A stretch of 55,893 bases of DNA from a virus. Its lineage: Duplodnaviria; Caudoviricetes. The stretch is from positions 1-55,893 of the IMG/VR virus record IMGVR_UViG_3300044630_003363. One strand, given 5' to 3'. The notes below the pieces were generated by a model that was given only the letters and a program-made list of their open reading frames with translations, did not search any database and was not told where the DNA came from. A program made the translations under genes and the position numbers. Each line of letters begins with the position of its first letter. Position 1 is the first letter of the stretch. Positions 1-55,893 of this stretch are shown here, in pieces.

Positions 1-496
1 TTTGTTGTGCTGTGAGTATTTGATTTAACTTAGCGTCAAGAATTTCTGTTACCGTTTTTCTTACGATATTTTCAATAATTGGTATCAAATCACTACTATT
101 ATATGATGGTGAACTACCTTGTTGTTTGCTTGGTGATTTTTTTGTTGACACACCCTCGCTCTCCATTAGTCTTTTTGTTTTTTCAACAAAATTTAAATCT
201 AACGAATCAGTTAAACTAATTTGATTAATTGGGTTTTCAATCATTGCTTTTTTGATGGCATCAGGTAATTTAGACTCCATTATTCTATTTACATTTGATT
301 GTTGATATTCTTGTTGTCTAACTTGGGGTTGTTGATTATATTGTGCTGATAATTCTTCCGGGTCAGACCTTAATACTGTTTCGTTTACATTTCCTCTTTC
401 GAAACTGCCAGTTTCTACTTTATTCATGACTTTCTTAGCTTGTACTAATTTCATCATTAAGTCGTTTTGAGATATTACTCCTTGTCCTGTTTCCAT
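1..496 (-). CDS. Hypothetical phage protein, truncated by the window edge (METGQGVISQNDLMMKLVQAKKVMNKVETG...)
   Basis: Hand-translated; ATG at 496, open to position 1; absent from the ORF track because it is partial. Confidence 0.85.
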   Translation of the reverse strand, partial: METGQGVISQNDLMMKLVQAKKVMNKVETGSFERGNVNETVLRSDPEELSAQYNQQPQVRQQEYQQSNVNRIMESKLPDAIKKAMIENPINQISLTDSLDLNFVEKTKRLMESEGVSTKKSPSKQQGSSPSYNSSDLIPIIENIVRKTVTEILDAKLNQILTAQQ

Positions 497-523
497 GATA
501 TTTTTTATATATAATAAGTATTT

Positions 524-1423
524 TTAAAAGAAGATTAAAGTCTTCATTCTTTTTATTGATTCCATTAACGGGGTTTCATTATCTTCATCATTTGTCTCAG
601 GTTGAGGTATATTACCTGCAACCTTTACATTATCTCCCTTTAATAAATTGAATAATTCTATTTCCGAATCTTTTTCTAATTTCCTTCTTGTTCCTTCTCC
701 CGGCTTTATGTTACCACCAACTTCAGATTGAGATTTAACCCAATCTTCTAGTTTTTTATTATAAAGAGCGTCTATACTTAATTTAACATTTTCAGGTGAT
801 ACTTCTTTATTATTGTTTATGTTAATTATTTTATTTTTTAAATCATTGTAAACCTCAACATCCCTTTTAATTTGTGATTGTGGTTGTGGTAATACTGATG
901 GTTTTTCTTTTTGTTTAGGTTGTGGTAATTCAGTTTTAGGTTTTTCCGGTTCAACTGTTGGTGTAACGGTTGGTTTTGGTAATTCAGTTTTAGGAGTTGT
1001 TGGTAAAGTTCCCCAATTACTTTTTACCTCAATACTGGTTAAACTTTTATCTCCGCTTTCATTATAACCCGGTCTTTTTTGGTCGAATGTTTCGTCTTCA
1101 TAAATGTTAATACCTGACATTCTTGATATAATAAACATTCTCCAACCATATTCGGCTGTTCCTAATTTATTACTATCAAAACCTTTTTTAGATGTTGATG
1201 GTGGTTGTACCCATCCCCTAACAACTAAGTTACCTTTTTTTGTTAAACCCATTACAACCAATTCGGCTCTAATTCTTCTTCCAGGTAAAACTTCACCTTT
1301 CGGACCATTATAGTAGAAGGAAACGGGATTTCGGTTTATAATTGCATCCTTTAATCTTTTATTGATACTACCATTTGGTGCCTCCAATAAAATTTGGGAT
1401 AATATGTTTTTAAATTTTATCAT
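524..1423 (-). CDS. WYL-domain protein with Pro/Lys/Thr-rich linker and helical C-terminus
   Basis: N-terminal LKDAIINRNPVSFYY...RRIRAELVVMG...VRGW...WRMFIISRM matches the WYL pattern; start overlaps the upstream stop (TAATG). Confidence 0.75.
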   Translation of the reverse strand: MIKFKNILSQILLEAPNGSINKRLKDAIINRNPVSFYYNGPKGEVLPGRRIRAELVVMGLTKKGNLVVRGWVQPPSTSKKGFDSNKLGTAEYGWRMFIISRMSGINIYEDETFDQKRPGYNESGDKSLTSIEVKSNWGTLPTTPKTELPKPTVTPTVEPEKPKTELPQPKQKEKPSVLPQPQSQIKRDVEVYNDLKNKIININNNKEVSPENVKLSIDALYNKKLEDWVKSQSEVGGNIKPGEGTRRKLEKDSEIELFNLLKGDNVKVAGNIPQPETNDEDNETPLMESIKRMKTLIFF

Positions 1424-3612
1424 TAAAAATCTGGGTATGCTTTAATTGTTGAGTATTTATTTTTTGATAGTAGGTCAACTCTACCGGGACCAATTGCATT
1501 ACCAAAAATATCCGTTCTTGTACCAATTTGTCCGCTATTGTTTTCTCCTCTACCTTTTTCATCTCCGTCGGATACCGCATTTGGATTATTAACATTATAT
1601 TCAAAAATATTATTATATATGTTTTTTGCCAATAGGTCAACTCTACCGGGTCCTATTGAGTTACCAAAAATATCGGTTCTTGTACCAATCTGACCAGATG
1701 TATTTTCTCCTCTACCTTTCTCATCACCATCAGATACTGCATTTGGATTATTGACATTATATTCAAAAGTATCAGAATAGATGTTAATTGCTTTTAAACC
1801 TATTCTACCTAAACCAATTGCATTACCGAAGATATCAGTTCTTGTTCCAATTTGTCCGCTAGTATTTTCTCCTCTACCTTTCTCATCACCATCAGATACT
1901 GCATTTGGATTATTGACATTATATTGAAAAAAATCGCTGTAAATATTCATCCCTAATAATCCAACTCTACCGGGACCAAGTGCATTACCAAAAACATCAG
2001 TTCTTGTACCGATTGGAAATAATAGATTTTCTCCTCTACCCTTTTCATCACCATCGGATAATGCGTTTGGATTACCGTTATTGTATCTAAAATTATCATC
2101 GTAGATATTCATCGCCAATAATCCAAGTCTACCGGGACCTATACTATTACCAAAGATATCGGTTTTTGTTCCAATGAATGGAAATCCACTATTTTCACCT
2201 CTACCTTTTTCATCACCGTCAGATAATGCATCAGGATTACCTGAACCGTAGTTGTTGGTGTAGTTGTAATCGTTGATTGCTAAAAGTGTATTTCTTTCAT
2301 TAATATCAGTTTTAGAACCTATATTACCACCTAACTCTCCTTTACCTTTTTCATCACCATCAGATAATGCGTCTTTGTTTACTGAACTATAGTTGTTTGT
2401 ATAATTGTAATCATTTTTAGCCAAAAGAGTATTTCTTTCAATAATATCTGTTCTTGTACCAATCTGACCAGATGTATTTTCTCCTCTACCCTTTTCATCA
2501 CCATCAGATAATGCGTTTTGATTTGTTAAACCGTATCCATTATTAGAACCATAATTGTTGATTGCTAATAATTTTATCCTTTCATTGATATCGGTTTTTG
2601 TTCCAACATCACCACTGGTATTTTCACCTCTACCTTTTTCGTCTCCATCAGATATAGCATCTCTATTTGTTAAACCATATCCATTATTAGAACCATAATC
2701 ATTTATTGCCAATAATTTTGTTCTCTCATTGATATCGGTTTTTGTTCCAATTTGTCCACCATTGTTTTCTCCTCTACCTTTTTCATCACCGTCCGAGATT
2801 GCATTTGGATTTGTTAATCCGTAACCATTATTTGGTCTGTAACTGTTTTTTGATAATAATGAGTTTCTTTCGTTAATATCAGTTTTTGAACCAATATTAC
2901 CAGCAAACTCTCCCTTACCTTTTTCATCTCCATCAGATATGGCATCTCTATTTGTTAATCCGTAATTATTAGCGTAGTTATAATCATTTTTTGATAATAA
3001 TGTGTTTCTTTCATTAATATCAGTTTTTGAACCAATATTACCATTTAATTCACCTTTACCTTTTTCGTCTCCGTCAGATAATGCGTTTTGATTTGTTAAT
3101 CCATAACCATTATTTGAGTTATAGTTGTTTTTTGATAAAAGTACATTTCTTTCATTAATGTCGGTTCTCGTTCCAACTTGTCCATTGGTGTTCTCACCTC
3201 TACCCTTTTCGTCACCGTCAGATATAGCATCTTTGTTTACGACTCCATAACCATTATTTGGTCCGTAATTGTTTTTTGATAGTAATGAGTTTCTTTCATT
3301 AATGTCAGTTTTAGAACCAATATTACCATTTGACTCACCTTTACCTTTATTATCACCATCAGATAGTGCATTAGGGTTAGATGAGGTATAGTTGTTATCA
3401 TAATTGTAGTTGTTTTTTGATAAAAGAACATTTCTTTCATTAATGTCCGTTTTAGTACCAACATTACCATTTAACTCACCCATACCTTTATTATCACCAT
3501 CAGATAGTGCATTTGAACTAGTTGAATTGTAATTATTTGGGTAATTATATTCGTTAGCCGCCAATAATAAAGCCCTTTGTTGGATTGCTATAATCTCTAA
3601 TTGTGTCGGCAT
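1423..3612 (-). CDS. 729-aa tandem-repeat protein (14 SDGD-[EN]-KG-x-GE units), function unknown
   Basis: 14 repeats of 47-55 aa; synonymous codon variation between units shows selection at the protein level. Confidence 0.9.
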   Translation of the reverse strand: MPTQLEIIAIQQRALLLAANEYNYPNNYNSTSSNALSDGDNKGMGELNGNVGTKTDINERNVLLSKNNYNYDNNYTSSNPNALSDGDNKGKGESNGNIGSKTDINERNSLLSKNNYGPNNGYGVVNKDAISDGDEKGRGENTNGQVGTRTDINERNVLLSKNNYNSNNGYGLTNQNALSDGDEKGKGELNGNIGSKTDINERNTLLSKNDYNYANNYGLTNRDAISDGDEKGKGEFAGNIGSKTDINERNSLLSKNSYRPNNGYGLTNPNAISDGDEKGRGENNGGQIGTKTDINERTKLLAINDYGSNNGYGLTNRDAISDGDEKGRGENTSGDVGTKTDINERIKLLAINNYGSNNGYGLTNQNALSDGDEKGRGENTSGQIGTRTDIIERNTLLAKNDYNYTNNYSSVNKDALSDGDEKGKGELGGNIGSKTDINERNTLLAINDYNYTNNYGSGNPDALSDGDEKGRGENSGFPFIGTKTDIFGNSIGPGRLGLLAMNIYDDNFRYNNGNPNALSDGDEKGRGENLLFPIGTRTDVFGNALGPGRVGLLGMNIYSDFFQYNVNNPNAVSDGDEKGRGENTSGQIGTRTDIFGNAIGLGRIGLKAINIYSDTFEYNVNNPNAVSDGDEKGRGENTSGQIGTRTDIFGNSIGPGRVDLLAKNIYNNIFEYNVNNPNAVSDGDEKGRGENNSGQIGTRTDIFGNAIGPGRVDLLSKNKYSTIKAYPDF

Positions 3613-4110
3613 TTAGTACTTAATTAATTTTTTTATTTTATTAACCTCCTCAAACAATCCAAGTGAGGATATCGAGGATATTGAACTTTTATCTGAATTA
3701 CTTTTAATAAGATTGGTTGGTATTCTAAAATTAAAATTTTTTGTGTGTTTTTTTAGGTGGCTATTTTTTCTTTCTCCCGTCATACTTGAGATATCATCAG
3801 CCCTCATTTTAGAATCTTTACGATTACTAACTAAATCTCTCTCACCTTGTAGATGTTGATTAGCCCACTTTTCCATTAAATCACCACCACATAAATCATA
3901 TTTTAATCTATCTTTTATTTTATCTATATTTTGGATATCGTGAATAATTCTTTTTAATTGTCCGTATTTTACCGATTTATCCAGTAAGATTTTTTTTGCT
4001 CTCTGTATTCCACGAGCATTCTGACCATTTAAACCAACAATGGTGTGGTTTATTTTATCTAAAATATCTTGTGGAACATTGAAAATCCTACCTTTTAAAT
4101 CTTTATTCAT
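3613..4110 (-). CDS. Hypothetical phage protein (165 aa)
   Basis: ORF abutting both neighbours; C-terminal LFEEVNKIKKLIKY motif. Confidence 0.85.
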   Translation of the reverse strand: MNKDLKGRIFNVPQDILDKINHTIVGLNGQNARGIQRAKKILLDKSVKYGQLKRIIHDIQNIDKIKDRLKYDLCGGDLMEKWANQHLQGERDLVSNRKDSKMRADDISSMTGERKNSHLKKHTKNFNFRIPTNLIKSNSDKSSISSISSLGLFEEVNKIKKLIKY

Positions 4111-4855
4111 TATCTTTTTTATTTAAGAGTTTAATAACATCTTTTATGGATATGTCATTCTTTGTTAGTGTGTTCTTCAACGCCAATATTTGTTTTCTAA
4201 TAATTGGTTCTAAGTCTTTTTCAACATCCTCATCAACTTCTTTATTAACTAAGTCATCCGATTTTGATTTTTTAGAAAGAACACTTTCAACATAATCTTG
4301 AACATATTGTTTGGGGTTTTCAATTAATCTAACTTTATCTCCTTTTAAATTTTTATCATACCCCATTTGAGCTAATCTTTCATCAGCTTCAGAATCGTCC
4401 ATTCCTAAATTATCCTTAAAGAATTTTTTAGCCTCCTTCTTATTGGCATCCACACCTAATGTGCCTTTATACCCAAGAGCACCTTTCATATTCGATTCAC
4501 CCCAATATCTTAATGATGTGTGAGAACCGTGAACCCCCACATTACCCAACATACCGTAACCGGTTTTAACCACTTGGTCGGTTGTTTTTTTACTCGCAGC
4601 ACCTGAAGACCTTGTAATTGGAATATTACTTGTACCAAAGTTACCCTTTTCATCCACAATCTCATCAACCTCTTTTTCAACCTCATCCGGTAATTTTTTA
4701 TAATTGGTATCGTCAGAAAATTCCTTAGCCATATTTTCCCACTTTAATCTCTCTTTTTTGGATAAAGACTTATCATTCGCCTTAGCAAAAAATAATCTTT
4801 GTTGTTTTTTAGACTTAAAAGTCTCTTCAATTATGTTTTTTATGTATTTATCCAT
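4103..4855 (-). CDS. Hypothetical phage protein (250 aa), possible head/internal protein
   Basis: First gene of the leftward operon, behind a TATTTATA motif; charged; FKSKKQQRLFFA segment. Confidence 0.8.
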   Translation of the reverse strand: MDKYIKNIIEETFKSKKQQRLFFAKANDKSLSKKERLKWENMAKEFSDDTNYKKLPDEVEKEVDEIVDEKGNFGTSNIPITRSSGAASKKTTDQVVKTGYGMLGNVGVHGSHTSLRYWGESNMKGALGYKGTLGVDANKKEAKKFFKDNLGMDDSEADERLAQMGYDKNLKGDKVRLIENPKQYVQDYVESVLSKKSKSDDLVNKEVDEDVEKDLEPIIRKQILALKNTLTKNDISIKDVIKLLNKKDNE

Positions 4856-4871
4856 TATAACAAGTTTATTA

Positions 4872-4904
4872 TATAAATATCAAAAGAAACGAAAGATATT
4901 TATA
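4872..4904. promoter_or_regulatory. Back-to-back divergent putative late promoters (TATTTATA on - at 4872-4879, on + at 4897-4904)
   Basis: Same motif precedes about 15 genes in the window, in the sense orientation. Confidence 0.7.
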
Positions 4905-4911
4905 ATAGAAT

Positions 4912-6390
4912 ATGAATAGTCAAAATATACTTAAATTTTGGGGTACACAAATGGATTTGAAGATTGATTCTTCAGAATATCATGATTATGAGGTATCCAA
5001 AACAGAATCGGATTACAATTCTGATGTGTTAAATATTAACACCACAATTAATTATTCTGGTTTAAGTGTAAACACCACAGGATTAACAAATGCGGATTGT
5101 GTTAGAAATACAATATCTTTAAATGAATTTGACAATACGGTTAATGACCCAACATATCCATATTCAGCATATACATGGACATTATCATATAGTGGTTTTA
5201 CCAACCAATTAAGTAATTCTGATACTATTTTAAAAAATGATGTTTATGAATTTATTAATAGTAGTGGTCAGACTCATTATTTTATTGAAAATGGATATAA
5301 TAATGCACTTTCAAATCCGTTTTCTTTAAATGTTACAGGATTTACAACGGGTTCTACCGTTGATTGTACTTTACAATTTTCAGGAACAGGGATAACGACA
5401 ACCATTTGTTGTCCAAGAGACCCAATTCCATCAGCAAAACCATGGGCGTACCAAATTAACCATGGTGCTGGTGTTAATAATTGTGATTATTCAGTTAAAA
5501 GAAGAACAGAAAAAGGATGGACAATTGATTTTGTTTTAAATAAGGATTCTCTCCCATGGTCTGACGGTAATGTCATATACTATCTTGGGGTTAGGAATGA
5601 ATCTGATATAGAGGATTACGCAGATAATAACTTATCTTTCTCATTTACTGATGATGGTAGACTTAAATGGACATCAATTCATTATTCGGGTATATGTAAT
5701 ACCTTATCGGGATACACGGAATCATATTATATTGCATCAGGACAAACATTACCATTATGTAATAATGGAACAAGTGATGATTTTAATATTACAATAACAT
5801 TTGATAGATACAGTAGATATACTGATTGTAATCTTGAAAATGATGGGGGTTGGAATGATTTAATTCCCGGAGTTAAGGTAATTCCATATGTACCAGAATC
5901 TGGTAGTTCAGTAACTTCAACACAAACCACAATTTATACTGAGGTTGAGGAATTAAATAAAAAATGGGCTGACGAGAAAGAAAGAAGATTAGGTATTTTA
6001 AAAATTTATTTAAACGGTAGACCAATATATAAATTAAAAGATTGGGAGGAAATAATTCCATCTGATAGAGGAGAACAACCTTTTATACAGTCATGGGGTT
6101 CAGGTACTCAATATGCCGGTGGTGTACATAATATGGGTACATCGTGTTTTAATTTTAAACAAATTCAATTTTATGAACAACCTTTAGATTTTGTACATGT
6201 TAGACACCATTATCTATCTGAAATAAAACCAAACTTTAATATTGTTGAGTGTAATGTGAACTGTGTTGACTCTGTTGTGGGGATTATTAATGTTACGCCA
6301 ACTCCTACTCCTACACCAACAAGAACCATCACACCAACACCAACAATATCGGTAACACCTACCTTTACACCAACACCAAGTACTTCGTAA
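4912..6390 (+). CDS. Putative virion structural protein; possible lectin/LamG-like C-terminal beta domain and Pro/Thr tail
   Basis: Ser/Thr/Gly/Asn-rich; LKIYLNG...IQFYEQPL segment reminiscent of LamG; terminal (TP)n. Confidence 0.55.
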   Translation: MNSQNILKFWGTQMDLKIDSSEYHDYEVSKTESDYNSDVLNINTTINYSGLSVNTTGLTNADCVRNTISLNEFDNTVNDPTYPYSAYTWTLSYSGFTNQLSNSDTILKNDVYEFINSSGQTHYFIENGYNNALSNPFSLNVTGFTTGSTVDCTLQFSGTGITTTICCPRDPIPSAKPWAYQINHGAGVNNCDYSVKRRTEKGWTIDFVLNKDSLPWSDGNVIYYLGVRNESDIEDYADNNLSFSFTDDGRLKWTSIHYSGICNTLSGYTESYYIASGQTLPLCNNGTSDDFNITITFDRYSRYTDCNLENDGGWNDLIPGVKVIPYVPESGSSVTSTQTTIYTEVEELNKKWADEKERRLGILKIYLNGRPIYKLKDWEEIIPSDRGEQPFIQSWGSGTQYAGGVHNMGTSCFNFKQIQFYEQPLDFVHVRHHYLSEIKPNFNIVECNVNCVDSVVGIINVTPTPTPTPTRTITPTPTISVTPTFTPTPSTS

Positions 6391-6497
6391 AAAATAACTT
6401 CAAGTTTCATAAAACTTTAATTATACCTTCTTTTTATGTATCATTTACTAATTCATGTATTTTAACTATTTATCTTTAAAGAGTCGAATAATCAATA

Positions 6498-7325
6498 ATG
6501 ACAACCATAATATTAACATCAAACAACTATAGTGGACAAACTGCGAACATTACTTATTATCCTGATACAGGTGGTACGATTAGCCTTGGCTCTGTCGTTG
6601 TCCCTTATTATTATAGTACTGACTATTTTTATGGTACTTATGAGTTATTTTTTCCAATATTTAACAAAACATGTACACTATATATTGAGTCACCTATACC
6701 TACCCCTACGGTTACACCTACTTTAACCCCAACCAATACTATCACGCCAACTTTAACAGTAACACCAACAAGAACTATTACTCCAACAATTACCCCAACC
6801 AATACTTTAACTCCAACTCCAACAAGTTCATTTAGTGCTGGTTTATATAAAACAACATATTCTGGTTATCATAACGAAAACCCAGCGTTTTTTGCAACAG
6901 CAACACCAACAACTTTTGGTGCTAATCCTGCCACATCGGTACAAACAACTTCAATAACTGAACCCGGAACTGATGACGGTACTAATTTTAGTTGTCAATG
7001 GTTAGGATATTTCAAACCAACAACAACAGAAACATACACATTCTTTTTATCAAGTGATGATGGTTCTTATCTTTGGATTGGTGCTAATGCTCAGTCAGGA
7101 TTTACCACCGCCAACTCTAACATAAACAATGGTGGAGCTCATGGAAATCAGGAGGTATCAGGTTCAGTTTCATTAACTGCTGGTGTCCTTTATCCAATAA
7201 GAATACAATTTGGTGAAATTGGTGGTGGTGATATTATGACATTTAATCATTCAACACCAACCATAACAAAAACAACAAATGTTACCGGTAAAGTATTTTA
7301 CAACCCTTCAACAAATGGATTTTAA
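6498..7325 (+). CDS. PA14/GLEYA-domain protein with Pro/Thr linker (putative carbohydrate-binding virion appendage)
   Basis: FSCQWLGYFKP...YTFFLSSDDGSYLWIG...NNGGAHG...LTAGVLYPIRIQFGE is the PA14 signature. Confidence 0.8.
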   Translation: MTTIILTSNNYSGQTANITYYPDTGGTISLGSVVVPYYYSTDYFYGTYELFFPIFNKTCTLYIESPIPTPTVTPTLTPTNTITPTLTVTPTRTITPTITPTNTLTPTPTSSFSAGLYKTTYSGYHNENPAFFATATPTTFGANPATSVQTTSITEPGTDDGTNFSCQWLGYFKPTTTETYTFFLSSDDGSYLWIGANAQSGFTTANSNINNGGAHGNQEVSGSVSLTAGVLYPIRIQFGEIGGGDIMTFNHSTPTITKTTNVTGKVFYNPSTNGF

Positions 7326-7355
7326 TTAAAATAAAAAGAACAATATTTATAGAAT

Positions 7356-7724
7356 ATGGAATTTTTTATTAGACAAGGAGCATCAGAACCAATCTTAAAA
7401 TTAAGATTAATAGACGACGGTAAAAACGATAAGTCTGGATTTAACGATGCACTTGAAAATTGTGATATCACATTTGAAATGTTTAATATTGAAAATGATG
7501 AGTATGAGATATTAAATTCAACATGTCAAATCACAACAAGGGATAAAAAATACGACCAAACAACTGATGAATATTATATTGTTCATAGATTTACTGAAGC
7601 TCAAACTGCAAACATAGGAAAATACGAGGGAAAGGTAACAGTTCAATTCTTAGATACCAATCTAAATCCTACAACAAAACTGATTTTACCCGTTAAGGAA
7701 AAATTATTTATCACCATATTTTGA
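7356..7724 (+). CDS. Small structural protein, BppU N-terminal-like beta sandwich
   Basis: FFIRQGASEPILKLRL...TANIGKYEGKVTVQF pattern; late motif 4 nt upstream. Confidence 0.5.
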   Translation: MEFFIRQGASEPILKLRLIDDGKNDKSGFNDALENCDITFEMFNIENDEYEILNSTCQITTRDKKYDQTTDEYYIVHRFTEAQTANIGKYEGKVTVQFLDTNLNPTTKLILPVKEKLFITIF

Positions 7725-7752
7725 TAATCAAATTTTTTTCTGTATATTTTTG
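7720..7752 (+). promoter_or_regulatory. Putative host-sigma (Bacteroidota-type -33/-7) promoter for DNA polymerase
   Basis: TTTG at 7720, 19-nt spacer, TATATTTT(TG) at 7743; resembles TTTG-N19-21-TAnnTTTG. Confidence 0.45.
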
Positions 7753-7791
7753 ACAAGACTAATTACGGAATGTCCGTAAGCTAATGTGTCA
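7751..7791 (+). promoter_or_regulatory. Structured 5' leader of the polymerase gene
   Basis: TTACGGA-ATG-TCCGTAA hairpin (7763-7779) enclosed by TGACA/TGTCA. Confidence 0.5.
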
Positions 7792-7808
7792 CTTAAAAAA
7801 TATACATA

Positions 7809-10706
7809 ATGAAAGAAATTATTTCGCAAGAAGTTATTGAAAACTTCTTAAATGGTTGGGACCCTGAAGAATACATAGTAGGGGTTGAGTATGATTACCG
7901 AACCAACAAAATCTACAAAGTTATCCAAGACCCGGAAAGGGGTAAAATCGTTAAACCTGACACCTTCACACCATTTTTATGGGTTGGTGACCTAACTGAA
8001 TTTAATTTTTACCAAAGTAACAAAACACTCCAAAAGAAAAAAATGGGTGAATATGGTATCATAATTGAAAAATTAAGAACGGAAGGGAATACTCGATTAG
8101 AAAATGGACAAACTTTTTTGGTTAAAAGTTTAAAAGGGTATACTGAATTAATCAATTTTTTTAAAGAGGGTGGAATTGACCCATGGGGTGATAAATTTAA
8201 ATCGTCTTTTACGATATTAAACCCTGTTGAACAGTATCTTATACAGAAAAAGAAAAGACTTTTTAAAGGTATTGAAGATTATTCCGGCGTTAATAGATTT
8301 GTATTCGATATCGAGACCACGGGTTTAGACCCATTAACCTGTAATATTATATTGATAGGTGTTAAGGATAACCGTGGTTTGGAAAAAACAATACCAGCAT
8401 TTGGTGAAGATGGTGAAAAGAAGTGTATTGAGGAATTTTTCAAAATAATTAAAGAAAAGAAACCTACAATTATTGGTGGTTATAACTCCGCATTTTTTGA
8501 TTGGCCATTTATTTTAAAACGAGCCGAGATATTGGGTGTTAATACTAAGGAATTAACTCAAATATTTACAAAACAAGGAATTAGAGAGAAAAAAGGTATG
8601 TTGAAACTTGCAAACGAGCAGGAAGATTACATTCAACATAACATATGGGGATTCAATATTATTGATATTGCACATTCTGTTCGTAGAGCTCAAGCAATTA
8701 ATTCCGAAATTAAATCTTGGGGTTTGAAATATATTACCAAGTACTTAGAAAAAGAAAAACCTAATCGTGTTTATGTGGATGGTGCTCGGATTTCAAAAAT
8801 ATATTTGGATAATGAATTATATTATGTAAATCCAAAAACAGGTAACTACAAGAAAATTGGTGAGCCGGGAACAGGTGATTTGTTGGAGAAATATCCGGGT
8901 AAATTTGAAATATGGTCAGGAAGTAAAATTGTTGAACAATATCTTGATGATGACTTGTATGAAACCATGGTAGTTGATGACTCTTTTAGTCAATCGACAT
9001 TTTTGATTTCAAAACTTGTACCAACAACATATGAGAGAATCGCAACAATGGGTACAGCTACTTTGTGGAAAATCATTATGTTGGCTTGGTCATATGAAAA
9101 CAATTTAGCCGTTCCTGCAAAAGATACTAAACGACCATTCACAGGTGGTTTATCTCGTTTATTAACTGTGGGTTACGCTAAGAACATTGTTAAGTTTGAC
9201 TATTCGTCACTTTATCCATCAATACAATTAGTGTATGATATTTTCCCTGATTGTGATATTATGGGTGTACAGAAATCGATGTTGAAGTATTTCCGTAATA
9301 TTCGTATAAAATATAAACATTTGGCTGGTGAACTAAAAGATAGTGACCCAGTTCAAGCGGAAATGTACGACCGTAAACAATTACCAATTAAAATCTTTAT
9401 TAACGCTTACTTTGGTTCATTATCTGCACCACATGTATTCCCATGGGGTGAAATGGATTCGGGTGAAACAATCACATGTATTGGTCGTCAATGTCTTCGT
9501 ATGATGATTATGTTCTTTGAAAATAAAGGATATAAACCACTTGTAATGGATACGGACGGTGTAAACTTTGAGACACCTGAAAATATTAATGATACAGTTT
9601 ATGTTGGTAAAGGGTATAACGAGTTGGTTATTGAAGGTAAAGAATATAAAGGAATTGAAGCCGATACCGCAGAATTCAATGACATCTTCATGAGAAATGA
9701 AATGGGTCTTGATATCGACTACACCGCACCGGCTTGTATTAATGTATCAAGAAAAAACTACATCATTAAATTGATGAAGAAAGGAAAAGAAAAAATCAAA
9801 TTAACGGGTAATACCATTAAGTCTAAAAAACTACAACAATATATTGTTGAATTCTTGGACGAAGGATTTAAATACCTATTAAATGGTGACGGTATATCGT
9901 TTGTTGAATTGTATTTCCAATATGTGGAGAAGATTTATAATAAACAAATTCCATTATCAAAAATAGCAAACAAATCCCGTGTTAAACAATCTGTTGAGGA
10001 TTATAAGAAACACATACAGAAAGTAACAAAGGCGGGTTCATTAATGTCAAGACAAGCTCATATGGAGTTGATTTTACAGAATAACTATAATGCTGGTCTT
10101 GGTGAAACAATCTATTATATTAATAATGGTACCAAAAAATCTTCGGGAGATGTTCAGAAAATAAGTAAACCAACGAAAAAACAATTAGAGGAATATTTTA
10201 TTAAAAATGGTAAATCAATGCCAAATGATTATTTAGAAATTAGTTGTTATATGATTTCTGAAAAAGAATTAAATGAAAACCCCAATATGACAGGAGACTA
10301 TAATGTACCAAGGTATTTGGGTAATTTTAATAAACGCATTGAACCTTTATTAGTTGTGTTTAGTCCTGAAATTCGTAATGATATTTTAGTTGAGAGACCA
10401 GAAGATAGACAATACTTTACAAGTAAACAATGTGAATTGGTTAATGGTTTTCCATTAAGTGAAGATGGTCAGGATAAATACGATGAGGTAATGACACTAT
10501 CGGATAGTGAAGTTATTTTTTGGAATAAAATTAAACGCGACCCATTCTTTATGTATGTAGACAATAGTATTGAATTAGTTGATAAATATTGGGTTGATTA
10601 CAACCGTAAAGTTTTATCGTCTGAAGAAAAAAGTACCGTTAGTAATGAAGATGAGATAATTAAAACAGATAATGTTGATTATGCTTATCATGTGGTGGAA
10701 AGTTAA
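7809..10706 (+). CDS. polB: Family B DNA polymerase with 3'-5' exonuclease
   Basis: ExoI FDIETTG, ExoII GYNSAFFDWPFI, motif A DYSSLYPS, motif B KIFINAYFG, motif C MDTDG. Confidence 0.97.
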   Translation: MKEIISQEVIENFLNGWDPEEYIVGVEYDYRTNKIYKVIQDPERGKIVKPDTFTPFLWVGDLTEFNFYQSNKTLQKKKMGEYGIIIEKLRTEGNTRLENGQTFLVKSLKGYTELINFFKEGGIDPWGDKFKSSFTILNPVEQYLIQKKKRLFKGIEDYSGVNRFVFDIETTGLDPLTCNIILIGVKDNRGLEKTIPAFGEDGEKKCIEEFFKIIKEKKPTIIGGYNSAFFDWPFILKRAEILGVNTKELTQIFTKQGIREKKGMLKLANEQEDYIQHNIWGFNIIDIAHSVRRAQAINSEIKSWGLKYITKYLEKEKPNRVYVDGARISKIYLDNELYYVNPKTGNYKKIGEPGTGDLLEKYPGKFEIWSGSKIVEQYLDDDLYETMVVDDSFSQSTFLISKLVPTTYERIATMGTATLWKIIMLAWSYENNLAVPAKDTKRPFTGGLSRLLTVGYAKNIVKFDYSSLYPSIQLVYDIFPDCDIMGVQKSMLKYFRNIRIKYKHLAGELKDSDPVQAEMYDRKQLPIKIFINAYFGSLSAPHVFPWGEMDSGETITCIGRQCLRMMIMFFENKGYKPLVMDTDGVNFETPENINDTVYVGKGYNELVIEGKEYKGIEADTAEFNDIFMRNEMGLDIDYTAPACINVSRKNYIIKLMKKGKEKIKLTGNTIKSKKLQQYIVEFLDEGFKYLLNGDGISFVELYFQYVEKIYNKQIPLSKIANKSRVKQSVEDYKKHIQKVTKAGSLMSRQAHMELILQNNYNAGLGETIYYINNGTKKSSGDVQKISKPTKKQLEEYFIKNGKSMPNDYLEISCYMISEKELNENPNMTGDYNVPRYLGNFNKRIEPLLVVFSPEIRNDILVERPEDRQYFTSKQCELVNGFPLSEDGQDKYDEVMTLSDSEVIFWNKIKRDPFFMYVDNSIELVDKYWVDYNRKVLSSEEKSTVSNEDEIIKTDNVDYAYHVVES

Positions 10707-11329
10707 GCAACAAATGTTTTATTTTTTAATGGTGAGATATCAATTGTCTCACCATTAATTTTTATTGAATTAATATTAAGTTTTGTATTTTTTAATAAAG
10801 TAATTTCATTTTCTCCCGATAAAAAAATGTTTTGGTATACGGTACTTTCCCAATTAATATATCTTTCATTAATTTCACATTCTATTTCCGCCTCATCCGA
10901 TTTTATAACTCCACTATAATTTATTGCACCATCACTATCCCAAGACCAATATATACCTAATCTTCTTCCTTGTGTTTTAAGATGTTCCATCCAATTTTTA
11001 TCTACCGACATACCTCTATAGATTTTAATTGTACCTGAAGTTGGGTTAATTATATTTTTAATTACATTTTTAAAGTTGTTAATCCCTTCAGTTACCCGTT
11101 TTATCACAAATTCTTTATATTTTGGGTGTGAAATTATTTCATCTTCATCTAAATTTAAATTATATTCATCTTTAAAATCCATTATTAATTCGTGATAATC
11201 ACTAGTTATTTCACCCTTACTGAATGGGATTAAAAATTTATCACTAACGAAGTATTCAAAATTAAAATCTTTTATACTCCCTTCTCTTAATAGTGTATAT
11301 GTTTCGTTAAAAATGGGAACTAATTTCAT
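10703..11329 (-). CDS. Putative ADP-ribosyltransferase-fold protein (R-S-E type)
   Basis: IYRGM ... IYWSWD..GA ... ENEITL in the canonical order. Confidence 0.55.
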   Translation of the reverse strand: MKLVPIFNETYTLLREGSIKDFNFEYFVSDKFLIPFSKGEITSDYHELIMDFKDEYNLNLDEDEIISHPKYKEFVIKRVTEGINNFKNVIKNIINPTSGTIKIYRGMSVDKNWMEHLKTQGRRLGIYWSWDSDGAINYSGVIKSDEAEIECEINERYINWESTVYQNIFLSGENEITLLKNTKLNINSIKINGETIDISPLKNKTFVA

Positions 11330-11330
11330 A

Positions 11331-12449
11331 TTAGATTACATTGTACGGTGACTGCATCGGTCTGTATTTTAATGCCTTATTGAGATTCTCCGCTTCCATA
11401 CCTTTTCTTTCAAGAACTTTATCGGGGCGGAGTCTTTCTAATCTTAACATTAACTCTTCAACCAATTTTATTTTTTCATCTTTACCTTCCGTAAGTAATG
11501 AAGAATAATCCAATTTAACTTGACTGTCAGGAACTTGTAAATCACCTGAGAATTTACCCCAAATTCTTCCTAAACCTTCTTTAGAGTAAGCAATAAGATA
11601 TTTTCTAACCCAGTTTTGTGCTGGTTTATTTAAGTCATCCCAAACTAATTCTTCGGTTTGAACATCTGAAGGTAATTTAATTATATCTTTATTTTTATCT
11701 AAACATGTGTCTCTATCCATGGTATCATAATACCAATACCAAACCTGACTTCTATTATTTCGTATTGAACCAAAATCATATTTACCACCCGGTACATTAT
11801 ATAAGTGAATTACTTTAGTACTGTTAGGTCCTGCAGTAATTCTATATGTTAAATCTCCACCAATTATTCTATTCTTTATATTTCTATCACCCATTCTTAA
11901 TAAAAGGTCAAAAGCCGGCATCATAAAATATGAACCCGATGTACCTTGTTGTGCAAACCCACCAACACCACCAAATCCAGTACCGCCCAATCCACCAAAA
12001 CCACCCAAAAATGGGTCAACAATTGAATCGGTTAACTCGGCTCTTGAGAACCATAAAAGTTCATTTATTTCTCTTCCTGCTGGTATAATATAAGTTTGTG
12101 TATTAGCCGATAATTCAAAATAATCCTTTTTTAGTTCACTATTACCACCCGTTTGTAAACCAACTATTTTTGAATATGCGTGTGAGTATTGTGTTTCATA
12201 ATCCAAACTTCTAGTGGTAAACGCTCTTGTTAATGATTGTGTATCAACATCAATACCGATTAATGCTGACCATTGTGATTCAATTAACCAATCACTTACA
12301 TATTGTTCATACTCCGATAAAGACAATTCCAAAAATGTATCCATCTGTTCTTCAGTTAATTCAATACCTCTAACGGGTAATCCTAATAAATGAAAAACCT
12401 GAGTATATAATTTTTGTTTTTGTGGGTTTGTTATAATAGTCGCGGACAT
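11331..12449 (-). CDS. Neck/head-completion protein (T4 gp13-like)
   Basis: LGLPVRGIELTEEQMD N-terminus; WVRKYLIAYSKEGLGRIWGKFSG...LLTEGKDE C-terminus. Confidence 0.8.
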   Translation of the reverse strand: MSATIITNPQKQKLYTQVFHLLGLPVRGIELTEEQMDTFLELSLSEYEQYVSDWLIESQWSALIGIDVDTQSLTRAFTTRSLDYETQYSHAYSKIVGLQTGGNSELKKDYFELSANTQTYIIPAGREINELLWFSRAELTDSIVDPFLGGFGGLGGTGFGGVGGFAQQGTSGSYFMMPAFDLLLRMGDRNIKNRIIGGDLTYRITAGPNSTKVIHLYNVPGGKYDFGSIRNNRSQVWYWYYDTMDRDTCLDKNKDIIKLPSDVQTEELVWDDLNKPAQNWVRKYLIAYSKEGLGRIWGKFSGDLQVPDSQVKLDYSSLLTEGKDEKIKLVEELMLRLERLRPDKVLERKGMEAENLNKALKYRPMQSPYNVI

Positions 12450-12487
12450 ATTTGTTTTTATTAATAAATATCTGTATATTTTAGTTT

Positions 12488-13405
12488 ATGATGGATAATA
12501 AAATTGACATAAGAGAAAGACTAAAAAATATCACCATAGACCCATTGTGTAAAACATCGGTTACAAGGGAGATTATGATGCAAATCCAAAGAAATAATAC
12601 TTTAAAATTAAGAATTTCAAGGGAAATTAATAGGATGTTAGAGGAATTGTATACTCCATTAGGTTTGTGGGGTCAAAACCCACAATCACCAGATGAGGAT
12701 TTTGGTGTATTAGATAAAGATGGTAATTGGGGAATTCAAAATGTATTTGATACAAACTATTCTTGTCAAGAGGTTTTATTTAATAGATGTAATCTATCAA
12801 TTTTAAACTTATATAGAAAAAAAGGTATTGAAGATATTGAAATATTAGGTGAAACTTTTTCATATAGAAACCCAATAATTATTAATGATGAAACATTAAA
12901 AGATGAAAAAGAAACATTACATAGAATAAATAAATTACTAATATTAATTGATAATTCTAAAAGTAAAATATTTTTACCAGGTAGTAATATGTTTGATATT
13001 TTAATTAATATGTGTTCAAATACAATGTCAAGAGGGGATGAAACCCAAAAATTCTATGTTGATAACATATATGATTTCTTTGACGATATTATCGAGGTTA
13101 AAGCATTAGGTGGTCTTGGTAATTATGATGATAGAAAAAAAGGTATTGATGTTTGGACAAAACATGGTGATGAAAGAATATTAAAACACCAAATAAAAGG
13201 TACATGTGACTTAACATCAGTTAATGGTGGTTATTTAGTTAATTCAGCATTAAGTCAAACATCTAAATGTGATTTGTATGTTTTTGTTTGTGAAGACTAC
13301 AGAATACTTATATTAAAAAACAATAAAGACGAGATGGAATGGACTAAAGATGGTGTATTCTTTCCTTCAAACTTAAAATTTAATGAAAAATTCTATACCA
13401 AATAA
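12488..13405 (+). CDS. Hypothetical protein with possible C-terminal PD-(D/E)XK nuclease domain
   Basis: DDRKKGIDVW...HQIK motif; Bacteroidota-like promoter upstream (TTTG 12451, TATATTTT 12475). Confidence 0.45.
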   Translation: MMDNKIDIRERLKNITIDPLCKTSVTREIMMQIQRNNTLKLRISREINRMLEELYTPLGLWGQNPQSPDEDFGVLDKDGNWGIQNVFDTNYSCQEVLFNRCNLSILNLYRKKGIEDIEILGETFSYRNPIIINDETLKDEKETLHRINKLLILIDNSKSKIFLPGSNMFDILINMCSNTMSRGDETQKFYVDNIYDFFDDIIEVKALGGLGNYDDRKKGIDVWTKHGDERILKHQIKGTCDLTSVNGGYLVNSALSQTSKCDLYVFVCEDYRILILKNNKDEMEWTKDGVFFPSNLKFNEKFYTK

Positions 13406-13601
13406 ATTAAATGAAATTTTAATATTGTGTTCAAAACATAATATGGAATTTACCTTTCAAAAAGAAGGTCAGGAAAATTTTATCGAGTACTCAATTGAAC
13501 CTGAAAAAAAAATAACGGTTAATATTTCTAACGAAGACGATAAAAATTTAAAAAAATTAATTGACCAAAAACTTAAAGAGTTAAGACAACTCTTTAAGTA
13601 G
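13383..13601 (+). CDS. Small hypothetical protein
   Basis: ORF overlapping the upstream gene; start uncertain. Confidence 0.6.
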   Translation: MKNSIPNKLNEILILCSKHNMEFTFQKEGQENFIEYSIEPEKKITVNISNEDDKNLKKLIDQKLKELRQLFK

Positions 13602-15335
13602 TGATTGTGCAAATCCTTCAGAAAATTCTCCATCTCCCATTACTTGGTCAATAATATTCTTTTTCTTATTTAAAATATTATATACAATTCTTTCTATTGT
13701 GTTTTCAAATATCGGGTAATAAACCGATACATTTTTCTTTTGACCGTATCTGAACGCTCTGTCTTCAGCCTGACTATGGTGTGCGGGTACAAATGATAAA
13801 TCATTCATAATAACAACCTCAGCTGCGGTTAATGTGATACCAACACCACCAGCAACAATATTTGATATAAAAATCTTTATCTTATCATCATTTTGAAATC
13901 TGTCAACCGAATCCTGTCTGCGTTCTTTAGACATACGACCATCTAATATTACCGAATTTTTTTTATATTTTTCATGTAACATATCTACCGTCATTGTAAA
14001 ATTTGTAAACACAATAATTTTTTTACCTTGTTCCAAACAATTATCGATTATTTCCGAAGTGTGTTCTACTTTTTCATAAGAAATTACTTGTCTAACTTTC
14101 ATTAAACGATTGATAGTGACACTAACAGATTCTTTATCTTTATTTTCACTTGTTATTCTCATGAAGTCTTCTAACTCCTCATCGTAAAATGTACTTTTTA
14201 AATCTAAAAATATAGGAGTTATGATTTTATCTGGTAAATCTAAGATGTCCGTTTTCATTCTCCTTAGAACCACATTTTTTGTTCTCTCTCTTAGTTCATC
14301 CAAATTTGTTGCACCACCCGTATTCCAAATTCTTCTATTATTAACTTTAAATTGGTAACCACCACAATATCTTTTAACATATGATTGCCAATTTAATGCG
14401 ATTGGTGACTCAACAATATTAAGAAGATTATAGAAATTAATTGGTCTTGATGTCATTGGTGTTCCTGTTAATAACCAAACTTTTGGAATTTTACCAACAA
14501 TATCATTAATTAATTTAGTTCTTTGTGCGGTTGCGTTTGAGATATAATGAGCTTCATCAATTATAACCAAATCAAATTTTTCTTTTAATATTGGTTGTTT
14601 AATTTCTTCACCTAACCCAACGGATTCCATTGAGTGGTAATTTTTAATTATATCATAGTTAATAATATAATAATCAAATGTTGACCCCCATTTTTTACCC
14701 TCAACAATTAAAACTTTTCTATCTGAGTAATTTTCAATTTCTCTTTGCCAGTTAATTTTTAGTGAAGCGGGACAAATAATTAAAATTTTCTTTGCTTTAG
14801 TTTCTAATGATGCGATAATTGCGGAAGTTGTTTTACCTAAACCCATATCATCAGCAAGTATAAACCTATCATTTGCTAATAATTTTTCAATTGCAACTTT
14901 TTGATGTTCCATTGGTGGTCTATCTGAATAAACCGAATAATCAATTTCTCTATTTAATTTTTTCTCCTCCTGTATTATCGATGATTTAGGAATCCACATC
15001 GCATAATTTTTTTCATTTTCTGAAATACGACCCCAAATATGGTAAGCTTTATCACTTTCACATAATAATTTTTCACACCATATTTTTTCAGGTACTTTTG
15101 GGAGATGTTTATCTTCCATTATTTTTTCACCAAAATTTGATGCAATTATAATATTTTTTTTAGCAACACGAGGTACTACCTCATGGTATTTTATAACATA
15201 TTCAGCTTGGGGACGAGTTAGTTGGAAATTTTTTACCTCTAAAAACTTTCTTTTGAATTCTAATAGTTGGTTATTAAACCCTTCATAATTCGTCAGTATA
15301 TCCCTTGCTTCTATTTCGGGTATCTTACTTTCCAT
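13581..15335 (-). CDS. SNF2-family helicase/translocase (HARP/SMARCAL1-like)
   Basis: LADDMGLGKT, DEAH, LLTGTP, QAEDRAFRYGQ. Confidence 0.95.
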   Translation of the reverse strand: MESKIPEIEARDILTNYEGFNNQLLEFKRKFLEVKNFQLTRPQAEYVIKYHEVVPRVAKKNIIIASNFGEKIMEDKHLPKVPEKIWCEKLLCESDKAYHIWGRISENEKNYAMWIPKSSIIQEEKKLNREIDYSVYSDRPPMEHQKVAIEKLLANDRFILADDMGLGKTTSAIIASLETKAKKILIICPASLKINWQREIENYSDRKVLIVEGKKWGSTFDYYIINYDIIKNYHSMESVGLGEEIKQPILKEKFDLVIIDEAHYISNATAQRTKLINDIVGKIPKVWLLTGTPMTSRPINFYNLLNIVESPIALNWQSYVKRYCGGYQFKVNNRRIWNTGGATNLDELRERTKNVVLRRMKTDILDLPDKIITPIFLDLKSTFYDEELEDFMRITSENKDKESVSVTINRLMKVRQVISYEKVEHTSEIIDNCLEQGKKIIVFTNFTMTVDMLHEKYKKNSVILDGRMSKERRQDSVDRFQNDDKIKIFISNIVAGGVGITLTAAEVVIMNDLSFVPAHHSQAEDRAFRYGQKKNVSVYYPIFENTIERIVYNILNKKKNIIDQVMGDGEFSEGFAQSLLKELS

Positions 15336-15385
15336 ATAATCCTAAATATAACGAATTAGAATCAATAATGGTACTATTTATTGAT

Positions 15386-15898
15386 ATGAGTAATAAATTG
15401 CCAATAACAAGAATAAGTAAATTTTTTTCCCAAGATGACTTTGATTTAAATGTTAGAATGGGTGAGGAGTACTTGCATGGTGATTTAGGTATGAAATTGG
15501 TGTTATTTAGAGTTGATAGACAAAAAACCGATACCGATGAAGTCTATGGTGAAGTTGGTAAAGATGATATTAAATTTTTACCTCCTGTTGAATTTTTCGG
15601 TTTAGTTAAGGTTGAAGAATCTAAAAACAATAGTTATACTAAAGGTTTAAATAGATATTTGGAACCTGGTAATATGACAATATCCGTTTACCTAAACCAT
15701 TTAGAAGAATTAAAAGTGGATATTAGATATGGTGATTATATTGGATATCAAGAATCCGAAGAAAAAATAAGATATTATACGGTATCAAACGATGGTAAAT
15801 TAACCGCAGACAATAAACATAATATGTTTGGTTATAAACCATTTTATAGAACGATACTTTGTGTTCCAGCACAAGAAACAGAATTTAGAGGGATTTAA
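15386..15898 (+). CDS. Neck/head-closure protein (gp14-like); start revised to MSNKLP
   Basis: DEVYGE...F.PPVE pattern; sits before the tail terminator; TATTTATT motif 3 nt before ATG 15386. Confidence 0.6.
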   Translation: MSNKLPITRISKFFSQDDFDLNVRMGEEYLHGDLGMKLVLFRVDRQKTDTDEVYGEVGKDDIKFLPPVEFFGLVKVEESKNNSYTKGLNRYLEPGNMTISVYLNHLEELKVDIRYGDYIGYQESEEKIRYYTVSNDGKLTADNKHNMFGYKPFYRTILCVPAQETEFRGI

Positions 15899-15900
15899 TT

Positions 15901-17139
15901 ATGGGAATACCTAAAAGAAAAAACAATATACAAGTTTACGGTCAACATGAAAATGAGGAAGGCTCAATTATTGGTAGAAGAAAAGAGTTATTAGAAAGAA
16001 TAACTAAATCTGACACTTATTTACCTGATTCGGTTCTACATGACGACCTTGACTTGGGTATGCTTAATTTTATTAAAGAACACTTCAAAGTTATTTCTGA
16101 TGGTAATCAAATTCCGATTATTCCAAAAATATTAACAATACAAAGATGGGGGGAATTTACCAATAATTGGACATTTTCAGATGATGACGGTAATATTAAA
16201 TTACCATTTATTGCAATTGTAAGAAAACCAGATGTTCAATTTGGTACAAATCCAGCAATACAAAGAACAATACCTGATAGAAGAGATTTTTTCTACGCTA
16301 GTGTTCCGACATGGGATGGTAATCAACTTGGTGCTGACATTTACAAAATCCCACAACCAATTGCGGTTGATATTACTTTTGATGTAACAATTGTTTGTAC
16401 AAAATTTAGAGACATAAATAAATTCAACAAGGTTGTTTTACAAAAGTTTTCATCTCGTCAATCATATACCTCCGTAAAAGGTCACTATATACCCATAGTG
16501 TTGGATAGAATCGAAGATAACACCCCAATGGATACTTTGGATGGTAGAAGGTTTTACATCCAAAATTACACCTTTACAATGTTAGGTTTCCTAATTGATG
16601 AAGAGGAGTTTGAAGTTAAACCCGCAATCAACAGGGTGTTGACTATGTTAGAAACTGATTTAAGTTCAAGTAGAACACCAAGACCTGAGATTAATCTATC
16701 GATAACAAGTTCATATTCAAGTGGTTCAATTGTTTCACAATATTCGGTGATTGCGTCTCGTAAAGTTGATAAAACGGTTGAGATTACATTTGATGATATA
16801 TTGGGTGTTACAACAGGAACTACAGTCACAATACCGGTTAAATTATTTATTGAACCTAAACAAATTTCAGGAACAACTGAATATACGGTTGCGGGTTCTT
16901 TTGGGAATTTAAACCAAACAAGTACTTTTAGTGGGTTAACTGTTGATACAATTGGGAGAAGTAATTTTAATTTTGTGACAACAAAAGGTTCGTCAACATT
17001 TACTCCAGCATTATCACCAACACCAACACCAACCATAACACCAACTATAACCATCACACCTACTATTACCCCAACAAGAACCATTACACCAACACCAACT
17101 AAAACTCCAACGATTACCCCAACTCCAAGTAGTTCTTAA
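15901..17139 (+). CDS. Tail terminator/sheath stabiliser (gp15-like) with extra beta domain and Pro/Thr tail
   Basis: KLPFIAIVR, PQPIAVDITFDVTI, YTFTMLGFL; position before the sheath. Confidence 0.65.
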   Translation: MGIPKRKNNIQVYGQHENEEGSIIGRRKELLERITKSDTYLPDSVLHDDLDLGMLNFIKEHFKVISDGNQIPIIPKILTIQRWGEFTNNWTFSDDDGNIKLPFIAIVRKPDVQFGTNPAIQRTIPDRRDFFYASVPTWDGNQLGADIYKIPQPIAVDITFDVTIVCTKFRDINKFNKVVLQKFSSRQSYTSVKGHYIPIVLDRIEDNTPMDTLDGRRFYIQNYTFTMLGFLIDEEEFEVKPAINRVLTMLETDLSSSRTPRPEINLSITSSYSSGSIVSQYSVIASRKVDKTVEITFDDILGVTTGTTVTIPVKLFIEPKQISGTTEYTVAGSFGNLNQTSTFSGLTVDTIGRSNFNFVTTKGSSTFTPALSPTPTPTITPTITITPTITPTRTITPTPTKTPTITPTPSSS

Positions 17140-17142
17140 AAA

Positions 17143-17319
17143 TTAATCTCCGTAGATATCTTTTTTCTTTGGTATTTCTATGGATTTATCTTCTTTACAA
17201 GTTTCATCAATCCACTTCTGAACAATTTTATAAATTTTTAATCCTTTTTTATCGCAATATTCTTTTAACATCTTGTGATGTTTCTCACTAACCTTAATGT
17301 TTTTGGTGGTATTCTCCAT
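17143..17319 (-). CDS. 58-aa ribbon-helix-helix-like DNA-binding protein (not in the ORF track)
   Basis: MENTTKNIKVSEKHHKMLKEYCDKKGLKIYKIVQKWIDETCKEDKSIEIPKKKDIYGD; TATTTATC motif 6 nt upstream. Confidence 0.7.
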   Translation of the reverse strand: MENTTKNIKVSEKHHKMLKEYCDKKGLKIYKIVQKWIDETCKEDKSIEIPKKKDIYGD

Positions 17320-17390
17320 GATAAAGATAAATATTGATACTAAAAGATAAATTAGTGTCTATAAGTATATTTTTTAATAAAATCAAGGAA

Positions 17391-17418
17391 ATCTTTGCTA
17401 AAAACAAAGATATTTATA
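17391..17418 (+). promoter_or_regulatory. Inverted repeat ATCTTTG-N7-CAAAGAT abutting the sheath late promoter TATTTATA (17411-17418)
   Basis: Read directly from the sequence. Confidence 0.5.
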
Positions 17419-17454
17419 GAAAAGTAATAAAATTAATTAACCAAACAAGAAAAA

Positions 17455-20289
17455 ATGGCAAATTCAAATAGAGTATTTGTATCTCCTGGTGTATATACAT
17501 CAGAAAAAGATTTATCATTCGTAGCACAAAGTGTTGGGGTGAGTACATTGGGGTTAGTGGGGGAAACTTTAAGAGGTCCCGCTTTCGAACCAATTTTAAT
17601 AACAGATTTCGATTCATTCAAATTATATTTTGGGGGAACATCACCGGAAAAAGACGGTAATAATAATCCAAAATATGAACTACCTTATGTTGCAAAAGCG
17701 TATCTTCAAGAATCAAATCAACTATTTGTTACAAGAGTTCTTGGATTAACAGGATATAAACCAGTTAAAACATTTGCGATTAAAACAATCGGTGGTGTTG
17801 AGGTTGGAGGATTAAGTGGAACCACAACGGGAACTACAATCCCATCAACAACAGGTATTACAGGTAGTACTTTCTACACTTTCTTATCAGATAAGAAAGC
17901 TTACGACGGAAATACCATTACTGATTATATGGTAACATTCTATAGTGGTTTTACATCAGGTAATACCGGTAATTGGTTTGTTTTGGGTAATGTACCATTT
18001 TCAGGAACATCGGGTTTAACAGGTACTGAAGTCATTTCACCATTAACAGGTTTAAATAACGCAGATAACTATAATTCAAAAGAGTGGTATAATACATTAG
18101 TTAATACGGCTGGTACAGAAGTTTATTCATTCGTATTCGTTTACAATAGTGGTACAAGTCTATTTGATGTAACAAGATATACATATAGTGCTACCACATA
18201 TAGTGATTATGATGAACAAGTTGTTGCATCATTTAGGTCAAGAGGTTCATATGTTGGTCAAACTTTAAATTTAGAAGTTACAGGAAATACTAACTTTAAT
18301 ATTTCGGGTTCGGATTTAGTGGTTAACCCATTATCTGAATTTACAATCAATGTAACGGGAGCAACAAGTGGAGCAAAAACATTTACATGTAGTTTAGATA
18401 CTACATCATCAAAATATGTTACTAAAGTATTGGGTGTTGATGTATTTGATAAATCAAAAGGAGATATTCCGATTTATGTTTATGAATCTTATCCAAAATA
18501 TTTACTACAAGCTTTTCAACAAGGTTACATTAGAGGTATCAGTTTAACTGAAGTTTACAACTCAGAGGGTACTAACTTCTTAACGGAATGGGATACACCG
18601 ATGTCACCAACAGTTGTTTCTGAAGTTAGAGGTGGTAATGTTGCAGATTTATTTGAAATAATTACAATTTCTGACGGTGAAGACGCTAACACACAACTTA
18701 AAATTTCAATTATTAATATTAATGTTGATACATACGAATTCGATATGTTAGTTCGTGAATACTATGATACCGATGATAACATGGTTGTTCTTGAAAAATT
18801 CACAAGATGTTCAATGAATCCAGATGTTCCGGGATATATTGCTAAAAAAGTGGGTACATCTGATGGTGAATATGAATTGAATTCAAAATACATTATGTTG
18901 AATATGTCTAATAACCACCCAACAGATGCATACCCAGCAGGTTTTAAAGGATTTGTAAATAACTCAAACTTTGGTGGAACAACTTTAGGTTCTGTAATGT
19001 ATAAAACTGATTATTATGTGGCTGGTGATACTACAGGTTATAACTCTGACGGTTCACCAATTTCATCTTCGGGAGATAAAATTAGAAAAGTATGTTTAGG
19101 TTTCTCAACTCAAACGGGTTATGATGACGATTTGTTAAAATATAAAGGTAAAGCGGCACTTAATACAACTAAAGGTTTCCACTTATCAACAAACGCATCT
19201 ACAATCACAGGTACAACATATATAACAACACCTTATGATTTAGAAGGTCAACCAGCAGGTAGTGTAATAAGTGATATCAACTATCGTAAATTTACATTAG
19301 CATTATGTGGTGGATTTGATGGTTGGGATATCTACAGAAATATAAGAACTTATGGAGACAATTATATCTTCGGTAAGAAAACTTATGTTTCAGGTAACAC
19401 AACTAATGGTGGTGTGTTTAGTATAGCGGCAGGAAATAGTGATTATTACGCATATGTTAGAGGTATTGATACTTTTGGAAATCCTGAAGCAGTTGATATT
19501 AACATATTTGCAACTCCTGGTATTAACTTCTACGACCACAGTTCACTAACTTCTTATTCAATCGATATGGTTGAACAAGATAGAGCGGATTCACTTTATA
19601 TAATTGGTTCACCAAATTATAGTACGGTTGATGAGGTAGTTGATGCATTAGATGGTGTGGCAATGGATACAAACTATTCAGCCACTTATTTCCCTTGGAT
19701 TCAAGTTAGGGATGTGGATAACGCAACTCAACTTTATATTCCACCAACAGGTGAGGTTGTAAGAAATATAGCATTAACTGATAATGTATCGTTCCCATGG
19801 TTCGCAGTAGCGGGTTATTCAAGAGGTTTAGTGAAATCAATCAAAGCGGTTAAGAAACTAACACTTGATGAAAGAGATGAACTTTACAAAAATAGAATCA
19901 ATCCAATTGCTACTTTCTCTGATACAGGTACAATTATTTGGGGTAATAAAACTCTACAAGTAAGAGAATCTGCACTTGATAGAATAAATGTAAGAAGATT
20001 ATTATTAAGAGCAAGAAAATTAATTTCAGCGGTAGCGGTTAGATTAATATTTGAACAAAATGACGAAGAGGTTCGTAACGAGTTCTTGAGGTTAGTAAAT
20101 CCGATATTGGACGCGATTAAGAGAGAAAGAGGTCTTTATGATTTCCGTGTAACGGTTTCAAGTGACCCAGCTGATATAGATGCAAATACAATGAGAGGTA
20201 AAATATTTATTAAACCTACTCGTTCACTTGAATTTATTGATGTTGAGTTCGTAATAACACCAACAGGAGCTTCATTTGACAATATTTAA
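17455..20289 (+). CDS. Contractile tail sheath protein (gp18-like)
   Basis: FVSPGVYTSEKDLS N-terminus; PWFAVAGYSRG, RINPI, WGNKTL, RINVRRLL, IKPTRSLEFI. Confidence 0.97.
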   Translation: MANSNRVFVSPGVYTSEKDLSFVAQSVGVSTLGLVGETLRGPAFEPILITDFDSFKLYFGGTSPEKDGNNNPKYELPYVAKAYLQESNQLFVTRVLGLTGYKPVKTFAIKTIGGVEVGGLSGTTTGTTIPSTTGITGSTFYTFLSDKKAYDGNTITDYMVTFYSGFTSGNTGNWFVLGNVPFSGTSGLTGTEVISPLTGLNNADNYNSKEWYNTLVNTAGTEVYSFVFVYNSGTSLFDVTRYTYSATTYSDYDEQVVASFRSRGSYVGQTLNLEVTGNTNFNISGSDLVVNPLSEFTINVTGATSGAKTFTCSLDTTSSKYVTKVLGVDVFDKSKGDIPIYVYESYPKYLLQAFQQGYIRGISLTEVYNSEGTNFLTEWDTPMSPTVVSEVRGGNVADLFEIITISDGEDANTQLKISIININVDTYEFDMLVREYYDTDDNMVVLEKFTRCSMNPDVPGYIAKKVGTSDGEYELNSKYIMLNMSNNHPTDAYPAGFKGFVNNSNFGGTTLGSVMYKTDYYVAGDTTGYNSDGSPISSSGDKIRKVCLGFSTQTGYDDDLLKYKGKAALNTTKGFHLSTNASTITGTTYITTPYDLEGQPAGSVISDINYRKFTLALCGGFDGWDIYRNIRTYGDNYIFGKKTYVSGNTTNGGVFSIAAGNSDYYAYVRGIDTFGNPEAVDINIFATPGINFYDHSSLTSYSIDMVEQDRADSLYIIGSPNYSTVDEVVDALDGVAMDTNYSATYFPWIQVRDVDNATQLYIPPTGEVVRNIALTDNVSFPWFAVAGYSRGLVKSIKAVKKLTLDERDELYKNRINPIATFSDTGTIIWGNKTLQVRESALDRINVRRLLLRARKLISAVAVRLIFEQNDEEVRNEFLRLVNPILDAIKRERGLYDFRVTVSSDPADIDANTMRGKIFIKPTRSLEFIDVEFVITPTGASFDNI

Positions 20290-20301
20290 TAAAAAAATAA
20301 A

Positions 20302-20325
20302 TGGGAAGGTGTAAAATCCTTCCCA
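20302..20325 (+). terminator. Hairpin after the sheath gene (terminator or processing stem)
   Basis: TGGGAAGG-N8-CCTTCCCA; A-tract on the 5' side, weak U-tract on +. Confidence 0.6.
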
Positions 20326-20332
20326 ACTTATA

Positions 20333-20348
20333 TGTTTCACGAGAAACA
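20333..20348. promoter_or_regulatory. parS-like site TGTTTCACGAGAAACA
   Basis: 15/16 identity to the palindromic consensus TGTTTCACGTGAAACA; intergenic. Confidence 0.65.
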
Positions 20349-20380
20349 AAAAAAGTATAAAAAATATAAAATTATAATAC

Positions 20381-20490
20381 CCAGTATATATGCTCCAGTA
20401 TACTAGAACTAGTATTTTATTATCTAGTATTTTAATATCTAGTTTTAATAAACTAGTTAAAGAATTTCTAGTACTAGATACTAGTATAGT
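20381..20490. repeat. Array of CTAG/CCAG-TA core repeats with about 15-bp phasing (candidate origin iterons)
   Basis: CTAG at 20403, 20409, 20424, 20439, 20453, 20468, 20474, 20481; palindrome TCTAGTACTAGA at 20467-20478. Confidence 0.75.
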
Positions 20491-20607
20491 GAAAAAATAC
20501 GAAAAATATTTGACATTATCAAGTATTTCGTAAAAATAAATTATTTTTCAATAAGAGTATATTTATAGGTAAGGTAAATAAAAAAAAATTAAAAACAAAA
20601 AATAGAC

Positions 20608-21096
20608 ATGGCAGATTTATTAATGAAAATGCCGGTTCCATACGAACCGAAAAGAGTTAACCGTTTCATACTAAGATTTCCCTCTTCATTGGGTATCAAC
20701 GAATGGTATGTAGCATCAACGGCAAGACCAAGCGCAAAAATCAATTCAGTAGCAATACCGTTCATTAACACATCAACTTATGTTGCTGGTAGATTCGAAT
20801 GGAATGAACTAAGAGTAACATTTAAAGACCCAATTGGACCTTCAGCGTCACAAGCGTTGATGGAATGGTTCCGTTTACACGCGGAGTCAGTAACGGGTCG
20901 TATGGGTTACGCAGCGGGTTATAAGAAAGACATTGAATTAGAAATGTTAGACCCAACGGGAGTTGTGGTTGAAAAATGGATTCTTCAAGGTACATTCTTA
21001 ACTGATTTGAACTTCAACGAACTTGATTATTCGAGAGATGACATTGCAACTATCACAGCGTCTTTACGTATGGATAGATGTATTCAAGTTTACTAA
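20608..21096 (+). CDS. Tail tube protein (gp19-like)
   Basis: EPKRVNRFIL, YVAGRFEW, GYAAGYKKDIELEMLDPTGVVVEKWILQG; follows the sheath. Confidence 0.93.
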   Translation: MADLLMKMPVPYEPKRVNRFILRFPSSLGINEWYVASTARPSAKINSVAIPFINTSTYVAGRFEWNELRVTFKDPIGPSASQALMEWFRLHAESVTGRMGYAAGYKKDIELEMLDPTGVVVEKWILQGTFLTDLNFNELDYSRDDIATITASLRMDRCIQVY

Positions 21097-21153
21097 TTTT
21101 ATTATCAGTATTTTACGTATTTTAATAAAATAAAATTGTCTATTTACAATATT

Positions 21154-21187
21154 AAGGGTCTTCCGTTGGGAGACCTTTACTTTTTTA
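21154..21187 (+). terminator. Rho-independent terminator after the tail tube gene
   Basis: AAGGGTCTTCC-GTT-GGGAGACCTTT followed by a T-run. Confidence 0.8.
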
Positions 21188-21230
21188 TAAAAGTTTCGTA
21201 ATTTTATATAGTTATTAATAAAACAAATTT

Positions 21231-21980
21231 ATGGAAGAATTTAGAATTGACCCCACGATACAATATGATGTTGTGGAATTACCTTCAAGAGGTATTCATT
21301 ATACAAGTAATAAAAAATCACTTAGAGTAGCATATTTAACCGCTTCAGATGAAAATATTCTGTCTGCACAGAATTTAATTCAAAATAATACTGTAATAGA
21401 TGAACTTCTAAAAAGAAAAATTTTAGATAGGGATTTTATTGTTGACGAAATTGCGGATGAAGATAAACAGGCTGTTTTAATCTTTTTAAGAAGTACCGCT
21501 TTTGGTCCCGAATATACATTTTATCTTAATGATTCAAAAACGGATAAAGAATTTACTGCAATTGTTGATTTAAGTGAAATATCATTTAGAGAATTTAAAC
21601 TTGAACCAGATGCAAATGGAGAATTTAAATATGTTATGCCAAAATCAAACATTGAAATCACATTTAAATTCTTAACTCCAAAACAACAAAAAGAAATTGA
21701 TGAAATAGAAAAAAGTTGGAATGGGAACGGTGTACCACCAATTGTTACAAAACAACTTGAAATGATGATTAAGACCGTAGCTGGTAATAAGGATATGATG
21801 AACATTAGAAACTTCATTGAAAAATTACCAATCAAAGATTCACAAGATTTTAGAAAATTCATTAAAGAAAACAAACCAAGTTTAGACCTAAAAAGAGAAG
21901 TAAACACCCCGTCAGGAGACAAAATCCAAGTTGAAATTGGGTTCGGGGTGGAGTTTTTTCGCCCTTTCTACGGATTATAA
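21231..21980 (+). CDS. Tail assembly chaperone / baseplate hub assembly protein (T4 gp26-like)
   Basis: VELPSRG, YLTASDENIL, LIFLRSTAFGPEY, C-terminal EFFRP; lies between tube and tape measure. Confidence 0.75.
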   Translation: MEEFRIDPTIQYDVVELPSRGIHYTSNKKSLRVAYLTASDENILSAQNLIQNNTVIDELLKRKILDRDFIVDEIADEDKQAVLIFLRSTAFGPEYTFYLNDSKTDKEFTAIVDLSEISFREFKLEPDANGEFKYVMPKSNIEITFKFLTPKQQKEIDEIEKSWNGNGVPPIVTKQLEMMIKTVAGNKDMMNIRNFIEKLPIKDSQDFRKFIKENKPSLDLKREVNTPSGDKIQVEIGFGVEFFRPFYGL

Positions 21981-22110
21981 AAAAGGTCAATTAGACGAAA
22001 TTTTATTCTTAGTAAAAAGAGGATTCTCCTATGGGGATATCATGGGTATGCCTGTCTACATTAGAAGGTATTATATTAACTATCTTATTGAGATAGAAAA
22101 TAAAACTTAA
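21958..22110 (+). CDS. gp51-like short reading frame, probably reached by frameshift from the chaperone
   Basis: +1 frame FALSTDYKKGQLDEILFLVKRGFSYGDIMGMPVYIRRYYINYLIEIENKT; no ATG until mid-domain. Confidence 0.65.
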   Translation, partial: FALSTDYKKGQLDEILFLVKRGFSYGDIMGMPVYIRRYYINYLIEIENKT

Positions 22111-22123
22111 TCTATTTATAGGT

Positions 22124-24019
22124 ATGGCTGATAAATTAAAACAATATGCTGATAATAATGATTTAACAAAATTCTCAAATGAATGGAGAGTCGTTAAAAA
22201 TATTCAACCAAACGACAATACTGACTATAGTCAAAGAATTTTAAATGACTTTAACATGTACAAATCATCTAATGGTAATTCAGCAACTGACACAAAAAAT
22301 AGTGGTGTAATATCCACGATGTCCGATATTCAAAATTTTAGTTCCTCGGTAAAAAGTTATACCACGGGAGGTTCTAGAATTGAACCATCCGTAATAATAG
22401 AAACTGTGTCGGATGTGGTTAAAGGATTTTTTAGTGAAAAGGGTTCTATTGGTGGAGGTATTAAAAACTTAATAGGAATTGGAATTGAAAAATCACTTGG
22501 CGGAATAAAAGACATATTAAAGGAACAAGTAAAATTACACAATGATGTAAATTCCGCTCTTAGTATATCTGGTGATATGTCACAAGCTCTAAGGGATAAC
22601 ATTAGAGATACTATTCAACCCGCGGCCGCATTTGGTTATGAATTAGAAGATGTTTCAAATACCGTAATTAAAATGATGATGGAAACCGGTAGGTTATCAT
22701 CATTTAGTTCCGAAGTAATGGGGAAATTACCATCAGTTTCAAGAGCATTTGTTGAAGAGATGGGAATATTAGGTACTTATTTCAGACAATATGAATTAGT
22801 TGGTATATCAGCCGAAAACACATTAGACTCAATTGAAAAAGGAGGAGAATCTTCATTAAGATTGGGATTAAATGCAAGAAAAGTAGTTAAAGAAACTGCA
22901 GACAATATTGGTAGAATTAATGAATTTGGATTTTCTAAAGGTACTGACGGTTTAAATCGAATGGTTCAAAAGTCGGTTGAGTTTAGAATGAACATGAATA
23001 GTGTTTTTAAACTTGCTGAAGATGTTTTTGACCCCGATAAAGCGATAAATTTATCGGCTAATTTACAAGCAATTGGTGGTGCAATTGGAGATTTCAATGA
23101 CCCATTAAAACTAATGTATATGGCAACAAATAATGTTGAAGGATTACAAGATGCATTAATTGGTGTTGCGGGTTCGTTAGCCACATATAATAAAGAACAA
23201 GGTAAATTTGAACTTACAGGTGTTAATTTAAGAAAAGCGAGAGCGTTGGCTCAAGAACTTGGTGTTGATTATAAAGAATTATCTAATAGTGCAATTGCTT
23301 CGGCGGAAAGGTCGGCAGCTGCAACTGAATTAATGGCTAGAGGTTTAGATTTAAAACCTGAACAAAAAGAATTTTTAACCAACATTTCAAGAATGAAAGA
23401 TGGTAGAATGGTAATTGATGTTTCAAATATGTCAGACCAATTCCGAGGGTTAAAAGAAATTGCATTAGGTGAATTAACTGATAATCAAAAAGAAATATTA
23501 TTAAAAAATCAGGAAGCGTTTAAAGCAATGTCAACTGAAGATATTGCAAAGGGACAATATACTGAAACACAAAAAATGGCATTAAATGTTGCTGAGATTG
23601 GTGCGATGTTAAAAATTCAATTTGCTAAAGCAATTAATCCATCTTTGAGAGGTGTTGACAATCAGATTGCCAAAGCAAATGAATACATAACCCAAGCACT
23701 AAAAGGAAAAGGTGAGGGAGGAAAAGAGGTTGAGAGAATAAAATCGGAAGCACAAAAAATGGCGGATGATGAATTAAAGGTGAAAACCAAAAAACAAGAA
23801 GCAACCAAAGTTGATAATTCATCAACATCAAAAACCGAAGAACCAAAAAATAGTAATGGACTTCCGGTTGGATGGTCGGTTATGACTGTTAATCATAAAA
23901 TGTCAAGTGATTCGGTTGTTTTTGACGAGGTAAAACGAGGATGGCAAACGACATTGGATGGACTAAACCCACAAGAATATACTGGTAAAATGTGGGGAGG
24001 TGGTGGTGGAAGTTGGTAA
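22124..24019 (+). CDS. Tape measure protein
   Basis: Helical Ala/Gly/Leu-rich 631 aa; canonical position after tube and chaperone. Confidence 0.75.
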   Translation: MADKLKQYADNNDLTKFSNEWRVVKNIQPNDNTDYSQRILNDFNMYKSSNGNSATDTKNSGVISTMSDIQNFSSSVKSYTTGGSRIEPSVIIETVSDVVKGFFSEKGSIGGGIKNLIGIGIEKSLGGIKDILKEQVKLHNDVNSALSISGDMSQALRDNIRDTIQPAAAFGYELEDVSNTVIKMMMETGRLSSFSSEVMGKLPSVSRAFVEEMGILGTYFRQYELVGISAENTLDSIEKGGESSLRLGLNARKVVKETADNIGRINEFGFSKGTDGLNRMVQKSVEFRMNMNSVFKLAEDVFDPDKAINLSANLQAIGGAIGDFNDPLKLMYMATNNVEGLQDALIGVAGSLATYNKEQGKFELTGVNLRKARALAQELGVDYKELSNSAIASAERSAAATELMARGLDLKPEQKEFLTNISRMKDGRMVIDVSNMSDQFRGLKEIALGELTDNQKEILLKNQEAFKAMSTEDIAKGQYTETQKMALNVAEIGAMLKIQFAKAINPSLRGVDNQIAKANEYITQALKGKGEGGKEVERIKSEAQKMADDELKVKTKKQEATKVDNSSTSKTEEPKNSNGLPVGWSVMTVNHKMSSDSVVFDEVKRGWQTTLDGLNPQEYTGKMWGGGGGSW

Positions 24020-24089
24020 TTACAGTTTTGATAATTTCAGGAAAAGTTCAATAAAATAAAAAAACATCTATTTATAAAGTAAAACATAA

Positions 24090-27000
24090 ATGCCAACTTA
24101 TTTAGATTTTGATACCAGTAGGAACAAATCGGGAATACCTGACTCCAAGGACGGTTTTAGAGATTACTTAATCGCTAGAACTCTTAATGTACCTAATGGT
24201 CCTCAGACTTTTACTAATGCGAATTACGCAGTACAAAAACTAAGGGATATGTCAAACCAAGATTTGGGTGGTGTACCTTCCTTTAGTGTTAGTGCTCCAT
24301 ATTTTGATTTAAGTGCTAATTTATATGGTATTGATGAACCTAATGGTGTACCAAGAGAATATAGTGATTTATCCTTACCATCACTTGCATTATTAAATAA
24401 TGGATTTATTGCTAAAGGTTATTCTAATTCATTTATTAAAGAAGATACTAATTTAGTTAGTATTATGTCGGGACAAAAATTTGATAATGATTCAAGGTTA
24501 ATGAAATTTGCTACGAGTAATATTCGTGACAACAAACAAGGTCCCGTTTTTTCAAGAATACAAAGAAATTTAGAGGCAGCAACTATTGGTAGAGTTAGAG
24601 TTATTGACGCATTAAATGGAAACACCGCAACCGCATTAAATTTATTAACTGGTAGAGAACCTTTAATTGAATTTAATAATAGAGTTACCGTATCCTCAAC
24701 TTTATTAGGTAAGGGTGTTGATTTTTTACAAACAGTTGTTGGAACACAGTTACCATTTAGTGAAATTCCGGGTGATTATTTATCAAACCCAAGAAACCCA
24801 ATTGAAAATAGACCTGAAGCTAGAACTCAAGTTGGAGCTATTTTACAAGATGTTACAGGAGTTATAGGTTCAATGGTTGGAATACAAAGAAGACCAAAAA
24901 TTACAAGAAAACCTTCCGATTTGTTTATTGAATATATGGGTCAAGGACCAAAACAGTCTTTATTTGATTTATTAACATATTCAAAATACGCACCAAATTA
25001 CACAACAACAGCTAGGTCACAACAATCATCTAAAATATTTCAATTTGCAGATAGGGTTGGAGAAGGTATCAAAAACTTATTAGGTCTTGAAGCACCAAAA
25101 GGACTAGCATACATGGGTGATGACAGAAGTAATGATGTTAGACACACAATGTCCGACTTTAATGATAATGTTGTTAAAAGTAGTTATTATCTTAGTTTAA
25201 TGTTTGACCCTGTTGCTGCATCATTATTTGAAAGAAAAAGAAGTATTTCACAAGGAGGTCAGATTGGTGGTAAACTAACATGGATTAGTCGTAATTCTAT
25301 AAATAAATTAGGAGCAAATAATGCCGAATGGGAATCTGAAAGTGGAAAATTAAATGAATCACTATCAACAAAATTTGGTTTTAGACAAGATTCGATATTA
25401 GATAAAACACAACAACTATTGGATTCAATGCCAAAAGGTGGTGAAGGTTCTCGTACTCATGTTGGTAATGTAATTGACCAAACAAGTAGAATCTTTAAAG
25501 AAGGTGATACAGTAATGTCGAGAGGTTCAAATATTAAATATACAGATAAATTTTCAGGAGAAGAAACTGGTGTTGAATACTGTAGAGTATGGACAAAAGA
25601 TAGGTCTTACATGAACTATTCTGATACCATGAAAAGAACCGCAAACATTAGAAAGTTTGATGATAGTGTTTTAGGAGGAGAAAGTAGAGTTTGGAATATA
25701 AATTATGCTCCAATGTCCGATGGTAATAAAAATTTTGAAGGAGTATCAACAAACATATTTAAACAAGGTGATGGATTCTATGCTAAAAAATATATGTTTT
25801 CAATTGAAAACTTAGCTTGGAAAACTTCAAATACTCCAGGATTTACATATAATGATTTACCATATTGTGAAAGAGGAAACAATGGTGGTAGGGTTATGTG
25901 GTTTCCACCATATGATTTAAAAATTAGTGAAAATAATAGTGCTAGATGGAACGATAATACTTTCTTAGGTAGACCCGAACCAATTTACACATATCAAGAT
26001 ACAAGTAGAACAGGACAATTATCTTTTAAAGTTGTTGTTGACCACCCAAGTATATTAAACTTATTGGTTAGAGAACACTTTAAGAATATGAATGATGATG
26101 AGGCGGATAATTACATTGATGCATTTTTTGCTGGATGTATAGACCTCGACTTTTATGCTCTTATAAGAAAATATGCTCATTTAGATTCAAGTGATATCTC
26201 AATGATAAAAGCATTCTTAAATAACAATAAAGAACCCGATGCTATATTGGAATATATGCCGGCAGTTGATAGTCCTGTTAATTTAGACCCAAGTGGTGGT
26301 GGTAATGGTAGTAGTTCGGGTAAAGATGATAATAAAATTAGTGTTAAAAACATTAATTTAAAATATGCAAACGATATACCTGGACCGAATCTACAAACAT
26401 TAAAATCTCCTAATAAATACTCTGATTTATATACATCATTTATAACCCCTTCAGGTTCTACTGAATACCAAGATACACTTGTGAGTCTTTTACAATTGAT
26501 GACAGGAAAAACAGACCCACAAATTATTTTAGAAACTTCTTATGTTTTTGGTACTAAAAAAACAAATGGAGCAACTCCCCCTGTTGTTTCAATAACAGAT
26601 AGTGAAATCGGAGAACAAAAAACTAAAATTGCGGGATATTTTACTGAGGCTAAAAAAAATTACGAAACTTATATTAGTGCGTTAAACGAACTTAAAACCA
26701 ACTTAGGTAATAATACAACTGGTGATATTACAATAGAAATTGAGTCTTCGTGTTCTTCAGTTGCTACAACTCAATACAATGAAAAATTAGCATTAAGAAG
26801 AAGTCATAGTATTATACAAGACATTTTCAATATAATTAAATCGGGGTCAACTATTCCCAAAATTCAATGGGTGGAGGGTAATGAAATAATACCAACAAAC
26901 AAAACTAACTCAGATAATGATATAGTTTTAATTGAAAAGGGTAAACCAATTAAAATAACAAAAGAATATAATATTAAAGATTTAGGATACACAAGTAACT

Positions 27001-29018
27001 CTACGGGTAAAATTATTATTAAAACAGTAAATTACGGTGAGAACTTTACAGGTGTAAATCCTAACGAATTGGATTGTAAAGGAAAAGAATTTATAAATGA
27101 TAAAATAATAGTTAATGGAAAAAGTTTAAAAGAATATTCACCTATAGCATTTTATTGTAGACAATCTAAGTTTAGTGTGGATTATACCAATAAACCAATT
27201 CCCGAAACACCTAAACCAACACCAATACCTGAACCTGTTAAACCTGTTACTATAACCGTACCTGGTAAACCATCAAGAAAACCGGCAATTGACCCAATGA
27301 AGAGAATTATTATGAAAACTCTTTCTGAATGTCATTACTTTAAAAAACTTGAGGAGGATTCTCCACTTCAATTTAAATCTCTAAAAGAAAAATTAAAATA
27401 TTTTCATCCCGGTTTCCACTCAACAACACCCGAAGGATTAAATGCTAGATTAACATTTATGCTTCAATGTATTAGACCGGGAGATACTATACCTGTTAAG
27501 GGTATTGCCGACCAAAATGATGTAGCGGCAAGAAATACATCATTCGGACCTCCACCTGTTTGTGTTTTAAGAATTGGTGATTTTTACCATTCAAAAATTA
27601 TAATAAGAGATGTAAACATTTCATACGATGATAATGTTTGGGATTTAAATCCTGAAGGTATTGGAGTACAACCAATGATTGCTAATGTTACATGTTCAAT
27701 CGCATTTATTGGTGGTCAAGGATTGTCAAAACCCGTTGAGAGATTACAAAACGCATTATCATCTAATTTCTTTGCTAATACTGAAATGTATGATGAAAGG
27801 TCAATAGCAACGAATGAAACAATTGGTGGTAAACCAGCGGCTGAGTTTACCAAAACATTTTTAGAATCTCTTAATATTCCATCACAAGTCTCACCAAAAG
27901 CAGACCCAAATCCTAAGACTAACAACATCAATGAAAGTTATATTGCAGCAGAACAAAACTTACCTGAATTAGTCTACACAAAAAATATTGATGAGGTGTT
28001 TACAAAAACCAAGAACTATTTTGACAAATATGTTAGTACATATAATAATGTAGTTACAAAATATGGTACTGAAATTAGTACAATGTTACTACACCCAAAT
28101 TATAGAGAAATAAAAAATTATGACATTTACACATTAACTAGTTCAACGCCAGGAAAAACATTACAGTTATTTGGATTAACTAAAAAAGGACTAGAAACTG
28201 ATTTTTTATTAAAGGGTCTTGAAGTTGGATTAGTAAATTTTATAGATAATTCATCAACAACTTATTTATCTGAAATGTTAGGTTTTGAAAAAGAAATATC
28301 GGGTTCAATATCGGGTTCAAAATTAATAGACATGAATGAAAAAATATTAAAACCATTCTTTTCTACTTTAACCCAAACAGTATTAGATGAAATTAGTAAT
28401 GAAAATTTATTAACAGAACTTGAATCAAATAGAAATGCTTTAGTTAAATCTCTTGATAGTGTTAATTTCATTGTAAAATTTTCAAAAGATAGTTTTGTAA
28501 AGGATACAAAGGTTACAACATCTACATTATCTGGGTTCACATCTGATTTACTATATAATGAATATAAAACATGTATTGAATATATTGAAACAAATACACC
28601 AAAAATGTACGAAGATTTAAATAGTACTGTTAGTTTAGTTAACCCAATTATCACTCAATTACAATTTGAAGGAATAATGAAACAATTACTTTTCACAAAA
28701 TATAGTGATGTTGAAAATTACTTTAATAATAAACCATCAGCACCATATAGTAATTTATTAAAAATAGATTCGACTTTATACCCCGAAAAAACTGTAAAAA
28801 AATTATTAAAAAGAGTTGAGAAATTTAACGAACCAACAGATAAAAAGAAATTTAAATTTACAACCTTTAAAAATAGAAAAAGTAGTAAAGACATTAAATT
28901 TAAAATAAATGTAACTGCAGTTGAAACTGATGCAACAATTATTGAAGAATCAAATAAAGTACATTCAGATAATTTGGAAGTAAAAGATAATAAACTTAAT
29001 TACTATAGAAAAACATAA
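24090..29018 (+). CDS. Large baseplate/tube-initiator protein (gp48/gp54-like fold) with an inserted OmpA-like segment
   Basis: FPPYDLKISE...LGRPEPIYTYQDTSRTGQLSF and PPVCVLRIGDFY...PMIANVT tube-like halves; YNEKLALRRSHSI between them. Confidence 0.6.
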   Translation: MPTYLDFDTSRNKSGIPDSKDGFRDYLIARTLNVPNGPQTFTNANYAVQKLRDMSNQDLGGVPSFSVSAPYFDLSANLYGIDEPNGVPREYSDLSLPSLALLNNGFIAKGYSNSFIKEDTNLVSIMSGQKFDNDSRLMKFATSNIRDNKQGPVFSRIQRNLEAATIGRVRVIDALNGNTATALNLLTGREPLIEFNNRVTVSSTLLGKGVDFLQTVVGTQLPFSEIPGDYLSNPRNPIENRPEARTQVGAILQDVTGVIGSMVGIQRRPKITRKPSDLFIEYMGQGPKQSLFDLLTYSKYAPNYTTTARSQQSSKIFQFADRVGEGIKNLLGLEAPKGLAYMGDDRSNDVRHTMSDFNDNVVKSSYYLSLMFDPVAASLFERKRSISQGGQIGGKLTWISRNSINKLGANNAEWESESGKLNESLSTKFGFRQDSILDKTQQLLDSMPKGGEGSRTHVGNVIDQTSRIFKEGDTVMSRGSNIKYTDKFSGEETGVEYCRVWTKDRSYMNYSDTMKRTANIRKFDDSVLGGESRVWNINYAPMSDGNKNFEGVSTNIFKQGDGFYAKKYMFSIENLAWKTSNTPGFTYNDLPYCERGNNGGRVMWFPPYDLKISENNSARWNDNTFLGRPEPIYTYQDTSRTGQLSFKVVVDHPSILNLLVREHFKNMNDDEADNYIDAFFAGCIDLDFYALIRKYAHLDSSDISMIKAFLNNNKEPDAILEYMPAVDSPVNLDPSGGGNGSSSGKDDNKISVKNINLKYANDIPGPNLQTLKSPNKYSDLYTSFITPSGSTEYQDTLVSLLQLMTGKTDPQIILETSYVFGTKKTNGATPPVVSITDSEIGEQKTKIAGYFTEAKKNYETYISALNELKTNLGNNTTGDITIEIESSCSSVATTQYNEKLALRRSHSIIQDIFNIIKSGSTIPKIQWVEGNEIIPTNKTNSDNDIVLIEKGKPIKITKEYNIKDLGYTSNSTGKIIIKTVNYGENFTGVNPNELDCKGKEFINDKIIVNGKSLKEYSPIAFYCRQSKFSVDYTNKPIPETPKPTPIPEPVKPVTITVPGKPSRKPAIDPMKRIIMKTLSECHYFKKLEEDSPLQFKSLKEKLKYFHPGFHSTTPEGLNARLTFMLQCIRPGDTIPVKGIADQNDVAARNTSFGPPPVCVLRIGDFYHSKIIIRDVNISYDDNVWDLNPEGIGVQPMIANVTCSIAFIGGQGLSKPVERLQNALSSNFFANTEMYDERSIATNETIGGKPAAEFTKTFLESLNIPSQVSPKADPNPKTNNINESYIAAEQNLPELVYTKNIDEVFTKTKNYFDKYVSTYNNVVTKYGTEISTMLLHPNYREIKNYDIYTLTSSTPGKTLQLFGLTKKGLETDFLLKGLEVGLVNFIDNSSTTYLSEMLGFEKEISGSISGSKLIDMNEKILKPFFSTLTQTVLDEISNENLLTELESNRNALVKSLDSVNFIVKFSKDSFVKDTKVTTSTLSGFTSDLLYNEYKTCIEYIETNTPKMYEDLNSTVSLVNPIITQLQFEGIMKQLLFTKYSDVENYFNNKPSAPYSNLLKIDSTLYPEKTVKKLLKRVEKFNEPTDKKKFKFTTFKNRKSSKDIKFKINVTAVETDATIIEESNKVHSDNLEVKDNKLNYYRKT

Positions 29019-29344
29019 TGAGTAGAGAATATTTTGATAGATACCAATTTTTCATCGATGATGGTAAATTTAGGATTGTTCCTGGGTTGGAACTACCTAT
29101 TAAAACAACCGATAAATATGTTTTTTATAAAAGAGGTAAGGATAGATTAGATAAACTTTCACAAGACCATTATAATACACCAATTTTTGGTTGGTTGATT
29201 TTGTTAGCAAACCCGACTGCGGGTAGTATTGAGTTTACCATACCTGATAATTTTTTAATGAGAATACCGTTTCCATTGGTTGTGTCTTTACAAGATTACA
29301 AAAGAAGTGTAGAATTGTATAACCTATATTATGGAGAACAATAA
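29018..29344 (+). CDS. Baseplate wedge protein, LysM-like (gp53/gpX-like)
   Basis: DRLDKLSQDHYNTPIFGWLILLANP...LMRIP. Confidence 0.8.
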   Translation: MSREYFDRYQFFIDDGKFRIVPGLELPIKTTDKYVFYKRGKDRLDKLSQDHYNTPIFGWLILLANPTAGSIEFTIPDNFLMRIPFPLVVSLQDYKRSVELYNLYYGEQ

Positions 29345-32300
29345 AGATTTATCAAATAGTGAGAACATACTTGTTAAAGTAGACCAAAACAATCTAATAT
29401 TTGTTGACCCAAATAGTGTAGTTGATAGTGACGGTGCCATTCAACCAAGGGGAATAAAACAGGAAAATTTAGTAATGTATGTGAACTTGGAAGCTGATTT
29501 AGTTCCGAGAACAACACTTATTGCTGATGGTGGACAAGGAAACACTCTTCTTAGTATAGCAAAAGGAAATTTAAACTTCCTAAAAAATCAAACAGGTGAC
29601 GGCAATTTTAATACTTCATGGTCTGAAGCGTATAATCCAGCACAACCGACAGATGCTAATGGAAACACCAAGCCGTTTGACCCAAATCAATTTATAGATG
29701 ATTCTGGACAAAGTTTTGGTATTGATTCTATTTCAATATCGGTAAAAGGGGCAACCTTTGTACCCCAAGCAACAATAAATTTTGTTGATGTAAGAGGTAA
29801 AACATTATTTGAATCGGCATATAATTCTCCATATAAAGCATTTTTTCATCTTCCTTGGCCAATATTTTATTTAACGGTTAAAGGATATTACGGTAAAGCT
29901 ATTAGATACCGTCTTCATATGACAAAATTTTCATCTAGATTTAATGAAAGTAATGGTAATTTTGAAGTAACAACAACATTTGTTGGTTCTACATTTGCTT
30001 ATTTAAATGATATTTCATTATCATCAATTGCTAATTGTCCTTACATGTATTTGGTTGAAAAACTTGAAGACAAAAAATGGAATGAGTCAAAAGGAAGATA
30101 TACAAAAAATGTTAATAGAAGTTCAAGGGGTTACTCAATATTAAAATCAATCTATGAACAGTATGAAAATAGAGGGTTAGTTCCAAAAGGAACATTTATA
30201 AGAGGTAACGAACCAGTTAAAACATTAAAAGATATTGGGTATATCGCCGAATCTTTAGATAAGATTTTAGAAAAACAAATTTTTAATAGTGTTGTTGATA
30301 TGAAGGTATTCCAAGGAATAAAAGAAATTGGTGAAACCCTTACGGATTTTGAAACCTCAATTAAGGGGTGGGGAAAATTATATCTATCAAATACAGATTT
30401 TGTTCCATATCCCACAACAACAGTTAATGGGGTGGTATCGATTGAAAATTGGTACTATTATTCCGGTAAAGATAAAAACAGTACAGAAAAGTTATTAGGT
30501 AAGGATATTCAAGGGACATTAGAACAGCTACTTAATTTATATACCACAAAATTAAATAGTTCAACATTACTAACTAACGATATTAAAAAGGATAATAACA
30601 AACCTGCAATAGATAAAAGTAAGGTTAGAGCGGATTTTAAAAAGGTGGCAATAAAAAAAATACAGTCTATTTCTGCGTATTATAAAACTATTGATAATGG
30701 ATTTATATTAGTTGGTATTGATAATTTAATTTCAGACATATATGAAGTAATCAAATCATTCGAAGAACAAAAAAATATTTTGGAGGATGATGTTGAAAAA
30801 CAAATGAACATCATCATTAAAGACCCAAAACAAGGGTTTGGATTTGAACCAACAATAAGAAATATTTTTGCAATACTATTGGCAAACGCTGAAGTTTATA
30901 TTAGATTAATGAAAGAGGTACACACTAATTCATTTGATTCATCGAAAGATAGAGCAAAAATTATTGGTAACTTAAATAAAGAGAATAAAGGGGATGCTAT
31001 ATTTCCATGGCCTGAGGTTAGAAAACCGGTGGCAATGGGTAAACAAAATGTTGTGGCATATCCCGCTGAACCCGAACTAATAGATAGATTAAAATCAAAC
31101 GATAAAGTTTTATGGCCAGAGGTTGAGTTTGTTGAGGAATATATGAAAATCGTAACAGGTAGGAAAGATACTAATGTAAAAAAAGAACCTACTGTTAGTG
31201 ATATTGAATATTTGTTTGAATCGGATATTGATTATTCATCAATTAATGATATATCTGGAGTAGATATTATTACCGACATTGTACCATATACCGACAAAAC
31301 AAACGCATCATTTGTGTATGAAATATATGAAAGAGCCAAATATCTTACATTATTTGATTCCTTCAATAATAACCTTCTAAGACTTTTGGTTCAAGAGGAG
31401 AAAAAGAATATTGAAACGGTAATTAAGGATGATACAGATTTAATTAATTTACTTAAAAAATTTAACACAGGTATACCAAGTTTAATTAATGGGACTAAAA
31501 CCTCAGTAATTCCAAATGGAACAACAACACCAGAAGAAAAAATAATATTTAATGGTCTTTTACCTTCATTATCCCCATATGAGAGATTTAATTATTTTAG
31601 AGACCATATACCAACAACAAACTACATTAAAGATGTACTTGACGAACCTTTTAAATTTACATCAAATTATTCACAGTCTTTTAACACACTCAGTAGATTA
31701 GGTACTAAAAAATCTATAGATTCGGAAGATGAAATAAATAATATTCTAAAAAATTACGAACCTGAACAATATAGACCTTCTATTTACCCATTCAACTCAG
31801 ATACCTATTTGGGTTATTTAAAAAAGAATAGTACAGCAAATCCAAAAGTTACGGGTTCAACATTTACGATTGATGATTTAAAATATAAAGGTACATCAAA
31901 TACCGGAATATTTCGAGTTGACTCAACAATAGGATTTATTGTTACACCATCAAATCCAAAATCATGGGTTCAAAGTGGATACATAGATAATATGTTTCTA
32001 AAACAAATGGTTAATAAAGATGTCACAACAACAGTTAGTATTCTTAATACTCCATATTTTCACAAACAATTATATTCTGATTTTAACAAAGATGAACAGT
32101 ACGGGAGATATGCGGGTTCAGCTTATTTACTTTTAAATTCATTACCATTTTTAAATTTGGATGATAATATTACATTTGATGGTAAAACCATTTTAATGTC
32201 ATCTCTTTTTAGAGAAATGTCATCAACACATTTTGTTCCGTATCATTTATTATTAAAATGGGGTTCAATATATCACAGATACAAGAAAAAAATATTAGAC

Positions 32301-35258
32301 GGTGTTGATATTCTTGATGGATTTTTAGATACAAGTAATATAACCCAACCAATTAACGGTAGTTTATTTTTTGATTTAACATTAAATCAAACATTTAGTG
32401 TAACACCAAGAGAGAACACAACAACAGGAACAACCATTAATGTTGTTCATTCAGGAAATACCAATGTTGGTATTAATCCCACATACCAAGCAGTTTATAA
32501 TCAAATTGTAAAAGGTTATGTCACATATGATATTATATCAGGTAACACATCTTATAATCAGAGAACCAATTCTGGCCACATTTTACATACAAAGAATACA
32601 TCATCGAATAATATTAATTATTGGTCAGTTATTACCGATAATTCAAAATACACTTCAACTGATTTAACTTATACATTATTACCTTCTAATGGGTCAAGTA
32701 AAAACAACTCATCAGAATTATTTAATAATGCTGAACAAAATAATTTTAGAACTATTTGGTTTAATGACGACATAATAGGTGATATATTTTCAGGAAAAAC
32801 ATTTGCATCATCTTCTCAATATCCAAGAAGTATTAATATTACAAATGACCAATACGATGATTTATTTTCTGTTGATACGAACTATAGAAAAGTAATAGAT
32901 TTAATTGGAACTTTTAGTCCAAAAATTTTGGATAATCTTGAAATGATGTTTTTAGATTTTGCTTCTGAAAAATCAAACGATGAAAACCCGTACCAATTGT
33001 TTAATAATGTTACTTATGATAAATTCCAATACATTCTAAAAGATTTATCCGTTATTACAAAGAAAACGGGAGATGATACAATAGGTATTGAAGAATTAAT
33101 TAAGAATTTAAAAACCAGACAAGAAGAAAGTTCTAAAAAAATAACACAATCAATTTTAGACAATTCTAACATAATAAGATTTACATCTTCAAATCCAAAG
33201 GAAATAGATGCATACACTTTTTATGGTATGGCGAATTTTGATTTATTAACAAGATATTCAGTCGAACCTTATAATTCATCAGACAATACGGGTACAAATC
33301 AAAATCTTATAAAATTATATATTGGTGAAGATATTGATAATTATTATTTTGGTTTCTTCCCAACGAATGATGTTAGATTAACTGAAGAAAATATTTTAAG
33401 ATATCGACCATTAGTTTTAATTTATGCTGGTTATTTAAAAAATGGAGGAATAAATACTAAAGTTAAATTTGGTGAATATATTAGAGATAATATTTTAAAG
33501 CCAGGTGATACGGTAACAAATAGGGCTGCGGGTGCTGATGAAAGACTAAAGACTTATTTAACTGAATTATTATTACTAATAAGTAAGAGAAATGAAATAA
33601 CAAAACAAGGTGAAAATAAACTTATAAAAATAGGTCAAGGTTATAATACCAATCAAGTAAAATTAGAACTTTATAATACATTTAAATCATTTAATGATAA
33701 GTGGACTTCAGGTAATTCAATTGGACAGAGATTATTATTAGAAGAATTTTTATTTTTAGATAAAGCAAATAGAGATATTGGAGATAAATTTTATCTAAAC
33801 ATCAGTAAAATCTCAACTCTATTATTACCACAAAACCAAGGTGTAAATTTATACAGCGCAATTGCAATATTAATTCAGGATACTGGATTAGATATGAGAG
33901 CGTTACCAGCATACGTAAATTTTTATGGAACAAATGTAAATAATAAAAGTAAAATTACACCATCTAAAAAAGTTGCAAAAAATTTATTTGGAACATTTTT
34001 AGAGGTTGACTATCAAGAATCTTCACCAAAAATTATAATACAATTAGTTGGACAATCATCAAAACATTTAGCCGACATGGAGGATAAAACCTATAGATTT
34101 TCGGATGATAGTTTTTACATTGGTTCGGTAAATAATAATCCATTGGTTGTTACAACATTAGAAGGTTTTGGAACTAACGATTTGAGTAAAATTAATAAAG
34201 TCGTTGCATTTGAAGTAAGTTTTGGTGACCAAAACCAAGGTATATTTAAAGGTGTGTCGTTAGACCAATCATCATTAAAAAATACCTCAGAATCTTTTGT
34301 TGTAATAGAAAATTTGGCTAGGTCAGAATCTGGTGCTGGTGGTTATAATGTTGATGTTGGTTTATTTGATTATTATAAACAAGCTTCATACAAATGTGAA
34401 GTTACATGTATGGGTAATGTGATGATACAACCAACTATGTTCTTCTATCTTAAAAATATCCCAATGTTTAGGGGTTCATATTGGATAACTGAAGTTAGTC
34501 ACGATATTAGAGGTAATTCAATTAGTACTAAATTTACGGGAACAAGAATACCATATACATCTTTACCTGACCCAACGGATTCTTTTGTGTCTAGTTATAG
34601 GGTTTTATTTGATAAATTAATGTCAAGAGCAACCGCAGTTTTAAAACAAGATGAGAAACCGGGACCAAAAACTGAAGATACAATCACCGGAGAAAATGAC
34701 ATAACATATGCAATAGATAAGGGTGGCGTTAAAATTGATAATGAATCAAATACAAAAGGTAGTAATTCAAATACCATAGTTGGAATGACATCATTTGGTG
34801 TTCCATTCAACGGTTTCAACGACGAAAAGTTAATTCAAAAAATTGATAACCCATCATATGTTCACGAAGGTAGTAGTACATGGTTAAGAACAATAGTTGT
34901 TAAAGCTGGTGGTGAGACTGGAAACACTTTAACTCCCGATACAACAATGAACATTGCGAACGGTTTAAAATGGTCTGAAATCAATCTAAAAGATAAATTT
35001 TATAGTACTCACTTTGATTTAAAATCGGTAAGTGCGGAAACAATTAGAGGTGGAGTAACAGAGTTTATAAATCCAAATATTAAAAATTCTAAGGTTTATA
35101 CATTAAATCCAAGTTATACATTTACAGGAACAACCGTAACACAGGGACCAATAAGTAATGGTCCCAAATCAAATAAATACGGAATGTCAATGTCGGCACC
35201 ATTAATGTCCAGCTTAGGTTTATACGAAAATCAAGTTATTTACTTTAGAATTAAGTAA
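29331..35258 (+). CDS. Giant baseplate hub protein (gp27/gpD-like ends with a large insertion)
   Basis: FGIDSISI..PQATINFVDVRG N-terminus; CEVTCMGNVMIQPTMFFYL...GSYWITEVSHDI..STKFTGTR C-terminus. Confidence 0.65.
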   Translation: MENNKDLSNSENILVKVDQNNLIFVDPNSVVDSDGAIQPRGIKQENLVMYVNLEADLVPRTTLIADGGQGNTLLSIAKGNLNFLKNQTGDGNFNTSWSEAYNPAQPTDANGNTKPFDPNQFIDDSGQSFGIDSISISVKGATFVPQATINFVDVRGKTLFESAYNSPYKAFFHLPWPIFYLTVKGYYGKAIRYRLHMTKFSSRFNESNGNFEVTTTFVGSTFAYLNDISLSSIANCPYMYLVEKLEDKKWNESKGRYTKNVNRSSRGYSILKSIYEQYENRGLVPKGTFIRGNEPVKTLKDIGYIAESLDKILEKQIFNSVVDMKVFQGIKEIGETLTDFETSIKGWGKLYLSNTDFVPYPTTTVNGVVSIENWYYYSGKDKNSTEKLLGKDIQGTLEQLLNLYTTKLNSSTLLTNDIKKDNNKPAIDKSKVRADFKKVAIKKIQSISAYYKTIDNGFILVGIDNLISDIYEVIKSFEEQKNILEDDVEKQMNIIIKDPKQGFGFEPTIRNIFAILLANAEVYIRLMKEVHTNSFDSSKDRAKIIGNLNKENKGDAIFPWPEVRKPVAMGKQNVVAYPAEPELIDRLKSNDKVLWPEVEFVEEYMKIVTGRKDTNVKKEPTVSDIEYLFESDIDYSSINDISGVDIITDIVPYTDKTNASFVYEIYERAKYLTLFDSFNNNLLRLLVQEEKKNIETVIKDDTDLINLLKKFNTGIPSLINGTKTSVIPNGTTTPEEKIIFNGLLPSLSPYERFNYFRDHIPTTNYIKDVLDEPFKFTSNYSQSFNTLSRLGTKKSIDSEDEINNILKNYEPEQYRPSIYPFNSDTYLGYLKKNSTANPKVTGSTFTIDDLKYKGTSNTGIFRVDSTIGFIVTPSNPKSWVQSGYIDNMFLKQMVNKDVTTTVSILNTPYFHKQLYSDFNKDEQYGRYAGSAYLLLNSLPFLNLDDNITFDGKTILMSSLFREMSSTHFVPYHLLLKWGSIYHRYKKKILDGVDILDGFLDTSNITQPINGSLFFDLTLNQTFSVTPRENTTTGTTINVVHSGNTNVGINPTYQAVYNQIVKGYVTYDIISGNTSYNQRTNSGHILHTKNTSSNNINYWSVITDNSKYTSTDLTYTLLPSNGSSKNNSSELFNNAEQNNFRTIWFNDDIIGDIFSGKTFASSSQYPRSINITNDQYDDLFSVDTNYRKVIDLIGTFSPKILDNLEMMFLDFASEKSNDENPYQLFNNVTYDKFQYILKDLSVITKKTGDDTIGIEELIKNLKTRQEESSKKITQSILDNSNIIRFTSSNPKEIDAYTFYGMANFDLLTRYSVEPYNSSDNTGTNQNLIKLYIGEDIDNYYFGFFPTNDVRLTEENILRYRPLVLIYAGYLKNGGINTKVKFGEYIRDNILKPGDTVTNRAAGADERLKTYLTELLLLISKRNEITKQGENKLIKIGQGYNTNQVKLELYNTFKSFNDKWTSGNSIGQRLLLEEFLFLDKANRDIGDKFYLNISKISTLLLPQNQGVNLYSAIAILIQDTGLDMRALPAYVNFYGTNVNNKSKITPSKKVAKNLFGTFLEVDYQESSPKIIIQLVGQSSKHLADMEDKTYRFSDDSFYIGSVNNNPLVVTTLEGFGTNDLSKINKVVAFEVSFGDQNQGIFKGVSLDQSSLKNTSESFVVIENLARSESGAGGYNVDVGLFDYYKQASYKCEVTCMGNVMIQPTMFFYLKNIPMFRGSYWITEVSHDIRGNSISTKFTGTRIPYTSLPDPTDSFVSSYRVLFDKLMSRATAVLKQDEKPGPKTEDTITGENDITYAIDKGGVKIDNESNTKGSNSNTIVGMTSFGVPFNGFNDEKLIQKIDNPSYVHEGSSTWLRTIVVKAGGETGNTLTPDTTMNIANGLKWSEINLKDKFYSTHFDLKSVSAETIRGGVTEFINPNIKNSKVYTLNPSYTFTGTTVTQGPISNGPKSNKYGMSMSAPLMSSLGLYENQVIYFRIK

Positions 35259-35305
35259 AATCAAGAAGTTTTTCACTTTATTAGATATTTATAGAATAAA
35301 ATACT

Positions 35306-35512
35306 ATGGATAAGGATAAAATAAATAATAGTTTAAATAACTATTATTCAAAACCAAAAAATGTACAAGCTATTTCAAATGATGGAATGGAAAGACAAGA
35401 ATGTGATATTCAAACAGGTGAATGTTATATTATCAGGTCAAAAGACGGTATCGTAGAAAGAATAAATAAAAAAGTAATTACCGAAGACGGTAGACAACTC
35501 TTACAAGATTAA
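35306..35512 (+). CDS. Small hypothetical late protein
   Basis: ORF behind TATTTATA (35286); ECDIQTGEC motif. Confidence 0.75.
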   Translation: MDKDKINNSLNNYYSKPKNVQAISNDGMERQECDIQTGECYIIRSKDGIVERINKKVITEDGRQLLQD

Positions 35513-35516
35513 TATT

Positions 35517-36155
35517 ATGAACCAAATAGAAAAGAAATTATTAGAAGAAGTTGCAAGATTTAGAGCAATTAACAAATATGCAAAGAATCTTTTGAACGAA
35601 CAAGATGTACCAATGGATGCGGGATTACCACCGGCAGATGCTGGAGCACCACCAATGGATGCGGGATTACCACCGGCAGATGCTGGAGCACCACCAATGG
35701 ATGCGGGATTACCACCGGCAGATGACAACAATACTGAAGAGATTGACATCACAGATTTAGTTAATATGACCAAATCAATTAAGAAAGATGTTGATGATAG
35801 TAAATCGGAACATATAGGTGTTACTGAGAAAATGGATAGTGTATTTAGTAAGTTAACTGATTTAGAACAAAAATTAGCTCAAATGGATATGGTTATGGAT
35901 AAGATTGATAGATTAGATACTAAAATCGACACTATGAAAGAAAAAACACCAGAACAAAAATTGGAATTACGTTCTTTAGATTCATATCCTTTTAATCAAA
36001 ATCCACAAGAATTTTTTAGTCAAAAACAAGGTGAAATGAAAGCATCGGGTAAAGATGATTATATTTTAACCAAACAAGATGTTAATGATTATTCAATGGA
36101 TATGATAAAAAATAGTTTTAACTCTGAAGAACAAGAAGATGAATTTAAGTACTAA
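35517..36155 (+). CDS. Acidic coiled-coil protein with Pro/Ala/Asp repeat (possible scaffold/internal head protein)
   Basis: LLEEVARFRAINKY..LLNEQ N-terminus, PMDAGLPPADAGAP repeats, heptad region. Confidence 0.6.
   Translation: MNQIEKKLLEEVARFRAINKYAKNLLNEQDVPMDAGLPPADAGAPPMDAGLPPADAGAPPMDAGLPPADDNNTEEIDITDLVNMTKSIKKDVDDSKSEHIGVTEKMDSVFSKLTDLEQKLAQMDMVMDKIDRLDTKIDTMKEKTPEQKLELRSLDSYPFNQNPQEFFSQKQGEMKASGKDDYILTKQDVNDYSMDMIKNSFNSEEQEDEFKY
35610..35724 (+). repeat. Perfect 42-bp in-frame tandem repeat (about 2.7 copies)
   Basis: CCAATGGATGCGGGATTACCACCGGCAGATGCTGGAGCACCA at 35610 and 35652, partial at 35694. Confidence 0.95.
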
Positions 36156-36510
36156 AGTAAACTTATTTTTAGGTATTCACGCCCAATTGAAGGTACTTCA
36201 TTGGCAAACAAAAGGATATGCTAGACATAACGCTTTTGCTCAAACTAGAGACGAATTGGAAGAATTAATGGATTCATTTGTTGAGGAAGCAATGGGTAAA
36301 TACGGTAGATTCTCATTAGATGATGAAACCAAAAACATTGAATTATTTAACCTAACTGACCTAAAACCAACAGAAATGGTGGAAACAATTTGTCAAGCAT
36401 TGGTTGGTTTTACCGAGGAATTAGACCCGATTGATACAAATTTATTAAATATTCGTGACGAAATGTTAGGTTTATTCCAAAAATTAAAGTATCTTTTAAC
36501 ATTAGAATAA
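36139..36510 (+). CDS. Ferritin/Dps-like four-helix protein (DUF5856-like)
   Basis: LHWQTKGYARHNAF...D.FVE..MGKYGR...LLNIRDEML...KYLLTL. Confidence 0.75.
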   Translation: MNLSTKVNLFLGIHAQLKVLHWQTKGYARHNAFAQTRDELEELMDSFVEEAMGKYGRFSLDDETKNIELFNLTDLKPTEMVETICQALVGFTEELDPIDTNLLNIRDEMLGLFQKLKYLLTLE

Positions 36511-36527
36511 AAAAATAAGTATTAGAA

Positions 36528-37445
36528 ATGGCTATAACAAAAAATCAAGCGCTTAGTGGAACAACCGCAGCGAGAAATAACTTAGTATATATTGATACAT
36601 TAATTACAGGGGCAACTCAACAAGGTTTACTTTATGTTAATGTTGCATCAATGTACATGGACGATGAAATGGCAACAGCTTTGAGAAATAATGGGTTTGT
36701 TGTTAATAAAAGAAATAATTTTAATGGTGAAAACTATGACTATTTTATTAATTGGGGTGGATTGGAACCAACACCAACACCTACTAGTACAGTAACCCCA
36801 TCAGTTACTCAAACAATGAGTGTGACACCAACTAAGACATCTACCGTAACTCCAACCGCAACCAATACTCCAACACTTACTATGACATCTACCATAACAC
36901 CAACTAAAACAATAACCCCTACTAATACTCCTACCCTTACACCAACAATGACTTTAACACCGACTAAGACTGTTACACCAACAAACACCTTAACACCTAC
37001 TTTAACACCTACTTTAACTCCAACTAATACTCTAACACCAACTAAAACCATTACACCAACCAATACTTTAACACCTACCAATACTCTTACCCCAACCATC
37101 ACACCTACTATGAGTATAACACCAACCAGAACTATTACACCAACTAAAACCCTTACCCCAACCCCTACTCCAACCAACACTTTAACGCCAACACCAACAA
37201 ATGTATTAACGGCAACATATTTAATTGCACCATGTACTGGAGGAACCGGATTTAACATGGAATTCCTAATAAATGATTTACCAGCGGTTGGTGGAAATTA
37301 CTATTTACAATTTGTTGGGGCAACAGCAGATGGATGTTATGAAATTGTTGATTCAGCAGAACCGAATACAGGAATAGATAAAGTTATTTCACCAATTGGA
37401 ACAAATTACGGTAATTGTATCACTTGTTTGGCGGCTAACCCATAA
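36528..37445 (+). CDS. Putative virion protein with a ~145-aa Pro/Thr stalk and Cys-containing tip
   Basis: (TPTxTx)n central region; C-terminal APC...GCYE...GNCITC. Confidence 0.75.
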
Positions 37446-37514
37446 TCAACCCCAACACTTAGTAGTTAAAAACCACTAAAACACAGGTAACTAAAAATAT
37501 TTTGAAAAAAAATG

Positions 37515-37543
37515 AAGTCAGGTTTTATAATCTGACTTTTTTT
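37515..37543 (+). terminator. Rho-independent terminator ending the late block
   Basis: AAGTCAGG...TCTGACTT followed by a T-run. Confidence 0.65.
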
Positions 37544-37592
37544 GTTTATACTTTACATAGATATATTTCTAAACAATTAAATTTTAAAAAAA

Positions 37593-38447
37593 ATGAGTAC
37601 ATTCGAATCAGTACTGGCACAGTACGAAAAAAACAAACAGGTCGCAGGCGGCAACAGTAACAAGGTATCCCAAGAGGATAGAATGAAAAAGTATTTTACT
37701 ACACTTTTACCGAAAGGTTCAAGAAGTGGTGAAAAACGTATCCGTATCCTACCAACGGAAGATGGTAGTTCTCCATTTAAAGAAGTTTACTACCACGAAT
37801 TACAAGTGGATGGTCAATGGGTAAAACTTTATGACCCAAAGCAAGAAGGTAAGCGTTCTCCACTAAACGAAGTTTATGAAGGTCTAATGATGACAGGAGT
37901 AGAAGCCGATAAGGTTTTAGCTCGTCAATATAGAGCTCGTAAATTCTACATTGTTAAAGTAATTGACAGAGAAAACGAACAAGATGGTGTTAAGTTTTGG
38001 CGTTTTAAACACAACAGTAAAGGTGAAGGTATTTTAGATAAAATCTTCCCATTATTTAAAAACAAAGGTGACATTACCGACACAGAAAAAGGACGTGATT
38101 TAATTATTACCCTTGGATTAACTAAAGCCGGTAATGGTAAGGAGTATACAGCAATTACTTCTATTATCCCTGAAGACATCACCTCATTATCAAACGATGT
38201 TGATACATCTAAGTCATGGATTAATGATGAATTAACATGGGCTGATGTATATTCTAAAAAACCAGAAGAGTATCTTGAGATGATTGCTAAAGGTGAAGTT
38301 CCAAAATGGGATGTTGAAACTAAGAAATATGTTTCAAATCTTTCAGAAGAAACAACTTTAATGTCACCATCAAATTCAAAATCAGAACCTATCGTTGACA
38401 TCGACCCACAGGACGATTCCGAGGCGGACGACGACCTTCCATTTTAA
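37593..38447 (+). CDS. Single-stranded DNA-binding protein (T4 gp32-like)
   Basis: RIRILP, FYIVKVIDR, DITD...GRDL, acidic DDDLPF tail. Confidence 0.85.
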   Translation: MSTFESVLAQYEKNKQVAGGNSNKVSQEDRMKKYFTTLLPKGSRSGEKRIRILPTEDGSSPFKEVYYHELQVDGQWVKLYDPKQEGKRSPLNEVYEGLMMTGVEADKVLARQYRARKFYIVKVIDRENEQDGVKFWRFKHNSKGEGILDKIFPLFKNKGDITDTEKGRDLIITLGLTKAGNGKEYTAITSIIPEDITSLSNDVDTSKSWINDELTWADVYSKKPEEYLEMIAKGEVPKWDVETKKYVSNLSEETTLMSPSNSKSEPIVDIDPQDDSEADDDLPF

Positions 38448-38454
38448 TTTAACC

Positions 38455-38500
38455 GAGCTTGGACACCTACATGGACAAAGTGTCCAAGCTCTTATTTTTT
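38455..38500 (+). terminator. 12-bp stem hairpin/terminator between SSB and recombinase
   Basis: GAGCTTGGACAC-N13-GTGTCCAAGCTC then TTATTTTTT. Confidence 0.75.
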
Positions 38501-38528
38501 ATTCATAAAATTACATACAACATAGACA

Positions 38529-39512
38529 ATGGCAAAAATAGTAAAAAAAGAGTTTAACTTCAAAGAGAAGTTCTCTACTAAAACAAAATACAAAGAAACT
38601 AATTTTTATTTTTGCGGTGACGCATTTTTAAACTCATGTGGATTACCGGGACCTGTTATGGGTGGTATTAATATGTTTTTAGGACATAGTAATTCATCTA
38701 AAACAACAGCAATGATATTAGCTGCGGCAGACGCACAAAAAAGAGGTGATTTACCTGTTTTTATTATTACAGAAAAAAAATGGAGTTGGGAACATGCGGT
38801 TGAATTAGGATTACAAGCAACTAAGAATTCAGACGGAGAATGGGAAGGTGATTTCATTTTTAACGATAGTTTTGATTATATTGAACAGGCAACTGATTTT
38901 ATTAATAGTATATTAGATGCACAAGAAAAAGGTGAAATTCCTCACTCAGTTTTATTCTGTTGGGATTCAGTTGGTTCAGTACCATGTAAAATGACATTTG
39001 AAGGTAAAGGTGGTAAAATGCATAACGCATCCGCATTATCTGACAAAATCGGTATGGGAATCCATTCAAGAATTTCAAAATCAAAAAAAGAAGATTACCC
39101 ATATTATAACACAATGATTGTTATTAACCAACCATGGGTTGATTTACCAGATAATCCATTTGGACAACCTGAAATCAAAGCAAAAGGTGGTGAAGCGTTA
39201 TGGTTAGCATCTTCATTGGTATTCTTATTTGGAAATCAAAAGAAAGCTGGTATTAATCATATTACCGCAACCAAAGGAGGAAGAACAGTATCTTATGCAA
39301 TTAGAACGAAAATTTCTATTTTGAAAAACCACGTAAATGGTATTCAATTTAAAGATGGTAAAATCATTGCAGTACCACAAGGTTATATTGATGACACAAA
39401 AGAGGCTTTAGAAGACTACAAAAAACAGTATTCACAATATTGGAACGCGATTCTTTCAGGAACAGGTGAAATTGTTTTAGAAGAAGAAGCAGAAGATTCA
39501 ATCGGGGAGTAA
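38529..39512 (+). CDS. uvsX: RecA/UvsX-like recombinase
   Basis: Variant Walker A GHSNSSKTT, FIITEKKW, WDSVGS, IVINQ, KGGEA. Confidence 0.85.
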   Translation: MAKIVKKEFNFKEKFSTKTKYKETNFYFCGDAFLNSCGLPGPVMGGINMFLGHSNSSKTTAMILAAADAQKRGDLPVFIITEKKWSWEHAVELGLQATKNSDGEWEGDFIFNDSFDYIEQATDFINSILDAQEKGEIPHSVLFCWDSVGSVPCKMTFEGKGGKMHNASALSDKIGMGIHSRISKSKKEDYPYYNTMIVINQPWVDLPDNPFGQPEIKAKGGEALWLASSLVFLFGNQKKAGINHITATKGGRTVSYAIRTKISILKNHVNGIQFKDGKIIAVPQGYIDDTKEALEDYKKQYSQYWNAILSGTGEIVLEEEAEDSIGE

Positions 39513-39541
39513 TTTTCAACCTATAAAACATAAAAAAATAA

Positions 39542-40558
39542 ATGTCCGTACTACTTGTTGATGGTGATAACTTATTAACTATTGGATTCTTTGGATTAAA
39601 GAATCATTTTTACAAAGGGAATCATATTGGAGCACAATATCATTTCATCAACACACTAAGAAGATTAATTGACATTCATCGATTAGATAAAGTCGTAGTC
39701 TTTTGGGACGGAGAACAAGGTTCATCATCCAGAAAAAAATTCTATAGTCACTATAAAGAAAATAGGAAAAGTAGAATCAGAACTGAAGAGGAAATGGGTT
39801 CTTACACTAACCAAAGAAACAGGGTTAAACAATATCTTGAAGAATTATTTGTTAGACAAGGGGAATATGAATTCTGTGAAACAGATGACTGTATTGCATA
39901 TTATTCTCAAAAATCTAAAGAAGAAATTTTAATTTATTCCTCGGATGGTGATTTAACTCAATTAGTTTCAGAAAGAACTCATTTATTTAATCCTTCACAT
40001 AATAGAATATATCAATTAAATGATATGTTTGTTTATGACCATGAAGAGATTCTTATACAAAATATTAAACTTGTTAAAATGATGTGTGGAGACCCGTCGG
40101 ATAATATTGCGGGAATAAAAAATTTGGGGGTTAGAAGACTATTGGCTTTAGTTCCTGAAATTAAAACTCAACCATTAACACTCGAAATTCTAATAGAAAA
40201 ATTTAATGCTCTATTTGAACAAGACCAACATAATAATTTAATAAAGAATCTAATTACAGGGGTTACAAAACACGGAGTGTTAGGAGAGGAGTTTTACAAT
40301 GTAAATAAACGCATTGTAAGTCTTGATGAACCTTTCCTTACTGAAGAGTCAATACCCTCTATAAATTCTCTTATGAATGATATAATGGACCCGGAAGGTC
40401 GTTCCTATAAGAATACAATGAAGATGATGATGGAAGATGGAATATTTCTTCTTCTACCAAAATCTGATGACGCATGGATTAACTTTCTAAATCCATTTTT
40501 AAGACTAACCAGAAAAGAAAAAAATAAAAAATTAATCAAAATAAAAGACAATGACTAA
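39542..40558 (+). CDS. 5'-3' exonuclease/flap endonuclease (T4 RNase H / PolI N-terminal-like)
   Basis: LLVDGDN, VFWDG, ETDDCIA, SSDGDLTQL, GDPSDNIAGIKNLG. Confidence 0.93.
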   Translation: MSVLLVDGDNLLTIGFFGLKNHFYKGNHIGAQYHFINTLRRLIDIHRLDKVVVFWDGEQGSSSRKKFYSHYKENRKSRIRTEEEMGSYTNQRNRVKQYLEELFVRQGEYEFCETDDCIAYYSQKSKEEILIYSSDGDLTQLVSERTHLFNPSHNRIYQLNDMFVYDHEEILIQNIKLVKMMCGDPSDNIAGIKNLGVRRLLALVPEIKTQPLTLEILIEKFNALFEQDQHNNLIKNLITGVTKHGVLGEEFYNVNKRIVSLDEPFLTEESIPSINSLMNDIMDPEGRSYKNTMKMMMEDGIFLLLPKSDDAWINFLNPFLRLTRKEKNKKLIKIKDND

Positions 40559-40994
40559 TCAAGACGCAACAAAATTCGAATTTCTATTAACTTTAGGTAA
40601 AAACATAGTTTGCCAAAGATTCTTTAATGTAAGAGACTATAATGTCGAAGCGAGACGCTCGATTGACATACATGAATATGTAAAAGATATTTGTGAAGAA
40701 ATCTCACATGATTTGAAAACAAAAACATTGGATTATCTAAACGAAAATCAAGATTATTTTTACGGTTTAAAGGATGTGGAAACCGGAGAAAATGATGAAA
40801 AAGAATATTTTTTACTAGTATTAAAGCTAGGTGATGATGTATTTATCCAAAGGATGTTTCCTTCTAATATCTTTCACCCAAAAGTTAGATATACGGTCGA
40901 CATCCGCCCAAGCTTGAAGAGATATCTATCAGATTTAACTGCTATTTTATCTTCTGAGGAATTAGAAACAACTTATTTAAATTATCACTTATAA
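40551..40994 (+). CDS. Hypothetical protein in the replication cluster
   Basis: ORF coupled to the exonuclease gene. Confidence 0.8.
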   Translation: MTNQDATKFEFLLTLGKNIVCQRFFNVRDYNVEARRSIDIHEYVKDICEEISHDLKTKTLDYLNENQDYFYGLKDVETGENDEKEYFLLVLKLGDDVFIQRMFPSNIFHPKVRYTVDIRPSLKRYLSDLTAILSSEELETTYLNYHL

Positions 40995-41006
40995 AAAAAA
41001 ATAATC

Positions 41007-42386
41007 ATGACAGAAAAGAACTTTGGTTTTCTCGGAGCATCATTCCAACAAGCCCTAATACGAGCAATTATTGAAGACAAAAAATATGGGGAACAAATAA
41101 TTGATGTAATCGATAGCAAGTACTTTGATAACAATTCCTTTAGATTTATTATTCAGAACATTAAGGAACATTTTATAAAATATACTAAAATTCCTAATTA
41201 TGACACATTGTCTCAACAGATTGTGTTAGAGTTAAAATCGCAAGAAAATGCAAGAATACATTTGGATACAATATCCGGTATTAAGGAAAACACTCAGGAT
41301 TCGTCTCTCGTAAAGGATGAGGCTTTAAATTTTTGTAAACAACAAAATTTAAAAAAGGAGTTAAAAAGGGTAAATCAAATAATTGACAACGGCTCCTTTC
41401 AAGAATATAATACCATTGAAGGTATTATTCAAAAGGCAATGCAGGTTGGATTACCACCCGAAGAATCTATGGATGTGTTTCATAACATTGATGAGGCGTT
41501 AGAGAAGGACAACAGACACCCAATCCCAACAGGAATTGATGGATTAGATGGTATGTTAAAAGGAGGGTTAGGTAGAGGTGAATTAGGGGTTGTTTTAGCA
41601 CCGACAGGTACAGGTAAGACAACACTATTAACACTTTTTTCAAATACCGCATATAACTATAATTTTAATGTTCTTCAAATATTTTTTGAAGATAATCCAG
41701 CAAACATCAAAAGAAAACATTACACAATTTGGTCAGGTATTGAACCAGATGAACAACCAAACAACAAAGATGAAGTAAAACAAAGAGTTGAAGAGGTTAG
41801 GTCTAAATGTACCGGTTCTTTGAGTATTATTAAATTACCAAGTGATTCTGTTACTATTTCTGAAATTAAAACAAGAATTAGAAAACATATTTCTGATGGT
41901 AAAAAGATTGACTTATTGGTTATTGACTATGTTGATTGTATAACATCAGAAAGGTCAACTAATGGTGAAGAATGGAAAGGTGAGGGTTCAACTATGAGAA
42001 GTCTTGAATCGATGACTAGTGAATTTGATATTGCAATATGGACAGCAACTCAAGGTAATAGAGAGTCAATTTCTTCGGAAGTTGTTACAACAGACCAAAT
42101 GGGTGGCTCAATCAAAAAGGCACAAATCGGTCATGTTGTTTTATCGGTTGGTAAGACATTAGAACAAAAAGAACATAACCTAGCAACTATGACTTTATTA
42201 AAGTCAAGAATTGGACAAGATGGTGTTATTTGGCAGAACTGTACATTTGATAATAGATTTCTAATTATTAATACAGAATCTCAAAGTACATTATTGGGAC
42301 ATAAGGAAGATGTTCAAAAGGACAACGCAACACGAGCTAAAGATGCGTTTATAAAAAGACAAAAGGTCTTGAATCGTGAAAATTAA
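41007..42386 (+). CDS. dnaB: Replicative DNA helicase (DnaB/gp41-like)
   Basis: IPTGIDGLD, APTGTGKT, LVIDYVD, WTATQGNR, LLKSRIG. Confidence 0.95.
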   Translation: MTEKNFGFLGASFQQALIRAIIEDKKYGEQIIDVIDSKYFDNNSFRFIIQNIKEHFIKYTKIPNYDTLSQQIVLELKSQENARIHLDTISGIKENTQDSSLVKDEALNFCKQQNLKKELKRVNQIIDNGSFQEYNTIEGIIQKAMQVGLPPEESMDVFHNIDEALEKDNRHPIPTGIDGLDGMLKGGLGRGELGVVLAPTGTGKTTLLTLFSNTAYNYNFNVLQIFFEDNPANIKRKHYTIWSGIEPDEQPNNKDEVKQRVEEVRSKCTGSLSIIKLPSDSVTISEIKTRIRKHISDGKKIDLLVIDYVDCITSERSTNGEEWKGEGSTMRSLESMTSEFDIAIWTATQGNRESISSEVVTTDQMGGSIKKAQIGHVVLSVGKTLEQKEHNLATMTLLKSRIGQDGVIWQNCTFDNRFLIINTESQSTLLGHKEDVQKDNATRAKDAFIKRQKVLNREN

Positions 42387-42431
42387 TAAAAAAAGTAAAA
42401 ACAAAACAAAACAAAAATATAATTAATTAGT

Positions 42432-44291
42432 ATGGACGAATCACAAAAAATATTATCAGATTTAACGGTATACATGAAGTATGCTAAGTATGTTCCCGAA
42501 TTACAGAGAAGAGAAACATGGGACGAATTAGTAACAAGAAACATGGATATGCACATTAAAAAATTTCCAAAATTAAAAAAGGAAATTAAAGATGTTTATC
42601 GTTATGTTTACGAAAAGAAAGTTTTACCATCAATGAGGTCTATGCAGTTCGGTGGTAAACCAATTGAGATTTCACCAAATAGAATTTATAACTGTGCTTA
42701 CTTACCAATTGACGACCTTGCTGCATTTTCAGAAGCAATGTTTTTATTGTTAGGTGGAACAGGTGTTGGGTATTCAGTACAAAAACATCATGTTGAAAAA
42801 TTACCCGAAATTAGAAAACCAAACCCAAATAGAACAAGAAGATTTTTAATTGGGGATTCTATTGAAGGATGGGCTGACGCAATTAAAGTATTAATGAAAT
42901 CATACTTTGGAGAACAATTATCAACTCCAGAATTTGATTTTTCGGATATTAGACCAAAAGGCGCTCAACTTGTAACATCAGGTGGTAAAGCACCGGGACC
43001 TCAACCATTAAAAGATTGTCTTCACAAACTACAAGGTATGTTAAGTGCAAAAGAAGATGGTGACAGATTAACTCCAATTGAAGTTCATGATATGGTTTGT
43101 CATATTGCAGATGCAGTATTGGCTGGTGGTATTAGAAGAGCGGCATTAATCTCATTATTTAGTGCTGACGACAACGAAATGATTTCTTGTAAATCAGGTT
43201 CATGGTGGGAACAAAATCCACAAAGAGGTAGAGCAAACAACTCAGCTGCACTTGTTAGACATAAGATTACAAAAGAATTTTTCTTGGATTTATGGAAACG
43301 TGTTGAAGCTTCAGGAGCAGGTGAACCTGGTATCTACTTTACAAACGATAAAGATTGGGGAACAAATCCATGTTGTGAAATTGCGTTAAGACCAAATCAA
43401 TTCTGTAATTTATGTGAGGTTAATGTATCTGACATTGAATCACAAGAAGACCTAAATTCTCGTGTTAAAGCTGCGGCGTTCATTGGAACATTACAGGCGG
43501 GTTATACAGATTTTCATTATTTAAGAGATGTTTGGAAAAGAACAACTGAAAAAGATGCGTTGATTGGTGTATCTATGACAGGTATTGGTTCAGGTGTGGT
43601 TTTAGGTTATAACATGAAAGAAGCAGCAAAGGCAGTAAAGGAAGAAAACACAAGAGTTGCTGAACTTATTGGTATTAATAAATCAGCTCGTATGACTACT
43701 GTTAAACCAGCAGGAACGACTTCATTAACATTAGGAACATCATCGGGAATTCACGCTTGGCACAATGATTATTACATTCGTAGAATTCGTGTTGGAAAGA
43801 ATGAGTCGATATATAGTTTCTTTTTAAATAACCATCCTGAATTGGTTGAAGATGAATTCTTCCGTCCACACGATACAGCGGTTATTTCTGTTCCACAAAA
43901 GGCACCGGAAGGTTCAATATTAAGAACAGAAAGTCCATTTCAACTATTAGAAAGGGTTAAGAAAATTACCCAAGAATGGATTAAACCCGGTCACAGAACT
44001 GGTTCAAATATGCACAATGTGTCGGCTACAATTAGTTTGAAACCTGAAGATTGGGAATTAGCTGGTGAGTGGATGTGGGATAATAGAGATTTTTATAATG
44101 GACTATCTGTACTTCCGTATGATAATGGAAGTTACATTCAAGCACCTTTTACTGATTGTACTAAAGAAGAATATGAAAATTTATATTCAAAACTTCATTC
44201 AATCGATTTAAGTAAAGTTATTGAACATCAAGACAACACAGATTTAAGTGGTGAGTTGGCTTGTTCGGGTGGAGCTTGTGAAATTAAATAA
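42432..44291 (+). CDS. nrdJ: Class II (adenosylcobalamin-dependent) ribonucleotide reductase
   Basis: YNCAY, GGIRRAALI, TNPCCEI, FCNL, VKPAGT, C-terminal CSGGAC; no beta-subunit gene adjacent. Confidence 0.9.
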   Translation: MDESQKILSDLTVYMKYAKYVPELQRRETWDELVTRNMDMHIKKFPKLKKEIKDVYRYVYEKKVLPSMRSMQFGGKPIEISPNRIYNCAYLPIDDLAAFSEAMFLLLGGTGVGYSVQKHHVEKLPEIRKPNPNRTRRFLIGDSIEGWADAIKVLMKSYFGEQLSTPEFDFSDIRPKGAQLVTSGGKAPGPQPLKDCLHKLQGMLSAKEDGDRLTPIEVHDMVCHIADAVLAGGIRRAALISLFSADDNEMISCKSGSWWEQNPQRGRANNSAALVRHKITKEFFLDLWKRVEASGAGEPGIYFTNDKDWGTNPCCEIALRPNQFCNLCEVNVSDIESQEDLNSRVKAAAFIGTLQAGYTDFHYLRDVWKRTTEKDALIGVSMTGIGSGVVLGYNMKEAAKAVKEENTRVAELIGINKSARMTTVKPAGTTSLTLGTSSGIHAWHNDYYIRRIRVGKNESIYSFFLNNHPELVEDEFFRPHDTAVISVPQKAPEGSILRTESPFQLLERVKKITQEWIKPGHRTGSNMHNVSATISLKPEDWELAGEWMWDNRDFYNGLSVLPYDNGSYIQAPFTDCTKEEYENLYSKLHSIDLSKVIEHQDNTDLSGELACSGGACEIK

Positions 44292-44493
44292 CGAAAAAAA
44301 TAAAAATAATGATGAAGGGGATGGTCGAAAACTTTCCCCTTCTGATTTTTATATAGAGGACGGAAAATATGTTTTTACTGAGGAATTTCATTTAAAACGA
44401 GGGTTTTGTTGTAATTCGGGGTGTAGACATTGTCCCTATAAAAAAGATTTAGGTGGCTCCCTTAATGGTTCGCGGCCGACCGCAAGCATCTAA
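44278..44493 (+). CDS. Small Cys/His-rich protein (DUF5522-like); start uncertain (GTG 44248 or 44278)
   Basis: FTEEFHLKRGFCCNSGCRHCPY. Confidence 0.7.
   Translation: MKLNNEKNKNNDEGDGRKLSPSDFYIEDGKYVFTEEFHLKRGFCCNSGCRHCPYKKDLGGSLNGSRPTASI
44314..44350 (+). terminator. Terminator-like hairpin after nrdJ, inside the DUF5522-like frame
   Basis: GAAGGGGA-N13-TCCCCTTC then TGATTTTT. Confidence 0.5.
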
Positions 44494-44520
44494 CTTTGAA
44501 AATACAGGGGGCGAATATCA
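44452..44520 (+). ncRNA. Candidate structured RNA element (family not recognised)
   Basis: GC-rich island; GCTCCCT/AGGGGGC outer stem and GCGG-CCGA-CCGC inner hairpin. Confidence 0.35.
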
Positions 44521-44525
44521 GAGAC

Positions 44526-44555
44526 AAATCGAGGACTAAACTCCTCGATTTTTTT
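44526..44555 (+). terminator. Rho-independent terminator ending the replication operon
   Basis: AAATCGAGGA-CTAAAC-TCCTCGATTT plus T-run. Confidence 0.85.
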
Positions 44556-44576
44556 ATTTAATGGTATTTATTAATA

Positions 44577-44906
44577 ATGGGAAAAATAAGATTTGAGGAA
44601 GAACATTTAGATTACTATGATGGTCAGAACAATTATGAACTTGGAGTCTATGAAGATGATGAGATAATTGGGTATGTTTCCTTTGTAATTTTTGAAAATG
44701 AAATTACAGTTAGTGATATATTAGTTAGACCAAATAGAAGAAGAGAAGGGTTTGCTTCAATGTTGATAAAGAAAATGAAACAATTACATCCCGAATCAAC
44801 CTATAAACCTTCACTAAAAACTGACTTAGGTGATAAGTTCATACATAAAGATGTGGAACTAAATGAACAACTTAACAGAATAAAAGATTTAATTAGGGTA
44901 CTATAA
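44577..44906 (+). CDS. GNAT-family acetyltransferase
   Basis: IIGYVSF...VSDILVRPNRRREGFASMLI (acetyl-CoA-binding motif A). Confidence 0.8.
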   Translation: MGKIRFEEEHLDYYDGQNNYELGVYEDDEIIGYVSFVIFENEITVSDILVRPNRRREGFASMLIKKMKQLHPESTYKPSLKTDLGDKFIHKDVELNEQLNRIKDLIRVL

Positions 44907-44957
44907 AAATCGGTTTTCTTATTTATTACTATTTTATCTTTGTTTATATTTATAGGT

Positions 44958-45410
44958 ATGGCAGTAAAGTATGGTATAGATTTTCCATTTAGACAAAGTC
45001 CTGTAGGTGATTTTCTTAATATGACGGAAATACCTGAAAGGGAGATAAGGGCTAATTTAATACACCTCATTCTAACTAGAAAGGGTAGTAGATATTATTT
45101 ACCTGATTTTGGTACAAGACTATATGAGTTTATATTTGAACCTAATGACCAAATTACATTTAACCAAATTGAAGATGAAATAAGAACATCAGTTAGAAAA
45201 TTTATTCCAAATTTAGAAATCAAATCAATTACCGTAACTGCTGCTGACCAAGACCCAGACGAATCTGTTAGTATAAATGAAGGTGAAGATAATAGATTAT
45301 TTAGAGTTTCAAGTTATGCAACAAAACCATATACTGCAAAGGTAAGGGTTGATTATGATATAAATAATGAACCATTTGTTTCGTCTGATTTTATAATTAT
45401 TAACATATAA
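44958..45410 (+). CDS. Baseplate wedge protein gp25-like; start revised to MAVKYG
   Basis: GIDFPF, NLIHLILTRKGSRYYLPDFGTRLYEFIFEP; TATTTATA 3 nt before ATG. Confidence 0.92.
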   Translation: MAVKYGIDFPFRQSPVGDFLNMTEIPEREIRANLIHLILTRKGSRYYLPDFGTRLYEFIFEPNDQITFNQIEDEIRTSVRKFIPNLEIKSITVTAADQDPDESVSINEGEDNRLFRVSSYATKPYTAKVRVDYDINNEPFVSSDFIIINI

Positions 45411-45411
45411 C

Positions 45412-47247
45412 ATGAGTAAAAAAATATCATACGCAACAAGAGATTTTGCTGGACTAAGACAAGAGTTAGTAAATTTAACTAAACAATATTACCCTGATTT
45501 GGTTAAAAACACCAATGATGCATCAATCTATTCGGTTCTTTTAGACCTAAATGCTGCGGTTGCAGATAACTTACATTTTCATATTGATAGAGTTTGGCAA
45601 GAAACAATGTTGGATTTTGCACAACAAAGACAATCTCTATTTCATATTGCAAAAACATATGGAATTAGATTACCAGGAAATAGACCCTCAGTTGCGTTAT
45701 GTGACTTCACAATTAATGTACCACCAAGAGGAGATAAAGAAGATGGGAGATACTTGGGTGTAATAAAATCGGGAGCTCAAATATCTGGTGGAGGACAAGC
45801 GTTTGAAACTATGGATGAAATTGATTTTGCAAATCCATTTAATAAAAGAGGAGACCCAAATAGATTAAAAATTCCAAATTTTGATGGTAATGGTAAAATA
45901 ATATCATACTCAATTGTAAAAAGAGAGGCAGTGGTTAATGGAGTTACAAGGATTTTTAGAAAAGTTATTACTGAAATTGACCAAAAACCATTTTTAAAAC
46001 TTTTTTTACCTGAACAAAATGTTTTAGGTATTTCAGGTGTTATTCATAAAGACGGCACAAATTTTTTAAATAACCCAAGTGAATCTGAATTTTTAAGTGC
46101 AACAACAAATAAATGGTATGAAGTAAAATCTTTAATACAAGATAAAATATTTGTACCTGACCCAACCTCATCATCTGATAAGGATAATTTTAAAGCTGGA
46201 ACATACATAGATGTTACTAATAAATTTGTAACTGAGTATACTCCTGAAAATTATTTCTCATTAACATTTGGTTCGGGTAATGTAAACCCATTGGATAACA
46301 TAGATAACTACATAAATGGTAATATGAAAGTTAGTCTTGGTAGTTATTTAAATAATTTATCATTAGGAGGATTACCAAGCCCAAACACTACTTTATTCAT
46401 AAAATATAGAGTTGGTGGTGGAAAAAATACTAATTTAGGTGTTGATGTTATTAGTAGTATTGATAATGTTGATTTTAGTGTTATCGGACCAAACTCATCG
46501 ATAAATTCCCAAGTTATTCAATCATTACTTGTTACAAATGTAACACCAGCAGTTGGTGGTTCTGACCAACCCTCTATTGAAGAAATAAGAAATATGGTCG
46601 CATATAATTTTGCAGCTCAAAATAGAGCAGTTACATTAAACGATTATAAATCATTAATAGAAACAATGCCATCTACATTTGGAGCACCAGCTAAGGTTAA
46701 TGTAATGGAAGAAGACAATAAGGTTAAAATAAAACTGTTATCATATGATGAAAATGGTAATTTAACGGATACTGTTTCAAATACATTAAAGAATAATATT
46801 TTAGATTATCTTTCTGAGTACAGAATGGTAAATGATTTTCTTGAAATTCAAAGTGGTGAGGTTATCGACATGGGATTAGAAATTGATTTGGTAATTGATA
46901 AAAATGGTAGCCAAACTGAAATTGTTAAAACTTCAGTTGAAGATATTATCAGTTATTTCTCAATTGAAAAAAGAAAAATGGGTGACCCATTACTTGTTGG
47001 TGATTTGTATAGAATTATTGGTACAGTTACAGGTGTTGTTAATGTTGTTGATATTAGAGTTTTTAACATAATTGGTGGTGATTATTCATCTGCTGAGGTT
47101 GCTCAACCATATGTGGATTCAGTAACTAAAGAGATACAACAGTATGATAGTACAATCTATATGAAATCAAATCAAATATTTCAAATTAGATTTCCTAGTA
47201 TTGATGTAAAAATTAGGGTTAAAACTTTAGGAACGACTACATTCTAA
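45412..47247 (+). CDS. Baseplate wedge protein gp6/baseplate J-like
   Basis: YATRDFAGLR, LTFGSG, YRVGGG, AVGGSD, AQNRAVTLNDY. Confidence 0.92.
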   Translation: MSKKISYATRDFAGLRQELVNLTKQYYPDLVKNTNDASIYSVLLDLNAAVADNLHFHIDRVWQETMLDFAQQRQSLFHIAKTYGIRLPGNRPSVALCDFTINVPPRGDKEDGRYLGVIKSGAQISGGGQAFETMDEIDFANPFNKRGDPNRLKIPNFDGNGKIISYSIVKREAVVNGVTRIFRKVITEIDQKPFLKLFLPEQNVLGISGVIHKDGTNFLNNPSESEFLSATTNKWYEVKSLIQDKIFVPDPTSSSDKDNFKAGTYIDVTNKFVTEYTPENYFSLTFGSGNVNPLDNIDNYINGNMKVSLGSYLNNLSLGGLPSPNTTLFIKYRVGGGKNTNLGVDVISSIDNVDFSVIGPNSSINSQVIQSLLVTNVTPAVGGSDQPSIEEIRNMVAYNFAAQNRAVTLNDYKSLIETMPSTFGAPAKVNVMEEDNKVKIKLLSYDENGNLTDTVSNTLKNNILDYLSEYRMVNDFLEIQSGEVIDMGLEIDLVIDKNGSQTEIVKTSVEDIISYFSIEKRKMGDPLLVGDLYRIIGTVTGVVNVVDIRVFNIIGGDYSSAEVAQPYVDSVTKEIQQYDSTIYMKSNQIFQIRFPSIDVKIRVKTLGTTTF

Positions 47248-47311
47248 TTTATTTTTTCTTTATTTTATAGAAAACAGATAAATTTCTATTTATATAGAGA
47301 CAAGGTAAAGA

Positions 47312-50300
47312 ATGCAAAAACACAGAATTTCCACAGACATAGGTAATGACCAAAAAGTTGTTGTTGAAATAAAACAAGATTACGACCTTTTAGAAATCCT
47401 ATCATTAAAATTTACACAAACCGACATATACTCATCTATGTGTTCGGATTATGGTGTTGTTTGCGGTAGAATCTCGGTAAATAATGGATTAGGTATACCT
47501 AATGCAAGAGTATCTATTTTTATTCCCGTTTCTGAAGAAGATTTAAACGACCCTGTCATATCCACATTATATCCTTTTTCTCAGGTTGGTGATAAAGATG
47601 ATGCGGGGTATAGATATAATTTACTACCAAGTAGACAACAACACGGCGGACACACACCAACCGGAACATTCCCTGACCAATCTGATATTTTAACAAGGGA
47701 AGAAGTTCTTGAAGTCTACGAAAAATACCACAAATATACTGTAAAAACAAATGATGCGGGTGACTTCATGATTTGGGGTGTACCTGTTGGACAACAAACA
47801 CTACACATTGATGTGGATTTATCCGATATCGGATGTTTCTCGTTAAGACCTGATGATTTTATTAGACAAGGTAAGGGTGTTGATAATTTTAAAAATTCAT
47901 ATACATATAAATCATCAAATGATATTGATACATTACCACAAATAATTTCATTCGATAAGAATATTGAGGTTTATCCGTTTTGGGGTAATGAAGATTTATG
48001 TGAGATTGGTATAACAAGAACAGATTTTGACCTTTCAAGTAAAGGTGTAAAAGTAGAACCTAAAGCATATTTCTTAGGTTCAATATATTCCGACCAAGGA
48101 AAGAATACAGTAAATAAAGAATGTAGACCTAAAGGTGATATGGGTCGAAAATGTGACCTTACAACATACCCTGCGGTTATTGAAATGATTAGGTTCACAA
48201 CACGAAAAGATGAAAACAATAGACCTATATTAGAGAGTTTTGAAATTCAGGAAGATATTGACGATTCGGGTTCATTTGTGTTACCATTACCAATGAATAT
48301 GGATTATGTGTTTACGAATGAATTTGGGGAGAATGAGATTACAAACGACCCAAACAAAGGTATACCAACATCATCTTGTTATAGATTTAGAATTTCAGGT
48401 AAAAATGAAACTTTAGGTAGGGTTAGAACGGTTGCTAGTTACTTAGTTCCAAACATTCGTGAATACACTAATGATGTTGATAAATCATATGCATTCTCAA
48501 CAGATTGGACGGACTATCCATCAAGTGCAATAAGTACAACAGCAAGTCCCGTTATTTTTAATAATGTATTTGGTAGTTATTTTCCTGATGATTATTTCTT
48601 TAGATTTACATACAATAAAGTCTATGGTGTTTCATCATATATGGGTGGACAATATGGTGGTGGTTCATTTGTTGGTAGGGATAACTTTTTAGGAATAAAA
48701 GAAATTTCACCTAAAACAGATGAAGATTGTGAAAGTAGTGTTTTAACACCACCAACAAACTTTGCATTTAGAAAATTCTCATTTGCAATTTTATTAGCTA
48801 TTATAATAAATGTATTTGAAAGAGTAATATATACCGCATATGTTGCTGCAATACAAATTCTTATCCTCCCTTTTCAATGGCTTTATGATAATTTATATTT
48901 TAGAATCAGAGCTTTTGGAAGAACAATATTTGAATTTGGTCGATTTCAATTTTTTGAAGATATTGTTGAAAGTTTACAAAGAGCAGGAACAGTTAGTTTA
49001 GGTGTTGTTACATATCCCGAATGTGAATCCTGTGATGAAGTTTTAAATTCCACACCCACTATTGAAAACTCCAGTAATATTGACCCGTCTTTAAAATACA
49101 ATAAAGTTGGTGGAGGTATTGCCGTTAGAGACAAATTAACTTTATATTTAGAGTGCGAACAGTATCAATTTGTAAAACCAACAACATCAGGTTCAACTAA
49201 ATTTGATTACTATGATTGTGACACAAACACCTTTTCAACGGTAACACTTACTAGTGGTAGTACCACAACAACAAGATGTGTTAGACAAGGTATGGGTGGA
49301 GTTGCGGTAACACAAATTGGTAACGGAAACGGTTCAGCTGTCGTGGTTGGTACATGTACAACAGCAACAAGAGTTACAGTATATCCAAATACTTGTGATA
49401 ATGACTCAAGTGAAAAAGAATTATATCTTAACGGAGGAGTTGCATCATATACCCCAAGTGGTGTTTTTGCTCAAAGTTTATTAACAATTAATAATAATAC
49501 TTTATTATCTCCACCACAACAATACATCATTAAAATGACGGGATATCTCCCGTACATATATGCAACTTCGGCAGATTTAACAATTCTATCCTCAAGTGGT
49601 ACAACAGGTGGGTATAATGATTTATTTATTTCGGGTTACACTTGCTCACCTAGTGGATATCAACATGTTGATACATCTAGCTCAAGTTTATGGTTAAAAT
49701 GGGATAGTGCAGGACCATCTCCGGTGGATTATGTTTGGTCAGGAATAACGTATGAAATATATAGTGTTAGTTTACCATTAACAGGCTCAACTAGTACAAC
49801 GGGATTAGATACATCGTCATTACCTGAAGGTTGTAAGGGTTATAATACCGTTTATGATGAAAACATTTCAACAGGGACATATTGTGCAGCCAATGTAAAT
49901 GTTTCATATAGTGCACTAACAGTTACCACCGGTGATGTGTGTTTAGGGTCAGATATTCCCGTTGGTCAAATTTTAAATGATACTGGTAATGGTGCAAATG
50001 CATGTAACTCATGTCAAAAAAGTTTAATTACAAAAAGTGGATTTTCTGAATTTAGATTTGGTATATTCACTATTATACCTGCAGCTGGAAATACACAAAC
50101 AAATTGGACTAAGAATTTTAGTGCAATTGGTGAATATGCTAGAAGAAAAATAGTAGGTAAATTATTTTGTGAGGGTATTAGTAATTATTCATTTGTAGAT
50201 AATTGGTTGACGGGTTCTTTATATATGTTTCCATTTAAAGCAAAAGTTAGATGGGACAATGAACCAGGATTAGATTTAAATTATAGAGGAACAAAATACT

Positions 50301-51517
50301 GTGAAAACCTTTTACATTTTAAAGTTCAGGAAGAATCAACAAAAACGGCAGTTAAAAGATTCTATTATAGGTCAACCAAATTTAATGGTTCAAACTTTTC
50401 TATAACTAAAAATACAAATGATGAAATTACAACATTAGGACACCCAACAACAGTTGTTGATTTGGGTCCGAGAGATGAATTTATAAAAGAAATTTGTGTT
50501 GACCCATCATTAGACCCTAACTGTTCTGTTGTTAGAAGTGTTGGAGCAACATCATTTCAAAGTTTTAAAGAAATGTTAGGTCTCTACATTAACTATAGAA
50601 TGGACACTAACCTTGATTATAGTTATAAGGATTTCTTTAAAAATGGAACAAACTCAATTACTCTCCCAACAAATACTGGTGGAGATTTAGTTTTGAATGG
50701 TGATGTTTTACAATTAATATCAATTAATAATGAATCGGGAATCCAAGAGTTTGATTTACAAGATAGAAATTACGGGGCGTATTCCCCATCAATAGTTGAC
50801 CCAGACAATTATCCCGACCTTTTTCAATCACAAGCGGGAACAACTAATGGTCCTTTACCGATTAATTTTGCTTTAGGTCAAGATGGTTATAGAATTAGGG
50901 TTTGTTTAAATGAACCCGGAAGACTAACAGAATCATCTCAACAAATACCTTTCTTTTATTGGAATAAACAAGGTGAAGGTTTTGGGGAAGGTGTAAATCA
51001 ATTTTGGGATTTTGGTACTGTCATTAAAAATGATTTACAAGGAATGACACACAATTATAAGTTTAGTGGATTTACAGACACCACATATAATTATGTTCTT
51101 TTCCCAATGACAAAGGGATATACTGGAAACACATTTGATGGACCTGATTTAAATGAAGGTAGTTTTGATGAGGAAGATTTTTTTGTTGATAACCACACAA
51201 GTTACAATAATGAATACGAAGGATTTACATATCTTTATGTAACATCAACAGGTGTAACAACAAATCCACCGCTTTATCAACCAACAGCCGGTACTCTTTG
51301 GACTAGAGTAGGTAATGCTGGTGGTTGGAGTGGAACCACATGGTCATTATCAGGAGTTACTTATATTATTAAACCAACCCTTAATAATTACACTGGTAAT
51401 AAACAAATATTATCCACACCATTCTTATTTTATTTTGGATTGAGACCAGGAAAAACTGCGGTTGATAAATTTATTGAAAGGTTCGGACCAAAAGGTGCGT
51501 TTCCACCTGCTGAATAA
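47312..51517 (+). CDS. Large baseplate/tail-associated structural protein
   Basis: N-terminal prealbumin-like motif (GRISVNNGLGIPNARVSIF...TNDAGDFMIWGVPVG); Cys- and [ST]GxT-rich; follows gp6. Confidence 0.6.
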   Translation: MQKHRISTDIGNDQKVVVEIKQDYDLLEILSLKFTQTDIYSSMCSDYGVVCGRISVNNGLGIPNARVSIFIPVSEEDLNDPVISTLYPFSQVGDKDDAGYRYNLLPSRQQHGGHTPTGTFPDQSDILTREEVLEVYEKYHKYTVKTNDAGDFMIWGVPVGQQTLHIDVDLSDIGCFSLRPDDFIRQGKGVDNFKNSYTYKSSNDIDTLPQIISFDKNIEVYPFWGNEDLCEIGITRTDFDLSSKGVKVEPKAYFLGSIYSDQGKNTVNKECRPKGDMGRKCDLTTYPAVIEMIRFTTRKDENNRPILESFEIQEDIDDSGSFVLPLPMNMDYVFTNEFGENEITNDPNKGIPTSSCYRFRISGKNETLGRVRTVASYLVPNIREYTNDVDKSYAFSTDWTDYPSSAISTTASPVIFNNVFGSYFPDDYFFRFTYNKVYGVSSYMGGQYGGGSFVGRDNFLGIKEISPKTDEDCESSVLTPPTNFAFRKFSFAILLAIIINVFERVIYTAYVAAIQILILPFQWLYDNLYFRIRAFGRTIFEFGRFQFFEDIVESLQRAGTVSLGVVTYPECESCDEVLNSTPTIENSSNIDPSLKYNKVGGGIAVRDKLTLYLECEQYQFVKPTTSGSTKFDYYDCDTNTFSTVTLTSGSTTTTRCVRQGMGGVAVTQIGNGNGSAVVVGTCTTATRVTVYPNTCDNDSSEKELYLNGGVASYTPSGVFAQSLLTINNNTLLSPPQQYIIKMTGYLPYIYATSADLTILSSSGTTGGYNDLFISGYTCSPSGYQHVDTSSSSLWLKWDSAGPSPVDYVWSGITYEIYSVSLPLTGSTSTTGLDTSSLPEGCKGYNTVYDENISTGTYCAANVNVSYSALTVTTGDVCLGSDIPVGQILNDTGNGANACNSCQKSLITKSGFSEFRFGIFTIIPAAGNTQTNWTKNFSAIGEYARRKIVGKLFCEGISNYSFVDNWLTGSLYMFPFKAKVRWDNEPGLDLNYRGTKYCENLLHFKVQEESTKTAVKRFYYRSTKFNGSNFSITKNTNDEITTLGHPTTVVDLGPRDEFIKEICVDPSLDPNCSVVRSVGATSFQSFKEMLGLYINYRMDTNLDYSYKDFFKNGTNSITLPTNTGGDLVLNGDVLQLISINNESGIQEFDLQDRNYGAYSPSIVDPDNYPDLFQSQAGTTNGPLPINFALGQDGYRIRVCLNEPGRLTESSQQIPFFYWNKQGEGFGEGVNQFWDFGTVIKNDLQGMTHNYKFSGFTDTTYNYVLFPMTKGYTGNTFDGPDLNEGSFDEEDFFVDNHTSYNNEYEGFTYLYVTSTGVTTNPPLYQPTAGTLWTRVGNAGGWSGTTWSLSGVTYIIKPTLNNYTGNKQILSTPFLFYFGLRPGKTAVDKFIERFGPKGAFPPAE

Positions 51518-53295
51518 TGGAAAAGAGAAAAATTATATTACCATCTAAGAAATTTTTCGGTTCACCCGATGAAGATTTAAATATTCGTTTAGGTTTAGAT
51601 GAAAGCAAAAATCTTTTAAGAGAAGGTGATAGAACAATTATACTTGATAATTCTATTCTTTTTGCAAAAGAAAGAAATGAAAGTCCAAACTATAAAATCC
51701 ATGGTAAACTAAAGATGGTTTTTAGAAATATGTATAGTGGTGAAACTACATATAATACATTAAAAGAAAGACTTTATTTAGTTGGTGATGGAAGTGTTAT
51801 ACCTCCCGGTGCAAATAGTAAATTTATCGGGTTCTTACCATACGATGAATTTGCATTTTTAAGAAGAGATGTATACAGAGAAGTTAACTTAATCACAAGT
51901 GGAACATCAGAACTTGATTTTTATACACCTAATATACAATTAACAGGAACAAATCCTCACCAATCTATTTCATCTATCGAGGCTCCTTATCATAATTGGA
52001 ATGTTTATTTAAGTTATGTTTATTCTGGCGATACTCAATTTCCAATAAAATATACATTGAGTGGTAATACCGTTTATAGTTTTGTGTCAGGTGATGGAAT
52101 ACCATTTAGAGTTACCAATAATGGTTCAACATACACATTAACATGTCCCGTTGAACACGGAATGGCTGATGGTGAATACATAACAATATCGGGAGGAACA
52201 TTAGATAATACTATACCGGTTTCAGGTAGAACATTTTTAATAACTAGTGTTGGTGATTCGGTTTATCGTTCAGAGAAATTTGTTTTAGATATTAATAAAT
52301 CAGAAATGACATCAGGTACAACACTACCAATAGTTGTGTTGGGTAAAAGATGTATTAATAAAAATAATATTACAGGTACAACCTCAACATATTATGTACA
52401 TAAACATAAAACATTAACAGAAGAAAAAGATTATATACTTGATAAAGTAGGTTTTGAATCCTCAATATGGGAACACGAAAGAAAACTTTTATTGGAAAAT
52501 AGTGCGGGAACAAACGATTACTTAGTTGAGAGAAATAGAATGGAATCATTAATATATGATTTCAAAAATACATTTGTTTTAACTGGACTGACAAATAACA
52601 TGGGATATCTTCCAACAGAAGTATATGTTACCGTTGTTTTAATTAATGCAAATGGTTATTTTGATTATCCACCAAAGGTTGGATTTAAATTTAATTTCCA
52701 TGATTCATGGGCTGATGCTCATTTTAATGGTTCATCTTCAATTGAATCAACAATTCCAACAACAGGATTTACAAGAACTATAAGTGGAAATACTTTCAAT
52801 TTTACGGGAGGAACTGAATTACCTTTAAATACTATTTTAACGGGAGCATTTATTGAGTATAATGAATATGAATTAAAAGAAAGAGTGGTTAGTGAGGCTT
52901 TCCACAAATTTTCAAATCCTACAAATATTTTTGACTATTACCAACAGGATAGTAATTATTATTCGGGAGCATCATCAACAAATAAAACAGGATTATATTA
53001 TCAACCACACTATAGAGTTAAACTTAGACAACTTTCACCTTATGTTGAAACATCAAAAACAAGTGATGTGTATGGTTTACCACAAAACGCTAAGTATTCT
53101 GAGGATGAGTTATTATGGAGATGGCACGACTTATATGACCATGGATTTATAGACTCCGATGGATTTGGAACTAACTTTCCATTTGTAAACTATATTCATT
53201 ATGTAAGAAATGATATAAATTTCTATTTACGTAATGAGAGGGTTTATATAAATAAAAATGATGGAATTAAGAAAATTGATAAATTTAATTGTTAA
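51517..53295 (+). CDS. Putative baseplate/tail structural protein
   Basis: Coupled (TAATG) in the late operon; VEHGMADGEYITISG beta-insert motif. Confidence 0.6.
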   Translation: MEKRKIILPSKKFFGSPDEDLNIRLGLDESKNLLREGDRTIILDNSILFAKERNESPNYKIHGKLKMVFRNMYSGETTYNTLKERLYLVGDGSVIPPGANSKFIGFLPYDEFAFLRRDVYREVNLITSGTSELDFYTPNIQLTGTNPHQSISSIEAPYHNWNVYLSYVYSGDTQFPIKYTLSGNTVYSFVSGDGIPFRVTNNGSTYTLTCPVEHGMADGEYITISGGTLDNTIPVSGRTFLITSVGDSVYRSEKFVLDINKSEMTSGTTLPIVVLGKRCINKNNITGTTSTYYVHKHKTLTEEKDYILDKVGFESSIWEHERKLLLENSAGTNDYLVERNRMESLIYDFKNTFVLTGLTNNMGYLPTEVYVTVVLINANGYFDYPPKVGFKFNFHDSWADAHFNGSSSIESTIPTTGFTRTISGNTFNFTGGTELPLNTILTGAFIEYNEYELKERVVSEAFHKFSNPTNIFDYYQQDSNYYSGASSTNKTGLYYQPHYRVKLRQLSPYVETSKTSDVYGLPQNAKYSEDELLWRWHDLYDHGFIDSDGFGTNFPFVNYIHYVRNDINFYLRNERVYINKNDGIKKIDKFNC

Positions 53296-54095
53296 TGGAA
53301 ATTTTAGTAAAAAATATAGACCAAAAAATATTACTCACCCAAACTCAGGAATTCAAAACTGATTTAGGATGGAGTGATGCTGCCGAACAAATGGATAAAG
53401 AAATACTTTATAGTATTATTAATCCAACTGAAAATTATGAAACTGTTAGATATATTCACGAACCATATACATCAATAAATGGAATACAACAAACCGACAT
53501 ATGGTACTATTTTTATTTTTTAAATAGTGGAAACACATACACTCAAGACTATGAGGTGACTGGTTTAACACTAAAAGAAAACTATAAAATGTTAAAACAA
53601 TCAACTGAAAGTTTCTTTAGATTAGAATTTTATAAAACATCAAACGGTGATGCACCAAATCAGACAAATAGAAGAATGGTTTTTGCAAAAAATCTTACAT
53701 TACCATTGGGGGAGAAAATATTTTATACAGGTGGAACATCACCTCTAAATGAATTTTTATATTTTCCAGTTTTTACGGGTTCAAACTACAGAAACACAGA
53801 AAATATGTACTTTTTTTGGTTTGAGGATGATACCCCATTTATTGGGACTAACATAACTGGTAATACGTTTTATATGACAGCAAAATATTATAACGCTAAA
53901 GACGGTACAGTTATAGATTTTGTGAACCAAACTCTATCTCAATCAACACCTATTGTTGAAGAGAGCCACATATATTATAAAGTAATAATTAACCGAACCG
54001 ATTATTCATATCAAGTTTTTGATTTTTATGGCTCACAAGGAGCTAGAATTGGGGAGACAGGTTCACCGATAAGATTTTACGAAAGAAGAAAATAA
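53289..54095 (+). CDS. Putative structural protein (probable start ATG 53295)
   Basis: TAATG coupling; aromatic/Thr-rich beta composition. Confidence 0.6.
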   Translation: MLMEILVKNIDQKILLTQTQEFKTDLGWSDAAEQMDKEILYSIINPTENYETVRYIHEPYTSINGIQQTDIWYYFYFLNSGNTYTQDYEVTGLTLKENYKMLKQSTESFFRLEFYKTSNGDAPNQTNRRMVFAKNLTLPLGEKIFYTGGTSPLNEFLYFPVFTGSNYRNTENMYFFWFEDDTPFIGTNITGNTFYMTAKYYNAKDGTVIDFVNQTLSQSTPIVEESHIYYKVIINRTDYSYQVFDFYGSQGARIGETGSPIRFYERRK

Positions 54096-55258
54096 TGAAA
54101 CCAAAAGGAGATAGTATACACCAAATTTTAAGAAGGACTATATTGGATGTTAAATTACATTCATTAACTAGTCCTTCTTGGTATGACTCGTTTGGTAATT
54201 TAATCCCATGGTCAAATTCACAAACATTACCACCTCCGGATGGTGAGGTAATTTATAATGTATCAAGTAATGTTGCGGTTGGTTATTATATTTGGACGGG
54301 AGCAACAATATCAACATCATCATATGGTGATACGGGATGTGATTTAACGATAGAATTATTTGCGTGGCAATCGATATCCAAACCACAAGCATACGGTGAC
54401 CATTATCTACCAATATTTTTGGAATCAAAAATTGATGAGATGGGTGTTATGGTTGGATTTAGTGGTGAGATGGAACAAGTTGAACAAATTTGTAATTTTT
54501 CTTATACTCAATCTGGAAATACGGTAACGGTTTATAATACTATAGATACAAGTAAAATATCTGAAATACATGATATTGACTTTACCGTTGATTGGGGTGA
54601 TAGTACAACTAGTATATTAACAACTGATATACTTTCGGCCAATAAAACATACACAACACCTTCTGGTTATACATTATCAATATCAATCGATACACCATGG
54701 ACTAAATTTGCAACAAAGAAATTAATTAAAGTACCTTCTGACACAACAGTAACAAATCCACTTGGTACATTCTCCGGTTTCACCGTCCCTTATACAACAT
54801 TGTCAGGTATGAGTATTAACTATTTAAATGATTTAGATTACACGAATAATACAGGTTTCACCACATTCAGTTATGCTGCGATATCTAGAAGTAAGATTGA
54901 TGAGAAAAAACAATACGGTTCAAATGTTTATACAGGAGTAACAACGGGAACAACTGTTGATGGTTCTAATTATAGTGGTTACACCATTGAAGGATTATAT
55001 TATCAAGATTTTGATGATGGAGTTACAACAATTACAGGTACAACATCAGGTTATACCAGAGAAGAGGTATTTAATACGATGATAACGAGAAATGAACACT
55101 TCCTTGGGTTTATAGATGAACCGGTGATATATTCTGACATTTTTGTTGAAAGAGGAAAACAAGGAGTATTAGAGAAAAGTCTAAGATTATCCGAGTTGGA
55201 TAACACAGGGGAACTTAATATTTACGGAAATGGATATTTTAATATCCGAAAACAATAA
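54095..55258 (+). CDS. Putative structural protein with a PKD-like segment
   Basis: FTVDWGDST...KTYTTPSGYTLSI resembles the PKD motif. Confidence 0.6.
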   Translation: MKPKGDSIHQILRRTILDVKLHSLTSPSWYDSFGNLIPWSNSQTLPPPDGEVIYNVSSNVAVGYYIWTGATISTSSYGDTGCDLTIELFAWQSISKPQAYGDHYLPIFLESKIDEMGVMVGFSGEMEQVEQICNFSYTQSGNTVTVYNTIDTSKISEIHDIDFTVDWGDSTTSILTTDILSANKTYTTPSGYTLSISIDTPWTKFATKKLIKVPSDTTVTNPLGTFSGFTVPYTTLSGMSINYLNDLDYTNNTGFTTFSYAAISRSKIDEKKQYGSNVYTGVTTGTTVDGSNYSGYTIEGLYYQDFDDGVTTITGTTSGYTREEVFNTMITRNEHFLGFIDEPVIYSDIFVERGKQGVLEKSLRLSELDNTGELNIYGNGYFNIRKQ

Positions 55259-55286
55259 AAATTATATTTATTAATAAAGAAAAAAA

Positions 55287-55893
55287 ATGGCAATTGGCTC
55301 ATATGGAATAATAAGACCGGCGGATGTATCACCCGAGGACATTGAAATTTACTTTCATTACGTTCCGAATAGAAATAGCACATCTGAAGTTACATTGAAA
55401 AGATTAAGTTCTTCAGATGTATTAACACCTGTTTTTCATAACACAGAAACAACAGATGACACTTCAGCACCTAATACCGAAATATTAGGTGGATTGTATA
55501 ATTTAAAATTATCAGCCACAGATTTTTCTGATACGGGTATTTATACACTTCATATCAGACCTAAACAGATAAGAACATCAATTACGGATTGTGGAATTTT
55601 AGCATCTTTACCATCGGTAAGAGGTTTAATTGTTGACCTTAGTAATGTCCCCGCTGCTGATAGAAATAAATTCACACCACAAGGATTAGTTGGTTATAGG
55701 GTTGAATATATAAATTCATCCGATAATAAAAAGATACCCAATTTTTATAGAATTGTAACATCATCTTTCTATTGTTCACCAATTGTTTCTAATTTAACAA
55801 GTACATCACAAAAGTCGATAAGATATCAATATAGTGAACAGGTTACTAACTTAATGTTCTTAACCGTAACACCATCATCTGCGCCAACAAATA
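55287..55893 (+). CDS. Putative structural protein, truncated by the window edge (MAIGSYGIIRPADVSPEDIEI...)
   Basis: Hand-translated; open to the window end; TATTTATT at 55265. Confidence 0.8.
   Translation, partial: MAIGSYGIIRPADVSPEDIEIYFHYVPNRNSTSEVTLKRLSSSDVLTPVFHNTETTDDTSAPNTEILGGLYNLKLSATDFSDTGIYTLHIRPKQIRTSITDCGILASLPSVRGLIVDLSNVPAADRNKFTPQGLVGYRVEYINSSDNKKIPNFYRIVTSSFYCSPIVSNLTSTSQKSIRYQYSEQVTNLMFLTVTPSSAPTN

Follow-up and report, generated by a model that had tools for sequence, protein, structure and literature searches.

The parS/ParB system is usually viewed as a property of chromosomes and plasmids, in which the carrier of the site also carries the genes. Phage genomes with centromere-type partition sites include those of the plasmid prophages P1, P7 and N15, which have their own ParA/ParB or SopA/SopB proteins and their own site sequences. 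ParB-family proteins can also be global regulators, as at the KorB-OB operators of IncP plasmids, where the protein is encoded by the element and acts at many operators. Finally, Lin and Grossman reportedly found in 1998 that an unstable plasmid was stabilized by an inserted chromosomal parS acting through the host Spo0J/Soj proteins.

The DNA analyzed here (the window) is a whole IMG/VR record of 55,893 bp that CheckV rates as 17% complete. It has a T4-like myovirus gene set of ~31% G+C that encodes sheath, tube, baseplate hub, gp25-like and gp6-like wedge proteins together with a family B polymerase, gp32, UvsX, DnaB and ribonucleotide reductase, and it is a fragment of a T4-like jumbo phage of ~300 kb. 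A palindrome resembling parS lies between its sheath and tube genes. The chromosomal site of ParB (Spo0J) has the consensus TGTTNCACGTGNAACA; the consensus of the palindrome in this phage family is an exact match to a parS variant that is clustered in Bacteroidota and other phyla, and the window copy has the parS arms and one perfect half. In contrast to chromosomal parS, the phage has a single site, no origin-proximal cluster and no cognate parAB, and the centre of the window copy is broken. Like P1, P7 and N15 the phage family has a centromere-type site, but neither Par protein was found. The plasmid of Lin and Grossman, a par-less replicon using host ParB via one chromosomal-type parS, represents the mechanism we propose for the phage, although that plasmid was a laboratory construct in Bacillus subtilis, whereas the phage case would be natural and would involve a T4-like lytic gene set. 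As in the KorB systems, a ParB-type clamp loaded at a promoter-near palindrome could regulate transcription; unlike those plasmids, the phage has no such gene and one site only.

Imperfect parS sites have precedents. P. aeruginosa ParB binds lone GTTCCAC and GTTTCAC heptamers genome-wide with no need for spreading (PMC10419367). These heptamers equal the invariant part of the phage element, but the P. aeruginosa half-sites are dispersed, number in the hundreds and are bound without spreading, whereas the phage has one conserved site with a recognisable second half. Natural parS sites of Caulobacter have one conserved half and imperfect sites are still bound at low nM (PMC5815017). Consensus parS and the Noc site differ only at half-site positions 1 and 6 (PMC7383237). 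In those terms, the T to A change at position 10 of the window copy falls at position 6 of the right half-site, a parS/Noc discriminator.

The parS-like site and the sheath-tube gap

The features of the region are collected in Table 1. An earlier note made from the window sequence had described a site one mismatch from consensus parS, the only one in the window, in one of the largest non-coding gaps and followed by an AT-rich tract and a repeat array. All of this was borne out. The palindrome differs from TGTTTCACGTGAAACA solely in having A instead of T at position 10, and no other sequence in the window comes within two mismatches of that consensus. It lies 44 nt past the sheath stop codon and 7 nt past the terminator in a 318-nt gap (20290-20607) that is among the four largest of the window, and both the AT box and the array follow it.

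Table 1 Features of the sheath-tube region, in window positions
Feature	Position	Strand	Remarks
58-aa ORF	17143..17319	-	Divergent from, and just upstream of, the sheath gene
Tail sheath gene, 944 aa	17455..20289	+	phrog_23, E 2.5e-58
Terminator-like hairpin TGGGAAGG-N8-CCTTCCCA	20302..20325	+	3' of the sheath gene
parS-like palindrome TGTTTC-ACGA-GAAACA = TGTTTCACGAGAAACA	20333..20348	.	Centre-mutated member of the family palindrome, consensus TGTTCCACGTGGAACA
Intact half-site GTTTCAC	20334..20340	+	Left half, the part conserved across relatives
AT box, inverted repeat TATAA...TTATA	20356..20376	.	Conserved 5-8 nt past the palindrome in relatives; spacer 3-12 nt
Repeat array starting at CCCAGTAT	20380..20488	.	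Eight CTAG at ~15 nt spacing; unique in the complete relative
Conserved box TACGAAAAAT and palindrome TTGACATTATCAA (family form TTGAYAnnRTCAA)	20498..20522	.	Single copy in the complete relative
GTATATTTATAGG, a copy of the TATTTATA motif	20557..20569	+	Likely late promoter of the tube gene
Tail tube gene, 162 aa	20608..21096	+	phrog_4542, E 3.8e-23
Hairpin CGGTTC-CATAC-GAACCG	20632..20650	-	Within the first tube-gene codons; minus-strand terminator in the scan

When three mismatches were allowed the window gave one further match, at 19386 within the sheath gene, and 11 of 100 shuffled sequences had two or more matches at that threshold. From base composition, 0.00096 sites with one mismatch or none are expected per window, which over a scan of ~250,000 windows amounts to ~240 chance cases. 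Hence, the parS match alone is not significant and the evidence that counts is comparative. The window copy has at least one intact half-site of the form GTT[TC]CAC, and its ACGA centre places it outside the natural parS range TGTT[TC]CACGTG[AG]AACA, within which the family consensus falls. An intrinsic terminator would have a G+C-rich stem and a T-run; the palindrome has two G-C pairs in six and is followed by A's, and the terminator scan called the preceding hairpin and not the palindrome.

The half-parS heptamer GTTYCAC is found 20 times in the window, 15 times on the minus strand, versus 13.1 expected, and 2 of 100 shuffled sequences reached 20. Looser searches for a dispersed operator were unproductive and this candidate was rejected: GTTYCNNNNGRAAC gave 10 loose matches versus 6.1 expected and TATAAAAAWTATAA gave 20 versus 21.1.

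The gap is a composite of several elements, the order of which is common to relatives even where the sequence has diverged. The comparison included 21 relatives obtained via the sheath protein and 80 of at least 567 obtained via a tube-protein alignment, and in these relatives the palindrome is always found behind a terminator-like hairpin of the kind given in Table 1. The tetranucleotide CTAG is otherwise depleted in the window (48 versus 89.6 expected), and eight of the 48 occurrences are packed into the 82 nt of 20403-20484 with spacings of 6, 15, 15, 14, 15, 6 and 7 nt. The complete relative G006 has a single CTAG array, a single TACGAAAA box with its palindrome and a single parS-like site, and the sheath-tube gap contains all of them. 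The array (period ~15-16 nt), the TACGAAAA box and the TTGAYAnnRTCAA palindrome thereby form a single-copy, family-conserved cis region (20380-20522 of the window and, in locus L245, 59252-59410 of G006), although the number and type of the array units differ by clade (CTAG, CTGG/CCAG, TTAGTA or GGTCC/GGACC). In sequence the array region resembles iterons to which a DNA-binding protein that co-evolves with them would bind; it is possibly an origin, a packaging site or the control region of the tube gene. In the complete relative, GC skew tracks the direction of the genes and gives the gap no distinctive signal.

The TATTTATA motif, often in the form [AC]TATTTATA[GA], stands 10-50 nt ahead of many plus-strand structural genes, those starting at 4912, 7356, 17455, 20608, 22124, 24090, 35517 and 47312 being examples. 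The motif presumably corresponds to the T4 late-promoter box read on the opposite strand, and probably serves this phage family as its late promoter. A 47-aa ORF within the gap (20390-20533) matches no family and was rejected as a gene; it is unlikely to be coding because relatives have insertions of ~16-nt repeat units there. The arms of the hairpin in the first codons of the tube gene are similar to those of the parS-like palindrome.

Upstream of the sheath gene, each of the 19 relatives whose sequence extends over this locus, the complete genome among them, keeps the 58-aa ORF at 53-100% identity. The ORF product gave weak matches to ribbon-helix-helix proteins (RepB-RCR_reg, E 0.005; ParG, E 0.014; PDB ParG 1p94, E 0.015), whereas its AlphaFold model was of low confidence (pLDDT 65.8) and contained only two helices. 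By sequence the protein is a candidate binder of one of the gap repeats. Most genes of these phages belong to no known family. A search of 50,697 cultured-phage DNA records with the sheath-tube region gave no matches; in protein searches the closest tube proteins, from Microcystis, Flavobacterium and Rhodothermus phages, were 36-41% identical.

Conservation and variation of the palindrome in related phages

The window and 101 other loci were examined. Exclusion of 7 loci lacking a tube start, 12 lacking a recognisable sheath end within 520 nt and 16 duplicate gaps left 67 distinct sheath-tube gaps, of which 43 contain a site with three or fewer mismatches to TGTTYCACGTGRAACA, located 32-66 nt past the sheath stop. 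The best match per gap had no mismatch in 2 cases, one in 14, two in 19, three in 8, and four or more in 24. Eight of these last 24 gaps comprise one clade, the members of which have a site with three or fewer mismatches 40-90 nt past the tube gene (529-577 nt past its ATG), behind the terminator of that gene. The sequences thus indicate that in this clade the palindrome was moved and yet kept. The remaining 16 of the 67 have no site anywhere in the locus. Contigs G131-G133, G136 and G137 of this site-less group, the contigs of which are 7-59% complete, gave no match with two or fewer mismatches, and in G130 the sole match at that threshold is a twice-repeated and unrelated sequence with two mismatches. 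The earlier note had proposed conservation at the sheath-tube junction of relatives as a check. The 43 gaps and the eight relocated sites answer in its favour, but the 16 loci that lack the site and its loss in a close relative of the window answer against it.

The consensus of 40 distinct copies is TGTTCCACGTGGAACA. The left half is strongly kept (positions 1-8: T33 G39 T30 T40 C35 C39 A39 C40) and the right half is weaker (G29/A11 at position 9, T26/A11 at position 10 and A18/C18/G4 at position 16), with CACGTG intact in only 16 of the 40. Such an asymmetry is odd for a site that a symmetric dimer would read. On a tree of the flanking coding DNA the ACGT-centred form appears in many deep clades, and at least four losses are needed. 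The arms co-vary: the covariation score is 0.116 versus 0.079 in shuffles (none of 500 reached it) and six cells are changed in both arms versus 2.1 in shuffles (2 of 500 reached six), although the signal was absent when only the first 10 sequences were used. The adjoining terminators diverge freely between lineages while the letters of the palindrome stay, which indicates recognition by a protein rather than structure alone.

Relative G006 (310,542 bp with terminal repeats, 100% complete) has one exact copy of the palindrome. Exact copies of the family consensus are also present in loci L033-L035, L037 and L095. At three mismatches G006 has two further matches, one of which (28901) is inside an ORF; this match and that at 41402 of G008, also inside an ORF, were dismissed. 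A conserved position under selection is seen family-wide (43 plus 8 of 67), unlike the situation in the window's own clade.

That clade has nine members and six versions of the site: TGTTTC-ACGA-GAAACA, TGTTCC-ACGG-GGAACA, TGTTCC-ACAA-GAAACA, TGTTCC-ACGG-GAAACA, TGTTCC-ACGA-GAAACA and TGTTTC-CCGT-GAAACA. Within the clade 5 of the 16 columns of the site vary versus 77 of the 302 columns in the rest of the gap (Fisher p 0.40), and the 40 nt on either side are less variable (12 of 80 columns). In the close relative L028 the site is lost except for its first letters. Together, the gap-like variation, the six versions and the L028 loss suggest relaxed selection on the site in this clade. The strongest of the alternative explanations is that the ancestral palindrome worked, the window's clade no longer needs it, and the likeness to parS is a remnant of a decaying site. 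Whole clades without the site are in keeping with this, as is the finding that every clade version destroys CACGTG. This hexamer is absent from the window (3.83 expected, Poisson 0.022) and from three homologous contigs, hinting at avoidance of an enzyme. It was counted 6 times in 491 kb of genomes with broken centres, 46 times in 990 kb of genomes with intact centres (site excluded) and 19 times in 798 kb of genomes lacking the site. Avoidance of a CACGTG-specific restriction enzyme may possibly have broken the centre, but the statistic, naively p 0.0003, becomes weak (p 0.01-0.26, with or without G006) when the four homologous contigs are counted once. Moreover, the exact 16-mer of the window recurs with different flanks in two other lineages (L049/L050 and L097/L101), which disfavors random decay, and the left half and both arms are intact. 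We therefore regard decay as unlikely, though it is an explanation to be taken seriously.

Bacterial parS sites, the probable host and the reader of the palindrome

When 185,579 bacterial species genomes were scanned, the exact TGTTCCACGTGGAACA 16-mer was present in at least 138 stretches from many phyla, often as 2-5 copies within a few kb (Chitinophaga solisilvae, an Algibacter MAG, Chitinophagales, Planctomycetota and Acidobacteriaceae). In five Bacteroidota genomes picked from these matches, all sites with one mismatch or none fell into a single cluster (5/5, 2/2, 3/3, 2/2 and 2/2) and each genome encodes one canonical ParB. We also sampled 101 genomes from the phylum of Flavobacterium soli (Bacteroidota). 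Of these, 81 contained TGTTYCACNNGRAACA, for which a reversed control gave almost no matches, and both the TTTC/GAAA and the TTCC/GGAA arm types were present. Among the 150 of 290 matches listed from these genomes, sites less than 5 kb apart have a GT centre with a single exception (in G056, where a site with an ACAT centre has a canonical site 1.9 kb away), sites with other centres stand by themselves, and no ACGA centre was seen, either clustered or solitary. Such genome comparisons identify TGTTCCACGTGGAACA, the family consensus, as a true variant of chromosomal parS.

Bacteroidota are also the probable hosts. Phages G007 and G009 (tube proteins 94% identical, site perfect) each carry a gene for a 654-aa protein that has a C-terminal sorting domain of the type IX secretion system (T9SS; 38.9 bits, cut-off 27), located at 8348-8581 in G007 and 7706-7939 in G009. 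To our knowledge this sorting signal is essentially confined to Bacteroidota, and the phage protein is apparently built for export by the Bacteroidota-specific secretion system of the host. A Shine-Dalgarno core precedes only 2 of 28 window genes, which fits the same phylum. A CRISPR link to a host was sought by BLAST of 20 kb against 401 Bacteroidota genomes; of the 17 short matches, six were examined and none of these lay in a repeat array.

The earlier note had reported no parA or parB in the window, which is ~17% of the genome, and had advised a search for phage copies; we found none in the window or beyond it. ParB_N gave no match above the cut-off in 10 records (the window, five related fragments and four large relatives including the complete 310-kb genome), and neither HTH_ParB nor the ParA-type AAA_31 domain was found in the five records searched for each. 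Thus, no parA or parB of a self-encoded parA-parB-parS cassette was present in the records searched. A sub-threshold ParB_N match was discarded upon being traced to a conserved 251-aa protein having a DGQHR motif and a GmrSD_N-like (ParB/Srx-fold) N-terminal domain (958-1713 on the minus strand of L103 and 239941-240654 of G006). This protein is the sole ParB-fold protein seen in these phages and is without the ParB HTH. Given that ParB, its HTH domain and ParA were not found in the phages, complete genome included, host ParB is the only known class of reader for the sequence.

A reader of another class must nonetheless be weighed. Asymmetric conservation would suit a protein other than ParB. 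The palindrome could be the operator of another dimeric DNA-binding protein, of the phage or a different host factor, in the control region of the tube gene, with its identity to parS being convergence. It sits in a unique multi-part cis region with the AT inverted repeat, the CTAG array, the TTGAYAnnRTCAA palindrome and the late-promoter motif, the phages have many genes without known families from which such a protein could come, and the conserved 58-aa protein with its weak ribbon-helix-helix matches is encoded upstream of the sheath gene. However, a consensus that agrees at 16 of 16 positions with the parS clustered in genomes of the likely host phylum is very unlikely to have arisen by convergence. 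The palindrome also relocates behind the tube gene independently of the rest of the region, and hence is not tied to the array, and it is not repeated at other promoters (the 10 loose matches in the window noted above, a single copy in G006). We consider such an operator improbable.

The weakest alternative, in which the site would form a hairpin as RNA (or single-strand DNA) and act at the 3' end of the sheath or tube transcript as a back-up terminator or stability element, draws on the constant place directly behind a terminator in both positions, the co-varying arms, the variable last two loop bases, the T-run after the site in many relatives, the fold of the site and its flanks (-5 kcal/mol, z -2.6) and RNA-library contigs that span the site, but is quite improbable given that the sequence and not structure alone is kept beside freely changing terminators, the first two loop bases are almost invariant, the loop is a palindromic ACGT in most deep clades, the stem is just 5-6 bp, A's rather than T's follow the site in the window, and no Rfam family was found (two matches for 20200-20700, far below gathering scores). 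The strong fold of the region as a whole is due mainly to the terminator. The metatranscriptome contigs cross the terminator and the site in two of four runs (X15, 20217-20470 and 20461-20566; X16, 20232-20384), although DNA carry-over into these libraries is possible and contigs cannot show transcript ends; the gap was uncovered in runs X17 and X19, which were not counted as evidence. A DNA site is favored over RNA by the conserved letters, by the match to parS and by a centre that is palindromic in most clades, whereas the constant place behind terminators and the T-runs of many relatives leave a small probability for a hairpin role.

Proposed host ParB docking and its possible consequences

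The reading that we favor is that the family element serves to dock host ParB and that the window copy still allows at least docking of the half-site kind; we put this at somewhat below an even chance. The window site would be a centre-mutated copy of a single-copy, sequence-specific palindrome that a family of ~300-kb T4-like jumbo phages keeps directly behind the sheath-gene terminator or, in one clade, behind the tube gene. Since the phages encode no ParB, ParB-type HTH or ParA that we could find, the most likely reader would be the chromosomal ParB of the host. A ParB dimer is expected to dock on the palindrome, and on perfect copies ParB would close as a CTP clamp and spread onto the phage DNA. 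Through such spreading the phage genome might become linked to host ParA/SMC, or the host origin might be deprived of ParB. In the window the left half is intact and the right half is changed at half-site position 6; hence, weaker docking of the half-site type would be expected there, perhaps without clamp loading.

The earlier note had proposed that the phage borrows the host ParABS/SMC system to position, segregate or protect its genome or titrates host ParB, and this interpretation is partly supported. The conserved junction site, a consensus that equals parS of the likely host phylum and the failure to find phage ParA or ParB stand on its side; the broken centre of the window copy, the lack of slower evolution in its clade and the losses elsewhere do not. 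Stated in full, the proposal is that freshwater jumbo phages of ~300 kb, probably infecting Bacteroidota, keep one orphan host parS behind a late-gene terminator on which host ParB-CTP clamps, and thereby ParA or SMC, would be loaded, either to position, compact or partition the phage DNA or to strip ParB from the host origin. In this complete form we hold it only tentatively. The phage is found in lakes, with at least 73% of the window present in 14 DNA runs.

The exact TGTTCCACGTGGAACA sequence was also found in at least 121 viral contigs, versus 3 for the reversed letters. Of the 80 of these contigs taken as loci (L246-L325), two belong to this phage family, and 63 of the 80 copies are inside open frames. 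Several are directly behind terminators (L247, L249, L285 and L297) and some are paired (L264, L301 and L324). ParB_N was not found in the 24 longest of these viral records, 11 of which are at least 90% complete. The recurrence of the same terminator-plus-parS module in unrelated phage contigs without ParB means that an orphan parS could be a general, undescribed way for phages to enter and use the host segregation machinery. Our literature searches found no description of a phage that relies on host ParB via a chromosomal-type parS, and it is unusual that a family of phages lacking par genes should conserve a single palindrome of the host parS type.

If the proposal is true, the segregation and condensin-loading machinery of the host would be used or sabotaged by phages that lack par genes and have a T4-like lytic gene set. 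The natural variants of the site (perfect, centre-mutated, relocated and lost) constitute a ready-made mutant series.

Follow-up and report, generated by a model that had tools for sequence, protein, structure and literature searches.

The 318-bp gap between the tail sheath and tail tube genes of the phage studied here contains an array of short palindromic sites which, as judged by comparison with relatives, is a real and conserved feature, unique in each genome and under selection. The array is probably best described as a multi-site protein-binding platform within a composite element of about 280 bp that also comprises a parS-type palindrome and a promoter block of the tube gene. Control over the timing or strength of tail-tube transcription is our preferred reading of this platform. 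We hold it tentatively, with a probability of roughly 0.4, and slightly favour it over a replication origin resembling oriE of phage T4. The preference is based on the fixed geometry of the array relative to the promoter-proximal block and on the finding that the array is dispensable.

The window, that is the whole stretch of DNA analysed, is a viral contig from IMG/VR that spans 55,893 bp, has 31% G+C and is an estimated 17% complete. It is a fragment of a T4-like jumbo phage from lakes, whose relatives have genomes of about 300 kb and form an uncultured family. It encodes T4-type tail proteins (sheath, tube, gp25-like, baseplate J-like and T4 baseplate proteins) and T4-type replication proteins (family B polymerase, gp32-like, RecA/UvsX-like and DnaB-like proteins and a 5'-3' exonuclease). 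A search with the tube protein matched more than 600 public viral contigs, some of them 288-316 kb long, and the best 80 of these matches share 88-100% identity. The nearest isolated phages reach tube identities of 36-41% only and, since their sheath and tube genes are just 45-94 bp apart, they lack the module described here; a DNA-level search against isolated phages gave no match. The DNA and RNA sequencing runs holding the sequence are labelled as lake or freshwater metagenomes. A Bacteroidota host appears plausible because a Shine-Dalgarno-like motif precedes one of the 28 window ORFs and a 248-kb relative has been placed in a bin labelled Flavobacteriaceae. The aquatic 'moraphages' introduced in a 2025 paper may perhaps represent the same lineage, and a term search of that article found no discussion of promoters or cis-elements (PMC12619734). 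Among the relatives used below, G002 (310 kb) is complete, G001 (288 kb) is 92% and G010 86% complete, G006 and G007 are contigs devoid of the array, and G008 retains two sites. Three kilobases upstream of the array the coding strand switches from minus, with a gene for a ribbon-helix-helix (RHH)-like protein, to plus, with the sheath gene; the switch heads some 180 kb of plus-strand genes, among which the structural genes come first.

The sheath gene (17455..20289, plus strand, 944 aa; PHROG phrog_23 tail sheath, E = 2.5e-58) is followed on the same strand by a terminator-like hairpin, GGGAAGG-N8-CCTTCCC, detected by a terminator scan at 20302..20325. Relatives carry other stems at this place with pairing kept, e.g. 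GGTCCC..GGGACC or GGGGG..CCCCC. The tube gene (20608..21096, plus strand, 162 aa; phrog_4542 tail tube, E = 3.8e-23) precedes a second plus-strand terminator-like hairpin at 21153..21179, a 12-pair stem with a subsequent T run, and is a single-gene unit with such hairpins on both sides. The composite element includes several parts to which no strand is assigned. These are the 16-bp palindrome TGTTTCACGAGAAACA at 20333..20348, an A/T-rich tract leading from the palindrome to the array (20349..20380; TTTTATAA..ATTATA-type sequence in relatives), a left cluster at 20381..20415 with CCAGTATA at 20381 and 20395 and CTAG at 20403 and 20409, a series of phased units within an A+T-rich spacer at 20409..20467, and a right cluster at 20468..20484 with CTAG at 20468, 20474 and 20481. 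The left cluster matches the left cluster conserved in relatives and the 6- and 7-bp spacing on the right is that of the conserved right cluster, while the phased units are specific to the lineage. On the plus strand follow an A-tract, TACGAAAAA and TTGACAttaTCAA (20489..20522), near-invariant among 21 diverse aligned modules, and finally TATTTATA at 20560..20567, a promoter-like box of the tube gene; in 94 of 99 modules this box is found 53-73 bp downstream of TACGAAA.

A first-pass annotation of the window had pointed to eight CTAG tetramers within 82 bp, five of them spaced by 15, 15, 14 and 15 bp, and both statements are confirmed by direct reading (20403-20484, with starts at 20403, 20409, 20424, 20439, 20453, 20468, 20474 and 20481). 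The two copies of CCAGTATA and the A-rich tract in front of the array are present as it had described them, and so are the nested palindromes ACTAGT and TCTAGTACTAGA, the latter at 20467-20478. Of the imperfect inverted repeat TACGAAA...TTTCGTA that it had placed behind the array both arms exist in the window (at 20498 and 20526), but their pairing is not kept in relatives, where TACGAAA alone is conserved. Its remark that CTAG is sparse elsewhere also holds: the window contains 48 copies against a Markov expectation of 84, eight of the 48 fall into the array, and no other 150-bp stretch has more than three. Dinucleotide-preserving shuffles of the 318-bp intergenic region gave 0.82 CTAG on average and five at most, so that none of 5000 reached eight; the maximum in 200 shuffles of the whole window was likewise five per 82 bp. 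With the rate taken from outside the region, the Poisson probability of at least eight copies in 82 bp is 3.5e-15. The cluster is real and non-random.

Related phages have a conserved array at this place, with the sheath gene on one side and the tube gene on the other. Sheath-, tube- and motif-derived loci were pooled, and the resulting 162 loci reduced to 99 distinct modules, 90 of which hold at least five CYRG sites and four of which hold two or fewer. Fifteen of 18 sheath-linked loci have 4-11 CTAG at the same place, and one further contig stops before the region. Two distant relatives with 65% sheath identity have CCAG and CTGG where CTAG stands in the window, and among distant relatives in general CCAG, CTGG or CCGG substitute for CTAG at matching positions. 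From these substitutions the conserved unit is read as the degenerate palindrome CYRG, usually in the form CYAGTAT. Arrays consist of 7-14 such sites in two clusters. Their half-flanks read TAT in 401 of 1410 cases and have C as the outer base in just 1.6%.

Counted from the T of TACGAAA, the commonest layout places four sites at -100, -92, -86 and -77 and three at -31, -25 and -18, the two groups being separated by some 45 bp of A+T spacer. The last CYRG site is found between -12 and -21 in 91 of the 99 modules. The window retains a left trio at -103, -95 and -89 and a right trio at -30, -24 and -17, and its spacer is filled with CTAG at -74, -59 and -45, which is the source of the 15-bp phasing. 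In most other lineages the phased units are missing and the A+T spacer, some 45 bp long, is plain; similar expansions arose independently elsewhere (L015-L017, L095), and close relatives differ in copy number, with 6 to 11 CTAG. The alignments thus identify the 15-bp phasing as a lineage-specific elaboration, the conserved form being a bipartite arrangement of 4 + 3 CYRG sites. The tube gene of the window shares 55-69% third-codon identity with those of G001, G002 and G006, a distance at which neutral sequence should be scrambled, and the retained sites are therefore under selection. In G001 and G002 the array is the densest cluster of CTAG, CYRG and CYAGTA and the single one of its kind: 9 of the 146 CTAG of G001 and 7 of the 176 of G002 lie within 150 bp at the array, the next best stretch holding two or three.

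Some lineages have lost or rearranged the module. The array is absent from L099 and from L139/L143, all of which kept the tube promoter block, and in L099 a TTAG occupies the expected position of a CTAG. An intact array in L095 is cut off from the tube promoter by a homing-endonuclease-like gene, and the TACGAAA block has disappeared, so the array can persist away from the tube promoter. In L097/L098 a gene has been inserted between the sheath gene and the module, and the module remained with the tube gene. L075 and L091 possess a second TACGAAA/TGAC plus TATTTATA unit.

The most conserved part of the region in the alignment of 21 diverse modules is the downstream block GTAAAAAAC-TACGAAAAA-N-TTGAYAWWRWCAA. 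The TACGAAA/TTGACA block occurs once per contig in the 80 fetched loci. In it the A-tract and TACGAAA are followed by TTGACA-N3-TCAA, in which TTGACA was scored as a -35-like hexamer. A hexamer of the -10 kind is often seen 15-17 bp further on but is poorly conserved. Bacteroidota, the likely type of host, are not known to use promoters with a TTGACA -35 element of the sigma-70 type. The TATTTATA box is present in sense orientation within 50 nt upstream of nine window ORF starts, and its total count of 14 is at chance level. Where the array is missing, the TACGAAA/TTGAYA block and the TATTTATA box remain with the tube gene. Contigs from metatranscriptomes cover the 3' end of the sheath gene and the tube gene in all four runs, and in three of the four they leave 20393-20575 uncovered; one library has contigs spanning 20217-20566, at lower depth. 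Such contigs cannot place transcript starts, and a shared start at 20610 is an artefact of the masking of 20567-20609.

The position of the array relative to the tube promoter block is fixed, as would be expected of an operator upstream of a promoter, and this rigid spacing suits transcription control no less than it suits an origin. In the mechanism that we consider most likely, each CYRG site would be read by a protein of two-fold symmetry, as the sites are degenerate palindromes. Several copies of this protein would assemble on both clusters and bend or loop the soft A+T spacer between them. Assembly would take place at fixed distances from its neighbours, with the parS palindrome about 40 bp upstream and the A-tract/TACGAAA/TTGACA-N3-TCAA block 18 bp downstream, and the output of the platform would be tail-tube transcription. 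Tandem operators centred on CTAG steps and spaced by 8 bp are bound co-operatively by the Trp repressor and by MetJ. The phage sites share with these operators the ACTAGT and other CTAG-centred palindromes in tandem, with a flexible TA step in the centre. They differ in their spacing of 6-9 and 15 bp instead of 8 bp, in the CYRG degeneracy and in the much larger number of sites, and no homologous repressor was identified here. A conserved RHH-like ORF of 58 aa beside the sheath gene (17143-17319, minus strand) was considered as the binding protein and rejected. It is also found in L099, which has no array (26 residues aligned, partial locus), and does not track with the array. Across 48 kb of syntenic DNA no ORF was present in G001 and G002 and missing from the array-less G006. 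Candidate DNA-binding proteins of G002 comprise an OmpR-type winged helix protein and Ros/MucR-like and Hc1-like proteins, none of which is linked to the array. Further considerations weigh against a transcriptional role, among them the persistence of the array away from the tube promoter in L095. Depletion of a 4-bp motif, described below, is more typical of an enzyme acting on single sites than of a transcription factor, and the uniqueness of the array, the extreme instability of its duplex and the neighbouring parS-like site are equally expected of a replication origin.

An origin of the T4 type, with a promoter, a melting A+T element, iteron-like sites and a parS-like site marking the origin region, is the strongest competitor of tube promoter control and quite possible, if less probable. 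The first-pass annotation had proposed iteron-like initiator sites together with an unwinding element. Nearest-neighbour energies (SantaLucia 1998) identify the sheath-tube gap as the least stable duplex of 200-300 bp in the window and in G001. For G002 the gap ranks lowest at 60 and 200 bp and near the bottom at 100 and 300 bp, with four regions lower at 300 bp. The proposal of an easily melted element is therefore supported in each genome examined, and repeated sites lie next to it as in an iteron origin. The gap is also the least stable duplex of G006-G008, whose arrays are lost or decayed. Its low stability may, on the other hand, just be that of the longest truly non-coding stretch. The iteron proposal itself stands as far as the array is real, conserved, of the type of protein-binding sites and present once per genome; the skew signal that it would imply is missing. 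Cumulative GC skew, computed for the window, G001 and G002, passes the array without an inflection, the nearest turning region being 3-5 kb upstream at the strand switch; it follows the gene strand and is uninformative for this reason. No initiator of the Rep, DnaA or O type was recognized among 404 ORFs of G002 (Pfam, E ≤ 1e-5; ORFs of 60-1000 aa, leaving out seven ORFs of more than 1000 aa and ORFs spanning 20-kb joins), a weak argument as most of these ORFs match nothing.

A promoter and an A+T-rich element suffice for T4 origins, which lie near strand switches, and a role of the oriE iterons is unproven (PMC3016281); the interpretation as an origin therefore stays alive. As far as described there, oriE, oriF and oriG resemble the present region in having short, evenly spaced direct repeats among late structural genes and a promoter beside A+T-rich DNA, near a switch of the transcribed strand, in a T4-type phage. 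The T4 iterons are spaced by 12 nt, whereas here a regular spacing of 15 bp is seen in some lineages only (PMC3016281). Further differences from oriE are that the units here are CYRG palindromes, which occur in either orientation and are grouped into two clusters between sheath and tube, and that no partner of the RepEA/RepEB type is known here. Two clusters of repeated sites around an A+T spacer, varying in copy number between close relatives, the T4-type replication genes and the position 3 kb from the head of the plus-strand block all suit an origin, and so does the survival of the array in L095 after its separation from the tube promoter. An origin would have no need of the rigid spacing from the promoter-proximal block of tube. 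The array was lost in at least two lineages, for one of which 68 kb are available and contain no relocated copy; individual T4 origins are dispensable, however, and such losses would be tolerable.

The palindrome upstream of the array invites a different explanation, in which the region is centromere-like: the parS site would load host ParB, and the CYRG array would bind another factor, whose role would be to shape, block or exploit the ParB complex in the service of a carrier state, DNA organisation or long-range promoter control. Host ParB is invoked because the phage encodes none. We regard this explanation as doubtful. The usual consensus of chromosomal parS is TGTTNCACGTGAAACA, the Myxococcus form is TGTTCCACGTGGAACG, and half-sites read GTTCCAC and GTTTCAC (PMC7022226, Table 1 and text). 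As the first-pass annotation had stated, a parS-like site adjoins the array, and it deviates from the chromosomal consensus at one position (20333-20348); relatives carry an exact TGTTCCACGTGGAACA. Their exact 17-mer occurs in bacteria of many phyla, often clustered, including Chitinophaga, Flavobacteriales and Daejeonella. A Bacteroidota host is plausible. Furthermore, the centre of the palindrome precedes the first CYRG by 38-42 bp in 49 of 60 modules, and G001 and G002 have one perfect copy per genome. Conservation of the palindrome is nevertheless limited. Among the 99 modules, six match the consensus exactly, 20 have one mismatch and 34 have two, so that 26 are within one mismatch, 60 within two and 39 beyond, and one whole clade has arrays without the palindrome. 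The suggestion that the array and this site form a par module found no backing, as no ParA, ParB or tubulin was recognized in complete or near-complete relatives: ParB_N (PF02195) scored above cut-off in none of five records, and CbiA-type ParA (PF01656) and tubulin in none of four each, while control searches with ParB_N and CbiA matched in 11 and 14 of 14 genomes. A need for partition is also not evident for a T4-like lytic phage.

Compared with chromosomal parS, the likeness thus lies in the 16-bp palindrome itself, and the differences lie in its single copy, the lytic type of the phage, the lack of a recognizable ParA or ParB and the degeneration of the site in many lineages. The centromeres of plasmids R1 (parC) and pBtoxis (tubC) and the heptad arrays of the omega protein consist of iterons that flank or precede a promoter. 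Their many short sites double as operator and assembly platform. The phage element resembles them with its many short sites in two blocks beside a promoter, and the phage also encodes a small RHH-like protein 3 kb away. Unlike these systems it has no tubulin-like or ParA-type motor that could be found, and the RHH-like ORF does not track the array. No report of a lytic phage borrowing host ParB was found in a search of an open-access literature collection; if host ParB is truly recruited, a lytic phage would, unusually, be making use of the chromosome-segregation machinery of its host.

All four CYRG tetramers are rarer than expected from a Markov model in the window (observed/expected 0.57-0.64), in G001 (0.37-0.55) and in G002 (0.60-0.74). 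Among all tetramers of G001 the CYRG family ranks directly behind GATC, which is absent from the whole window and from G001. No depletion is seen in the array-less G006 (0.84-1.20) and G007 (0.90-1.18), and G008 is mixed. Outside the gap, 53 array-bearing loci have ratios of 0.12-0.91 and the array-less L099 has 0.98. The contrast rests on two independent array-less lineages in the sample, and differences in host restriction could produce it as well, given the complete absence of GATC from the window and G001. A simple dose relation between array size and depletion was not found; the trend is opposite, depletion being strongest where arrays are smallest (Spearman +0.40, 54 array-bearing loci).

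Such a pattern would be expected if a terminase subunit, nuclease or nickase cut the genome once at the array, as a packaging start or other designated cleavage site, with the motif purged elsewhere. The site is unique, the depletion is confined to array-bearing genomes, and among the sites left elsewhere in the genome the CYRG-C context, which the arrays avoid, is overrepresented. The layout of 4 + 3 sites around a bendable spacer recalls phage P1, whose pac site has 4 + 3 hexamers and whose parS has heptamer and hexamer boxes. The P1 sites likewise consist of two repeat groups flanking a bendable spacer within about 100-160 bp, unique in the genome; they differ in motif, and the phage region has no identified IHF-type site, no terminase or par gene nearby and, in the window, no GATC of the Dam type. 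We nevertheless consider cleavage at the array improbable. The large terminase gene (Terminase_6N) and the array have positions of 10.6 and 59.3 kb, respectively, in G002 and of 23.9 and 67.8 kb in G001. These distances of 48 and 44 kb also speak against the terminase-binding or packaging site put forward in the first-pass annotation, the array being neither in nor near a terminase gene. Phage T4 packages by the headful mechanism without a unique start, and T4-type portal and capsid genes suggest the same for the present phage. G002 closes on itself with an overlap of 99 bp, which is what a circular or circularly permuted assembly does. There is no visible excess of contig ends near the array, 5 of 80 tube-bearing contigs ending within 400 bp upstream, about what short contigs give. 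Finally, the array has been lost in some lineages, and the depletion of CYRG is partial (0.37-0.74) against the full purge of GATC.

It is very improbable that the array lacks a function altogether and represents a selfish repeat, be it a slippage-prone A+T minisatellite, a decayed miniature inverted-repeat element or a restriction decoy. The varying unit number between close relatives, the inverted CCCAGTAT...ATACTGGG that bound the array in many lineages and the loss of the array with retention of the tube promoter could be so explained, but site cores and positions are kept where synonymous sites are near saturation, and one copy per genome at a constant place is unlike a mobile element. 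As to the decoy array for a CTAG-recognizing enzyme offered as an alternative in the first-pass annotation, clustered targets would attract the enzyme rather than distract it, and the conservation of the sites would go unexplained. A small structured RNA gene between the sheath terminator and the tube promoter, compatible with a conserved non-coding stretch containing short palindromes and with the coverage in one of four RNA libraries, is close to refuted. The sole Rfam match, to the patAB leader (minus strand, 20291-20337), falls far below threshold, with E = 4.2 and 17.8 bits where the gathering score is 92, and RNAalifold on 21 diverse modules yields no consensus fold, with -2.04 kcal/mol and three pairs that are confined to the parS-like palindrome. 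The sites are found in either orientation, and the outermost inverted ones lack stem-like covariation; CCAG...CTAG pairs are common, which rules out a stem between them. A site for a tyrosine recombinase was likewise rejected, Phage_integrase being found in one of five records (G002 only) and absent from the array-bearing G001 and G010.

A further, unlikely reading makes the region a hard-wired 'control knot' of two parts. The parS site would capture host ParB and a CYRG-specific phage factor, maybe a nickase, would act once per genome. The A+T DNA thus opened would be an entry point for replication and for a sliding clamp, at once an origin and, at the head of the roughly 180 kb of plus-strand genes, a fixed enhancer. 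If the factor is an enzyme of the nickase kind, this would explain why CYRG is purged elsewhere in the genome. In T4 a nick serves as an enhancer of late transcription.

The phage family is very common in lakes, as the tube gene on more than 600 public viral contigs indicates, and the region offers a concrete and testable cis-element of about 280 bp with a CYRG motif, a host-type parS and a defined promoter block. The link between the presence of the array and the purge of the motif points to a site-specific factor that genome comparison could uncover. The element may reveal by what means giant T4-like phages infecting Bacteroidota-type hosts initiate replication or schedule the expression of their tail genes.

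Protein identity reaches 91-95% for the tube protein (gene at 20608-21096, + strand), as against 64-75% for the sheath protein (17455-20289, + strand) and 62-74% for the product of the next gene. Identity at the third codon positions of the tube gene amounts to only 55-69%, so that the conservation reflects constraint at the protein level and not recent transfer. The gap between the sheath and tube genes is an insertion hotspot in relatives, as exemplified by two lineages. In L095, a minus-strand open reading frame of 553 amino acids (508-2169) encodes repeated Cys/His modules followed by a nuclease-like tail, a combination that we read as homing-endonuclease-like, while the inserted 232-amino-acid frame in L097 (1040-1738, - strand) carries a motif that, on our reading of its sequence, resembles that of L,D-transpeptidases.

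In the window, the promoter-like TATTTATA box is present in sense orientation at 4872, 4897, 7344, 17411, 20560, 22113, 24069, 35286 and 47287, in each case 3-50 nt upstream of the start of an open reading frame. Since the distance between box and ATG is just 3-8 nt in several of these cases, very short or even absent leaders are suggested for the respective genes. A Shine-Dalgarno-like motif precedes only one of 28 open reading frames in the window. One of the boxes lies upstream of a 68-amino-acid frame (35306-35512, + strand) in a region that had appeared as a gap in the list of 90-aa open reading frames. This frame is probably a real gene because it is conserved, with 59-72% identity, in the relatives G001, G002 and G006. 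A further small open reading frame of 58 amino acids (17143-17319, - strand), divergent from the sheath gene, is retained at the same place throughout the phage family with 53-100% identity. Its strand-helix-helix pattern looks to us like that of a ribbon-helix-helix DNA binder; a family search with this protein gave no match. The 285-bp gap at 44292-44576 is unusually rich in G+C, unlike the remaining intergenic regions of the window, and contains hairpin-like repeats together with a short Cys-rich open frame. No tRNA was found in the entire window.

The complete relative G002 (L104-L119) encodes a sigma-70-family factor with regions 2 and 4 and an OmpR-type winged-helix protein, as well as a Ros/MucR-like domain and a histone-like protein of the Hc1 type. 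Its four DNA methyltransferases comprise two Dam-like, one N6/N4 and one C5 enzyme. Also present are proteins resembling Cas3, Cas6 and TnpB, a ribosomal S21 domain, an intein within the portal gene and a tyrosine recombinase without counterpart in the relatives. In G001, Thr/Pro/Asn-rich repeats make up a giant open frame with a length of 5454 codons or more, located at about 108,000-122,000 (L125-L126); its DNA consists of 38% C and 6% G, which accounts for the huge local dip in GC skew.

Unlike the window and G001, where GATC is completely missing (0 versus about 156 expected over the whole length and 0 versus 795 expected, respectively), G002 has 741 GATC sites. ACGT is also strongly depleted in the window (12 versus 66 expected), and different 4-bp palindromes have been purged in other lineages, namely AGCT in the relative contig G007 (0 of 20) and CATG in G008 (1 of 36). 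These tetramer losses look like lineage-specific avoidance of restriction sites.
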